Part shown: positions 1 to 64,000 of the stretch, piece by piece
How positions within the stretch are numbered: position 1 is the stretch's first letter
Layout of the letters: every line of letters begins with the position of its first letter
DNA from: Heterodontus francisci
Lineage: Eukaryota
Assembly: GCF_036365525.1 (NCBI RefSeq)
Contig: NC_090388.1
Location: 22,072,587-22,136,586, forward strand
Reading direction: 5' to 3'
DNA: 64,000 bases
Notes under the pieces: model-generated
What the model was told of the DNA's origin: nothing
Seen by the model: only the letters and a program-made list of their open reading frames with translations
Database searches by the model: none
Made by a program: the position numbers and the translations under genes

Positions 1-1130
1 GCTGCCAGGTATCACTGTTTCCCACTCCCTCACTTGGGAGTGCTCTTTGTTTTGTAAAAGACCAGAACAGCATCTCTTCCCTCACTGAGAAAATTCCCCG
101 AGTTACATACTCTATCACAGGAGTACCCCTCCCTCCCCCCCACCCCCTCCCCCTCCCCAATCAAGCTGGCCTTCATGCTACTTACTTGGTGCATGAGCGC
201 AAACCTCCTGTATTTATATGAAATCCCAAGACCTGAGTCAGCCCCTGCTGATCAGGTAACCAGTTCTAACTAGTCACCTAATTAACTAACTGTGCAGCTG
301 CCACTAGCAGGCAGCTTATTTATCACCGACTAAGAAACTACAAGTTAAGGTTAAAGTTAAATTACACACTAAATGCAAAACTTGACTGGATTTTAGAAAG
401 AGGTCAACCCTTAAAATTCTCTCGCTGACCAAATTCCCCGAGTTATGTTTTCTGTCATTGCAGTACTCCGTTGAGCTGGACTTCATGCTTCTTACTTCTA
501 CCGCTACTTTCTGGAATTCCAGGCCCCCCACCTCCAAAGAGCTGAGAAAATTCCAGGCCTTGTGTTCTCCTCTGTTTCTTGGAGATGCTCTTTATCACTA
601 TTTGTTTATCTGAGTCTTTTGCATTCCTTCTATCTCATCTTTGCATTAGTCAGTCCTTCTCTCTATTGTGTACCTTCTATTCTACATGTCGGGCATTTCA
701 GTCTGCATCAATTTCTGTATTTGTCCCAATCTCCTTTTCTGTCTTTTTTCCCTTGCATACAAGCTCATCACACATGTTCTTTACTCTTCTCTGAGACTTA
801 TTTATTAGTGTTTGAATGGTCAAGTCCCGTCTGGCATAGCAGAAATTCTGAGGTCAGGATCTCAGAAGGTTAGAGAGACCTGGCTGAGGAGAAGAAATAA
901 TCTGAACAGGCTATAAACTGAGTCAGCTGGGGAGAGGGATGATGTAGGTAAAGGCCTGGCCTCAAGGAGAAAGCAAATTTTAAAAGAGTAAGAGCATTAA
1001 AAATAATTTAAGGATATAAACTTAAAGTTATAGTGAAGTCCAAATAATTGAAAATATGGAAGTAGGATAAAAGGGTATGGGTAGAAAGTACAACTATAAA
1101 CATTGGCTGCCTCATCCATTCTTGTAGGGT

Positions 1131-1290
1131 TTAGATTAGATTAGATTAGATTAGAGATACAGCACTGAAACAGGCCCTTCGGCCCACCGAGTCTGTGCCG
1201 AACATCAACCACCCATTTATACTAATCCTGCACTAATCCCATATTCCTACCAAACATCCCCACCTGTCCCTATATTTCCCTACCACCACC
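1131..1290 (-). mobile_element. HE1-type V-SINE, 3' fragment
   Basis: Reverse complement of the tail of the full copy at 61630-61985, including the (TCTAA)n end. Confidence 0.85.
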
Positions 1291-1370
1291 TTGATTGTGG
1301 TTATCTGATTAGTATAGACCTACCAGGAACGCTGGAAAAACTTTACAATCGACAGTATTTCAGACACACA

Positions 1371-1990
1371 GGGCTGAATATTATGAGCCGCCCAATGTCA
1401 GGGGTCATGGTGGGGGTGTTCGGAAAATACTTCCAGGAGATGCCTGCCACAGGCCTCAACGCCGGGAAGGCCCTGTCGCATTTTACCGGCGGCGACAAGG
1501 CCTCGAGGCGGCCCCCCCCAACCACTTGGCGGCGGAGCCTTCATTTAAATATATTAATATATTTAAATACATGCCAAAGAACTTACCTTGTCCCGACAGC
1601 CGTCCCACGCTGATATTCCGGTGGGCATGATGGGAAGGGGTTGAGGATCAAATAGAATAAAGTTCGGAGGGGGGAAGGTCATGAGTGAAAACCTACTTTT
1701 TTTGGCATAATAGGGCAAATAATAAATGGCTTATTCATTTGGGGGTGGGCGTGGGAGAGGGGATTGGAAGTGTGAGTATAATTTTATTTTAATCTTTTGC
1801 CAAACCTGCCCCTTTAAACATTAAAATGACCTGTCACGGCTTGAAGCCCTTTAAAAATGACGCTGGCGACTGCACAGTGGCGCCTGATGCCGTTGCCAGG
1901 GAGGAAGCATCCGCCCCCTTCACGTCATCAGGGGTGGGTGGCCCGCCCCCTCCATGTTAATGAGCCGTGGCTCCATGGCATGTTTTGTGT
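1371..1990. mobile_element. GC-rich Harbinger-type MITE, partial
   Basis: Begins GGGCTGAATATTA, like the TIRs at 54521 and 19551; interior resembles 19551-20345. Confidence 0.55.
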
Positions 1991-2684
1991 GTGCACTGTG
2001 CACTTTTTGAAGCTCACCACCAAGAATGGCAGCAAGCTAATAAACTGCAGCCCACAGTCTTTCACAATGCAATTACATTTATTAACATCTTCAAACTTGA
2101 AAGAAAAGCAGGGCACATGCTAATTGTGTTTAGTTGGAACAATTGCACCTTCCTAAAAGTGACCACAAGGCAGGAAGAACCAATTCCCAGTTACATCACA
2201 GTTTTGAAGGCCTGTGCAAAAGATATCACAAATTGTCACTTTGTACCAAAAAGATTGAAGTACATTGAAAGATGTTTTTGAAATCAGAGTTGTAACTCAA
2301 TTCTTTCACCTCGTTTACTCTCATTAAACCTATCCAGGCAAATGCGGATAGTGGCTACAAATATTCAAAAGGCCTGGTAATGTGTTTAGAAAGCAACCAT
2401 GTGACTGGATGCACCACAATGACACAAAAACACTTCTTTACAGCTTATTTCATCATATTGCATTTGATAGATTCGTACTTCAGGAGCCTGCTATGGCCTA
2501 TGTATGCCATTTCTAATAGTCAACAACCCAGCCAGTAGATGGGATCAGTGGTGTCTGGTCTTAATGAGGAGGCTGTTTATGCGAAAATAGCCTCAGAAAG
2601 CAGCTACGATGGAGAGAGGAAACCTTCCTAATAATAACATGCGTATTATCACAGGAAACCATAAATATGAAGCCAAGAATGAAA

Positions 2685-2705
2685 ACACACACACACACAC
2701 ACACA
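2685..2705 (+). repeat. (AC)n microsatellite
   Basis: Direct inspection. Confidence 0.9.
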
Positions 2706-2875
2706 AATGGATAGCTTCTACAGGTTGATCTAAGCTTAATCCATTAAGTGCCAAACTACAGAAAAATTTCTTCGTTTTGGAGAGTGTTGCAACTAAGGAG
2801 TGATAACAAAAGAAGCCATGCAATTTAAAACTGCTCCACCCAGCTACAATGAACAGCTGAAAGAAATTTTCTTAC

Positions 2876-3054
2876 CTGCCAGAAGAGAACATGCAGTTTG
2901 GTTCATCACGTTGGGTGATTTCAAAACCATCTGGGTTCATGGATGGCATGATGTGAATCCGGGTATTATTTATTAGCCTTGTTATGGTGACATCTTTTCC
3001 ATACATTTTAACCAGATGTTCGATCAAATGGAGCAACATTTCTCTGCCCACCAC
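2876..3054 (-). CDS. CPM: Carboxypeptidase M-like, third coding exon
   Basis: Flanked by atacAG and AG|GTAAG. The 179 nt start in phase 0 and encode [59 protein letters not shown](R). [14 protein letters not shown] is typical of the N/E-subfamily carboxypeptidases. Later exons are not found in 1-2875. Confidence 0.93.
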
Positions 3055-3658
3055 CTGTATTAGATCACAACTTTGTTTTAATTCAACTTTGCCGGAGCAG
3101 ACACGATGAGCCAAGTGGCTTCTTTCTGTGCCGTAAACATCAAAATGCCTGACATTTTAATCACTGACGATTCTGGTTTACTTTCTGGTATGCGTACATT
3201 TCAGTACGTATGCAAGTAACTAGCTCCAGTTATTTTTCAACTCAACATATAGACATTAAAAATGGAAGATTTTTTTAAAACTAAGAATTCTAAGGTTTCT
3301 AGAAGAAAATCAGGATTTTTTTTTAAATCAGAATGTTCGACAACACAAACTAGCCACGAGGGCAACAATAAATTCTACCATCACACAAAAGGAAGGAGCA
3401 ATGATGACAATTACAAGAAGGAGAATTAACTGAATGAGGTTGAAGAGGATGTGGTCAACATCCTGTCCATGTTCCTCTATCACAGCCGTCTCAATCTCAC
3501 CGCCATGTTACTTCTTTCTTTTTTAACTCCAATGCACCATCAAATATTTTTACTTGGGAGGAATTACAGTGTTAGTAAGATTGTGGCACTGGGTGATTCA
3601 ACAAGCATGAAATATAGAAACAGGAGGAAGTCATTTAGCCCCTCAAGCCTGTTCTGCC

Positions 3659-6000
3659 CAGGGATAGGCAATTACATGTTGCACCATGGACATTTGACAA
3701 AAGTATTGACTCAGCCATGGACATGGGGGCAGTTAATCTGTACATAAAGTGTACAGCCAATCTAATGCCATCAAAACACAGTCCGATTTAAAACACATTT
3801 CTCCCTATAAATAAAGTAGCTAAGCAATCAAACATCAATGGAGAGCAGCACAGCTATATCAGCTAGCTAGCAAGAAAATAGTATGCAATGCCAATGCAAA
3901 TTACTTTTGTTGGTAGAATAGAATGTCAGGGATGATAGATGGACCTTATTGGATGACCTCTGTGAATTCAAAATGTGTCAGGACTGCAAATTAATCAAAT
4001 AAACCATAAAACTCAAGGAGAGGATTGCTATTGTTGTTATTAAGGTGAGGCAGAAGAAAAATCAGCAATAGGAAGATGGACCATTCCTCATACTGCTGTT
4101 GTCAGATGACAATTTAATTCGTGGTTAATCTTTGAGCAACTTCTCCACCTGCTTCTAATATGTATCTGAAGACAGGGCAGCCAACAAAAGGTCTGTGATC
4201 TCCAAATAAGGAGCATTTTATAGGATGGAGCTGATAGTACCTCAGAAGAGTCATGTAAAACAAAAAAAGAGTGGGACAGGAAGGGACAGAGAAATTAATG
4301 GTAGAAAACCAAGACTAGTTTATTCATCTTGACAGGCTGTTAAACTAGATGCTGGATTCTAAAATACAGGAACAACAGACTCTCCCATGGACAAAATGTC
4401 ATTTGCTGACCAAAGCTGGTGACAAAATTAGATAAACACAATTACAAATAAGGAGTGCCCTTCAGTTCTTCCAATAAAGCAATTCTCTTAAATTCACTTC
4501 TGTCTATATCTCAGTCTATCACTGTTGATTCCGATTCAGTTCTGACAAGATAATTACTAGCAAAATCTTGAGTGGTTGTTGCTGCATATAATATTCAGTT
4601 ATAAAATATTTGGTCACTATCTGTAAGTTTGTACTCCAGACTAACCAATTTATGTCCAAGCCAAATATCTTACCTATTAGCAAAGGTGCACTTTTAACAT
4701 ATTGTAATTATATGACTCAGACAACATTCAAATTACATTAGCCACTCAGGTTATCTGTTCAAACTGGATAGTAAATGATACATATTACAGTTACTGATCT
4801 TTGACATACTTGTAAAATTTGTACTCTAATCCAATTTGCAGCAAACAAAATTCAGTTAATGACTGTTTCTAACACGGTCATTGAAACATAATAAATGTTT
4901 ACTATCTCTTCCCTGAACATTTTAAAACTACAAATGCAGCATGGATTTTGTTAAGGAATCATAGCCAGTTCATCATAGATATGGTTTATTAAAGCTATCC
5001 ATTGCATTGTGTTTACTAACTATTGTATATTGGTCAGCAGCATCCTGTTTTCACCAATATCATTCAACCCCAATATGCCGTAATCTTGTATTCATGAGGA
5101 ACATAGAGTGCTGCTTTCTGGAGATTTCTTGGATTTTCCTGCCTATTTCCCCCTTAATACAAGTTCTGGAACAATGTGATTCCAAATGGATAGCAGCAGA
5201 ATTGTGACATTTATATAAAGAAATAAAAGTCCAGTAACCTTCAGCAAATCACTGAGTTTGTGTCTGAAGTGAAAGTAATGCGTGCCAGAGGGTAGAAATT
5301 GAGACATTCCCTAAGTGACTTTTGCCATTTTTAAATGAGTTACATTACACAAGCCTTTAAACATGTGTTTTAAACTAACATAACTGCTGAGTTATTTTAA
5401 AACACATGGTTAAAGGCTTGGAGCAGTGGTGTCCAAACTTTTTGTGTGGGGGGCCACATTATAATTTTTGTCATACATAAGGGGTCGGTGAGACAATTTT
5501 GGAAAGATAAAGGCATTAAAATGTTATCTTACTATTAATCAAAACAACAACAAATGTGCATTTTTGATGAAGAACCTTTAAATGAGAAGGCTGATTTATT
5601 GACTTACTTTCTCGTCACTATGTTGGACACTGATTTAGTGAGATACTTAGCATGTTTTTTGCTTGCACAAGTAGTCAATGTCTGCCTGCACACTTGTATG
5701 GCAATGCAGAGTATTCTGGATAGATGTTCATCTGTCAAGAGTGATCTTGATTGCTTTCTCTCCCTCTTCTCTCTGTGTCTGTCTGTCTCTCGTTCTGTGT
5801 GTATCTCTCTCTCTCTTTCCCTCTTTGTGTTCCCTCCCTCTCTGTGTTGTCCCCCCCTCTGTGATGCTCCCTCCTCTCTGTGTTGCTGCCCCCCGCATGT
5901 TGTCCTCCCTCTGTGTTTCTTCCCTCCCATGTCATCCCCCCCCCTCTGTATTGTCCTCTCTTCTGTGTCATCCCCACACTCTCTGCCCCCCTTTCTCTCC
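3659..6000 (+). mobile_element. hAT-type non-autonomous element, copy 1 (right end lost)
   Basis: Starts CAGGGATAGGCA and is colinear with 24786-27200 over about 2.2 kb. Confidence 0.8.
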
Positions 6001-6007
6001 ACCCTGC

Positions 6008-6535
6008 ATTGAACTTCATCTGCCACCTGTCTGCCCATTCCACCAACTTGTCCATGTCCTTTTGAAGTTCTATACTATCCTCCTCACAGTTCACAATGCT
6101 TCCAAGTTTCATATCATCTGCAAAATTTGTGCCCTGCGCACCAAGGTCTAGGTCATTAATAGATATCAAGAAAAGCTAGGGTCCCAACACTGATCCCTGG
6201 GGAACTCCACTACAAACCTTCCTCCAGCCCAAAAAACATCCGTTAACCACTACTCTTTGTTTCCTGTCACTCAGCCAATTTTGTGTCCATGTTGCTACCG
6301 TCCCTTTTATTCATGAGCTACAAGTTGGTTCATAAGTCTGTTGTGTGGCACTGTATCAAATGCCTTTTGAAAGTCCATGCACATGACATCAATAGCATTG
6401 CCCTCATTAACCCTCTCTGTTACCTCCTCAGAAAACTCCAGCAAGTTAGTTAAACATGATTTTCCCTTAAGAAATCCATACTGGCTATCCTTAATTAACT
6501 CGCATTTGTCCATGTGACTATTGATTTTGTCCCGA
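6008..6535 (-). mobile_element. CR1 LINE RT fragments
   Basis: DSQYGFLKGKSCLTNLLEF..MDFQKAFDTVPH and NFADDMKLG..WADRWQMKFN motifs. Confidence 0.9.
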
Positions 6536-8318
6536 TCTGGACCAAACTTTCGATTAACTTCCCCTCCCCAATCTCGTCCATTGCCTCAGTGTTCATTTTC
6601 CTCATTGCTCTGTGAAACAATTTGAAACATTTTCCTACATTTTCTGAAGGTGCTATATAAATGGCAGTTGTTTTAAAAATTATTATTGTTGGTATACTGT
6701 GTTTAGTTTTCACTTTTTATGATTATAAATGTTTTGATGGCCTACCTATTATTTTACATCTTAATACTAATGTAATGTAGGAGGTAGCACATAGATAATA
6801 TACTTTTGAAGATGCTCTTGTTTTTTACATTTGGATTCTGGGTCTACTGAAATTGTTCAGACAGGTGTTCATAATTTCAAACTAAAGATATGTTTGCTGT
6901 CCAATGTTCTATGTAAAATAAAACAAAAACAGCTAATTCAATATTTGCAGTCTAATTTTAGTTTTTAAATCATAATGGGCAGATGCTGAGTAAAATGGAA
7001 AAACTGTTTCCTGATAACTCATTCTTATTCCTCAACAGCTGCAACAATTGCAGGCTATAATTAGATCAAATAAGTGTGGTCATTTTATTTGACTCGTGTT
7101 TTGGGGTGTAGCCTTAATTAAACAGAAGTGTAGTGAATATTTCGTGTTTTTTTGCTTTAAGACAAATGGAATTGTATAGGATGACAAGAGAGAAGCTCAG
7201 GCAGCCAACCTGGAAAGGAGTAAAATAGGCTTGGTTACTGTCCTAAATCTAATTAAATAGACTTTGAACATTTATTTTTATAATAATGTGGTAGATAGAA
7301 ACATGGGTCATAGAAATTTAAAAAGAAAGCCAGATGCTCCTTTTTATTATTGACAACAGTACTTCTATGATACAAAATTAAACACATTAAGTGCCAATTG
7401 GGGCCAATTAAAGGAGGCCGACTGGGATTTTCCAGTCAGCTTCCAGGTTCCTGCAGGTGGCAGGGACAAGATTAGGTGCATAGAAGCCTTCCCTTCCTGT
7501 CTGGAAGCAGGAGCAGCCCCCTGTAGAAAGGATCCACCTCCTCTGCATCTCCAAGTTGCAATTAAACTCGGTTCCTTCACTACTTCAAAGGCACCTAACA
7601 GGGACAAGAATGATGTTAATGTGTTCATGCAGCAACTATATGGCATTACCCGTCTTAACTTCCACTAAGAGTGGTGCAGCACGACTGCATTAAGATTAAG
7701 CAGTTGCATCGATTGGCTCATCAGCTGTGCTACCTTTAACCGCCTACCATTTGTGTCCCCCATCCCACACAAAGAATTCCTGGAGTGCCATTGTTCCTTC
7801 ACTCCCACAAACATGCAAGGGCGCAGAGTGGCCCCCTTTACAGAGGGAGGCTACGCAGTGACTCCGCACATGAATGCAGAGTTGTGTCCCTGGTAATACC
7901 ATCTCCCTCCCACCTCCCTAGACCAATGCAGCGTTGAGACCCATCTCGCCACACTAACCTTCACAGCGTCGGAGCACTGCAACCTCTGTCTCCACCGGCT
8001 TTTATCAGTTGGGAACGGGAAGGCAGGCGAGAGATGCCCGTTCAGCTAAATATTCGGAAGTGTGTGAAAATTTGCAGTGGGATGCATAATGCAGCAAGGT
8101 AAGTATCTCTTTGCATATTCAAATTGGCCTCCCGTCGCCGAGCCAGCGGTGGGGCCGCCACGAGGCCTATCCGCTGCCAGCAATATGGGGCCGGGCCTTC
8201 CTGGTGTCGCGGTCCATGGCAGGCTTCTCTCGGAGGCATTTTCCGGCCCCCCTTCCGGCCACGAAATCCAACATTGTTGGGGGGGTGGGTGGGGGAACGG
8301 GCCTGTAAAATTCTGCCC

Positions 8319-9915
8319 ATGGACAGGCTAAGTGAGTGGGCAACAAGGTGCCAGACGGATTATAATGTGGGGAAGTGTGAAGTTATTCACGTTGGTAGCA
8401 AGAAATGAAAAGCAGAATTTTTTTTAAATGGCATGAAACTTGTAAATATTAAATGTTCAGAGGCAGCTGGGTGTACTTGTACAAGGAAGACAGAAAGTTA
8501 GAGTGCAGCTACAGCATGCAATTAGGAAGGCAAATGGCACATTGGCTTTTATTACGAGTGGATTGGCGTACAAGAGTAACGAGGTCTTGCTACAATTGTA
8601 CAGGGTTTTGGTGAGACCACACCTAGAGTACTGTGCACAGTTTTGGTCTCCATATTTAAGGAAGGATATACTTGCATTGGAGGTGGTACAGCGAACGTTC
8701 ACTAGATTGGTCCCTGGGATGAGAGGGTTGCCCTATGATGAGAGGCTGAGTAAATTGGGCCTATATTCTCTGGAGTTTAGAAGAATGAGAAGTGATCTCT
8801 ATGAAACGTACAAGATTCTGAAGGGGCTTGACAGGGCATACTCAGAGGTTGTTTCCCCTGGCTGGGGAATCTAGAACATGGGGACACAGTCGCAGGATAA
8901 AGGACCGTTCATTTAGGACTGAGATCAAGGCTAGAATTTTACAGCTACCCACCCCCCCAAAGAGCATGAAGTTGCCGGTGTGTGGGGGTGCGTAAAATGG
9001 AGCAGGAGGCTCAGGGGGCCCTTCCCGATCTGCTCTCGCCTCCACCGCCACTTTATGCCGGGCGGCAGTGGCAGTGAATAATGGGCCACCCACCACAGGC
9101 CAATCAAGGCTCTTAAGTGGCCAGTTAATGCCCCGTAAGGGCCTCCGCCCACTGCCACGGGGATTTTACCCATGGCTGGTCGGGCAGCCCAGGCCCGAGA
9201 GAAGCTGCCTGACAAAAGCAGGCAGCTTTCTGACAGCCGGTGGGGGTGGGGATGGGGGGGGGGGGGCGCTCTCATGATCAAGCACCCTGTGCCCGACAGA
9301 GGGCCGCCCCCACTGCCCCAACCCCCCACCAACACCCAACACCCCCCCCCCCCCAGTCGACCACCCTTGCCTCGCCAGGGCGTGACCAATCACCACAGGC
9401 GAGGCCCCAAAAAATATTTACCTTCGCTCCAGGGCTCCCCGACATCTTCCTTCCGATGGCGGAGTGCAGTCCCAGCAGTGGCCACCGCTCCAGGTGGCGC
9501 TGAGACAGGACTTCCTGCCTCAATGAGGTGGAAATCCCGCCTCAAACCAATTAAAGGCCTGGGGACAGCAAAATGCAGATCAGATCCCCAGGCCAGGCAG
9601 AGGTAGGTTCGCCATCGACTTTTCAGTCGGTGGAAGGCTCCCGGCTGCCGAGGGTAAAATTCCAGCCCAGAAGATATTTCTTCATTCAAAGGCCTCTGAA
9701 TCTTTGGAATTCTCTACCCCAGAGGGTTGTGGATTTACATTGTTGAATATATTTAAGGCTGAGATAGACAGATTTTTGGTCTTTCAGAGAATCAAGGGAT
9801 ATAGGGAGTGGGCGGGAAAGTGATGTTGAATCCTAATCGGTCATGATTGTATTTAAAGGCAGAGCAGGCACGATGGGCCTTATGGTCTCCTCCTGCTCCT
9901 ATTTCTTATGTTCTT
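8319..9915 (+). mobile_element. CR1 LINE 3' end interrupted by a MITE
   Basis: [21 protein letters not shown] motif; CR1 sequence resumes after 9668 and ends in a TCTTATGTTCTTA tail. Confidence 0.9.
8928..9668. mobile_element. Harbinger-type GC-rich MITE
   Basis: TIRs AGGCTAGAATTTTAC ... GTAAAATTCCAGCCC; similar to 54521-55189. Confidence 0.8.
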
Positions 9916-9919
9916 AGGC

Positions 9920-10212
9920 TTACCATGTAGAAGTACAAGAGCAGCAGGCGCATGGGAACACCACCAACTCCAAGGACCCTCCAAGTCACACACCATCCTG
10001 ACTTGGAAATATATCGCCATTCATCTATCACCACTGGGGCAAGATCCTGGAACTCCCTCCCTAACAGCATTCTAGGAATATTTTCAGCACGAAGACTGCA
10101 GCGCTTCAAGAAAGCTGCTCACTGCCAACTTCTAAAGGGCAATTAGGGATGGGCAATAAATGCTGGCCTAGCCAGCGATGCCTACATCCCATGAATAAAT
10201 AAAATAAATAAA
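9920..10212 (+). mobile_element. CR1/L2-group LINE 3' end (second family)
   Basis: GARSWNSLPN..FKKAAH C-terminus; tail GGGATGGGCAATAAATGCTGGCC shared with 32530 and 32790. Confidence 0.75.
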
Positions 10213-10659
10213 GTTTATATGAACAAGATTAGAAGAAAGTTTTGTAAACTTGAAGATAAGGCTCTAACTTTGAATATTATTGTTTGATACGTAGATAATA
10301 GAGTTAGTTCAATACTGTATCACATTATGTAGAAAAATAATACTTGAAAAAACAGTAGTCCAGGACTGGAGTATTTTTCGTGATAGTTACCAATGCATCC
10401 TAAATGCAAGTGTTTAGACAAGCACAGTAACATGACAGCATGATTGCAGAAATAGCTAAAATAAAGCTAATATTTATCTTACTAATACATATCACACAGA
10501 TATAAAAGCTGTAAGATTATTTGCATATCACTTTACAAAACTTTATCAATATATAGTTGGCTTTTTGTTGTTACCTCTGCAAAACCTCTTCTTCCCAGTT
10601 ACTTACATTACAAATATTTTTCTCTGCCTCTCATGGGGGAGTTGTTTAAAATACAGGGG

Positions 10660-12180
10660 GGCGGTCTAAATTTGATAGCCCCCAAATACGGGCATGGGGA
10701 TCGCGATGCATGGTTAACCCAAGCACATTGATTGAAATGCAGGAAAAATGTCAACTTTGTATTGCCTGCTAACTTCAATGATTTCAGCATCTAGCCAGTG
10801 CTAACCATGCTGGTGATTGGCTGGATGCATCAGCAGGGAGCCAATATTGTGACTGACTCGCACTGTTTAAAGTTAGCCTGCACCTCAAAGGGGAGATGCC
10901 TTGTGGCTGGATCAATGCTGGCAGCTGTCTAGAAACTCAATCTAACTTGGCAAACAGTAAAGAATGGCACAGCAAGGGAGAGAATGGGCTTCAAGATTTT
11001 CATAGACTCCAAGGCTGCACTGGAGGAGGTGCAAATGAGGAGAAATGTCCTCTACCCACAGCGAGCCAGAAGGCCCTCCAGACATAAACTCAGAGGCAAT
11101 GGGTGCAGATTGCCATGGAGGTTTCTGCCAAGAACCAAGCCCCGGGTTGTGGATGCAGTGCCGCAAGAAGTTTGAGGGATCAAGATCAGTGAATGTATCT
11201 TCAAATGCTATATCCTACCAACTCCACCAGTGGTCTCATCCACTGCTCAATTCATGACACCATCATCACTCACCAATCAACAATCTCTACCATTCAGGAC
11301 ACATATCTAGCATTCATATGCTCCACAGCACCCTCACACACTTAGCACTGCTGCAAGCCTCATACCAACAGCTCACAGCTTGCACACATTGTCAGCTACT
11401 TACCATGATAGCCGCATCAACCAAACAGATGGCACACAACTAGAGGCAGCAGGAGCTAACCACAGGAGGACAGGGATTCCTGCATGGATGGACCCCCATG
11501 GAGGAGACAGTGCTGGCCATTATTGGGATGGCCATTGCTGAGGCCATAGCCAGTAGCAGGGCTGAAACTATTGAAGATGACAGTATCCACATGCCCAATC
11601 CTCCTTCTCACGTTCCATCTCCCCCTCATCCCACAAGTAAGTACCTCTTGCATTCCCTACTCCCCTGCACCACAACCTTATTCTTGTGCCTTTCTCCTTT
11701 CCAATACCAAAGAAGTGCAAGTTGACCAGGCAGCAGAGGAACAGCAAGAAGACAGTGATGCTGAAGTCGTACTGTCACCCAATTGCACACTCGCAGCCAC
11801 CAGCTCAGATACTGACACTGCACATAATTTAGAGGATAGCACAGAGACGTGGAATCTGCATGTGGTTAAAACACTGGGAACAAGTGGCCTTCAGCCAGAG
11901 AAGGGGATGAGGATAGCATGCCTGCCAGCTTGTCAGAAGGCAAGGGCACACACGGGTTCTTCTGAAGAGGACTCAGATGATCATTTTGATGGGACAACCT
12001 ACAGAAGAATGCTGGTGGACATGCACACAGAGATGCATTTCGAAGTCTGCCAGAAAGCCTGTGGTCAATGTCAAGGAGCATGGAGGACTCCAGCACCAAC
12101 TTGGCACTGAGCTTTGAGCAGAACGTGGAGATCATCCTCTCCAACATGGAAGTGGTGGCCAACTCCATTCACACAGAAAA
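10660..12180 (+). pseudogene. Decayed Harbinger-associated Myb/SANT-like gene
   Basis: Fragments LEEVQMRRNVLYP..WVQIAMEVS..WMQCRKKF followed by acidic low-complexity segments, parallel to 22900-24250. Confidence 0.7.
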
Positions 12181-12819
12181 TGGGCATAAATGATCCCAAT
12201 TTCTTGTCCATCAGGTTTATTTATAAATGGGGAAACCTCTTGCAACTATTTACATCAACGAACCAATTTTATGAGCTAAGTTTGGTGATTGTAAATATGA
12301 TCTATAAACATATACACAAACTTTCACTTGGGCACAGGGGAAAAATAGTTAAGAAATATTTCAAACAGTTTGATTGGCCAGATTTATGATATATCCTGGT
12401 TTGTGAATGACTTCTTTGAAAGAACAAAGAGGCATTTGATTTTCCATTTTCTGCTGCCTTCTCATTCCTCATTGATTAGAAGTGAATGTATCAAAAAGTG
12501 CCAATCAGCTTAGATTGTTAACAGGTAGTTATTGTTTAAAAAAATCATTCTCAGGGTAAGGGAGCACTGGCACTTAGATATGTAATTAGATGTTGGGCAG
12601 TAAAGTATACTCCTGAATGTAAGATGTTTGGTCCACTTACAGAAGTGACTAGTACTGCTGTAGTCAAGAGAAAGTAAGCTCAAAATTTGTAAGAGGGAGG
12701 AAATCAATCCCGGAAACGCAGCTATTTTTAGACAGAATTAATATATGGTCTTATTTCCCACTTAGAACAGAAGAATTATTTTCAGAAGTCAGCTAACAGA
12801 GTTCCACTTTAAATTTGCA

Positions 12820-13540
12820 TCCGGCTGGATTTTGCAGTCAGCAGCAAACAAACACTGTCAGCTGTTCATTATATTTGCACTTGCCCATATACTATTTATT
12901 GGCTTTTGTACTGGAGGTTCCTGTCAGCCAACTATCAAAAAAGCACAGCACTCTCCGCAGAGTATCTGAGACCTGTGTAAAAAGGACAAGACAACTATGT
13001 ATCTCTTTAATCAATCAGATTGAAGAATCATTAATGAGTAGAATTTGAACCACAAAGTGCCAGTTAGATTAGTTAATTCAATGTCAAATCAAGTACAGAA
13101 AGTGAAATAGAGAGAAAGGAGATGGAAAGAAAAAATAAAGGCATTGTAATATATTTTTAAATTTCTAACATTAATTAAAATCTGAAGGAATGAGACTCCA
13201 TACTTATAAAAGTTAACTTCCAGGGAAGTTTGGCAGTAATTATGACTTATCACGACATTAAAAGGGTATTTATACTGAAATGGACAAGTTTTTCTGGCAA
13301 GCTTAGCTGGTAAATGTCAGGTAAGCACAGAAACTTCACGCCATTCATTGTATTTGAATGATGAGTTTCTCAGCTAGATACCATTATTGAGCAGTTTCTG
13401 GAGCAGCAGAGCATCTCAAATAGCAACCTCCCGATTTCCATGTTTAACTAGGCATGTGTGGTCACTGGAAGTTACTATCTGATTTCCATGTTAATAACGG
13501 TGAGTGCTGTTAGCCTCACTGTTATTTCATGATCCGGCCC
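12820..13540. mobile_element. Old Harbinger-type MITE-like repeat
   Basis: Starts GGCTGGATTTTGCAGTC and ends ATCCGGCCC; a similar start GGCCTGGATTTTGCAGTC occurs at about 13997. Confidence 0.45.
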
Positions 13541-14549
13541 AATATAAAGTTTCAGATGAAAAGATATACCCTATTACAGACATTTTACAGTTTGAAGCAA
13601 GACAGGACTCTGCATCTGTTAAAGACCTTGCATCATAACAATACAGTTATCCTTTGATGTAGTTTCCAGGACATTCCAGTGAAAATAATTTACTGGAATT
13701 TTCAGTACTAATTTTAGCACAAGTCCACTTGTATTTCTTTAAAGATTAAAGCTAAGCCAATTCATGGAAAATTAGCTAATTAAATTGTTTCCTCAACTTA
13801 GAGTGCATGTGGCAACAAATAACTTCCATTCACATTTGGCACTGTAAATTTGGACTCTGTGCTGCCAATTATTTAATTTATTTAATTTAATATTCATTCC
13901 AATATTCATTAGATGGTGAATGTAGTATATGCCAAGCTGCACATGAAAGAAATAAAATTTGGTCAATCGACAAGGAGTGACAATTATCAAAAGCATGGCC
14001 TGGATTTTGCAGTCCGCTGTGAAGCAACAGCACTAGTCACTGACCTTGAAAAAAAATGCCCACAGAAATCTAGCAATCCTCCCCTTTCTAGACATCAGAC
14101 TGAATTTGGCACCAAGTTAAGGGGATTTCCAGGTGTCCAGTAACAGTGATGTCATCCAGCAGGATAAGCAATCAGTCTCATTGAAGAATTCTCACAGACA
14201 CCAGAAAGTAAAATGCACGAATTATCCTTTACTTCTTATAAACTTTACAGAGATCAAAATCAAGATTGGGGCTTACACATTAGAAGGTGAAATATCATAA
14301 ACTTTAAAATAATGGAATACCTTGACATTACACAGATATAAAATTTGGTTTTCAGGGCCAGAGAGATTGTTCAGAAGTAGTTATGACTTAGTATGCAGTT
14401 ATAAACCCAGTTACACCTCATTTACCAGGTGTGACTTTTTCAGGGGGATTTCAAATTTTTTTCTAAATTGCTTTTTCAGCATAAACTTAGCCTAAACAGT
14501 GATATAAAATAAACTGGACAGTATGCAGTACATAAAGAAAAAAAGTTAC

Positions 14550-14647
14550 CTCATCACCATGGATGTTGCCAATGTACTTCACATCTGGAATCCCTACAGT
14601 GTGGTGTTTTGGATATTTGCCAATTGCCAGAACCCAGAGATCACTAC
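14550..14647 (-). CDS. CPM: Carboxypeptidase M-like, second coding exon, containing the zinc-binding HxxE motif
   Basis: Not in the ORF track. Flanked by tttctattttAG and GAG|GTAACT. The 98 nt join in phase 1 to give (G)SDLWVLAIGKYPKHHTVGIPDVKYIGNIHGDE and end in phase 0. Confidence 0.93.
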
Positions 14648-15359
14648 CTAAAATAGAAACACACAAAGGAAGACCTTATTGACTCTAAAGTTTGACATGC
14701 AAATCTTTTTGTCATTAAAGACATATTCTTTAAAAGAAAAGCAAACTACAGAAATATTTCACTCCTTTATTGCCTTAAACTTTTTTTTCTTCTCACCCCT
14801 TCTCCCAATCAAGCATCTCAGGATTTTTTTATGTTAATTGTGCTTAAAACTGCAAGTTGTTGTTGTTGAAAGCCCATTAATAAATCAGATATATTTGTGT
14901 CGCAGTGAAGCATTATCTGGAATTTGCACTGAAGCAAAATATGCCCATTCCCAGAAAACTCAGCTCAATTTCTGCATTTGTTCAGAAATGTCTATTTTTG
15001 TAATATTCTGGAAGGGGAGGAAAGGGAAGAAAGCAGGTATTCAGCCTTTCAATTTGTTTTCTTCAAAACTCCAGGAACAAGTTTCTCTCTTCCCCACCTC
15101 CTTTAAAAGATGTTCACTCTTGTTATGCAGACACCAGTCACATCCAGTACCTCACCCAACTGACCAGTATTCTCAGGTGAGGAATTACCATGATTGCTAT
15201 TCGGCTATTCAACTGCACAGCATTATAGGTTATCCTGGTCTTCTTCTCACGTGGCATCTATCCATGTGCACTTCTAACAGTTATCTCTGGATACAATCAG
15301 AATACAAGCTCTGGCTGATTTTCCTCTCACGAACTAAAATCCATATTGATAAACACTGA

Positions 15360-15492
15360 CAAAAACAAAATGCCGTGAACGCTGAAAATCTGAAATGAAA
15401 ACAGAAAATGCTGGAAATATCCAGCAGGTTTGGCAGCATCTATGGAGGGAGAATCAAAGTTAATGTTTCAGGTCAATGACCTTTCATCAGAT
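15360..15492 (-). mobile_element. Penelope-like terminal fragment with hammerhead-like core
   Basis: Similar to 55610-55743; minus strand reads CTGATGA A AGGTCA T TGACCT GAAACATT. Confidence 0.75.
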
Positions 15493-15799
15493 GATAGGAC
15501 ATCTATCCCCATGGCATTCATCATGGCTGAATCTAGACAGATCCAGTCAATTCAATTGTGGGTAATATCATAGGCAAGCCTGATTCTGTCCTCACCTGAA
15601 CTTCCACCATTTCCCAGCAAAAATCACTGGAAGGCAATCAAGGGAGAGAGAATCAGTGCTCAAAGCCACCTACCAGTACCCTGGCTGAGAATAGGTAACT
15701 CAGTACAAATTAGGAATGAAACCATGGCCCTACTGCAACACAACATAAATAAGTCAGTCTGGAGGGCAGAGTAAATGTAGACCTGTTAAGGCACAATCA

Positions 15800-18606
15800 A
15801 ATAATGCAAGGCTGGATTGCATCTATTTTAATGCAAGGAGTCTTACTAGTAAAGCAGATGAATTGAGGGCGTTGATTAACACATGGAAATATGACATTAT
15901 TACTATCACTGAGACATGGTTGAGGGAAGGGCAGGACTGGCAGCTTAGGATCCCAGGGTATAGAATCTTCAGACGTGATAGGGGAGGGGGTAAAAGAGGA
16001 GGTGGCATTGTACTGTTGATTAAGGAGTCAATTACTGCAGTAAGGAGGGATGATAACTTAGAAGTTTCCTCTAATGAGGCCATATGGGTAGAACTTAAAA
16101 ACAAAAAGGGGGCCAATCACTTGGCTGCGAGTGTACTACAGGCCTCCAAACAGTCAGGGAGAGATAGAGGAGCAGCTATGTAGGCAAATCTCAGAGAGGT
16201 GCAAGAATAATAGGATAATAATAGTAGGGGATTTCAACTTCCCCTATATTAGAGGGGATAGTATTAGTGCAAAAAGCTTAAAGGGGGCAGAATTCTTCAA
16301 GTGCATTCAGGAGAGCTTTTTGAGTCAGTCCTACAAGAGGAGGAGCGGTGCTGGACTTAATCCTAGGGAATGAAGCTGGACAAGTGGTAGGAGTGGCAGT
16401 GGGGGAGCATTTCGGGGATAGTGACCATAACTCTAGGATTTTAGGTAGTTATGGAAAAGGACATAGAGGGACTGGAAATAAAAGTACTGAATTGGGTGAA
16501 GGCAGATTTCAATATGATAAAACAGGATCTGACCAAAGTGAACTGGGAGCAGCCTCTTATAGGAAAGTCTACATCAGACCAGTGGGAAACATTCAGAAAG
16601 AAAATAGTGAGTGTCAGGTCCAACATGTTTCCGTAAAGGTGAAGTGTAGGAACAACAAGTCAAGGGAACCCTGGATGTCAAGGGATATAGAGAATTGGAT
16701 AAGGGAAAAAAGGAGGCTTATGGCAGTTCCAGAGCACTGAAAACAGCAGAGGACCTAGAGGACTATAGCAAGTGCAGGGGGGTACTTAAAAAAGTAATTA
16801 GGAGAGCGAAGAGGGGGCATGAAAAAACACTGGCAGACAAGATAAAGGAAAATCCCAAGGCATTTTATAAGTATATTAAGGGCAAGAGGATAACCAGGGA
16901 AAAAGTGGGGCCCAATAGGGATCAAAGAGGCAATCTGTGTGTGGAGCCGGGGGACATAGGTGAGGTTTTGAATGATTACTTTTCATCTGTGTTCACTATG
17001 GAGAGGGATGATGTAGGTGTAGTGATCAGGGAGGGGAGAATGTGATATACCTGCTCAAATTAGCATTGAAAAGGCGGGCTTAAAGGTGGATAAATCCTCA
17101 GGCCCAGATGAAATGTATCCCAGGCTGTTATGTGAGGCAAGGAAGGAGATAGCAGGGGCTCTGACACAAATTTTCAAATCCTCTCTGGCCACAGGAGAAG
17201 TACCAGAAGACTGGAGGACAGTGAATGTGGTACCATTATTTAAGAAGGGTAGCAGGGATAAACCAGGTAATTATAGGCCTGTGAGTCTAACATCAGTGGT
17301 AGGGAAATTATTGGAAAAAATTCTGAGAGACACGATTAATCTCCACTTGGAGAGGCTGGGATTAATCAGGGATAGTCAGCATGGCTTTGTCAGCGGGAGA
17401 GTGTGTCTAACAAATTTGATTGAATTTTTCGAAGAGGTGACTAGATGTGTAGATGAGGGTTGATAAGGTCCCGCATGGGAAATTGGTTAAGAAGGTAAGA
17501 GCCCATGGGTAATTTGGCAAATTGGATCCAAAATTGGCTTAGTGGAAGGAGACAGAGGGTGATGGTCAAGGGTTGTTTTTGCAAGTGGAAACCTGTGACC
17601 AGTGGTATACCGCAGGGATCCATGCTGGGACCCTTACTGTTTGTAGTGTACATTAATGATTTAGACATGAATATAGGAGGTATGATCAGTAAGTTCGCAA
17701 ATGAGACAAAAATTGGTGGTGTCGTGAATAGTGAGGAGGATGATATAGATGGGCTGGTAAGATAGGCAGAGCAGTGGCAGATGGAGTTTAATCCTGAGAA
17801 ATGTGAGATGATGCACTTTGGGAGGACTAACAAGGCAAGGGAATATACAATGAATGAATGGTAGGACCCTCGGGAGTACAGAGGATCAGAGGGACCTTGG
17901 GGTGCTTGTCCATAGATCACTGAAGGCAGCAGAACAGGTAGATAAATGTGGTTAGGAAGGCATACGGGATACTTGCCTTTATTAGCTGAGGCATAGAATA
18001 TAAGAGCAGGGAGGTTATGTTAGAGCTGTATAAAACACTGGTTAGGCCACAGCTGGAGTACTGTGTACAGTTCTGGTCTCCGCACTATAGGAAGGATGTA
18101 ATTGCATTGGAGAGGGTGCAGAGGAGATTCACCAAGTTGTTGCCTGGGCTGGAGCATTTCAGTTATGAAGAGAGACTTAGATAGGCTGGGGTTGTTTTCC
18201 TTGGAGCGGAGAAGGCTGAGGGGGGACCTGATTGAGGTATACAAAATTATGAAGGGCATTGATAGGATATATAGGAAGAAACTTTTTCCCTTAGCGGAGG
18301 GGTCAATAATCAGGGGGCATAGATTTAAGGTAAGGGGCAGAAGGTTTAGAGGGGAGTGAGGAAAAAAATTCTGACCCAGAGGGTGGTTGGAATCTGGAAC
18401 ACACTGCCTGAAGGGGTGGTAGAGGTAGGAACCCTCACAACATTTAAGAAGTATTTAGAGGAGCACTTGAAACGCCATAGCATACAAGGCTATGGGCCAA
18501 GTGCGGGAAAATAGGATTAGATTGGACGGGTGCTTGGTGGTCGGTGCAGGCGAGTTGGGCCGAAGGGCCTTTTTCTGTGCTGTAAAACTCTATGACTCTA
18601 TGACTA
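15800..18606 (+). mobile_element. CR1 LINE, nearly complete but disrupted ORF2 (APE endonuclease + RT)
   Basis: Motifs [49 protein letters not shown]; tail (CTATGACT)n. Confidence 0.95.
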
Positions 18607-18948
18607 TAAAGCAGAAATTAAACTCTGAAAAGAGCAAATAAATGACGCCTTGCAGAAACTTTCTACTGACTTTTGGAAGTAGGAAGCCATGTACAAAAGC
18701 TGCTAGCTACCATTAAAAAAACTGGAACACAGCACAGAATTAAGCAAAGCTTCCTTTTCCAGAAATTCAATCTCATCTGCTGTTACTAATCAGTCAGTAG
18801 TGCAGATAAATTGCTCTTTCGTCACATTTGTCCAAGTTATTGAAACAAGATTCCGTACTAATTTCAAGAATAAGAATCAATTTGCTTTTGATTATTTTAA
18901 ATGCTCCTTAATAATTTGTAGATTGGCCAAATAGAATGCAAGGTTACT

Positions 18949-19279
18949 TTTATTTATTTAGAGATACAGCACTGAAACAGGCCCTTCGGCCCACCGAGTC
19001 TGTGCCGACCATCAACCACCCATTTTATACTAATCCTACATTAATCCCATATTCCCTACCACATCCCCACCTTCCCCTACCACCTACTTATACTCGGGGC
19101 AATTTCTAATGGCCAATTTACATATCAACCTACAAATCTTTGGCTGTGGGAGGAAACTGGAGCACCCGGCCAAAACCCACACGGTCACAGGGAGAACTTG
19201 CAAACTCCGCACAGGCAGTACCCAGAATCGAACCCAGGTCACTGGAGCTTGATGCTGCGGTGCTAACCACTGTGCCACC
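18949..19279 (-). mobile_element. HE1-type V-SINE, full length
   Basis: tRNA-like head (A box TGGCACAGTGG, B box GGTTCGATTC), V-domain core and LINE-derived tail. Confidence 0.9.
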
Positions 19280-19550
19280 TGCCACTGATTGCAGATGGGT
19301 AGATGGTTCAGTAAAATATTTGTTTAGAACCAGAACAATTGGATCTCAGCAGGAAAATTTACCATAAAGGGAAAAATGATCATGGCACCATTGTTTCCAA
19401 AAATGTATATGTATGAAGCGTTTCCAAAATAATGAACTACAATGAAATCACAACATTGCTAAAAAGATTTATAACTTTAAATAAAGATAGAAAATGCCGG
19501 AAATACACAACAGGTCCAGCAGCATCTGTGGAGAAAGAGACAGAGTTAAT

Positions 19551-20345
19551 GGACTGACTTTTACCAGCCCCTCAGCACTGTGAGTCGTGGTGGGGAAGCC
19601 GGTAAAATTCCGCGGGGAGAGGCCTGCCTCGACTGCCAATGTTGAGAAGAGCCCGCCACAGATTACCGGGGCCGGGCGGACTTCGGTGTGGCCCACCCCC
19701 CACCCCCCCACAACCGCCAAGTGGCGGGGCCTTCATCTACATATTTAAATTAACAAAAATTAGATGCAAATGAACTTACCTGCTGGTGGCAGCTGTCCCA
19801 CGCTGATTTTACGACCACTGAATGCAACTCGCGCTCCTTCAGAACCCCATACGGAGTTCCGAGGCGAGGCACTGGTGTGGAGAGGGGAGGAATTAAATTA
19901 TCAGGGCGGGAGGGGTGGGGAAGCGGGGAAAACATTTTTTTTTTGGCTGTGAGAATGGTGGGAAGGAGCTGAAGGGCAAATGTTAGAAGGTTGGGTGGGG
20001 GGTCGTGGAGCGGGGGGAAGTTTGGATTGGAAATAAAATGCATTCTGTGAATATAGGGCAATAGAAAGACCATTGTGGGGGTTGGGAAAGGGCCGCCATC
20101 TCCTAATTATTAAAAACAAATTAAGTATAATACATCTTCAAAAATTTAAATATTTGCTAAGGGCATGAAACCCTTTAAAAATAGAAGCGGCGCCTGTGCC
20201 GTCATTTACGTCTACGTCATCGGGAAAGGCCGCTCCACCTCCTGCATTTAAATCAGCCGCCGCGTGTAATATCACAGGGGCTGTGTGGCAGCACTTCCAT
20301 GTCGGAAGGCCACTGCTTTCACAGTGTGCCAATAAAATTCAGCCC
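19551..20345. mobile_element. Harbinger-type MITE inserted in a Penelope terminal fragment
   Basis: TIRs GGACTGACTTTTA ... TAAAATTCAGCCC; flanks AAT/ACT; host reads cagagttaat|gtttcagg when rejoined. Confidence 0.75.
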
Positions 20346-21129
20346 ACTGTTTCAGGTTGATAACCTATCAGAACAGTTCCCTCATACAGATGTTGCCTGA
20401 TCTGCTGAGTACTTCCAGCATTTACTATTTTTATTTCAGATATCCAGCATCCACAGTATTTTGCTTTTCTAACTGTAAACTTTCCTTCAGGTGCTTCTAA
20501 TAATTGAATGAGGGCAGCATGTCAGATAACCAATATGTTTTATTTCTACTTGTGGGTTAATATTAATAAGGGCACAAGTTTTGTGGCAATGCACAGACAT
20601 GGATTTAACAGGAGTGCTCACTAGTTTATGATTGGGGAGCCACAGGGTTCACTCTCTGGCCAACCAGCAACAACAACTTGCACTTATCCACCTCCAAAAA
20701 CATGGGAAGTACTTCAGAGGCGAATTCAGACAAAAACCGACACCAAGCCAAAATGAGATATTAGAAAGGGTAATGAAAAGCTTAGTCAAAGCGGTGGGTT
20801 CTAAGGAGGAAAACAATGAACCCTGTTGCACCACTTTTCTGTAAATACCACATAGCAAAACTAGTGACTTTGGAAAATATATGCATATTTTCTCAAACAG
20901 AATAACGTATGAATTTTTTAAAAACTTAACCTACAGCAGTTGTCATCTGATGTGCTAATTTGCACTGATAGGAAACAATGCAATACAAGAGTCAAGTTTA
21001 AAGAGGATCAGGATATACAAAATATATTTAATGCTTTCTTCAGCTTTCACAAAATGATGACTAAACAAATTCTGGTAAATGGAGATAAGTGGTCCGTAAC
21101 ATATGGAGCTAATTAAAAATATATTCTGG

Positions 21130-21825
21130 AAAAACTGGAAGCAATAAATATCCCCGAGGCTCTTGGACCAAATGGCGTACGTTTGTACCCTGGAATCCTT
21201 TAGATACTCATTGAAGAAGATAATGATGCTTTAATAGTCTTCAGAGTTTCATAAATGCTGAACTAATGCCCAAGGACTGGAGGATAGCAGAAAGGTAATT
21301 TCAATTTTTTCCTCAAGTAAATTCACCTAATAATGACAGCCACAATTGTTTGCAGTCATTCTGCAGGTTACTAGAAAAGGAATATCTAAAGAGAATAAGA
21401 GCAGTCTTCTCTGACAAGGTAAATAAGCTAGCTGATTCAGGAGATGTAGTTTACTTAGATTTATGTTGCGAGTAGGAAAGTTAATCATGGAATAAATGAC
21501 AAACTGATTAGATGGATTGAGAATTGAGCAGAAGGCAGAAGGTGGAGATAAATGGCAAAAAAGCTAGGAAAAAGTGATCAGTAAGAACTTCCACTGGGAT
21601 CTGACCAAACATCCCTGTTATTCATTACGTTTGTGGGTAATAGAAACTAGTGTCTTTGGAGTTGCTGATGGCATTAAGTCACGGAAATCATTTACAGCTT
21701 GGACATACTCGAACAAGGCGAAGTCGACCACAAAGCTATGTGGGAATAACAAGAGGAAAGAACATTGATTATTTTGAGACTTTAGGAACAATTGTGTAGA
21801 TGGGCTGAATATGGCAAATGGTTTT
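21130..21825 (+). mobile_element. Highly degraded CR1 RT fragments
   Basis: Remnants of PxDWRIA, VYLDF and WAExWQMxFN coding sequence. Confidence 0.55.
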
Positions 21826-22158
21826 TAATTTATTTAGTTTTATTTAGAGATACAGCACTGAAACAGGCCCTTCAGCCCACCGAGTCTGTGCCGACCATCA
21901 ACCACCCATTTATACTAATCCTACACTAATTCCATATTCCTACCACATCCCCACCTGTCCCTATATTTCCCTACCACCTAGGGGCAATTTATAATGGCCA
22001 ATTTACCTATCAACCTGCAAGTCTTTGGCATGTGGGAGGAAACCGGAGCACCCGGAGGAAACCCACGCAGACACAGGGAGAACTTGCAAACTCCACACAG
22101 GCAGTACCCAGAATTGAACCCGGGTTGCTGGAGCTGTGAGGCTGCGGTGCTAACCACA
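21826..22158 (-). mobile_element. HE1-type V-SINE
   Basis: Near-identical to the reverse complement of 42648-42988. Confidence 0.9.
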
Positions 22159-22899
22159 ACTTCTGTAACTTCAGCAGAAATTCTGGATAGAGTACATAAA
22201 GAGGGTTTCCGCCAATCTTCTGCCAAGATTCCAGCAGCCAATTGAGAGAACTGCCCCCATTCCTGACTCCACTAACCAAATTCCTGGCACTGGATTATAA
22301 CAATGAACAATTGTAACTAACTACATATAGTTAGTTACCTTTGTTGCATTTAATTAGAGATAACACATTGATCTTCCCCAATGGTTCACTGTGTTTATCC
22401 AATGAGCAGCTGAGCCATTTGACCAATAAATGCTGAGAATCATTATCTGACATGTTGGATTCACTGACCTCAGTCAGCACAGTGGTGAGGATGTTTTAAT
22501 TAGTCTCAAAGACTCTAGGTTAGAGTTGGTAAGAAGGAAAAAAAAAATGGAGGTTTCAAACCAAGGACTGGATTTTATTATCCACAGTGGCGTGTGCGCA
22601 AAATGGTGGCGGTCCTGCCTATGATGTCTGTAGCCATGCCGCCGCAATCATGCGGCAGGCAGCCATTTGGCAGAATGACAGCAGCCATTCCCCCCCCACC
22701 CCCCAATCACGTGGCGGGGGCGGCATTGGCAATGCCATTAATGGCGTCACCTGATGTTGGATCAGGTGCTGGAGCCATCTTTAAAAGGCTGGCAGCCCTG
22801 CATTTACTCTCCTTGCATTGAATAGCAGCTTACTGCAGCATCACTTCAGTGGTTTGCCATAATTTTGCAACTCAGAAAGCATCCCCCCAGGCATCATTC

Positions 22900-24250
22900 T
22901 TACCATGTTAGATGTCAGAGCCCTCCCTGCTGATTCTCCTCCAGGCTGCAAGGGAAAGGCAGCAGGTCCTTTTCTCCGCTGATGGCAAGAAGAGATCCTC
23001 CTATCTGACCAAGCAAGCCTAGACGGAGATCGCAGCGGAGGTTAGTAGCCATGGGGTCACCCGTCGTAACTGGGTGCAGTACAGGAAGAGGGTCAAGGAC
23101 CTCCGCTCAGCCAAGGTAAGTTGCATGGTTCCACATAACTTGCTGCAATCTGCTTGCCCACAAGCGTAAAGACGCATGGTTGACACAGCCATTCCAACCA
23201 TAGGAAGGTCATACCATAATGATAGCAGATTACTGACTGCATAAGTGAGACCAGTCTCTCTTGTTTCTATCTTAGCCCAATTGAGACGCATGACAAATGT
23301 CTGTATGAGAGCAGCGACATCCCCTGGTGCAGAAGAGGGGCCCATGTTAGCTTTGATGTGATGTAGAGACGTTTGGGACTTAATAACTGCATCCTTGATC
23401 TTTCAGAGAAGAGGGCCCAAACCAGCAGGGAGGCAGCCAGGACCGGTGGCAGGGTGCCCAACTAGTGACCTCCGTCTCAGGCCGAAGAACAGGCACTCGA
23501 GTTAGCTGGGAAACAAGGAGGACGTGCCATATCGGACGTCGAGCTCGGGTTCCCAGTTAAAGAAATTGATTATTGGCAAACACAGAATGAATCGAAATTA
23601 CATTTTATAGAGAAACATAATGCTGTCATTGCAACATATGTACCAAAACACCTAAATGTCTTCTTTACATTGAATCGTGCAGGGTGGCACTCGCAAATGC
23701 TTAGAGATAATGAGGAAGCAACGACAACCTCTGAGGATGAGCAACACTTAGAGGATGCACTGTTCCATGACTCTCCTGCACCTTCCACCAGTGCAGATAC
23801 TCTCACCTCGGTGGGTATCCAATCGGCATAAAATTTGGAGTCACAAGCTAGTGAGAGCACCACACATGCGCCCAAGCAGCTGAGGTTGAGACAGCCAAGG
23901 CCTCTGACAGTCGGAGGACTGAGGACTGTGGGTGTCCAGGCCCATGCTGAGCCCCAGGCTGACCATGAGCCTCTGGTGTCAATGGCACAGGGCATGCTGG
24001 AGTTGCAAGGAGAGGTAAGGCAACATCTGGCAAAAATGCCAGAAGCCATGTGCAGCCATAAGTGGACGATGAAGGAGTCCATCCATGCCATGACTGCTGC
24101 CATGTCTCAGGCATGTCAGCGCATGGCTTCACCCATCGAAAGGTTGGCAACCCTCATGGAGAGCCACATTCCACAGATGTGCAATGACCTGCAAACCCTC
24201 ACCTTGGTCATGACTTCAAATCAGCAGTGGCAGGGCAAGAGAAGGACCAG
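22900..24250 (+). pseudogene. Harbinger Myb/SANT-like DNA-binding protein remnant (spliced)
   Basis: ARERQQVLF..TEIAAEVSSHGVTRRNWVQYRKRVKDL; donor AAG|GTAAGT at 23116; next exon about EKRAQTSREAARTGGR after ttttcAG at 23406. Confidence 0.8.
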
Positions 24251-24274
24251 GAGCCTGGGGAGTATTCAGCTCCT

Positions 24275-24400
24275 TTTATTCCCAAAAATATACTTTATTC
24301 ATAAATATCTGTAAAAAATACATGACAAAATAGTTCAAAACAGTTCCAAATTGACATTCCAGAAAATGCCAAAGAAATCAGTTTTCTTCAATACAGAACG
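24275..24400 (-). mobile_element. Tx1/L1-like LINE 3' tail
   Basis: Reverse complement of 46040-46163 (TTTATGAATAAAGTATATTTTTG). Confidence 0.8.
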
Positions 24401-27400
24401 TGAGTGTGCGCTGCTTGTCACATCTGGCCTCAATCACGGCTCTCGGATTTTCCATGCATGTTTGGCCTTGAAAGCACTCCCCCAACCCCTCTGTACAGCA
24501 GACTACAATGATGCGTGCAACACAGTCTGGTGCATACTGAAGGGCTCCACCAGACTTATCAAGGCAGCGAAATCGCATCTTCAGCATATCAAGGCCTGCT
24601 CGATGGTCACCCGGGTGGGGCCGTGGCAGGCATTGTAATGTTCTTCAGCATCATTCCTGGGGTTCCTTAATGGCGTCAAATGTCATCAAGGGGTAGCCCT
24701 CATCCCCATGAATTCCCGCTGAAGGTGAGCGGGGGAGTGAAAAGTAGTGGCACCTGAGACTGGGGAAGTATGTATGAGTCATGACCAGGGATAGGCACAG
24801 ACTTGTTGCACCATGGACATTTGACAAAATTATTGACTCAGCCAAGGACACGGGGCAATTAATCTGTATATAGCGTGTATAGCCAATCTAATACCATCAA
24901 AACACAATCCGATTTAAAACACATTTCTCCCTATAAATAAAGTAGTGAAGCATACAAACATCAATGGAGAGCAGCACAACTGTATTAGCTAACTAGCAAG
25001 CAAAATAGTATGTAATGCCAATGCGAATTACTTTTGTTGACAGAATAGAGTACGTCACCATGTCATGGGGTGGTCGATGGACCTTATCGGATGACCTCTG
25101 AATGCATGCTGTGTCAGGACTGCAAATTCAATCACTAAACCATAAAACTCAAGGAGAGGATTGTTATTCTGGTTATTGAGGTGAGGCAGTAGAAAGAAAA
25201 CTCAGCAATAGGAAGACAGATCATTTCTCACATTGCTATTGTCACAAGACAATTTAACCAGAGATGGTCAATGATTGTGCACCTTCTCCACCTGCTTGTA
25301 ATATCTGTCTGAAGACAGGGCAGCAATACAAGGGCAGTGATCTCCAAATCAGAAACATTTTATAGGATGAAACAAATCGTACTTCAGAAGAGTCACGGAA
25401 AACAGGAAAGCAGAGTGGGACAGGAAGAAACAGAGAGATTAATAGTAGGTAGCCAAGACTAGTTCATTCATCTTGACAGGCTATTAAACCAGGTGCTGGA
25501 TTCTAAAATACAGAAACAACAGCATCTCTCGTGGACAAAATGTCATTTATACTCACCAAAGCAAGTGACAAAATTAGATAAACACAATTACAAATAAAGA
25601 GCGCACTTCAGTTCCTCCAATAAAGCAATTCTCTTAAATTCACTTATGTCTATATCTCAGTCTATCATTGTCGATTCTGATTCAGCTCTGACAAGATGAT
25701 TATTAACAAAAAAGATTTTCTGCAAAAAGATGAGCAGTTGTTACTGCATGTATTATTTAGTTATAAAATGCTTAGTCAGTATCTGCAAGATTGTGCTCTA
25801 GACTAACCAATTTATGTCCAAGTCAAATCTCTCACTTGTTAGCAAGGATTCACTTATAACGTTATGTAATTATATGATCCAGATAACATTCAAATTCCAT
25901 TGGCCACTCAGGTTATCTGCCCTCAAACTGGATAGTAAATGATACACATTACAGTTATTGATCTTTAACATACTTGTAAAACTTGTCCTTTAATCCAATT
26001 CGCACAGTCATTGAAACATAATACATTTTTACTATATCTTCTGACAGTTTTTAAAAGTGCAAATGCAGCATGGATTTTATTAAGGAATTGTAGACAGTTC
26101 ATTATAGATTACTGTTTATTAAAACTATCCGTTACACTGTATTTACTAACTATTGTATATGGATCAGCAGCATCCCCCTTTTGCCAATATCACTCAGCCC
26201 CATTACACCGTACTCTTGTATTCATGAGGAACTTGCAGTGCTGACTTCTGGAAATTCCTTGAATTTTCTTCTCTATTTTCAGCTTAATACAAGTTCTGGA
26301 ACAACATGATTCCAAATGGATAACAGAGGAATGTGACATTTATATTGAAGTAAAAGTCCAGCAACTTTCAACATGTCACTGAGCTTGTGTCCCAAGTGAA
26401 ATTAAATGTGCCAGAGTGCAGAAATCGAGACATTCTCTATGTGACATTTGCCATTTTAAAATGAGTTTACAAGCCTTTAAATTGGTGTTTTAAAATAACT
26501 TAGCTGCTAGGGAGTCGGGGACATAGGCAGAGAGAGAGGGGGCCTCAGAGAGACAGAGGAGAAAGAGAAAGAGAGAGAGACACACACACACACAGAGGGG
26601 GGAGAGAGAGAGCGACGGGGGCGGGGAGAGAGAGGGGTGAGAGAGAGAGAGAGAGAGAGGAGTGTCCAACCTTTTCACGTGGGTGGGGGCAGGGTGCACA
26701 TTACAATTTTTGTCTTACATAGGGGGCCGCTGGGACAATTACGGAAAGATAAAGGCATTAAAATTTATCTTACTATTAATCAAAACAATTCAACAAATGT
26801 GCATTTTGTGAAGCTTTAAATAAGACGACTAATTTATTGACTTACTTTCTCGTCACTATGTTGGATACTGATTTAGTGAGATACCTAGCATTTTTTTTTG
26901 CTTGCACAAGTAGTCAATGTCTGCCCACATACTTGTAGCAATGCAGAGTATTCTGGATAGATGTTCATCTGTCAGGAGTGATCTTGATCACTCTCTCTCC
27001 CTTCACTCTCTCTGTCTGTCTCTTTCTCTGTCTCTCTCTCTCCCCCTCCCTCTCTGTGTCCCCCACTTCATGTTGTCCCCCCCTCTGTGTCATTCCCTCC
27101 CTTCTCTGTATCATGTCATCCTCCTCTGTATCATTTCCCCTGCCTGTGTCATCCCCCTGTGTCATTGCCGCTCTGTGTCCCACTCTCTCTATCTCTCTCT
27201 GCCCCCTCATTTTCTCTCTCTGCCCAACCCCCCCACCCCATCTCTCTCTCACACCTCTCTCTTTCCCTACCCCCCACCCCCACCCCGACTGTTGCTGAGA
27301 GCAGGAATGGCAGTTTCTGAACTTCAAACAGCTTCAGGGTTTCCCGGCATACTTTAAAAAGAAAATTGTGACCTGCTGGAAAACCCCAAAGCTGTCTGAA

Positions 27401-28260
27401 GTTCAGAAACTGCTCAGCACCTGTCAGCTGTCAGCTGTAAAACTGGCACTAGCGATTTTTTCTTTGAAGTCAGTCTGGTCATAAAGAAGAAGCCAATAGG
27501 AAATTTCTTGTCCCTGAAATTACTGGTCACGGACCTCAAAATCTTTTACCACGGACACGGACACGTTGCCGACCCCTGGTCATGACAGCCCAGGAAGCAG
27601 GCACACACTTATCAGAAGCATCTTCTGTGGCCTCATACTAGTTGGACATTAATTGAATGAAACCCCTTTCAGTTTATGAAGATGGCTGGTTGGTCCATGG
27701 AAGCCTTGATGACCACATGCGTGCAGTTGATCACACCTTGGACCTGTGGGAATCCTGCAATCACCCTAAATCCAATGGTCCTCCCGGCCTGACTCCCAGT
27801 CTTCTGTAGTGTACATAGTCGCCGGCCTTCCTGAGCAGAGCATCGGTCACTTCCTTGATGCAGGGGTGCACTACGGATTGAGAGACCCCATATATGTCGC
27901 GGTGGATCCCTGGAATGATCATAAAAGTTTAGGGCCATGGTAATTTTGAGGGCCACAGACATAGGGTGACCACCAAAATCCATTGGTTGTAAATCATTAT
28001 TCAGCAGTGCGCAGAGATGTCTGACAGCCTCTCTGGCTATACGCAGTCAATTCTGGCAGTCGTGCTCAGACATCTGCAGGTATGACATCCGAGTCCTATA
28101 GACTCACTGACGTATCTGGGCTCATCATCGCCTTGGCGGCTGCTGCTGCTCACGTCTAGGAGCTTCCTCTTGAGCCGCAGATGCCTCTTGGGCCTGCCTC
28201 TGGCAGAGATGCCGCATCAAAGCAAGGGGATCCAGGAAAACAGGGTGAGTCATACCCATC
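24400..28260 (-). pseudogene. HARBI1-like DDE transposase remnant, split by a hAT insertion
   Basis: GFPQVQGVINCTHV, GCHD|SYIL (across the insertion), GDEGYPL and LKMRFRCLDKSGGALQYAP motifs occur in the expected order. Confidence 0.88.
24786..27578 (+). mobile_element. hAT-type non-autonomous element, complete copy
   Basis: TIRs CAGGGATAGGCA / CAGGGGTCGGCA; perfect 8-bp TSD GTCATGAC at 24778-24785 and 27579-27586. Confidence 0.92.
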
Positions 28261-29966
28261 TCTATCCTCGTTGTAACATTGGCTTCCTTCAAAAGGTCAA
28301 GCACACCTATCTGGGCAAAGATTTGTGTTAATTTTGGTTCTGCAGGATTCCAGCATGAACTCTATGGCATGGCTTGAAGTTTTCACACTTTTCAATAAGT
28401 GCGAGCGATCGTGACCATACCAATACTGGATCCCCAAGAAAACAACCTATGCAGTTGCCAAGTTCTGCACTCCCCTGCCCACAATTGTACCCACTTGCAG
28501 AGTTCCCCCCCCTTCCATCCAACAGTACCCATTTGCAGAGTTCCAACCTCCTCTCACATCTGCAGATTGAGTTTAGTGGCAACGTCTGATGCTAAAAAAA
28601 ATTCCACGAGATAACACATAACTGACCTAACCATTGCAGGCACCAAGAGCTCTAACCTCGCTGGTGTCAGCTTTTCAGTGACGGGAATGTGAAGGCATGT
28701 AAGTGCCACACGTCATGCAGAAGATTGTGAATGCCTGGTAGGATCACAGTGAGTTAGTTATAAATACATGCAAAACAGTATTTAACATGTTTAAACTACG
28801 ATCCCGTTGCATTGCGGCGGAGATGTCGCCATGGAACTTCGCCACTTCTGAGAAAATCAGAAACCGGCATTATGGCATTGGGTTCCATGGCGGAAGAATC
28901 TATGCCGATTTTCCAGCCTCCCCCCACCAGCCAAAAATCCCACCTTCCAATGGAGCATAAAATCCATCCCTTAAATCATTATCCGTTGACTCCAGCTGGA
29001 ATAGTCTGTGTCTGTGATGCTTCCATGGTTCAATAGCCTGACATTTAGGGCCCAATTTTAATTCTGTAAGCAAATGAGTTTTGAGTGAGTTAAAATCAGG
29101 CCTTTACTCTCTGAAGAATCACCTTGGCCGAGGTACCAGAGGACAGCTGGCACCCATGGACTGATCATTTATTTCAATGCTGCATGTGGGATCTTGATAT
29201 ATGCCAATTGGCTGCTGATTTTTCCTACATTACAACAAAGACTACATTTCAAAAGTAAGGCCAGAGCTAGCTTAGCTGTTAAGAGATGGTTCTAATCTTG
29301 GAGAATACTGGACCGTTGGAACCAGCTGCCAGTTCATGTGGTGAACACTGACTCGCTAAATTCCTTCAAGCAAGAGCTAAAGCGGATTCTGGTCGGGGCA
29401 CAGATCACTTTGTACAAAAGGTAGGTACGCATTCATTAATTAGTCAGAATGGTCTCCTGAATTAATTTTGATTACCTAAGGGGATCAGAAAGGAAATTTC
29501 CATTTGTCCCCACAGTCCAAGTTGGCCTGTGTTTTTAAAATCTAGTTTTTCACCTCTCCCGGAAGATTACATAGCTTTTGGGTGGGGTGAGGTGTGGATA
29601 TATCAAGATATCCCAGCATCCAAGTCCATTTCCGTAAAAAAATATGCAATAATAAAAAGTAAACAAACAAATAGCTGGTTGGCAGTGCCAAGACCATCAA
29701 TGTGTTATAAACTTGATGTGTCGGAAAACACTGCCTTCCTTCAGCATGAGTTTTCAACTACTTTAAGGGTCATTCCTCAGAACAGCTGTACACATACAGA
29801 GTGCAAGAATATAAATTTCTGAAATCATGAATAGTCATTATTTTTTCAACAACCCCACCTCCCAGCATCTTACTATATTGCGAAGTTGTCATTTTGCCTC
29901 AGTTGCTGTAAGGTTTAGAGCATTTGCCTGGCTTACTTTTAGGAATAACTTTGTAATACTTTTGCT

Positions 29967-30790
29967 GTAAGGCTAAATGTAATGTCAAGATTGGATTGCA
30001 AAGCATGATGGTCAGCTTTGCTGAAATATGTCAATTTGTCAATGTTGAGAGATGTGTGTGTGGAACTGCATGTAGCCTAAAACTGAAATGTGTAATCTTG
30101 CAGCTGGAGGGGGGGGGGGGGGGGCACATTGTGGGGGCTCTGGACTGAGCTAATGCTTGCTTTATTATGAAATGGTTTTTCAAGGCTATATTCTGTCAAA
30201 CCTTTATGTAAGAACAATGGGAGAGATGGTTTGAAGACCTCAGCACTCCTTGCAAGGGGCAAGATAAGATAAATGTAAAACTGCAGAATTGCAAAAATGG
30301 TTGGTATCAGCAAGAATGTGACCTTTATGATCCTTGTTAAAATAGAAAGAAACAGGAAACATCTGTAAAGTGTGTAGATTGAACCATTAACTAACCAGGG
30401 TCTAACAATGATGTCAACCTGGACCAATTAGGATACTTGGAACGATTCATAATCTAATATGGTAAGATCCTTGCACCTCAAGAAGGATAAAAGAAAGGGG
30501 GTTTCAGGACATCGTTGGCACACTTAGAAGGAGAAGATAGGCCATGGTCACCACAACACAGCAAGAGAAGAAGAAGGAGAGAATTCCGTGCCCCAGCGTG
30601 CCCAGAAGCAAGAACTGATGCTGAGTGTTGCTGTAATCATATTGCCATTGTTTAGTATTACTTTGTAAATCTTTGTTAACTTAATAAACTCTCTGGTTTG
30701 ATTAAAGAGCGTAAGTGTGTATCTTGTAGGTCTATCTTGGTCAAGAATCCCAAGGTGAGACGGGTTGGGTATCCTCTATCTCACCTCTTG
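29967..30790 (+). mobile_element. Possible solo LTR
   Basis: Starts TGTAAGG, has AATAAA at about 30683 and an LTR-like layout; no TSD found. Confidence 0.3.
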
Positions 30791-30819
30791 TCAGGCACCA
30801 TCTACCTGAAAACTTACAT

Positions 30820-31660
30820 CGCCAGCATTCTTGCCTGGAGTCAAAGGTTGTGAGTTCAAGACCTATTCCAGTATTCAAGCTTATAATCTAGGCTGACACT
30901 TCAGTGCAATACTGAAGGTGTCCTGAATAGTTAGAAATGTTATCTTTCAGATGAGACTTTAAACTGATGACCTGTCTTTTTTAACCATTGTCAGGATGCC
31001 AGCATGGCTTGCCCATCCCAGTTGCTCTGAGAAGATAGTACTAGGCCATCTTAATGTGTTGTAATCATTTGTATTAGTTTGACATAACGGAGTGGCTTGC
31101 TAGGCCACTTTAAAGAGACTGGAGTCACGTATAGGCCAGACAAGGTAATGACAACAGATTTTCTTCCCTATCAGGACATTAGTGAGCCAGTTGTGTGAAC
31201 CATGTGAACAAAGCCAGCTTCATGATCAGTTTTGCTGATGGCAGCTTTTTACATTATATATATGAAGAAATATATATTACACATTCTGAATTCAAATTCT
31301 CAATCTGCCATTGTAAGATTTTAATTTGCCTTCTATGGATTATTAGTCAAGGACCATAACCTGACACTACACTACCATACTCAATCTGCCAGTTCAAATG
31401 GAACTCATAGCTCCCATGGCACAATTTAAAGAAGCCACATGTCCTGGACAATATTAATCCTTCATCCTACACAAACAAATCAGATTGCCTAGTTATTTAT
31501 CTCATTCACTATTTGTGGGAGCTTACCATGTGAAAATTGGCTGCCATGTTTGCTAATTGAAGTAACTGCACTTCAAAAGAATAATACATTGACTGAATTG
31601 CTTTGGGACGTCCAATGTGCATAAAAGGCACCATATAAATTCAAGTTGTTTCTTTGTTTT
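30820..31660 (+). mobile_element. DeuSINE (SacSINE1/AmnSINE1-like), interrupted at about 30985-31380
   Basis: Deu-domain-like TCTTTCAGATGAGACTTTAAAC; the two halves align to the reverse complement of 41520-41915. Confidence 0.7.
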
Positions 31661-31929
31661 CTCAATTCCTTCTCTTTTGAGAAACCTATCCATCGTCTGG
31701 TAGGATATATTTTCTGATCAGCAAAGTTCATATACAAACATTTAATGTGCTCATACTACATTCCTCATAATAAATAGCTAACTGGCAGAAACATAGAAAT
31801 GTACATTAGTATTTTGATTTAGTATTTACCAACCAATAAAGGCAAAAGCACTCATTGAAGGCTCCAAATTTTCAGCCCCACAAAATTCAAAAGCAACAAG
31901 AAATAGCACAACTAAAATAGAATTGCCTG

Positions 31930-32855
31930 GGTAACATTCATGCGAAACAAGTGCCAGGCAATGACCATCTCCAAAAGAGAGATTCTAACCATTTCCCCTT
32001 TACATTCAATGGTATTACCATCGCTGACTCCCCAAAACCTGTCCACCATCTACAAGACACAAGTCAGGAGTGTGATGGAATACTCTCCATTTGCCTGGAT
32101 GAGTGTGGCTTCAACAACAATCAGGAAGATCGACACCATAAAGGACAAAGCAGTCCACTTGATCGGCACCCCATCCATCCACCACCTTAAACATTCATTC
32201 CCTTCACCATCAACGTACAGTGGCAGCAGTGTGTAATATATACAAGACGCATTGTAGCAACTCACCACACCTCCTTTGAAAGCACCTTCCAAACCTACAA
32301 CCTCTACCACTTAGAAGGACAAAGGCAGCAGACACATGGGAACGCCACCATCTGCAAGTTCCCCTCCAAGCCACAAACCATCTTGACTTGGAAATATATT
32401 GTCGTTCCTTCACTATCACTGGATCAAAATCCTGGAACTCCCTCCCTAACAGCACTGTGAGTGTACCCACACCAGAAGGACTGCAGCAGTTCAACAAGGC
32501 AGCTCACCACCACCTTGAGAGGTGAATAGGGATGGGCAACAAATGCTAGCCTTGCCAGCAATGCTCACATCCCATAAAATACATTTAAAAAAAATAATTT
32601 CATGCATTGCAAGGGCTAATAGGCAGCATATAGTCTCTATCCCATAGTTTGGGCACCTTCTGCAGCAGAGAATCTTCAATCTATTGCTTCACATAAGCAC
32701 ATTTTATATGGAACTGATTCTGAGGTGTCAATTGCTTAACTGGACTGCAGCAGTCAAAAAGGCAGCTCACCACCACCTTCAAGAGCAATTAGGGATGGGC
32801 AGCAAATGCTGGCCATACCAGCGAGGCTCACATCCCACGAAATGAATCTTTAAAA
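31930..32855 (+). mobile_element. CR1/L2-group LINE 3' fragments
   Basis: STIYKTQVRSVMEYSPFAW motif; two copies of the GGGATGGGCA tail. Confidence 0.8.
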
Positions 32856-33925
32856 ACTTGACCAGTAACAAGGTTGATTCATTTACCATCAAGCTCTTTT
32901 TCATCATCTGCCATGGGTTCACAGGTACTTAAAACTGACTGCCTCTTATCCCTTTTTGAGGCACAATTTCCTCTAAGTGGAATGTATAATATTCCCAATG
33001 ATTTGCAACCATAGTAGTAAATTACAGCTAGAAATCTGCTGGGATTCTTTTAAATGTTTATTCCTTTTCTTTAATCTACACCTATCTACTGAGATGGACT
33101 ACTGGGTCAGAGCTGCTTGATTTTAAGTCATTTTAATGCAAATTACAACTCGTTATTTTGTTGCTTTTTAAAAAAAATAAAAATGGCTCAATAACAGTGG
33201 CTCACCCTCAATGCTATTTAATATTCGATTCAGTCTGCATATATTTTAGCAGCATGCAACTGAAAGTACAGGAGACCAATCCATTTTAATCTTTCAAATG
33301 CTTGAGTTCTGGTTCCAAAAACACAAGGAACAAATCAAAGAACACAAGCCTCTGTAGCTGTTACTACGTTAAACATTTATTGTTAGACTATTTTTGACTC
33401 ATTGAGACCAAAGTTTAGAAATTACTGTTCGTAATAGTAGTAGACAAATGTTTAAAAGATGTGTTAGTCATCAGAAAAATATACAAGTCAGTAAAAGAAA
33501 AATCTCATATTTGATCTACAGTATCTACTTCTAAAATTGCCATTGCACTGCTGAAGCTACTGCAAGTGAGCATAGCAAGTTAAAGTCTTAATTGTATACC
33601 ATAACTATAAACAAATCGATTTACAAATGTAAAGTACTCACTTTCCAATGTGTTGAATAGAATATATGCAGATAACAGAGACCATTCATTTTGCAATGAC
33701 CAATTTATAATTTCTGAATATGGGACTCTGCACTTGCAAAGAACATTCTGACATGTGAAGCTAACCTCAAACTTGTAATAGAAGATTGCATGTCATTAAA
33801 TTAATGAGTTTTTTTTATTCTTTCATGAGATGTGCATCCCTTATTGCCCTTGACAATTGAGTGGCTTGCTGGCCACCCCCTGCAGATCTGGGGTCACATG
33901 TACAGCAGACCAGGTAAGATAAGAT

Positions 33926-34108
33926 AAAAGCGAAATACTGCGGATGCTGGAAATCTGAAATAAAAACAAGAAATGCTGGAACCACTCAGCAGGTCTGGCA
34001 GCATCTGTGGAAAGAGAAGCAGAGTCACTGACCCGAAACGTTAACTCTGCTTCTCTTTCCACAGATGCTGCCAGACCTGCTGAGTGGTTCCAGCATTTGT
34101 TTTTATTT
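33926..34108. mobile_element. Palindromic Penelope terminal insertion
   Basis: Two inverted copies of the Penelope end, flanked by the direct repeat CAGGTAAGATAAGAT (33911-33925 and 34109-34123). Confidence 0.85.
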
Positions 34109-34503
34109 CAGGTAAGATAAGATCTTGATCCAAATGGGGTTTTACAACGATTCATGGTACTACCATTACTGTTACTAGCTTTTAATTCCAGATTTTTATT
34201 TATTAACTGATTGAATTTACTAACTAAATTTCACCTACTGCCATAGCAGGATTTAAACCGCTTACCCCCAAGCAGTACCTTAACATTCAAATACTAGTTT
34301 AGGGACGTTACCACTACACCATCATCTCCCCAAGTATAAGCAAATGCAGTTTTACAGGATATGTACTACTTAACGGATTATACTTCGTAATGTTAAGTAA
34401 TTGAAAAAAAACTGAAAGTCCCGCACGGAGAACAGTACAGCAAGTTTTCATCCGCCGCTACTGCATTCATCCAAACGAACAAGCGTTTTGCCTTCATACC
34501 CAC

Positions 34504-34669
34504 CGTTCACAGATGTCCCAATACTGTATAGGTATGTAATTGACGGGTATTTTGTGTTGATGTCACGTAAAAACGATTCCAATTCTGTTGTATTGTGGTA
34601 TTTAAATTCCAGCTCGGTCGTGTAAGCAATAATCGCCCAAATCCACAGAAGTTTTATGTTGCGGAACAT
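34504..34669 (-). CDS. CPM: Carboxypeptidase M-like, first coding exon (signal peptide and start of the mature enzyme); the exon probably extends to an acceptor at 34684
   Basis: Translates MFRNIKLLWIWAIIAYTTELEFKYHNTTELESFLRDINTKYPSITYLYSIGTSVN(G), matching the M14B N-terminus (F-x-Y-H ... L-x-S-I-G-x-S-V-x-G). Upstream acceptor ttctgttctttcAG; donor G|GTGGGT in phase 1 (166 coding nt). Confidence 0.9.
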
Positions 34670-34829
34670 CTTTTAAAAGGCTTCCTGAAAGAACAGAAAT
34701 GTAAGTTGCAGTATACCCGCTGTCAACGTCCAGTTCTCTCGAACTTGGCAATAAGAAATATCTGTAACATTACTATTCTTGCAATCTAGCTTTAAATCTT
34801 AATTCTTAAAATGTGCGATGAATAGATTA

Positions 34830-35130
34830 CCACACTAAAAAGATAACTGGAAAAAAGTGTTTCCTAATCTGGCTACTCTTCCAGAGACTCCAGCAAACAC
34901 CCATCCCACGTTAGTGATTGCTTTAAAAGCCGAACTGTGCTGCTACGATTCACCAACCAGCACCCGGCTCGTTTGATCGACAGCAGAAGTAGCCGTACAT
35001 AACGTTCCAAAATGTAACAAACCGAGCGCTAATCAACATACAGAAAGGCGAGTCTCCCCCGCAACTCCCTTCACCTCTATATACAAACTGCATTTGATTA
35101 AGGGATAAGACGCCAGTTTTGCCTCTAAGG
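34830..35130 (-). promoter_or_regulatory. Putative promoter and non-coding first exon of the CPM-like gene
   Basis: Apparently non-repetitive and relatively CpG-retaining sequence just upstream of an acceptor-bounded ATG exon. TATATA at 35078-35083, GATAA at about 35104, possible donor GTG|GTAATC near 34828. Confidence 0.4.
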
Positions 35131-35219
35131 TATCTATAAGTCGTAGTATTAGAAAAATGCTAATGCAAATGTACAGTGTAAACATAACCTGAAATGGCAA
35201 GGGTAATAAGACATCTCAT

Positions 35220-35330
35220 GTACTTTATTGAAAGAAACTGATCTGTATTGCACTTCATGAAATGTCCAATTTGAATTATTTTGTAATTTTTTAAAATTAA
35301 TTTTATGAATAAAATATATTTTAAGAAAAG
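35220..35330 (+). mobile_element. Tx1/L1-like LINE 3' tail
   Basis: GAAACTGAT ... TTTTATGAATAAAATATATTTT, as at 46049-46160. Confidence 0.65.
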
Positions 35331-35407
35331 AATCAGTGCTAAATGTCGATTAATAAGCAATTAATCTGCTGAACTGTAGTACTCGAAGTTGAGTCATCTC
35401 CTTAAGC

Positions 35408-35530
35408 ATAGCAAAATACTGAGGATGCTGTAAATCTAAAACAAAAGCAGATGTTAGAAACACACAGCAGGTCAGGCAACACATGAAAAGAAAGAGAGTT
35501 AATATTTCAGATTGATGGGCATTCATCAGG
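35408..35530 (-). mobile_element. Degraded Penelope terminal fragment
   Basis: AGCAAAATACTGAGGATGCTG ... TTCATCAG, similar to 55610-55740. Confidence 0.65.
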
Positions 35531-35975
35531 AAGTTCTTCTACGTTAAACCTCTGTTTAATATCTCAACTTTTGTTGTTCCTATCACAAAAAGGCAGTAAA
35601 CCCAAACACAGCTCTTCAACCTCTTCACTGTATTTTTGTGTCAGAGTAATAAACTTGCATTTGGACAACACACTCAACCTGAACCACAAGGAATCATTTA
35701 ACTGATTAAAGGAGAATTCCTTACATATTGGAATCCCTTGGTGGGTTGAGTTAAAGTGTTGAAAGAAAAGTAGGTTTATTGCTAGGCATAGTTCCGATGG
35801 GAGTGAGAGGGTTTACGACCAAGTGCAATAAGTAGATCGTCCCTTGGGTTATTGGAAGGAGTTTAGTTTGCAGCCAAGTGAAATAGATAGGGAATGTAAG
35901 GGAACAGTTGCAACTACGTGAAATAAATCAGTGGACAGTCTGTTGAGGACAAGTTGAATACTGGAGTTAGGTGCC

Positions 35976-36583
35976 ATGGCAGAAGATTTGGTCCGTATTA
36001 TTCAGGAATATGTAGACAAGAAGCTTGAAGATCATTGATGTCTGAGGTAGTCATTCTGTAACCGATATCAGAATTACATAAAGGATTACAGAAGGAAAAG
36101 AAAATTAAACAGCATGATTGGAAAACCTTGATTATTCTGTGACAAACACAGAAAATAATTAAATGAAAAGAGGAAGTAGGAGGAGAGAAGCGTGTGACCG
36201 AGATGAATAAGAGTAGGTTGTGTGAGGCCGAGAAGAAGTTAGAGGACAAAATGCAGCATTGTCAGTTTCTGTCTGGATCACTAACTTATTTACTGGCTGA
36301 GATTAGTGATAAGATCGAAAAACTGATGCAAAGTGAGGCAGAGCTGGGAGAAAAGAAGGGACTGGTAGAACAATACCAAAATAAAATTGATGAACTGGGT
36401 GCTGTCCGAAGGGGTGTTCTGGAAGACCAAAAAACTGCTGGAAAAGGAGGCAATCATGTGATAGGTCAAAACCAGATTCAGGAACTGAAAGATCATTTTG
36501 AAGCAACAGTGGGGTGTTATGTTTGCTCTAGCGGGTTGACAGGTTGGAGAACAGAAGAGTTCAGGGGGTGTGGAATACAATGA
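35976..36583 (+). other. Disrupted coiled-coil ORF remnant, possibly gag-like
   Basis: GCCATGG start, stops and frameshifts, then a 129-aa E/K/Q/L-rich open stretch; identity not recognised. Confidence 0.35.
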
Positions 36584-37065
36584 TAAAGGCTGTGTGGGAA
36601 AATGCATACAGAAGGGAAGAACAGGGCAACTTAAATGTTAAAGTTAAAAATTAAGAACTCTCTGAGTTGCAGCAGACTGAAGCCCCAGGTACAGAATTGG
36701 AGAAGGTGAAGGAACCAGAGAAGATAACTTCGAGGAGGCTGCAACTTGGCAGAGGAACACAGAAATCACTGCAGAAAAGAGATAGCATTGATCACTGGGG
36801 TTAATTCTGGTGGAGGGCTGCCATGGAAAGGGGAGCTGGATAGAAAGTCTGAAGGCAAGCAAGATGTGTCCATAAAATGCAATGCAAATGAAGAAAACTC
36901 ACTGATATAGCACATTGAAGCACCAGTGCAGAGGTGGAAAGGGTGAAAGAACTCCAAATGCCTGTTCGATGGAAATCACTACACATTGCCAGCCAGTGAT
37001 CCAGGCTAGAGAAGTCGCGCTCAACAGTTGGCATCGAACACAATTGTGTTGGACACAATGACACA

Positions 37066-37648
37066 ACTGAACAAACTAAGATGAAATAAAATAAATGCAA
37101 AAAAAGATTGTAAAAAATGTAAAAAAAGAAAGAAAAAAAGAAAAAAGAAAAAACAACTAAAAATGAAAGCAAAATGGGGGCTGTCATGCTCTGAAATTAT
37201 TGAACTCAATGCTCAGTCCGGCAGGCTGTAGTGTGCCTAATCGGTAGATGAGATGCTGTTCCTCAAGCTTGCGTTGATGTTCACTGGAACACTGCAGTTT
37301 GTTCAGTTTGCTTACCCACTGTTTTTTTTCATGTTTGCACTTGCTGCTGTTCAATATTCAGTCCGTTAACACCTTTTTAGTACTAATGCTTTGTCTTTCA
37401 ACACACCATTAACATATTGTTTGCCTTTGCTCCATGACCTTTTGGTCAGCTATGTGGCCTTGTCCAATCTACACCTTCTCCTTTGTTATCTCTTGCCCCA
37501 CCCCCACCTCACTTGCTTATAACCTGTGACATTTTTAATATTTGTCAGTTCCGAAGAAGGGTCACTGACCCGAAACATTAACTCTGCTTCTCTTTCCACA
37601 GATGCTGCCAGACCTGCTGAGTGGTTCCAGCATTTCTTGTTTTTATTA
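37066..37648. mobile_element. Penelope-like element with internal inversion
   Basis: 37066-37297 matches 55997-56237 directly; 37298-37645 is the reverse complement of about 55645-56006. Confidence 0.88.
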
Positions 37649-38689
37649 CAGCAAATTGGGAGCTCTGCAGTCAGAGGCAAACATTGAAGAGGAAGTTAAT
37701 ACAGAACCTCTGACACTGGGTGAAGAAAGGACAAGTGAAATTATGAAAAAGAAGGAAATAGCGAAGGCAGAAGTACTGGAAGCTGATGAGAAAGTTGAAG
37801 AAATGAATGAACAGGCTGAAGAGGTTGCAGCAAAACCGGGTCAGGAAGCAGAGGAGCAGAATACGGAGAAAAGTGAAGAGACGCCCAAGTCAGCACTTCA
37901 GCTAATTGCGAGTAGCCTGAATTCTTCAACGCACTTTGGTGAGCTACAGATTGCTGTTATCAGCTTCTTCATGGAGAGAAAGCTAACGGTCATTTCCATC
38001 AGTATCAAGAAATCCAGAAAACATGGTCATGTAACCTGAAAGGACCTAAGTACAGCAATGAAGTACAGTAGGGAACAGTTGCTGGGCCGTGACCTGCAAT
38101 TGTGGGGATTACAGCAGATTCAGAAACCTGTGGCAACTGTCCAGGGCAAGAAAGAAAAGCTTAAGGAATCCGACCGACACTCAATGATCCTGCCCTCAGC
38201 TAGAAGAAAAAGTTTGGAAAACATCCTCTTTAAGAAAAACAAGAAGGAGCCCACATCTCTATTGAAGAAGAAAAGGAGAAAAAGCAGGAATAATTTGAAA
38301 AAACAGAGGAAGAGGAAGAAGCTCTTAGGTCAATAGTCTATTTCAGCTACCTGATTTCCCCTGAATCCCCCCATCACTTAGCCTGAAGTCCATCCTTCAA
38401 TGCACAGCTACCTTGCAAGAACGTTTGGTTTGTGTGCAATAGGATAATAAAGATATTGAAAAAGGAATCAAAACCTTAGGAGATTTCTCAATGGATGTTA
38501 ACAAAATTCTTGTAACATTTATTTAGAAGGAAAGAAACGTACATTACATTACTCAAATAGCTACCTGTTAAGTGGTAAGGTTAGTATTACCAAGGTTTTA
38601 GTTGGTTTAATTTATTACTAATTACTAATTAGAAACTGCAGCTTGGACAGAGTGTGAGGCAGTGAGTTGGTGTGAGAGGGAGTTCAGTG

Positions 38690-41520
38690 ACAAGGGGAAG
38701 AAGGTGCTGCTTGGCAAGTAACTGGTAAGGTATTTCACTTATTACACAAACAATAATTAATTTGTAAAGCTAAGGTATGGCAAAGCAGCTCAGCCGAGTG
38801 CATCCTGTGGTGTGTGGGAAGTCTGCAGGAAGTGTCACCAGGTACAGAAGCCTGAGCTCTGGGTTTCAGAACTCGAGTGGTGGCTGGAGTCACTGTGGTG
38901 CCTCCACGAGGCAGAGAACTATGTGGATAGCCCACTTAGGGAGGTGGTCATACCACAGGTTAAGAATGTGCAGGCAGAGAAGGAATGGGTGACCTCCAGG
39001 CAGTCTAAGAGAACCAGGCAGATAGTGCAGGAGTCCCCTGGTCGATCTCATTTGCTAACCGGTTTTCCATTTTGGATATTGATGAGTGAGAGGGTTCCTC
39101 AGAGGAGTGCAGCAAGAGCCAAGTCTATGGCACGACGGGTGGCCCAGCTACACAGGAGGGCAGGAAGAAGAGTGGAAGGGCAATAGTGATAGGGGATTCG
39201 TTAGTTAGAGGAGCTGACAGGCATTTCTGCAGCCGCAGATGTGACACCAGTATGTTGCCTCCCTGGTGCCAGGGTCAAGGATGTCACAGAGCGGCTGTAG
39301 GACATTCTTCTGTGGGAGGGTGAACAGCCAGAGGTCATGGTCCACATTGGTATCTACATAGATAAGAAGAGGGATGAGGTCCTGAAAGTAGAGTTTAAGG
39401 AGTTAGGAAAGAAATTAAAAAGCAGACCTCAAAAGCAGTAATCTCAGGATTACTCCCAGTGCCACGTGCTGGGGAGCATAGGAATAGGAGGATTAAGCAA
39501 TTTAACACGTGGCTAGAGAATTGGTGTAGGAGGGGGGGCATCAGATTCCTGAGGCATTGGGATCTGTTCTGGGGTAGGTGGGACCTCTACAAGATGGACA
39601 AGTTGCACCTTAGCAGGATCAGGACTAACATCCTTGCAGGGAGATTTGCTAGTGCTGTGGGAAGGGTTGAAAGTAAATCGTCAGGGGGTTGGGAACATAA
39701 GAGGGAGCTCAGATTGGAGGGAAGCAAAACTGGTAACAGGAAGTAGAGAAGTAGTAAGTGAAATTGGAAGGCAGATGAGATGAAGGCAAACATCAAATAG
39801 GATCTGAATGAGGAATAATGTTAAAACAAAGTTAAGGACACGCTATCTGAATGCACGCGGCAAGGTAGATGATTTGAAAACACAAATAGAGGTAAATGGG
39901 TATGATTTAATTGCCATTATGGAGATATGGTTACAGGGTGAGCAGGACTGGGAACTGAATATTAGGGGATATTCATCCATTTAGAAGAGATAGGGGAAAA
40001 GGAGGTGCGGTAGTGCTGTTAATAAGGGATGAGATCAGTACATCAGTGACAGAGGATCCCAGATTGGAGGAACAAGATGTAGGATCAATTTGGATGGAGC
40101 TAAGTAACAGCAAGGGGCAGCAAACATTGGTGGGAGTTGTTTATGTGCCACCAAACTGCCGTGGTAATGTTGGACACAAAATTTGAGCTGCATGTAACAT
40201 GGGCAATACACTAATAATGGGTGACTTCAATTTACATATAGATTGGGTAAACCTAATTAGCACAAATGCTGTGGAGGACGAATTCCTGGAGTGTGTACAA
40301 GATGGGTTTCTGGAGCAGTATGTTGAAAAACTAATGAGGGATCAGGCTATTTTAGATTTAGTGTTATGTAATGAGAAAGGGCTAATTAATAACCTTACTG
40401 TAAAGGATCCATTAGGAAATAGTGACCACAATATGATAGAATTCTACTTTGAGTTTGAAAGAGATATAGTTCATTCTGAAACTTGGGTTGTAAATCTGAA
40501 CAAAGGAAACTATGAAGGTAGGAGGGGCAAGTTGGCTATAGTGGATTGGGAAAATACATTAAAAGATTTGATGGTAGACAGGCAATGGTGAGTATTTAAA
40601 GAAACATTACATGGTTTACAAGAAATATACATTCCTCTAAGATACAAAAATCCAACAGGAAAGGTGAATCAACCGTGGCTAACAAAAGAAGTTAAGGATT
40701 GCATTAGGTCAAAGCAAGTGGCTTATAAGGTTGCCAGAAAAAATGATGAGCCCCAGAGGATTGGGAACAATTTAGAGTCCAACAAAGGAGGACCAAGAAA
40801 CTGATAAAGAAAGGGAAAAGAGATTATGGATGTAACCTAACTAGAAACATAAAGGCAGACTGTAAAAGCTATGTAAGAGCTTAGGTGAAAGGTATGTGAA
40901 AAGGAAACAATTAGCAAGGACAAATGTGAGTCCATTGCAGATGGAGACAGGAGAGTTTGTGGTGGAGAATGAGGAAATGGCAGAGAGACTAAATAATTAT
41001 TTTGTGTACAGTTTTTGTCTCCTTATCTAAGGAAGGATATACCTGGCATAGAGGGAGTGCAACGGACGTTCACCGGATTAATCCCTGGGATGGCGGGATT
41101 GTCTTATGTGGAAAGATTGCAGAAACTGGGCCTGTATTCTGAAGTTTCTTATTGAAACTTACAAAATTTTTACAGGGCGTGACAGGATAGATGTAGATAG
41201 GAAGTTTCCTCTGGCTGGTGAGTCTAGAACCAGGGACACAGTCTCAGAATAAAAGGAAAGCCATGTAAGACTGAGATGAGAAGGAATTTCTTTACTCAGA
41301 GGGTGGTGAATCTGTGGAATTCTCTGCCCCAAAGGGCTGTGGAACTCAATCACTGAGCATGTTCAAGACAGAAATCGATAAATATCTGGATACTAATGAC
41401 ATCGAGGTCTTTGGCGATAGTGGGGGGAAAATGGCATAGAGGTAGATAATTAGCCATGATCTGTTTTACTGCTGGAGCAGACTCGATGGGCCGAATGGCC
41501 TACTCCTGCTTCTATTTCCT
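38690..41520 (+). mobile_element. CR1 LINE with ORF1 (zinc-finger-like + SGNH esterase) and internally deleted ORF2
   Basis: IGDS and WDLYKMDKLHL in ORF1; GDFN and SDHN in the endonuclease; jumps from the post-APE linker to the 3' end at about 41005. Confidence 0.92.
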
Positions 41521-41915
41521 ATTTACATCACACCTTTCACTACCTCAGGATGTTCCAAAGCACTTCACTGCCAACAAGATGTATAACCACGATTCAAATG
41601 TAGGAAAATATGGCAGTCAATTTGTGCAAAGAAGGGTCCCACAAACAACAATGAGATAAATGAAAACATAATATGGTTTTGGTTGAGGGATAAAGATTGG
41701 CCAGGCCACCGGAAGAAATCTTCTTTGAATAGCGCCCTAAGGATTTTTTGCATCTGGTTGAGGAAGCAAACAGGTTTAATGTCTCATCCAAAAGATGGCA
41801 CCTCAGATAGTGCAGCACTGAGGGCACACTGCCCTGAGGTGTCAACAAGATTATATCCTAAAGTCTCTAGAGTGGGCTTGAGCCAAGAATGCTATCATTG
41901 AAGCAAGGCTGAGGC
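41520..41915 (-). mobile_element. DeuSINE (SacSINE1/AmnSINE1-like)
   Basis: GGTTTAATGTCTCATCCAAAAGATGGCACCTC is the reverse complement of the Deu core as I recall it. Confidence 0.75.
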
Positions 41916-42647
41916 CTAAACAGCACTATGTTCTTTTTTAATAAAGTGAAAATCAAAAGAATAAATGGTTACGCTTTGCAGTTTACTAAAATATAAACTA
42001 CTGATTGACAACAATACTCTCTAAGCTACCACTTTTAAGCTGTAGATAACTATGTGGTCTGGCATTACTGTTATTTATATTTTCATAAATATTCCAGATA
42101 GGTAGTTTATTTGAATTATGCTACATGATGTGTGGATAGAACTGTATAAGTACATAAGTAACTAGATAATATTAAACATGTAGCATTGCTTGAAATTTTT
42201 TGACACAGGCAGCTGGAACTATGCATTAGTCGAAGGCTTATATCTCATGAAGCAGTTCTCCAATGGCATCTCTCCATTGCTGCATTCTGTTCTGCAATTA
42301 ATAATTAATACCACGTTTTGTCTTTCATTCTCTGGACTTCAGTAACACTTCTGGCCCCAATGATATCCCTCTCATGATCCCCAATATAAGTGTGTTGCCA
42401 AACTTATCCCTCTTCTGTGCCATCTCTTCAACCTCATTCTCCTTCTCCATTGATATCTATTTCTTCTTATTCTATATTGCTAAGGAAAGAAAACACTCAC
42501 ACTTTTCGGGGACCATCCCATTATCATTACATTCATTCTTTTAAAAGCATGGAAGCTGCAGTTATTTCAAATTATCTATCAGCTTGAAAGTTTTGCTACT
42601 TTGCATCTTCAAATGAGTCATAATCATATGGTTTCCCACTAAAGTCT

Positions 42648-42988
42648 GGGGCGGCACAGTGGCACAGTGGCTAGCACTGCAGCCTCACAGCTCCAGCGAC
42701 CTGGGTTCAATTCTGGGTACTGCCTGTGTGGAGTTTGCAAGTTCTCCCTGTGTCTGCGTGGGTTTCCTCTGGGTGCTCCGGTTTCCTCCCACATGCCAAA
42801 GACTTGCAGGTTGATAGGTAAATTGGCCATTATAAATTGCCCCTAGTATAGGTAGGTGGTAGGGAAATGTGGAAATGTGGGGATGTGGTAGGAATATGGG
42901 ATTAGTGTAGGATTAGTATAAATGGGTGGTTAATGGTTGGCACAGACTCGGTGGGCCGAAGGGCCTGTTTCAGTGCTGTATCTCTAAA
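42648..42988 (+). mobile_element. HE1-type V-SINE, full length
   Basis: GGGCGGCACAGTGGCACAGTGG head, B box GGTTCAATTCT, V-domain GTGGAGTTTGC..TCTGCGTGGGTTTCCTC..GCTCCGGTTTCCTCCCACA. Confidence 0.92.
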
Positions 42989-43499
42989 ACACAAATTCAC
43001 AGCGAAGCAAAAAGACAGCTGTTGAAAGGAGTAGTGAAACTAATTTGCACAATGAAAAGATCTGACAGAATTTACAGGACAATATGTTTTGGTAATAGAA
43101 AGGGCCAATTTAGCTCTTGTGCATTACAGCATTTTATACAGCTGTCTGCAGTTAAGTGCAATGGAATTTTCCATTCCATCCACAGTCAATAATGCACAAT
43201 CTAGTCCAGTTGTTAAGCTGCTAACTTTGCATGTTACAATCCATTGCATCTTAAACTTCTGCCAGTAATAAATTAAACCATCCAGTTGTATATATCCTTT
43301 GAAAGTAACCAAAGTCACTTCTATAATAAACAGAAACACAAACTTTTCTTATTAAAAAGATGATATATAATGCTTGTGTCAATAAAAGCCAAATATTGCA
43401 ATGAGAACATATTTAGTGAATTCCATAAAATTACCTAGAAATTGCAACATGCAATCAGGTCCTTTGGCTTCACTAGTCTATGTTAGTCCTCATCTTCCA

Positions 43500-43930
43500 C
43501 ACAGGCAGTAGTCCTATTCTCATATGTCTGCTTGGCCCTACATTGCTTTGTTCCCCCTTTCCTATCTAACTCATTTTTAAATGTTGTCTTGGTCTCTCTT
43601 TCAATTACTAACTTCAGTAATGTATTCCACAGCCTTACAACCCTCTGTTTAAAAGACGGCTTCTCTTCTCTGCTCTAAATATTACATTTAATCTTATATT
43701 TGTAGCCCCTCTAGATCCATTAGCCACTGGAAACAGTTTGTTTCTATCTACCCAGTCCCATCACTTCATAATTTTGCACATTTCTATCCAATCATCTTGT
43801 AATCTCTCTTCTAATGAAAACAGTCACAAAACTTAAAGTCCTTCTCCGTATTTGTATTTCTTCTTCCTAGGCAGCATTTGAGTGCATCTGCACTGTACCC
43901 AATAACTGTACCTCAATAACCTTCCGACAG
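43500..43930 (-). mobile_element. Old CR1 3' fragment
   Basis: Degenerate match to other CR1 3' ends (TTCCACAGCCTTACAACCCTCTG). Confidence 0.55.
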
Positions 43931-44157
43931 CTTGCAATTTTGCTTGTTTAATGAATATTTTCAGCAAACTGATACTCCTGCACTTCAATTATATTGTTAA
44001 ATATAAAGAATATTTCTGACACAAAGCAATCAAATGTTAGTTTCAGAAGAAGTTTCCAGTTCTTTCAGGTACTGTATTTACATTTTAAGTATGAAGTCTA
44101 TTTTTAAACAGATATAATTTAACAACAGCAGACCTCGCAGACCTGAACGTTAACTCT

Positions 44158-46345
44158 GGGGGGAATTTTATGCTCTCCTCTGTGTCAGATTTGGAGGCAA
44201 AGAGAGCGTATAATCAGGCAGGATGGTGGCAGGGGTGGGGAGGCCCGCCACCTTCCTGCCCAACCGCCAATTGAGCCCCTTAAGTGGGCAATTAATGCCC
44301 AATTCAGGGCCTCATTCCACCGCTGGAAATAGCCAAGTGGTGGGTGGGCCTGTTGCCGCACACGGAGCATGTCAAGTAAACCCATGCATGTTGCTTGTCA
44401 GCTCTGGGGTGGGGGGGGTAGGCGGGGGGAGTTCCCTCGTTAAAAGACACTTAGTACCTGAACAAGAGACCCGGCATCGGGAAGGGGGGGGTGGTGGCCC
44501 ACTGAGAGCCACAACCCTGCCTTTGCTGCCGACACACCTACATCCCCTCCCCCAGGACACCCACCCTGCAAAGCACCCCCCTCCCCCCCCCCCCCCCCCC
44601 CGCTGTGCCTTACTTGTGGCCTGATTCCAGAGCCTCCAGTGATCCCAGAACTGGCAGCAGCCACCGCTTCTGCAGTGGTGCTGCTCACTTAAAGAGCTGC
44701 CAGTCTTCTTTGGGAACTGGGCCAACCGATCCTTTGTCCCCTGCACCATCAGGTCAGACTACCTGAAGGTGCTGGGGATGTGGTTCGGAAGGGCCAGGGC
44801 GTGCGCCAAAACCTGGAAGGAGCGAGTACACAATAAACTGAGCATGTGGGAGCAGCGATCTCTCTCAATTGTGGGTAAGAACCTGGTCATCAGGTGCAAG
44901 GCGTTCACATTGTGCTGTATGTGGCGCAGGTCTGGCCCATATCCCACTCCTGTGCCGTTGCGGTCACCCGAGCCATTTTCCACTTTATCTGGGGATCTAA
45001 AATGGACCGGGTCCAGAGGGACACGATGTTCAAACCTCTGGCTAAGGGTGGGAAAAATGTCCCCAATGTCGCCCTCATCCTGATGACCACTTTTGTGCGC
45101 AGCTGCATCAAGCTGTGCGTAGAGCCCCAGTACGCAAACCCCAAGTGTCAATACGTGCTGAGGTTTTATCTGGCCCTGGTGTTACGAAGGATGGGTCTGG
45201 TCACAATGCCGTGGAACGGTCCATCCAGTTGGACCGTGCCGTACCACCTATCCTTCGTGGGAAGGTTTCTGCAGGAAAACACCTTTGACCACCAATCCAT
45301 CAGGCAGTGGTCTGCACGGAATGTCCTCAAGGCCCTACAGGAAAAGGAGATGGTGGATCCTGTTGGATAGTTCACCGAGCAGACCGTCAAAGTCATTTGG
45401 CAGAATGCCTCATCACCAAAACTTTCAAACAAGCACCAAGACGTAGCTTGGCTGGTAGTGAGAAGGGCCCTCCCAGTCAGATCCTTCCTGCGCGCCCGGA
45501 GTCTTGCCCCCTCCACACGCTGTCCTCGAGGTGGCTGCGGTGGGGAAGAGACAGTTGCCCACCTCCTTCTGGAATATGTCTTTGAAAAGCAGGTGTGGAA
45601 AGAGATGTAGTGGTTTTTGTCAAGGTTCATCCCAAGCAGTTCTACAACACAGGAGTCTGTGCTCTATGGGCTGTTCCCAGGGATGCACACCAAGATAAAC
45701 ATCAACTGCTACTGGAGGACTATTAATTCGGTGAAAGACGCTCTTTGGTCTGCCCGAAACCTGCTGGTCTTCCAGTGCAAAGAGTTGTCCACGACCGAGT
45801 GTTGCAAACTGGCACATTCCAAGGTCCAGGACTACGTGCTGAGGGATGCACTAAAGCTTGGGGGAGCCGCTGCAAAGGCTCAATGGGGGAAGACCGCTGT
45901 GTAAGGTCCTCCCACCAAAGTGAACTGAGGGGCTGGACCCATGGGAAACTGCTCGGGCTGTATACACCAAATATGGGTTTGCTGTAAAGTATACATGGCA
46001 TGTAAAATGGAATGGAAGAGTTGCGAGGCAACTCACTCCTGTATCGAAGAAAACTGATTTCCTTTGTACTTTTTGGAATGTCAAATTGGTGCTGTTTTGA
46101 ACTGTTTCATAATGCATTTTTTTTTTACAGATTTTTATGAATAAAGTATATTTTTGAAAAAAATAAGCCAGTTTCTGACTGGCGAACAGCTCTCATCAGG
46201 CGGGCCTTCCACCGCCGGGGTCCTTGCTCCCGTGGAAGACCGGCTGCTGTCAACTTAGGTGCCTTCCCCAGAGAGATAATGTGGGGCTTTCGCCGACATT
46301 TTTGCTGGTGTTCGAGACCCCCATTGCCAATACAAAATCCCAGTC
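44158..46345. mobile_element. Harbinger-type MITE carrying a LINE insertion, itself inserted in a Penelope end
   Basis: 3-bp TSD TCT (44155-44157 and 46346-46348); host reads gttaactct|gtttctctctccacagatgctg when rejoined. Confidence 0.75.
44710..46163 (+). mobile_element. Tx1/L1-clade LINE, 5'-truncated ORF2 end
   Basis: LKVLGMWF, WEQRSLSIVGKNLVI, KGGKNVPNV and the zinc finger CPRGGCGGEETVAHLL; AATAAA and A-rich tail. Confidence 0.88.
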
Positions 46346-46899
46346 TCTGTTTCTCTCTCCACAGATGCTGTCTGACTTGTTGAATGTTTTCCAGCATATT
46401 TTGTTTACATTTATAAAGTTAACAAGGCACAATTTGTCCTCTGTGCTGTTACTGCACATTCAGTACTAAAGAATAATGAGAATAAAATAGAAATTACACA
46501 AAACTAACATTAAGGAGTCATAACTGAACCATATGCATGAATGAGCTTAGCTCATTCTACATAAAATTAATCAAATGAAAATACAACTTCTTTTGTTGGC
46601 CGGTAGAAACATGGTAATATTATAGTTTACATGCTTTCCAATTTGGCACTGTTACCAATTTCATTGTTCTCATGATTTGCAGGAAATTTTGCATACTAAT
46701 GCAAAACTATAGGTCATCAATATAAGATTGTCACTAATAAACCAAATAACGAATTCAGGAAAAATCTTTTTCCCAGAGAATGCTTAAAAGTTGGAATTTC
46801 TATCTGATGGAATAGTTGAGACAAATAGCCTTTAAGGGGAAAAGAATAGAAGATCATGCTGACATGTTAAGACAAAGTAGGGTGGGAGAGGCTCTCTCT

Positions 46900-47611
46900 C
46901 CTCTAAGCCTTAGCAGCTAGGTTATTTTAAAACACGTTTAAAGGCTTGTGTTATATAAACTCATTTTAAAATGGCAAATGTCACTTAGGGAATATCTCGA
47001 TTTCTTTGCTCTGGCACACACTACTTTCATTTGGGACACAAGCTCAGTGACATGTTGAAAGTTGGTGGACTTTTACTTCAATATCAATGTCACAATTCTG
47101 CTGCTATCCATTTGGAATCACATTGTTCCAGATTTAGTATTGGGAAAACAGGCAAGAAAATCCAAGGAATCTCCAGAAGTCAGCATTGTAAGTTTCTCAT
47201 GAAGACAAGAGTGTGGTATAATGGGGCTGAATGATATTGGCAAAAACCGGATGCTGCTGACCCATATACAATAGTTAGTAAGTGCAATGTAACAGCTAGC
47301 TTTAATAATCCTTGATCTATGAACAACAGTCTACAATTCCTTAATAAAATCCATGTCGCAGTTGGAGTTTTAAAATTGGAATTACATACTATTTTTCTTG
47401 TTAGCTGGCTAATACAGTTGTGCTGCTCTCCATTGATGTTTGTAGACTTAGCTACTTTATTTACAGGGTGAAATGTGTTTTAAATAAGGCTGTGTTTTGA
47501 TGGCATTAGATTGGCTATACACTTTATATACAGATTAATTGCCCCATGTCCATGGCTGAGTCAATAATTTTGTCAAATGTCCATGGTGCAACATGTCAGT
47601 GCCTACCCCTG
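46900..47611 (-). mobile_element. hAT-type element copy 3, inverted and internally deleted
   Basis: Ends TGCCTACCCCTG (TIR); reverse complement of about 3659-3885 joined to about 4920-5390. Confidence 0.85.
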
Positions 47612-48279
47612 ACATCCGTGAAGATCTGTGGGCCATCAGCAGCTGCAGAATTGTTTCAGCCACAATCTATAACCTCAGTCCCAGTATATCCCTCACTCTA
47701 CCATTACCATCAAGCCAGGGGACCAATCTCGGTTCAATGAGGACTGTAGGAGAGCGTGCCAGGAGCAGCACTATGCATACCTAAATATGAGCTGCCAACC
47801 ATGTGAAGTTACAATAGAGGACAGCATGTATGCTGAACAGAGGAAGCAGCATACTAGACGGAGCTAAGAGATTCCACAAACCACAGATCAGATCAAAGCT
47901 CTGAAGTCCTGTCACATGAATGGTGATCGACTATTAAACAACTAACATGAGGAGTAGTCTCCAAGATCATTTCCATCCTCTATGATGGTGGAGTCCAGCA
48001 TGCAAGTGCAAAAGACAAAGCTCAAGCATTTACATCCATCTTCAGCCAGAAATGTAGAGTGGATGATCCATCTTGGTTTCTTTCTGAGGTCCCCACTATC
48101 ACAGAAGCCAGTCTTCAGCCAATACAATTCACTCCACATGATATCAAGAAACAGCTGATTGCACAGGATACAGCAAATGTTATGGGCCCCGACAACATCC
48201 CAGCTGTAATTCTGAAGACTTGTTCTCCAAAACTAGTGTGTCTCTAGCCAAGTTGTTCGAGTAGAGCTACAACAATAGC
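47612..48279 (+). mobile_element. CR1/L2-group LINE ORF2 fragment (continues at about 58110-58260 and 59560-59705)
   Basis: MGPDNIPAVILKTC, later NYRP-SLLSI-KVMEG, then QFGF..LGIKAAFD, in RT order. Confidence 0.8.
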
Positions 48280-48740
48280 ATAGGAACATAGGAAATAGGA
48301 GCAGGAGTAGGCTATTTGAGCCTGCTCCACCATTCAACTAGAAGATGGCTGACCTTCCACCTCAACACCATTTTCCCACACTATCCCCATAATCCCTTGA
48401 TATCTTTAATATCTACAAATCTATCACCCTCTGTCTTGAATATACCTCAATGACTGAGCCTCCACAGCCCTCTGGGGTAGAGAATTCCAAAGATTCACCA
48501 CCCTCCAGGAGTGAAGAAATTCTTCTTCATCTCAGTCCTAAAGGGCCTAACTCTTATTCTGATACTGTGTTCCCTGGTTCTAGAGCCCCCCAGCCAGGGG
48601 AAACATCCTTCCTGCATCAACCCTGGGAACAGTCTCCTGAAGCTTCATTGCACTCCCTCTATTGCAAGCATATCCTTCCTTAGGTAAGGAGACCACAACT
48701 GTACACAATACTCAAGGTGCGGTCTCACCAAAGCTCTCTA

Positions 48741-51700
48741 CAAGTGGATGCACTTAGGAGCATGCAGGTGGCAGAGAGCGTCATAGACAGGAGTTTTAGA
48801 AAAGTGGTTACACCCAAGGTGCGGGCAGATAGATGGGTGACCGCTAGAAGGGGCAAGCAGTCAGTGCAGGAATCCCCTGTGGCTATCCCCCTCTCTAACA
48901 AGTATACCGTTTTGGATACTGTTGGGGGGGATGGCCGATCAGGGGAAAACATCAGCAGCCAGAGCAGTGGCACCACGGCTGGCACTGTTGTTCAGCAGGG
49001 AGGGACAAAGCGCAGAAGAGCAATAGTTATAGGGGACTCTATAGTCAGGGGCACAGATAGGCGCTTCTGTGGACGTGAAAGAGACTCCAGGATGGTATGT
49101 TGCCTCCCTGGTGCCAGGGTCAAGGATGTCTCTGAACAGACAGGGGGCATTCTGAAGGGGGAGGGTGAACAGCCAGACGTTGTGGTACACATCGGTACCA
49201 ATGACATAGGCAGGAAGAGTGACGAGGTCCTGCAGGGGGAGTTTAGGGAGTTAGGTAGAAAGTTAAAAGACAGGACCTCTAGGGTTGTAATCTCGGGATT
49301 ACTCCCTGTGCCACGTGCCAGTGAGGCTAGAAATAGGAAGATAGTGCAGATAAACATGTGGCTGAACAGCTGGTGTAGAAGGGAGGGTTTCAGATATCTG
49401 GACCATTGGGATCTCTTCAGGGACAGATGGGACCTGTACACGAAGGACGGGTTGCATCTAAACTGGAGGGGCACAAATATCCTGGCTGCGAGGTTTGCTA
49501 GCGTCACTCGGAAGGGTTTAAACCAGTGTGGCAGGGGGGTGGGAACCAGAGCAGTAGGACAGCAAGTGAAATAAATGAGGGGGAACAAGTAAATAAGGCC
49601 AGTAAGACTAAGAGGTAGAGCAGGCAGGGAGATGTTGCGGAGCACAGCGGGACTGGTGGTCTGAAGTGCATATGTTTCAATGCGAGAAATATAACAGGTA
49701 AGGCAGATGAACTTAGAGCTTGGATTAGTACTTGGAACTATGATGTTGTTGCCTTAAAAGAGGCTTGGTTGAGGGAAGGACAGGATTGGCAGCCAAATGT
49801 TCCAGGATTTAGAAGCTTCAGGCGGGATAGAGGGGGTTGTAAAAGGGGTGGGGGAGTTGCATTACTTGTTAAGGAGAATATCACAGCTGTACTGCGGGAG
49901 GACACCTCGGAGGGGTCATGCAGCGAGGCAATATGGGTGGAGCTCAGGAATAGGAAGGGTGCAGTCACGATGTTGGGGGTTTTCTACAGGCCTCCCAATA
50001 GCCAGCGGGAGGTAGAGGAACAGATATGTAGACAGATTTTGGAAAGATGTAAAGGTAACAGGGTTGTAGTGGTGGGTGATTTTAACTTCCCCAATATTGA
50101 ATGGGACTCACTTAGTGCTAGCGGCTTAGATGGAGCAGAATTTGTAAGGAGCATCCAGGAAGGCATCTTGAAACAATATGTAGATAGTCTAACTAGGGAT
50201 GGGGTCGTACTGGACCTGGTATTGGGGAATGAGCCCGGCCAGGTGGTCGAAGTTTCAGTCGGGGAGCATTTCGGGAACAGTGACCATAATTCCATAAGTT
50301 TTAAGGAACTTGTGGATAAGGATAAGAGTAGTCCTCGGGTGAAGGTGCTAAATTGGGGGAAGGTTAATTATAACAATATTAGGCAGGAACTGAAGAATTT
50401 AGATTGGGGGCGGCTGTTTGAAGGTAAATCAACATCTGACATGTGGGAGTCTTTCAAATGTCAGTTGATTAAAACCAGGACCAGCATGAGTGAGGAAGAA
50501 GGATAAGTTTGGCAACTTTCGGGAACCTTCGATAATACGGGATATTGTGAGCCTAGTCAAAAAGAAAAAGGAAGCATTTTAAGGGCTGGAAGGCTAGGAA
50601 CAGACGAATCCCTCGAGGAATATAAAGACAGTAGAAAGGAACTTAAGCAAGGAGGCAGGAGGGCTAAAAGGGGTCATGAAAAGTCATTGGCAAACAGGAT
50701 TAAGGATAATCCCAAGGCTTTTTATACATGAATAAAGAGCAAGAGGGTAACTAGGGAATGGGTTGGCCCACTCAAGGACAGAGAAGGGAATCTATGCGTG
50801 GAGCCAGAGGAAATGGGCGCGATACTAAATGATTACTTTGCATCAGTATTCATCAAAGAGAAGGACTTGGTGGATGATGAGCCTAGGGAAGGGAGTGTAG
50901 ATAGTCTCAGTCATCTCATTATCAAAAAGGAGGAGGTGTTGGGTGTCTTGCAAAGCATTAAGGTAGATAAGTCCCCAGGGCCTGATGGGATCTACCCCAG
51001 AATACTAAGGGAGGCAAGGGAAGAAATTGCTGGGGCCTTGACAGAAATCTTTGCATCCTCATTGGCTACAGGTGAGGTCCCAGAGGACTGGAGAATAGCC
51101 AATGTTGTGCCTTTGTTTAAGAAGGGTGGCAAGGATAATCCAGGAAATTATAGGCCGGTGAGCCTTACATCAGTGGTAGGGAAATTATTACAGAGGATTC
51201 TTGGGGACAGGATTTACTCCCATTTGGAAACAAATAAACTTATTCGTGAGAGGCAGCATGGATTTGTGAAGGGGAGGTTGTGTCTCACTAATTTGATTGA
51301 GTTTTTTGAGGAAGTGACAAAGATGATTGATGAAGGAAGGGCAGGGATGTTATCTATATGGACTTCAGTAAAGCCTTTGACAAGGTCCCTCATGGCAGAC
51401 TGGTACAAAAGGTGAAGTCACACGGGATCAGAGATGAGCTGGCATGATAGATACAGAACTGGCTCTGTCATAGAAGACAGAGGGTAGCAGTGGAAGGGTG
51501 CTTTTCTGAATGGAGGGATGTGACTAGTGGTGTTCCGCAAGGATCAGTGCTGGGACCTTTGCTGTTTGTAGTATATGTAAATGATTTGGAGGAAAATGTA
51601 GCAGGTCTGATTAGTAAGTTTGTGGACGACACAAAGGTTGGTGGAGTTGCAGACAGTGATGAGGATTGTCAGAGGATACAGCAGGATATAGATCGGTTGG

Positions 51701-52545
51701 AGACTTGGGCGGAGAAATGGCAGATGGAGTTTAATCCGGACAAATGTGAGGTAATGCATTTTGGAAGATCTAATGCAGGTGGGAAGTATACTGTAAATGA
51801 CAGAACCCTTACGAGTATTGACAGGCAGAGGGATCTGGGCGTACAGGTCCACAGGCCACTGAAAGTGGCAACGCAGGTGGATAAGGTAGTCAAGAAGGCA
51901 TACGGCATGCTTGCCTTCATCGGTCGGGGCATAGAGTATAAAAATTGGCAAGTCATGCTGCAGCTGTACAGAACTTTAGTTAGGCCACACTTAGAATATT
52001 GCATGCAAAACTGATCGCCACACTACCAGAAGGATGTGGAGGCTTTGGAGAGGGTACAGAAGAGGTTTACCAGGATGTTGCCTGGTCTGGAGGGCATTAG
52101 CTATGAGGAGAGGTTGGATAAACTCGGATTGTTTTCACTGGAACGACGGAGGTGGAGGAATGACATGATAAAGGTTTACAAAGTTATGAGCGGCATGGAC
52201 AGAGTGGATAGTCAGAAGCTTTTTCCCAGGGTGGAAGAGTCAGTCACTAGGGGACATAGGTTTAAGGTGAGAGGGGCAAAGTTTAGAGGGGATGTGCAGG
52301 GCAAGTTCTTTACACAGAGGGTGATGAGTGCCTGGAACTTGCTGCCGGGGGAGGTGGTGGAAGCAGGTACGATAATGATGTTTAAGAGGCATCTTGACAA
52401 ATACATGAATCGGATGGGAATAGAGGGATGTTCCCCGGAAGTGCAGAAGGTTTTAGTTTAGGCAGGCATCAAGATCGGCGCAGGCTTGGAGGGCCGAATG
52501 GCCTGTTCCTGTGCTGTACTGTTCTTTATTCTTTGTTTGTTCTTT
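48741..52545 (+). mobile_element. Near full-length CR1 LINE (ORF1 esterase + disrupted ORF2)
   Basis: ORF1 has IGDSIVR, HIGTND and DGLH. ORF2 APE and RT motifs run through ORFs 49769, 50798, 51490 and 52036. Ends in a TTCTTTG-type tail. Confidence 0.95.
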
Positions 52546-53436
52546 GTAATTGCAGCAAGATATCTTTACTCCTGTGCTCAAATACTCTCGCAATAAAGGC
52601 CAACATACCATCTGCCTTCCTAATTGCTTGCTGCACCTGCATGTTAGCTTTCAGTGACTTATGAACAAAGACAGCCACGTCCCTTTGCACATCAACACTT
52701 CCCAAATTGTCACCATTTAAGCAATACTCTGCATTTCTGTTTTCCTACCAAAGTGGATAACTTCACATTTTTCACATTACATTCCATTTGCCCGGTTCTT
52801 GCCCACTCACTTAGCTTGTCTAAATCCCATTGAAGCCTCTTTGCATTCTCCTCACAACTCACATTCCCACGTAGTTTTCATCATCAGCAAACTTGGAAAT
52901 ATTACTATTGGTCCCCATGTCCAAATCATTTATATAGATTGTGAATAGCTGGGTACCAAACACTAATCCTTGCGGTAGCAGCCTACCAAGCTGGGAATGA
53001 CTTGTTTATTCCCTACTCTCTGTTTTCTGTCCGTTAACCAATTCTCAATCCTTGCCAGTATATTACCCTCAATCCCATGTGCTCTTATTTTGCTTACTAA
53101 CCTCCTGTGTGGGACCTTATCAAAAGCCTTCTGAAAATCCAAATACACCATCTCCACTGGTTCCCCCTTATCTCTTCTGTTATACGTCCTCAAAAACCCT
53201 AACAGATTTGTCAAACATTATTTCCCTTTCATAAATCCATGTTGGCTCTGCTCAATCCTACCATTATTTTCTAAGTGTCCAGTTATCACATTCTTTATAA
53301 TAGATTCTCGCATTTTCCCAACTACCGATGCCAAGCTAACAGGTCTGTAGTTCCCTGTTTTCTCTCTCCCTCCTTTCTTAAATAGTGGGGTTACATTTGC
53401 TACCTTCCAATCTGCAGGGGCTGTTCCAGAATCTAT

Positions 53437-54276
53437 TGCTACGGACAGGTGAGAAAGGTGTCTAGGGGTCTTTCTCAGCCTTCACCTGGTCTTATTGTAA
53501 CAAGGTTTTCATTTTAAACACATTGTGTTTTAAGCTCCCCCTTGGTGAATCCTTGTACACCACTTTCCAATTATAAGGCAAAGAAATGAGCACAACCAGG
53601 TTTTCTCAGGTTTAAAGAGGAAAAGTGAAATTTATTAAAACTTAAACCTAAACTCTAAGTCTGTTAACGCCTATGAATATATGCTGTGCCCCACGCTCGC
53701 ATGCGTACGCGATATGAACATGCAAATAGAGAAAGAAAAGAGCAGAAGAAAAATAGAGAGGTTTGAGGCAATATCAGAAGAGTTTCTTGTTACTGTACTT
53801 CGAGCTCACTGTAGTCCTTTTGTAGATAGTCTCGCTTTTCATTGGGGTCCAGTATTCTTCTTAAACCTTGTTCACTGTAAGAAACTTTTCTCTCTTTGGG
53901 TTCTTGTGTCTTCCATGGGTCTTCAGTTCCATGAGAAAGAGGTGGGAGCAGACAGGAGAGAGGTCTTTTCAGTCCAGGAGCAAACAGCTTTCTCAGTTTT
54001 AAAAATACTGTGGCAAGTTCAAATTCAAAAAAACTCCAACAGCCAGTTAGTCATGTGACTAAACTGGTCTGACCAGGTCTTCTGTGTATTGGAGAAGCAG
54101 GGACTGGTTCCTTTGTTCCAACACTGTTTGCTAGTATGCAAAAAAGGTCTTTCCGACTAGGGGCCTGGCAATTCCTTGTGATAGGCCCTCTTTTCTTCCC
54201 AGCAACAATTTTAAGTTTTAATGTTCATGTGGCAAAATTAATGTCTCATTCTTGGCAGTTGGGGGCATGCATGACA
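53437..54276 (-). mobile_element. Solo LTR
   Basis: TG...CA ends, 4-bp TSD CTAT (53433-53436 and 54277-54280), AATAAA on the minus strand at about 53631; interrupts a CR1 cleanly. Confidence 0.88.
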
Positions 54277-54520
54277 CTATAGAATTTTGGAAGATGACCA
54301 CCGACGCATCCATTATCTCTGCAGCCACCTCTTTCAGCACTCTGGGATGTAGATCATCAGGTCCAGGGGATTTATCAACTTTCTGTCCCTTTAATTTCTA
54401 CAGTACTACTTTTTTTTAACTACTACTAATCTCTTTCAGTTCTTCATTCTTACTAGTCCTTTAGTGCTCTAGTATTCCTGGGAGGTTGTTTGTATCTTCC
54501 TCTTTGAAGACAGACACAAA

Positions 54521-55189
54521 AGGCTGAATTTTACCCTGCCCCAGTTGGTTGGATAGTGGTGTGGGACCGGCCTAAAATTGAGCGGGAGGCTCCGGGAGGC
54601 TTTCCCACCCCGCTCCCACCTCCGGCCAACTTTCCAGCGGTCGGGCGGTGGGGGGAAATGGCCCACCTGCCTGAGGCCAATCAAGGCCCTCAAGTGGCCA
54701 CTTAACGGCCACTTAAGGGCCCTCGCCCATCTCCACGGGTATTTTACCCATGGCAAGCGGGAATGCAGGGGACGTGGAAGGTCGCCCAGCGATAGTTGTC
54801 AGCCTTTCCGCCTGCCGGGGAGGTGCCATGGCAATTGGGCACAGGGTGCCCGATTGAGGGCTGCCCCCACCTCCCAACCCACTCCCGGAACCCAAGACGC
54901 CCCCTTCCCCCCAAACGACCACCCTTGCCTCGCCGGGGTGCCCCTGATTCCCTCGGCGAGGCATCGAAAACCACCTTGGACCCTGGCTCCATGGCATCCT
55001 CCTCAGTCGGCTAGAATACAGTCCCAGCAGTGGCCACTGCTCTCGGTGGGTGGAAGTCTTGCCTCGGGATAATTAAAGCCCTGGTACCTGTAAAATGCAG
55101 GTCAGATCCCCGGGCTAGGCGGAAACAGGTTTGTCGCCGACTTTTACGTCGGCGGCAAAGTCCCATCCGCCTATGGTAAAATCCAGCCC
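54521..55189. mobile_element. Harbinger-type MITE
   Basis: TIRs AGGCTGAATTTTACC ... GGTAAAATCCAGCCC; 3-bp TSD AAA. Confidence 0.85.
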
Positions 55190-55607
55190 AAAGTATTTGT
55201 TTAGTTTCTCTGTCAGTTCCTTATTCCCCATTATAAATTCTCCTAACTCTGCCTGTTGTGGGACCACATTTGCCTTTGCTAATCTTTTCCTTTTTATATA
55301 CCTATAGAATCTTTTACAGTCCATTTTTATGTTTTTTGCTTGTTTATTTTTCATATTCTTTCTTTATCAGTTTCTTGGTCCTCCTTTGCTGAATTCTAAA
55401 ATGCTGCCAATCCTGAGGCTTACTCTTATGGCAACTTTATAAGCCTCTTCCTTTGATCTAATACATTCTTTAACTTCTCTTGTTAACCATGGTTGGATTA
55501 CCTTTCCTGCTGGGTTTTTGTGCCTCAAAGGAATATAAATTTGTCACAAATCATGTACTAATTCTTTAAATGCTAGCCATTGCCTGTCTACCATCATACC
55601 TTCTAAT

Positions 55608-56376
55608 ATAAAAGCAAAATACTGCAGATGCTGGAAATCTGAAACAAAAACAAGAAATGCTGGAATCACTCAGCAGGTCTGGCAGCATCTGTGGAAAGAG
55701 AAGCAGAGTTAACGTTTCGGGTCAGCGACCCTTCTTCAGAACTGACAAATATTAGAAAAGTCACAGATTATAAACAAGTGAGGTGGGGGTTGGGCAAGAG
55801 ATAACAAAGGAGAAGGTGCAGATTGGACCAGGCCACATAGCTGACCAAAAGGTCACGGAGCAAAGGCAAACAATATGTTAATGGTGTGTTGAAAGACAAA
55901 GCATTAGTACAGATTAGGCGTGAATATACTGAATATTGAACAGCAGCAAGTGCAAACCTGAAGAAAAACAACCTGAAAAAAACAGTGGGTAAGCAAACTG
56001 AACAAACTAAGATGAAATGAAATAAATGCAAAAAAGGATTGTAAAAAATGTAAAAAGGAATGTAAAAAAAAGGAAGAAAAAATAACTAAAAATGACTAAA
56101 AATGAAAGTAAAGTGGGGGGCTGTCATGCTCTGAACTTATTGAACTCAATGTTCAGTCCGGCAGGCTGTAGTGTGCCTAATCGGTAGATGAGATGCTGTT
56201 CCTCGAGCTTGCGTTGATGTTCACTGGAACACTGCAGCAATCCCAGGACAGAGATGTGAGCATGAGAGCAAGGGGGAGTGTTGAAATGGCAAGCAACCGG
56301 AAGCTCAGGGTCCTGCTTGCGGACTGAGCGGAGATGTTCCGCAAAGCGGTCACCCAGTCTGCGCTTGGTCTCCCCA
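55608..56376 (-). mobile_element. 5'-truncated Penelope-like element (GIY-YIG endonuclease C-terminus + pLTR)
   Basis: IGETKRRLGDRFAEHLRSV..PVACHFN..EQHLIYRLGTLQPAGLN; 15-bp TSD ATCATACCTTCTAAT (55593-55607 and 56377-56391). Confidence 0.93.
55707..55743 (-). ncRNA. Minimal type I hammerhead ribozyme (Penelope-associated)
   Basis: Reads AGTT-CTGAAGA-A-GGGTC-GCT-GACCC-GAAA-CG-TT-AACT: core CUGANGA and GAAA, stem I AGTT/AACT, stem II of 5 bp, palindromic stem III. Confidence 0.75.
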
Positions 56377-58261
56377 ATCATACCTTCTAATGTAGTTTCC
56401 AAGTCTACCATAGCCAATTTGCACCTCATACCTTTGTAGTTTCCTTTGTTTAGATTTAAGACCCTAGTTTCGGATTGAACTACATTACTTTCAAATTTAA
56501 TGTAAAATTCTATCATATTTTGGCCACACTTCCTTAGAGGCTCCTTTACAATGAGATTATTAATCAGCCCTTTCTCATTGCACAATACTAGATCTAAAAT
56601 AGCCCATTCTTTAGTCGGTTCGCCAAAATTCTGTTTGAAGAAAACCAACTTGTATACATTCCAGGAATTCGTTCTCCACAGTAATAATGCTATTTAGTTC
56701 CTCTGCTAGTCCCTTATTCCTGATTAGTGCTCATTAGATTTATCCAGTCTATATGTAGATTGAATTCCCCATGATTACTGTATTCCCCTTGTTACATGCA
56801 CCTTTATTTTCCTGATTTATACCATGCCCGACATTACCAACTCCTACCAACGTTTGCTGCCTCTTGCTGTTTGTTAGCTCCACCCAAACTGATTCTACAT
56901 GATGATCTTCCGATCTAAGATCCTCTCTCAGTAATGTACTGATCTCATCCTTTATTAGCAGTGCTACCCCACCTCCTTTTCCTTTTTGCCTATCCTTCCT
57001 AAATGTCAAATACCCTTGGATATTCAGTTCCCAGCCTTGGTCACCCTGCAGCCATATCTCCATAATGGCAATTAGGCCATATCTGTTTACTTTCATTTGT
57101 GCCGTCAATTCATCTACCTTGTTGTGAATGCTGTGTGCATTCTCGTCGAGTGCCTTTAATTCTGTCTTTTTCTTATTTTCGCAAGCTCTTGCCTTATCTG
57201 CTGGCACACTTTTAGGTTTTTACACTCTGTCCCTTCCTGCCACACTCAGATTATCAATTCCCTTATTGCTACCTTGCTCTCTTTCCTTTTTCTCTCTCTT
57301 TAATTTATCATATCTTCCCTCACTTGATCCCTCGCCCCCACTATTTAGTTTAAAGTCCTCTCTACTGCCCGAGTTATATGATTCACCTGAACACTAGTCC
57401 CAGCATAGTTCAGGTGAAGACCGTCCCAACGGTACAGCTCCCACTTTCCCCAGTACTGGTGCCAGTGCTCCATGAATCAAAACCCTTTTCTCCCACACCA
57501 ATCTTTCAGCCACACATTTAACTCTGTAATTTTATTTACCCTACTCCAATTTGCTTGTGGCTCAGGTAATAATCCAGAGATTATTATCTTTGAGATTCGG
57601 CTTTTAATTTCTCATTAATTGCTCATACTCTCTAAGCAGACCCTCTTTTATAGTCTTACCTATGCTGTTGGTACCTACGTAGACCATGACAACTGGTTTC
57701 TCTCCCTCCCTCTGCAAGTTCCTCTCCAGCCCAGAGCAGATGTCCCAAACCCTGGTGTCAGGCTGGCAACACAACCTTCTGGACTCTCGCTCTCAGCTGC
57801 AGAGAACTGTTTCTATCCCCCGACTATACCGTGCCCTACTACCATTACTTGCCTATTAATGTCCCTGCTTGAATGGCTTCCTGTGCCACAATACCACGGT
57901 CAGTTCACTCATCCACCTTGCAACCCCCGCTTTCGTCCATACAGGCTGCAAGAACCTCGAACCTGTTGGATAATTGCAAGGGCTGAGGCTCCTCCACTTC
58001 TACCTTCTCAATCCCCATAACTGTCTCACTAGCAGTCACACCCTCCTTTCTCTGACCATGAACCAAATCAGACAACCTTATCCTAAGGGATGTGACCGCC
58101 TCCTGGAACAACCACCTGGCAAAGTTTGCCCAGGTATGCCTTGCCCACAAAATGGAGAACAAGTCCAATATGGCCAATTATCGCCCACCAGTCTACTCTC
58201 AATCACTAATAAAGTGATGGAAGGTCTTGTCGACAATGCCATCAAGTGACACTTACTCACC

Positions 58262-59558
58262 AGGTATAATAGGCTTAATTAGGTAGAATTAATACATTAT
58301 ACCTTTTAGAATTAAAGATTGAATAAATGGTCAGTTTTCAAGACTCACTGAAATTCTCTTTAAGGGCAGAGTTAAAAATCCATGAACATCCCTGTTACAA
58401 GGATGTACCAGAAACATTCATGGTTCATACTGATAACTTTAATCCTAATTAGTTGATGATATTAATGATATAGTCAGAGTGACTTAAGGAGATGGTACAA
58501 GGTGCCATCAAAGAACCATCACAGATGATCAATCACAAAATGGAATGTTACCTACAAAACACAGATGCCACGTAAACCCAATCTAACCCAAAAAGGAAAA
58601 AACAGTTACTACACAAATTTAATTATAAATCTTTTAAGTATAAAACACATTTATAAAGTTAAGTCTTAGTGTTACTATAAAGCACTACAAATATTTTGAC
58701 CAGATAAAAGCTCACAACTTCATGAGAGGGGAATTCGCAGCAGATAATTAATTGGGAATAAGTAGCTAATGATATTAACATATATGGATAACAAAAGTGG
58801 GGAAAAACACACACAGAAAGGTAACACCTACATTCCAAAAGATGAGTTAATAGATTAGAAACAGTATAAATGTGAAAGTTTTGAATCGAAAAATCAGAGG
58901 TATTGAAATTCCTCATCAATGCTTCTCAGCCTATGGTAAGAACATCTGACAGCATGACAAGAGAATTCGGCTCTTAACTGAGAGTGTTTTGTCTTGTTAA
59001 GCAGGAGACTTACTCGGGGAATTTAAGGTAACAGTTTACTTCGAATTTTGATGAATATTCTAAGATATTTTGCTGTAACATTGTCAAGGTTGAACTTTTG
59101 GATTCTATTTTAGAAATAAGCTTATGTTTTACATCTTAGTAATCTTTGATATTGTAGTATACTTATCCACTTAAAAGTGTATTGCATGTTAAATTATTTA
59201 ATAAATATATAAAAGTTAATAAATCATTGCATGTAGCATTCTGTACACAACTACAAAGACCCCCCCCCCCCATGTCTCTTTAAGTGGAGAGATACGTATT
59301 GAAGAGAGTTTCCCAGATCCTTATAATATCTGTGATATTTATGACATGGCCATAATTATTTTTTAAATTGGCCATCCGAAAAATGGTAATATTCTCTGTT
59401 AGTTTTCTTTCTTTGAGGGAAAACTAGTTTAATTCTTTGGACCCAAATAAGCATCTATAGGAGTTTGTCTGGTTTGGACTTAATTAATGGAGATTGATAG
59501 GGATGTACTCCTGATTTGGTTTAGTCCCTAAAAGGGGTTAAAGTCATAAATCACTTCA
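58262..59558 (-). mobile_element. AT-rich insertion, possibly a very degraded L1/Tx1 3' end
   Basis: Splits the host LINE between cacttactcacca and aatagcctgctcacc; only weak protein remnants (CLFGSKEL, EEFQY). Confidence 0.35.
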
Positions 59559-59835
59559 CAATAGCCTGCTCACCAATACTCAGTTTGGGTTCCACTAGGA
59601 CCATTCAGTTCCAGACTTCATTAAAGCCAAAACATGGACAAAAGAGCTGAATTCTAGAGGCGAGGAGAGAATGGCTGCCCTTGGCATCAAGGCAGCATTT
59701 GACCAAATACCACTACCCTCTGCCTCCAATTGTGTAGCCAATTACATATCCAAGTTACCATCCCTTTAATATCATGTGCTTCTATTTTATGAATATGTCC
59801 TTCATATGGAACTTTTTGAAACGCCATTTGAAAGA

Positions 59836-59838
<3 letters not shown>

Positions 59839-59868
<30 letters not shown>
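59839..59868 (+). repeat. (TA)n microsatellite
   Basis: Direct inspection. Confidence 0.95.
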
Positions 59869-59869
<1 letters not shown>

Positions 59870-59999
59870 GTCTACTGCACTGCCTTCATCAACGCATTCA
59901 TTCCATTACTTCATCAAAGTCTGCTTAGCAAAAGTCCCAAATCTCTTCCTGTGATGTCATTCTTTCTATTAATGTTAGTTAAGTTATATTTAAATGTTG

Positions 60000-60715
60000 A
60001 GTTCACAGAATCATTACAGTGCAGAAGGAGGCCATTCGGCCCATCGTGTCCACACTGGCTCTCCCAAAGAGCAATTCCCTCAGTTCCATTTCCCTGCCTT
60101 CTCCCCATAACCTTGCACATTCTTCCTTGTCATATAACTGTCTAATTCCTTTTTGAATGCTTCAATTGAACCTGCCTCCCTCACGTTCTCAGGCAACACA
60201 TTCCAGTCCTTAACCACTCGCTGTGTGAAAAAGATTTTCCTCATGTCACTTTGCCAAATACTTTAAATCTGTGCCATCATTCTTAATCCTTTCTGCTCTG
60301 CCCAGACCCCTCATGATTTTGAATTCCTCTATCAAATCACCTCTCAGCCTTCTCTTCTCCAAGGAAAACAGTCCTAACTTCTCCAATCTATCTACATAAC
60401 TGAAATTCCTCATCCCTGGAACCATTCTCATGAATCTTTTCTGTACTCTCTCCAATGCCCTCACATCTTTCCTAAAGTGTGGCACCCAGAACGAGGCACA
60501 ATACTCCATCTGAGGTCGAACTAGTGTCTAATACAAGTTCAACATCCTCTTCCTTGGTAAAGACAGATGCAAAGTATTCATTTAATACCTCAGCTATGCC
60601 CTCTGCCTCCATGTGTAAGTCCTCTTTCTGGTCCATTATCTGCCCCACTCCTCCTTTTACCACCCTTTTACTATTTATATGCCTATAGGAAAGTTTGGGA
60701 TTTCCTTTAATGCTA
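60000..60715 (-). mobile_element. CR1 LINE fragments
   Basis: EYCASFWVPHFRKDV and AEVLNEYFASVFTKE. Confidence 0.88.
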
Positions 60716-60789
60716 GAGTTCATATTCTTTTATCCATTCTACAAGCTGAAACAGGCCCAAGACCCAATGGCCAACTAGACACACAGACC

Positions 60790-62100
60790 ATAGAGTCATA
60801 GAGTTACACAGCACAGAAACAGGCCCTTCAGCCCATCGTGTCTGTGCCGGCCATCAAGCACCTAACTTCTAATCCCATTTTCCAGCACTTGGCCCGTAGC
60901 CTTGTATGCGGTGGCATTTCAAGTGCTCATCTAAATACTTCTTAAATATTGTGAGGGTTCCTGCCTCCACCACCACTTCAGGCAGTGTATTCCAGATTCC
61001 AACCACCCTCTGGGTGAAAAAAGTTTTCCTCAAATCCCCTCTAAACCTCCTGCTCCTTACCTTAAATCTATGCCCCCTGGTTATTGACACTGCCGCTAAG
61101 GGAAAAAGTCTCTTCCTATCTAACCTATCAATGCCCCTCATAAATTTGTATACCTCAATCATGTCCCCCCTCATCCTTCTCTGTTCTAAGGAAAACAACC
61201 CTCGCCTTTTCAGTCTCTCTTCATAGCTGAAATGCTCCAGCCCAGGCAACATCCTGGTGAATCTCCTCTGTACCCTCTCCAGTACAATCACATTCTTCCT
61301 ATAGTGTGGTGCCCAGAACTGTACACAGTACTCCAGCTGTGGCTTAACTAGCATTTTATACAGCTCCATCATAACCTCCCTGTTCTTATTTTCTGTGCCT
61401 CGGCTAATAAAGGCAAGTATCCCATATGCCTTCCTAACCACCTTTATCTACCTGTGATGTTGCCTTCAGTGGTCTATGGACAAGTACACCAAGGTCCCTC
61501 TGTACTTCCTAGGTTCCTACCATCCATTGTATATTCCCTTGCCTTGTTAGTCCTCCCAAAATGCATCACCTCACACTTCTCAGGATTAAATTCCATTTGC
61601 CACAGCTCCGCCCATCTTACCAGCCCATAGGGCGGCACAGTGGCGCAGTGGTTAGCACCGCAGCCTCACAGCTCCAGGGACCCGGGTTCGATTCTGGGTA
61701 CTGCCTGTGTGGAGTTTGCAAGTTCTCCCTGTGTCTGCGTGGGTTTTCTCCGGGTGCTCCGGTTTCCTCCCACAAGCCAAAAGACTTGCAGGTTGGTAGG
61801 TAAATTGGCCATTATAAATTGTCACTAGTATAGGTAGGTGGTAGGGAAATACAGGGACAGGTGGGGATGCTTGGTAGGAATATGGGATTAATGTAGGATT
61901 AGTATAAATGGGTGGTTGATGGTCGGCACAGACTCGGTGGGCCGAAGGGCCTGTTTCAGTGCTGTATCTCTAATCTAATCTAAATCATCCTGTAATCTGA
62001 GGCTTTCCTCCTCACTATTTACGAAATCACAAATTTTCGTGTCATCTGCGAACTTACTTATCATACCTCCGATAGTCACGTCTAAATCATTAATGTACAG
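60790..62100 (-). mobile_element. CR1 (HER1-like) LINE 3' end interrupted by a SINE
   Basis: 190-aa ORF2 C-terminus ([26 protein letters not shown]); tail shared with HE1 SINEs. Confidence 0.92.
61630..61985 (+). mobile_element. HE1-type V-SINE, full length
   Basis: A box TGGCGCAGTGG, B box GGTTCGATTCT, V core, (TCTAA)n tail. Confidence 0.93.
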
Positions 62101-62324
62101 AGTTTAAAACAAGTGAAGTTTAGTCACCCACAACAGTAGTGTCTCTTTAAGTGCAGCAATGAACAAAACAGTAAAAAAAGTGGGATTACTTTCCAGCATA
62201 CATCTCACTTTCAACATTGTCCTTTCCTCCACTGAACTATTTCCCTGCCTTTTACCTTTCCAGGCTGGGCATTGTTCCTGATTAAAGGCAATTAAGGTCA
62301 ACAATCACTTAAAGCTGTACTGCC

Positions 62325-63400
62325 TTGACATTTTTGTGGCCTGGAGGGGCCTGTGTTTCACATCTATGTGGAATGTATGAGGTTGCAGCCTATGTTACCT
62401 ATCTGAGGAGCTGCACCTCAATTTCTGGCTGCACTTCAGTCCCATGCTCCTGATTTTTGGCCAACTGGTATGGAGGGGAGTAGGCAGATTGGAGGACCTC
62501 CTCTTGGGACTGCTCCTGGGCCTGACCACGGTGGCAATCAACAGGTCCAGGCAGTGGGTGATTGAGGGGGTTGGTCTGCCTGACTGCCTGCCTCTCTTCT
62601 GTGGCTGTGTCAGCGCCCGGGTGTCCCTGGAGAGGGAGCATGTGGTATCTGCTGGTACACTTCAAACCTTCTGTGACCGGTGGGCACGGGGGGGCAGTGC
62701 TGTGGGGACGGGGGGTGGGGGGTGGTGAAGTACATCATCACCCCAGGTAATGCCACTTCAATCTGATTAGTTAAGTTTCCTTTAAAGTTTTTGTTTTTTG
62801 TTACAGTATATTTAGTGGCAACCCTTTTCAGAAGGGGCACTTAATTCCTCTTTATTAACAGCCCTCTGGATCAAAACAGATATGGAGCCTTGCCATTTTT
62901 GCGGCCTGGAGGGGTCCATGTTTCACATTTATGTAGGATGTGTGTGGTTGCAGCCCCTCTTTGATTATCTGAGGGCATTGCTCCTTAATTTCTGGCTGCA
63001 CTGCAGTCTCATACTCCTGATTTTTGGCTACCCGTTGCAGAGGAGAGCCGGCAGATCAGAGAACCTCCTCATGGGACTGCTCCTGGACCTAACCAAGGTG
63101 ACCATCAACAGCTTCAGGCAGTGGGTGGTCAAGGGGGCCATTCTACCCAATTGCCTACCTCTCTTCTGCGGCAATGTCCATGCTTGTGTGTCCCTGGAGA
63201 GGGAGCACATGGTGTCAATGAGTACACTTGAGGCCTTCCATGACTGGTCAGCACCAGGAGGACTGGAGTGCATCTTCACCCCTGGAAATGTTACCTTAAC
63301 TTGATTAACTAAGTTTCCTTTTAAAGATTTTAGTTTTTGGTACAGTGTATTAGTGGTTCCAGTTCCTCTTTATTGGCCACCTACTGGTTGGATCAAAAGA
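62325..63400 (+). mobile_element. Two tandem diverged copies of a Tx1/L1-like ORF2 C-terminus
   Basis: CHFCGLEGSMFHIYVGC zinc finger, LNFWLH..LLIFG and VSLEREH, each present in both units. Confidence 0.8.
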
Positions 63401-63489
63401 GGCATACAGCCTTGCCTTGGTCATTCCAACATTTTGTACAACTTCTTAAAGCTGTAACCCGAGTCTGGTTATGCTTAGAATGGAGAAGT

Positions 63490-64000
63490 CACCTGATCCG
63501 GATGGCTTGCATCCCAGGTTGCTGAAGGAAGTGGAAGATGGAGAAAGGGCTTGCCATAATCTTCCAATCTTCCCTGGTTATGGGGAAGGTGCCAGAGGAT
63601 TGGAGAGTGGCAAATGTGACGCCCTTATTCAAGAAGAGGTGTAAGGACAATCTGAGTAACTACAAGTTGGTCAGTTTAACATCAGTAGTGGGTAAGGTTT
63701 TAGAAAAAATAATCAGGGGAAAAAATCAGCAGGCACTTGGAGAGGTTTCAGCTCATTAAGGGGAGCCAGCACAGGTTTGTAAAAAGCAGATTGTGCTTGA
63801 CTGAACTAATAGAATTTTTTGATGAACTAACAGAGAAGGTTGATGAAGGAAATGCATTAGATGTTGTCTATATGGATTTTAAGAAAGAATTTGACAAAGT
63901 ACCACATAAAAGGCTGGTTAACAAAATTGAGGCTCATGGATAGGAGGGTCAGTGTCAGTTTGGTAAAAAAAATTAGCTTAAGAACAGAAAACAGTGAGTC
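63490..64000 (+). mobile_element. CR1 RT fragment running off the window edge
   Basis: VPEDWRVANVTPLFKK..YMDFKKEFDKVPH. Confidence 0.92.

What the first reader, a model, noticed from the sequence alone, without database searches (positions are those of the whole stretch)
55707..55743. Intact-looking minimal hammerhead ribozyme in a Penelope terminus
Seen: the minus strand reads AGTT CTGAAGA A GGGTC GCT GACCC GAAA CG TT AACT. This gives both catalytic boxes, stem I (AGTT/AACT), stem II and an ACGT palindrome in place of stem III. Known: Penelope-like element termini carry minimal type I hammerheads with a very short stem III, proposed to cleave as dimers. Inference: this copy could self-cleave after GUU when dimerised. 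It sits in a well-preserved insertion with a 15-bp TSD.
Basis: partly seen in the sequence, partly recalled or inferred. Interest (0 to 1): 0.7.

Follow-up and report, generated by a model that had tools for sequence, protein, structure and literature searches.

The report
Penelope hammerhead restored by chance mutation
This is the small self-cutting RNA motif already known from Penelope-type jumping genes, but its perfect look is likely an accident: about 16,000 sister copies and all intact parent elements checked carry a changed core letter, this copy likely mutated back after it inserted, and the family likely spread with little or no RNA cutting.

Summary
The 37-nt motif and the 15-bp target-site duplication are real. 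It is a textbook minimal type I hammerhead in the terminal repeat of a 769-bp, 5'-truncated Penelope-like element (Neptune-type linker). The twist: its subfamily does not have the canonical core. Genome-wide exact counts are CCGA 15,870, CTGA 572, CCAA 547, so canonical U4 is no commoner than the mirror CpG-decay product. In this copy's own sub-lineage it is 3 versus 385, and 12 of 12 hammerheads at intact-ORF loci read CCGA. Older subfamilies keep U4 (90-91 of 100). This copy is therefore most likely a neutral CpG revertant of a U4C parent, not a preserved ribozyme. It has no intact same-strand partner nearby, and it was itself copied through the predicted cut site. Genomic copies begin at the hammerhead's first base (a likely capped start), hardly ever at the cut site, so uncut RNA is the likely template. 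Cleavage was not testable.

The parts
55707..55743 (-). Minimal type I hammerhead: stem I 55743-55740 with 55710-55707; CUGAAGA core 55739-55733; extra A 55732; stem II 55731-55727 with 55723-55719; GAA 55718-55716; ACGU palindrome 55715-55712; U17 55711; predicted cut between 55711 and 55710
   Evidence: consensus in Cervera and De la Pena 2014 Fig. S3 text
55738..55738 (-). Position 4 of the core: T here, C in the parent subfamily; likely CpG deamination after insertion
55608..56376 (-). 769-bp 5'-truncated copy of a young Penelope-like element (end of endonuclease, 3' UTR/pLTR, hammerhead, tail)
   Evidence: nearest relatives 98.5-98.8% identical
56142..56375 (-). [quoted passage not shown]
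   Evidence: full 916-aa RT+EN frame in L051
55740..55745 (-). Initiator-like TCAGTT (consensus recalled); its A (55743) is the first base of stem I and the likely transcription start
   Evidence: pile-up of copy 5' ends at +1 to +3; inferred, no RNA 5' ends seen
55608..55643 (-). Optional 'tail' between the two 3'-end peaks of the family (+94..106 and +133..145); carries a second CpG-type change at 55626
55593..55607 (.). Target-site duplication, copy at the element's 3' end; begins ATT on the element strand
56377..56391 (.). Target-site duplication, copy at the truncated 5' end (2-nt microhomology with the element makes the border 13-15 bp)

Best explanation
The motif is a minimal hammerhead in the terminal repeat of a truncated copy of a very abundant young Penelope-like retrotransposon whose parent elements carry a U4C core, and this copy's canonical U4 is likely a neutral CpG-to-TpG reversion that arose after insertion. 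Shown: the anatomy, the duplication, the copy counts, C4 in intact elements, U4 in older subfamilies, and that the insertion spans the predicted cut site. Inferred: (1) the element RNA likely starts, capped, at the first base of stem I; (2) the RT/endonuclease protein likely primes at an ATT-type target, starts copying 98-137 nt downstream of that base, and uses uncut RNA; (3) the ancestral ribozyme would cut only as a dimer through the ACGU palindrome, probably with protein help, and U4C likely weakens it further without harming spread; (4) this lone copy would be a weak dimer-dependent ribozyme in a test tube and likely does nothing at its locus.
For: Whole-genome exact counts with one 35-nt pattern: CCGA 15,870, CTGA 572, CCAA 547; 572 vs 547 is symmetric (binomial p 0.47), as CpG decay on either strand predicts. 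Same sub-lineage (GCT loop): CTGA 3, one being this copy, vs CCRA 385, first 100 rows 97 CCGA and 3 CCAA. 100 consecutive young copies chosen by a downstream anchor: 61 CCGA, 2 CCAA, 1 CTGA of 64 covering the core. Unselected 1 Mb: 9 otherwise perfect motifs with C4, 0 with U4. 12 of 12 hammerheads at six loci with intact ORFs are CCGA (L051-L055; L404), whereas U4 tandem/inverted loci L399 and L401 have frameshifts and stops. Older classes: 90 of first 100 rows CTGA (7,171 total), 91 of first 100 (3,897 total). Tree of 99 copies nests this copy among C4 copies. It has a second CpG-type change at 55626. 5' ends: 19 of 100 at +1 to +3, none truly at the cut product start +34; 3 of 30 loci with a non-T before +34 are true junctions, about 140 genome-wide, against about 4,100 at +1. 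Matches Frangieh 2024: uncut RNA is the main substrate, cleavage needs protein.
Against: No cleavage or RNA end was measured; only assembled contigs were available. T at 55738 equals the ancestral state, so descent from a rare U4 master or gene conversion cannot be excluded for this one copy; 2 of 28 close relatives covering the site also have T. U4C is the one core change reported to keep enough activity in vivo in a viroid (Perreault 2011 passage), so C4 elements may still cut. Absence of copies starting at +34 could mean cut RNA is degraded or cannot be copied, not that cutting is rare. The extra G before +1 (48 of first 100 rows) is confounded by fold-back junctions. One U4 locus kept a 593-aa open frame (L400).
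Confidence: 0.85

Rival explanations
1. This copy comes from a minor active lineage that kept or regained U4, or received U4 by conversion from an older copy, so its ribozyme was intact when it inserted.
For: U4 is ancestral and more than 10,000 older copies carry it; CTGA exceeds CCAA by 25; a few intermediate-age copies pair CTGA with C11.1 (L007, L011, L095).
Against: Excess not significant; only 3 exact copies in the sub-lineage; flanking diagnostic letters on both sides are of the young type; in L002 the two arms of one insertion differ, one CCGA and one CTGA with a second CpG change; CTGA copies are scattered over the young clade (support rough).
Confidence: 0.07
2. The family still depends on slow, protein-assisted dimer cleavage (for example to make unit-length or circular RNA), U4C only tunes the rate, and re-ligated RNA is what gets copied.
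For: All other core letters, stems and the palindrome are kept in the young subfamily, and pair 10.1-11.1 changed to the canonical G-C on the same lineage; tandem elements hold two or three hammerheads 3.29 kb apart; viroid U4C stays infectious.
Against: No footprint at the cut site; copies start at +1, upstream of the cut, with target DNA directly abutting; catalytic mutants did not affect insertion by the anole element in vitro. This rival concerns the family and is compatible with the reversion at this locus.
Confidence: 0.25
3. The sequence is now kept mainly as promoter or protein-binding signal at the start of the RNA, and the hammerhead fold is a relic.
For: Motif starts at the likely transcription start; D. 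virilis Penelope has an internal TATA-less promoter (Schostak 2008 passages); in its 136-nt context stem I has pairing probability about 0.1; the isolated 37-mer prefers a stem II homodimer (-23.2) to the double hammerhead (-13.7 kcal/mol).
Against: Variation among subfamilies sits at N7, loop II and one pair that stays paired (0 A-C mismatches in 27 unselected copies), which is what selection on the fold would give; energies ignore tertiary core and protein.
Confidence: 0.2
4. The host has domesticated this copy as an active ribozyme.
For: Canonical core and intact stems.
Against: Very young copy (6 private changes in 769 bp), no partner on the same strand within 30 kb beyond the window, about 570 equivalent revertants expected from decay alone.
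Confidence: 0.02

Closest known systems
Minimal hammerheads (min-HHR) in pLTRs of metazoan Penelope-like elements, Cervera and De la Pena 2014, PMC4209133
   Same: Type I, 4-bp stem I, extra nucleotide between 9 and 10.1, G10.1-C11.1, palindromic 15.2-16.2, located in the pLTR, mostly solo copies of truncated elements; dimers cleaved only weakly in their assays.
   Different: All representatives in the Fig. S3 text that I read have U at position 4 and no cartilaginous fish is listed; here the dominant, intact-ORF subfamily has C4 and the canonical copy is the exception.
Poseidon element PAc of Anolis carolinensis, Frangieh et al. 2024, PMC11167929
   Same: RT plus C-terminal GIY-YIG, tandem pLTRs, two internal RT start sites giving a tail, ATT target preference, uncut RNA as template, no RNA ends seen at the cut site.
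   Different: In PAc the ORF starts inside stem II and the core is canonical; here the long ORF's first ATG lies about 170 nt after +1, the linker has the CX4CX2C motif of Neptune/Nematis, and the core is U4C.
Neptune clade of EN+ PLEs, as defined in Craig et al. 2021, PMC8557442
   Same: C-terminal GIY-YIG, CX2-5CxxC linker, DKG motif, partial tandems, inverted 5'-truncated arms, 30-40-bp tail.
   Different: Clade placement was by motif only, no RT tree; this copy has a clear 15-bp duplication in ordinary sequence.
Natural U4C hammerhead of a viroid (Ambros and Flores 1998, seen only as cited in Perreault et al. 2011, PMC3088659)
   Same: Same core substitution in a natural hammerhead.
   Different: There a rare variant in a full three-stem ribozyme; here fixed in more than 16,000 copies of a minimal, dimer-dependent one.

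Membership tests
min-HHR of metazoan PLEs | CUGANGA and GAAA core boxes | tested here: met
   Met in this copy. Not met in its parent subfamily, which has CCGA.
min-HHR of metazoan PLEs | Extra nucleotide between 9 and 10.1, G10.1-C11.1 pair, short stem I | tested here: met
   A at 55732; G55731-C55719; 4-bp stem I; features as listed.
min-HHR of metazoan PLEs | No stem III, palindromic 15.2-16.2 allowing a dimer | tested here: met
   ACGU palindrome 55715-55712; a planar double hammerhead can be written, -13.7 kcal/mol.
min-HHR of metazoan PLEs | Position in the pLTR of a PLE | tested here: met
   Same motif at both repeats of full-length tandem elements.
min-HHR of metazoan PLEs | Covariation in stems across the family | tested here: inconclusive
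   Only pair 10.1-11.1 varies (G-C 12, A-U 10, G-U 4, U-U 1, A-C 0 of 27 unselected copies); one lineage path, 8 of 9 pairs never vary in the pattern-selected alignment, shuffles 39/500.
min-HHR of metazoan PLEs | Mg-dependent self-cleavage as a dimer | not testable with these tools
   Only contigs, no raw reads.
EN+ Penelope-like element, Neptune type | Single ORF with RT and C-terminal GIY-YIG endonuclease | tested here: met
   916 aa in L051; RVT_1 E 4.8e-06 and GIY-YIG E 0.0019, both below Pfam's cut-offs; DKG and YIDD motifs. The 77-aa window fragment alone has no Pfam hit.
EN+ Penelope-like element, Neptune type | CX2-5CxxC motif between RT and EN | tested here: met
   Residue 782 onward, CX4CX2C; definition.
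EN+ Penelope-like element, Neptune type | Partial tandems, inverted arms, optional 30-40-bp tail | tested here: met
   (3' ends: 52 of 100 at +94..106, 46 at +133..145).
EN+ Penelope-like element, Neptune type | RT phylogeny groups with Neptune | not tested
   No reference set fetched.
Non-LTR retrozyme | Non-coding tandem repeats with a type I hammerhead in each unit | tested here: not met
   Single copy attached to endonuclease-coding sequence; definition.
Rfam hammerhead families | Match to a curated covariance model | tested here: not met
   No hammerhead among 20 matches at E<=10 in the window.

The most novel reading that the evidence does not exclude
The most successful recent Penelope burst in this 6-Gb genome began when its hammerhead was crippled (U4C): because the ribozyme sits on the first 37 bases of the capped RNA and between the ORF and the RT start, cutting destroys the template, so the ribozyme is a brake on the element, and the roughly 570 CpG revertants like this copy plus more than 10,000 older U4 copies could act in trans as enzyme strands that cut C4 element RNA in mixed dimers.
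Probability: 0.15. Interest if true: 0.75.

Novelty: new variant of a known kind. Interest (0 to 1): 0.38.

Why it matters
The role of hammerheads in Penelope-like elements is an open question (Craig et al. 2021 passage). This family is a natural experiment: intact 916-aa elements with a C4 core, older relatives with U4, and chance revertants, all in one genome, so the effect of ribozyme strength on retrotransposition can be tested by one base. It is also a warning for motif searches: a CUGA descriptor picks out the accidental revertants and the old copies and misses the parent family (0 versus 9 hits in an unselected megabase). The locus itself is ordinary.

Tried and rejected
Rfam scan: no hammerhead hit. 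Idea that the 769-bp insert is a fixed-length non-autonomous element: rejected, relatives run on into the ORF. Idea that cut RNA is retrotransposed: rejected. Idea that the AG at +1/+2 is a used splice acceptor explaining the 5' ends: not supported, no shared upstream exon in 28 rows and no GT..AG joint among the 15 joints shown (2 more hidden). RNA ends at the cut site: no verdict, only contigs; no silent control stretch was laid, so the contigs do not show transcription. Pair counts on alignment A1 are biased, since most rows were fetched by patterns fixing those letters. The 21 of 21 CTGA in the old clade is partly biased by a U4 query; searches left that letter free. One search lists 150 of 150 scored hits at 100% identity, but translated examples differ by one residue, and its 86,399 candidates are not a copy count. 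Lunse et al. (RNA Biol, PLE hammerhead variants) and Ambros and Flores 1998 could not be read; supplement file 1 of Cervera 2014 was not searchable; any of them may bear on whether U4C in PLEs is in print.

Full report
Observation. The minus strand of 55707-55743 reads as described. It is the single window match to a hammerhead core pattern (0.02 expected) and to a descriptor that also checks stems. Rfam does not detect it. The flanking 15-bp duplication is exact. Below, +1 is 55743, the first base of stem I; the predicted cut is between +33 and +34.

The element. The 769-bp insert holds the last 77 codons of a GIY-YIG endonuclease, a 3' UTR, the hammerhead and 99 further bases. The window lies in a 6.0-Gb genome; that it is a cartilaginous fish is my impression and the label of earlier notes, not tested. 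Relatives continue into the ORF, so this is a 5' truncation. Full-length relatives have a 916-aa frame with RT and GIY-YIG matches below Pfam's cut-offs, DKG, YIDD and a CX4CX2C linker, which by the motif definition in Craig et al. 2021 (PMC8557442, passages) points to the Neptune type. They occur as 3.29-kb tandems and inverted pairs. A 34-nt stretch just downstream of the hammerhead has 50,720 exact copies. 3' ends fall in two peaks, 52 of 100 at +94..106 and 46 of 100 at +133..145, the known tail.

Fit to the known family. Cervera and De la Pena 2014 (PMC4209133; main text parts 1-2 of 4; supplement file 2 parts 1-2 of 3) define the minimal PLE hammerhead by a short stem I, an extra base after A9, G10.1-C11.1 and a palindrome at 15.2-16.2; monomers did not cleave, dimers cleaved weakly. 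This copy meets each sequence feature. Frangieh et al. 2024 (PMC11167929, parts 1-2 of 4) found the anole PLE hammerhead cleaves only with protein, that cleavage is not needed for insertion in vitro, and no RNA reads ending at the site.

The parent family is U4C. All 9 hammerheads at five loci chosen for a full-length ORF and 3 in a triple tandem read CCGA. Exact genome-wide counts of one 35-nt pattern: CCGA 15,870, CTGA 572, CCAA 547. C4 and G5 form a CpG, whose deamination gives CTGA or CCAA equally; 572 versus 547 gives p 0.47. In the GCT-loop sub-lineage of this copy, CTGA occurs 3 times including the window against 385 CCRA. Among 100 consecutive young copies picked by the downstream anchor, 61 of the 64 that cover the core are CCGA, 2 CCAA, 1 CTGA. 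In 100 evenly spaced 10-kb stretches the descriptor finds 9 motifs with C4, none with U4, none in 5 shuffles. Against 29 relatives at 97% or more (set enriched by both CCRA and CTGA searches), this copy differs from the majority at 8 places, 2 being lineage polymorphisms and 2 CpG-type changes, 55738 and 55626. A tree of 99 copies (those covering insert positions 380-725; bootstrap not settled) places it among C4 copies.

U4 is ancestral. With the letter left free, the class with a G-U pair at 10.1-11.1 (7,171 matches) has CTGA in 90 of the first 100 rows and the class with A-U (3,897) in 91 of 100. These copies have longer terminal branches, and the U4 loci L399 and L401 carry frameshifts and stops, L400 a 593-aa open stretch. 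Pair 10.1-11.1 is G-C 12, A-U 10, G-U 4, U-U 1, A-C 0 in 27 unselected copies, CCGA going with G-C in 10 of 12: one compensatory path, modest evidence for past selection on the fold; no other pair varies. C at position 4 is also the majority letter in contigs of four coded runs from three organisms and a metagenome (T share 13-27% by depth, reference-biased), so the variant is probably not private to this genome. What U4C does: Perreault et al. 2011 (PMC3088659, passages) state that a viroid U4C variant lowers activity considerably in vitro yet permits infectivity; Roberts et al. 2023 (PMC9901934, passage) report low activity for mutants of the CUGA turn other than the C3-G8 swap.

No footprint of cleavage; likely start site. 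The insertion runs from +136 through the cut site to 633 bases upstream, so its template was uncut or re-ligated. Of the 100 young copies, 34 extend 59 or more bases upstream, 5 end at -25 to -14, 6 at -2 to 0, 19 at +1 to +3, 31 at +4 to +19 and 5 beyond; the one scored at +34 is a 3-base deletion (some apparent ends are breaks by mutation). Genome-wide, 5,289 intact C4 motifs lack the element's base before +1; 22 of 28 inspected rows truly begin there, 6 are a sub-lineage variant, about 4,100 in all. By contrast 1,378 copies, young and old, have a non-T before +34, and of 30 inspected 25 are substitutions, 2 deletions and 3 true junctions, all in old copies, about 140 in all. The bases around +1 match the initiator consensus (recalled); G precedes +1 in 48 of the first 100 rows (my count; p 1.4e-5), with an extra G between duplication and +1 in L309 (script) and L308, L354 (by eye), but fold-back junctions confound this. 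A capped start at +1 is therefore inferred, not shown. D. virilis Penelope has an internal promoter (PMC2377424, passages).

This locus. No intact same-strand hammerhead lies in the window or 30 kb either side; the nearest sibling at 37547-37583 is on the other strand, with C4 and a broken palindrome. In its 136-nt context stem I is rarely formed (about 0.1) and the 37-mer prefers a stem II homodimer. A dimer would have to form in trans.

Literature reach. Searches gave no paper on a U4C PLE hammerhead; 'hammerhead' with 'U4C' returned only Perreault 2011. The closest paper on PLE hammerhead variants (Lunse et al.) was seen only as cited in a review (PMC6765202, passages), so absence from print is not established. 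Also seen: bioRxiv 10.64898/2026.07.22.740005 (part 1 of 5 and passages), PMC6155905 and PMC3376415 (passages, nothing bearing).

Earlier scan notes, read after the U4C, reversion and 5'-end results were in hand, report the U4C core and the +1 start on other DNA; they are not independent support. None of the excerpts shown mentions the reversion test.

Verdict. Observation confirmed; interpretation partly supported. The motif is a member of a known family; the noteworthy part is its subfamily, a U4C variant that amplified to tens of thousands of copies, of which this copy is most likely a chance revertant.

Noticed in passing
window 33924-34111: Short inverted two-arm insertion of the same young family; one arm starts inside stem II, the other at the end of stem I, so neither has a whole hammerhead. 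Its long hairpin gives spurious miRNA hits in Rfam.
   Followed up: partly
window 37065-37671: Sibling copy with an inverted 5' part; hammerhead at 37547-37583 (+) has C4 and a CpG-decayed palindrome.
   Followed up: yes
L149 near 4836 (+); window about 19500-20400 (-): An element of about 800 bp with GGG-starting terminal inverted repeats (Harbinger-like, label recalled) sits inside the stem III palindrome of old hammerheads, left half found on the far side in 2 of 6 such junctions checked: the palindrome may be an insertion hot spot. A similar element lies at about window 54520-55190.
   Followed up: partly
L051:2768-2860: A 30-codon upstream frame starting just after the hammerhead is in frame with the main ORF, separated by one TAA; pyrimidine-AG acceptor-like sites lie at +1/+2, before this ATG and before the main ATG. 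No matching splice joint among those shown.
   Followed up: partly
L298, L284, L290 (5' junctions): Short repeats of the first 6-10 bases of the RNA stacked at the 5' junction, suggesting repeated template jumps when the RT reaches +1.
   Followed up: no
L403 (G000:C1:235639000-235648999); G000:C3:183.0-185.8 Mb: Larger tandem or segmental arrays multiply single decayed copies (CTGA in the C1 array, CCAA in the C3 array), adding some non-independent rows to both counts.
   Followed up: partly
G000:C18:22156587-22166586 (L068:6019-6055, +): An older copy with a fully canonical U4 hammerhead and G-U closing pair about 34 kb from the finding, on the opposite strand.
   Followed up: partly
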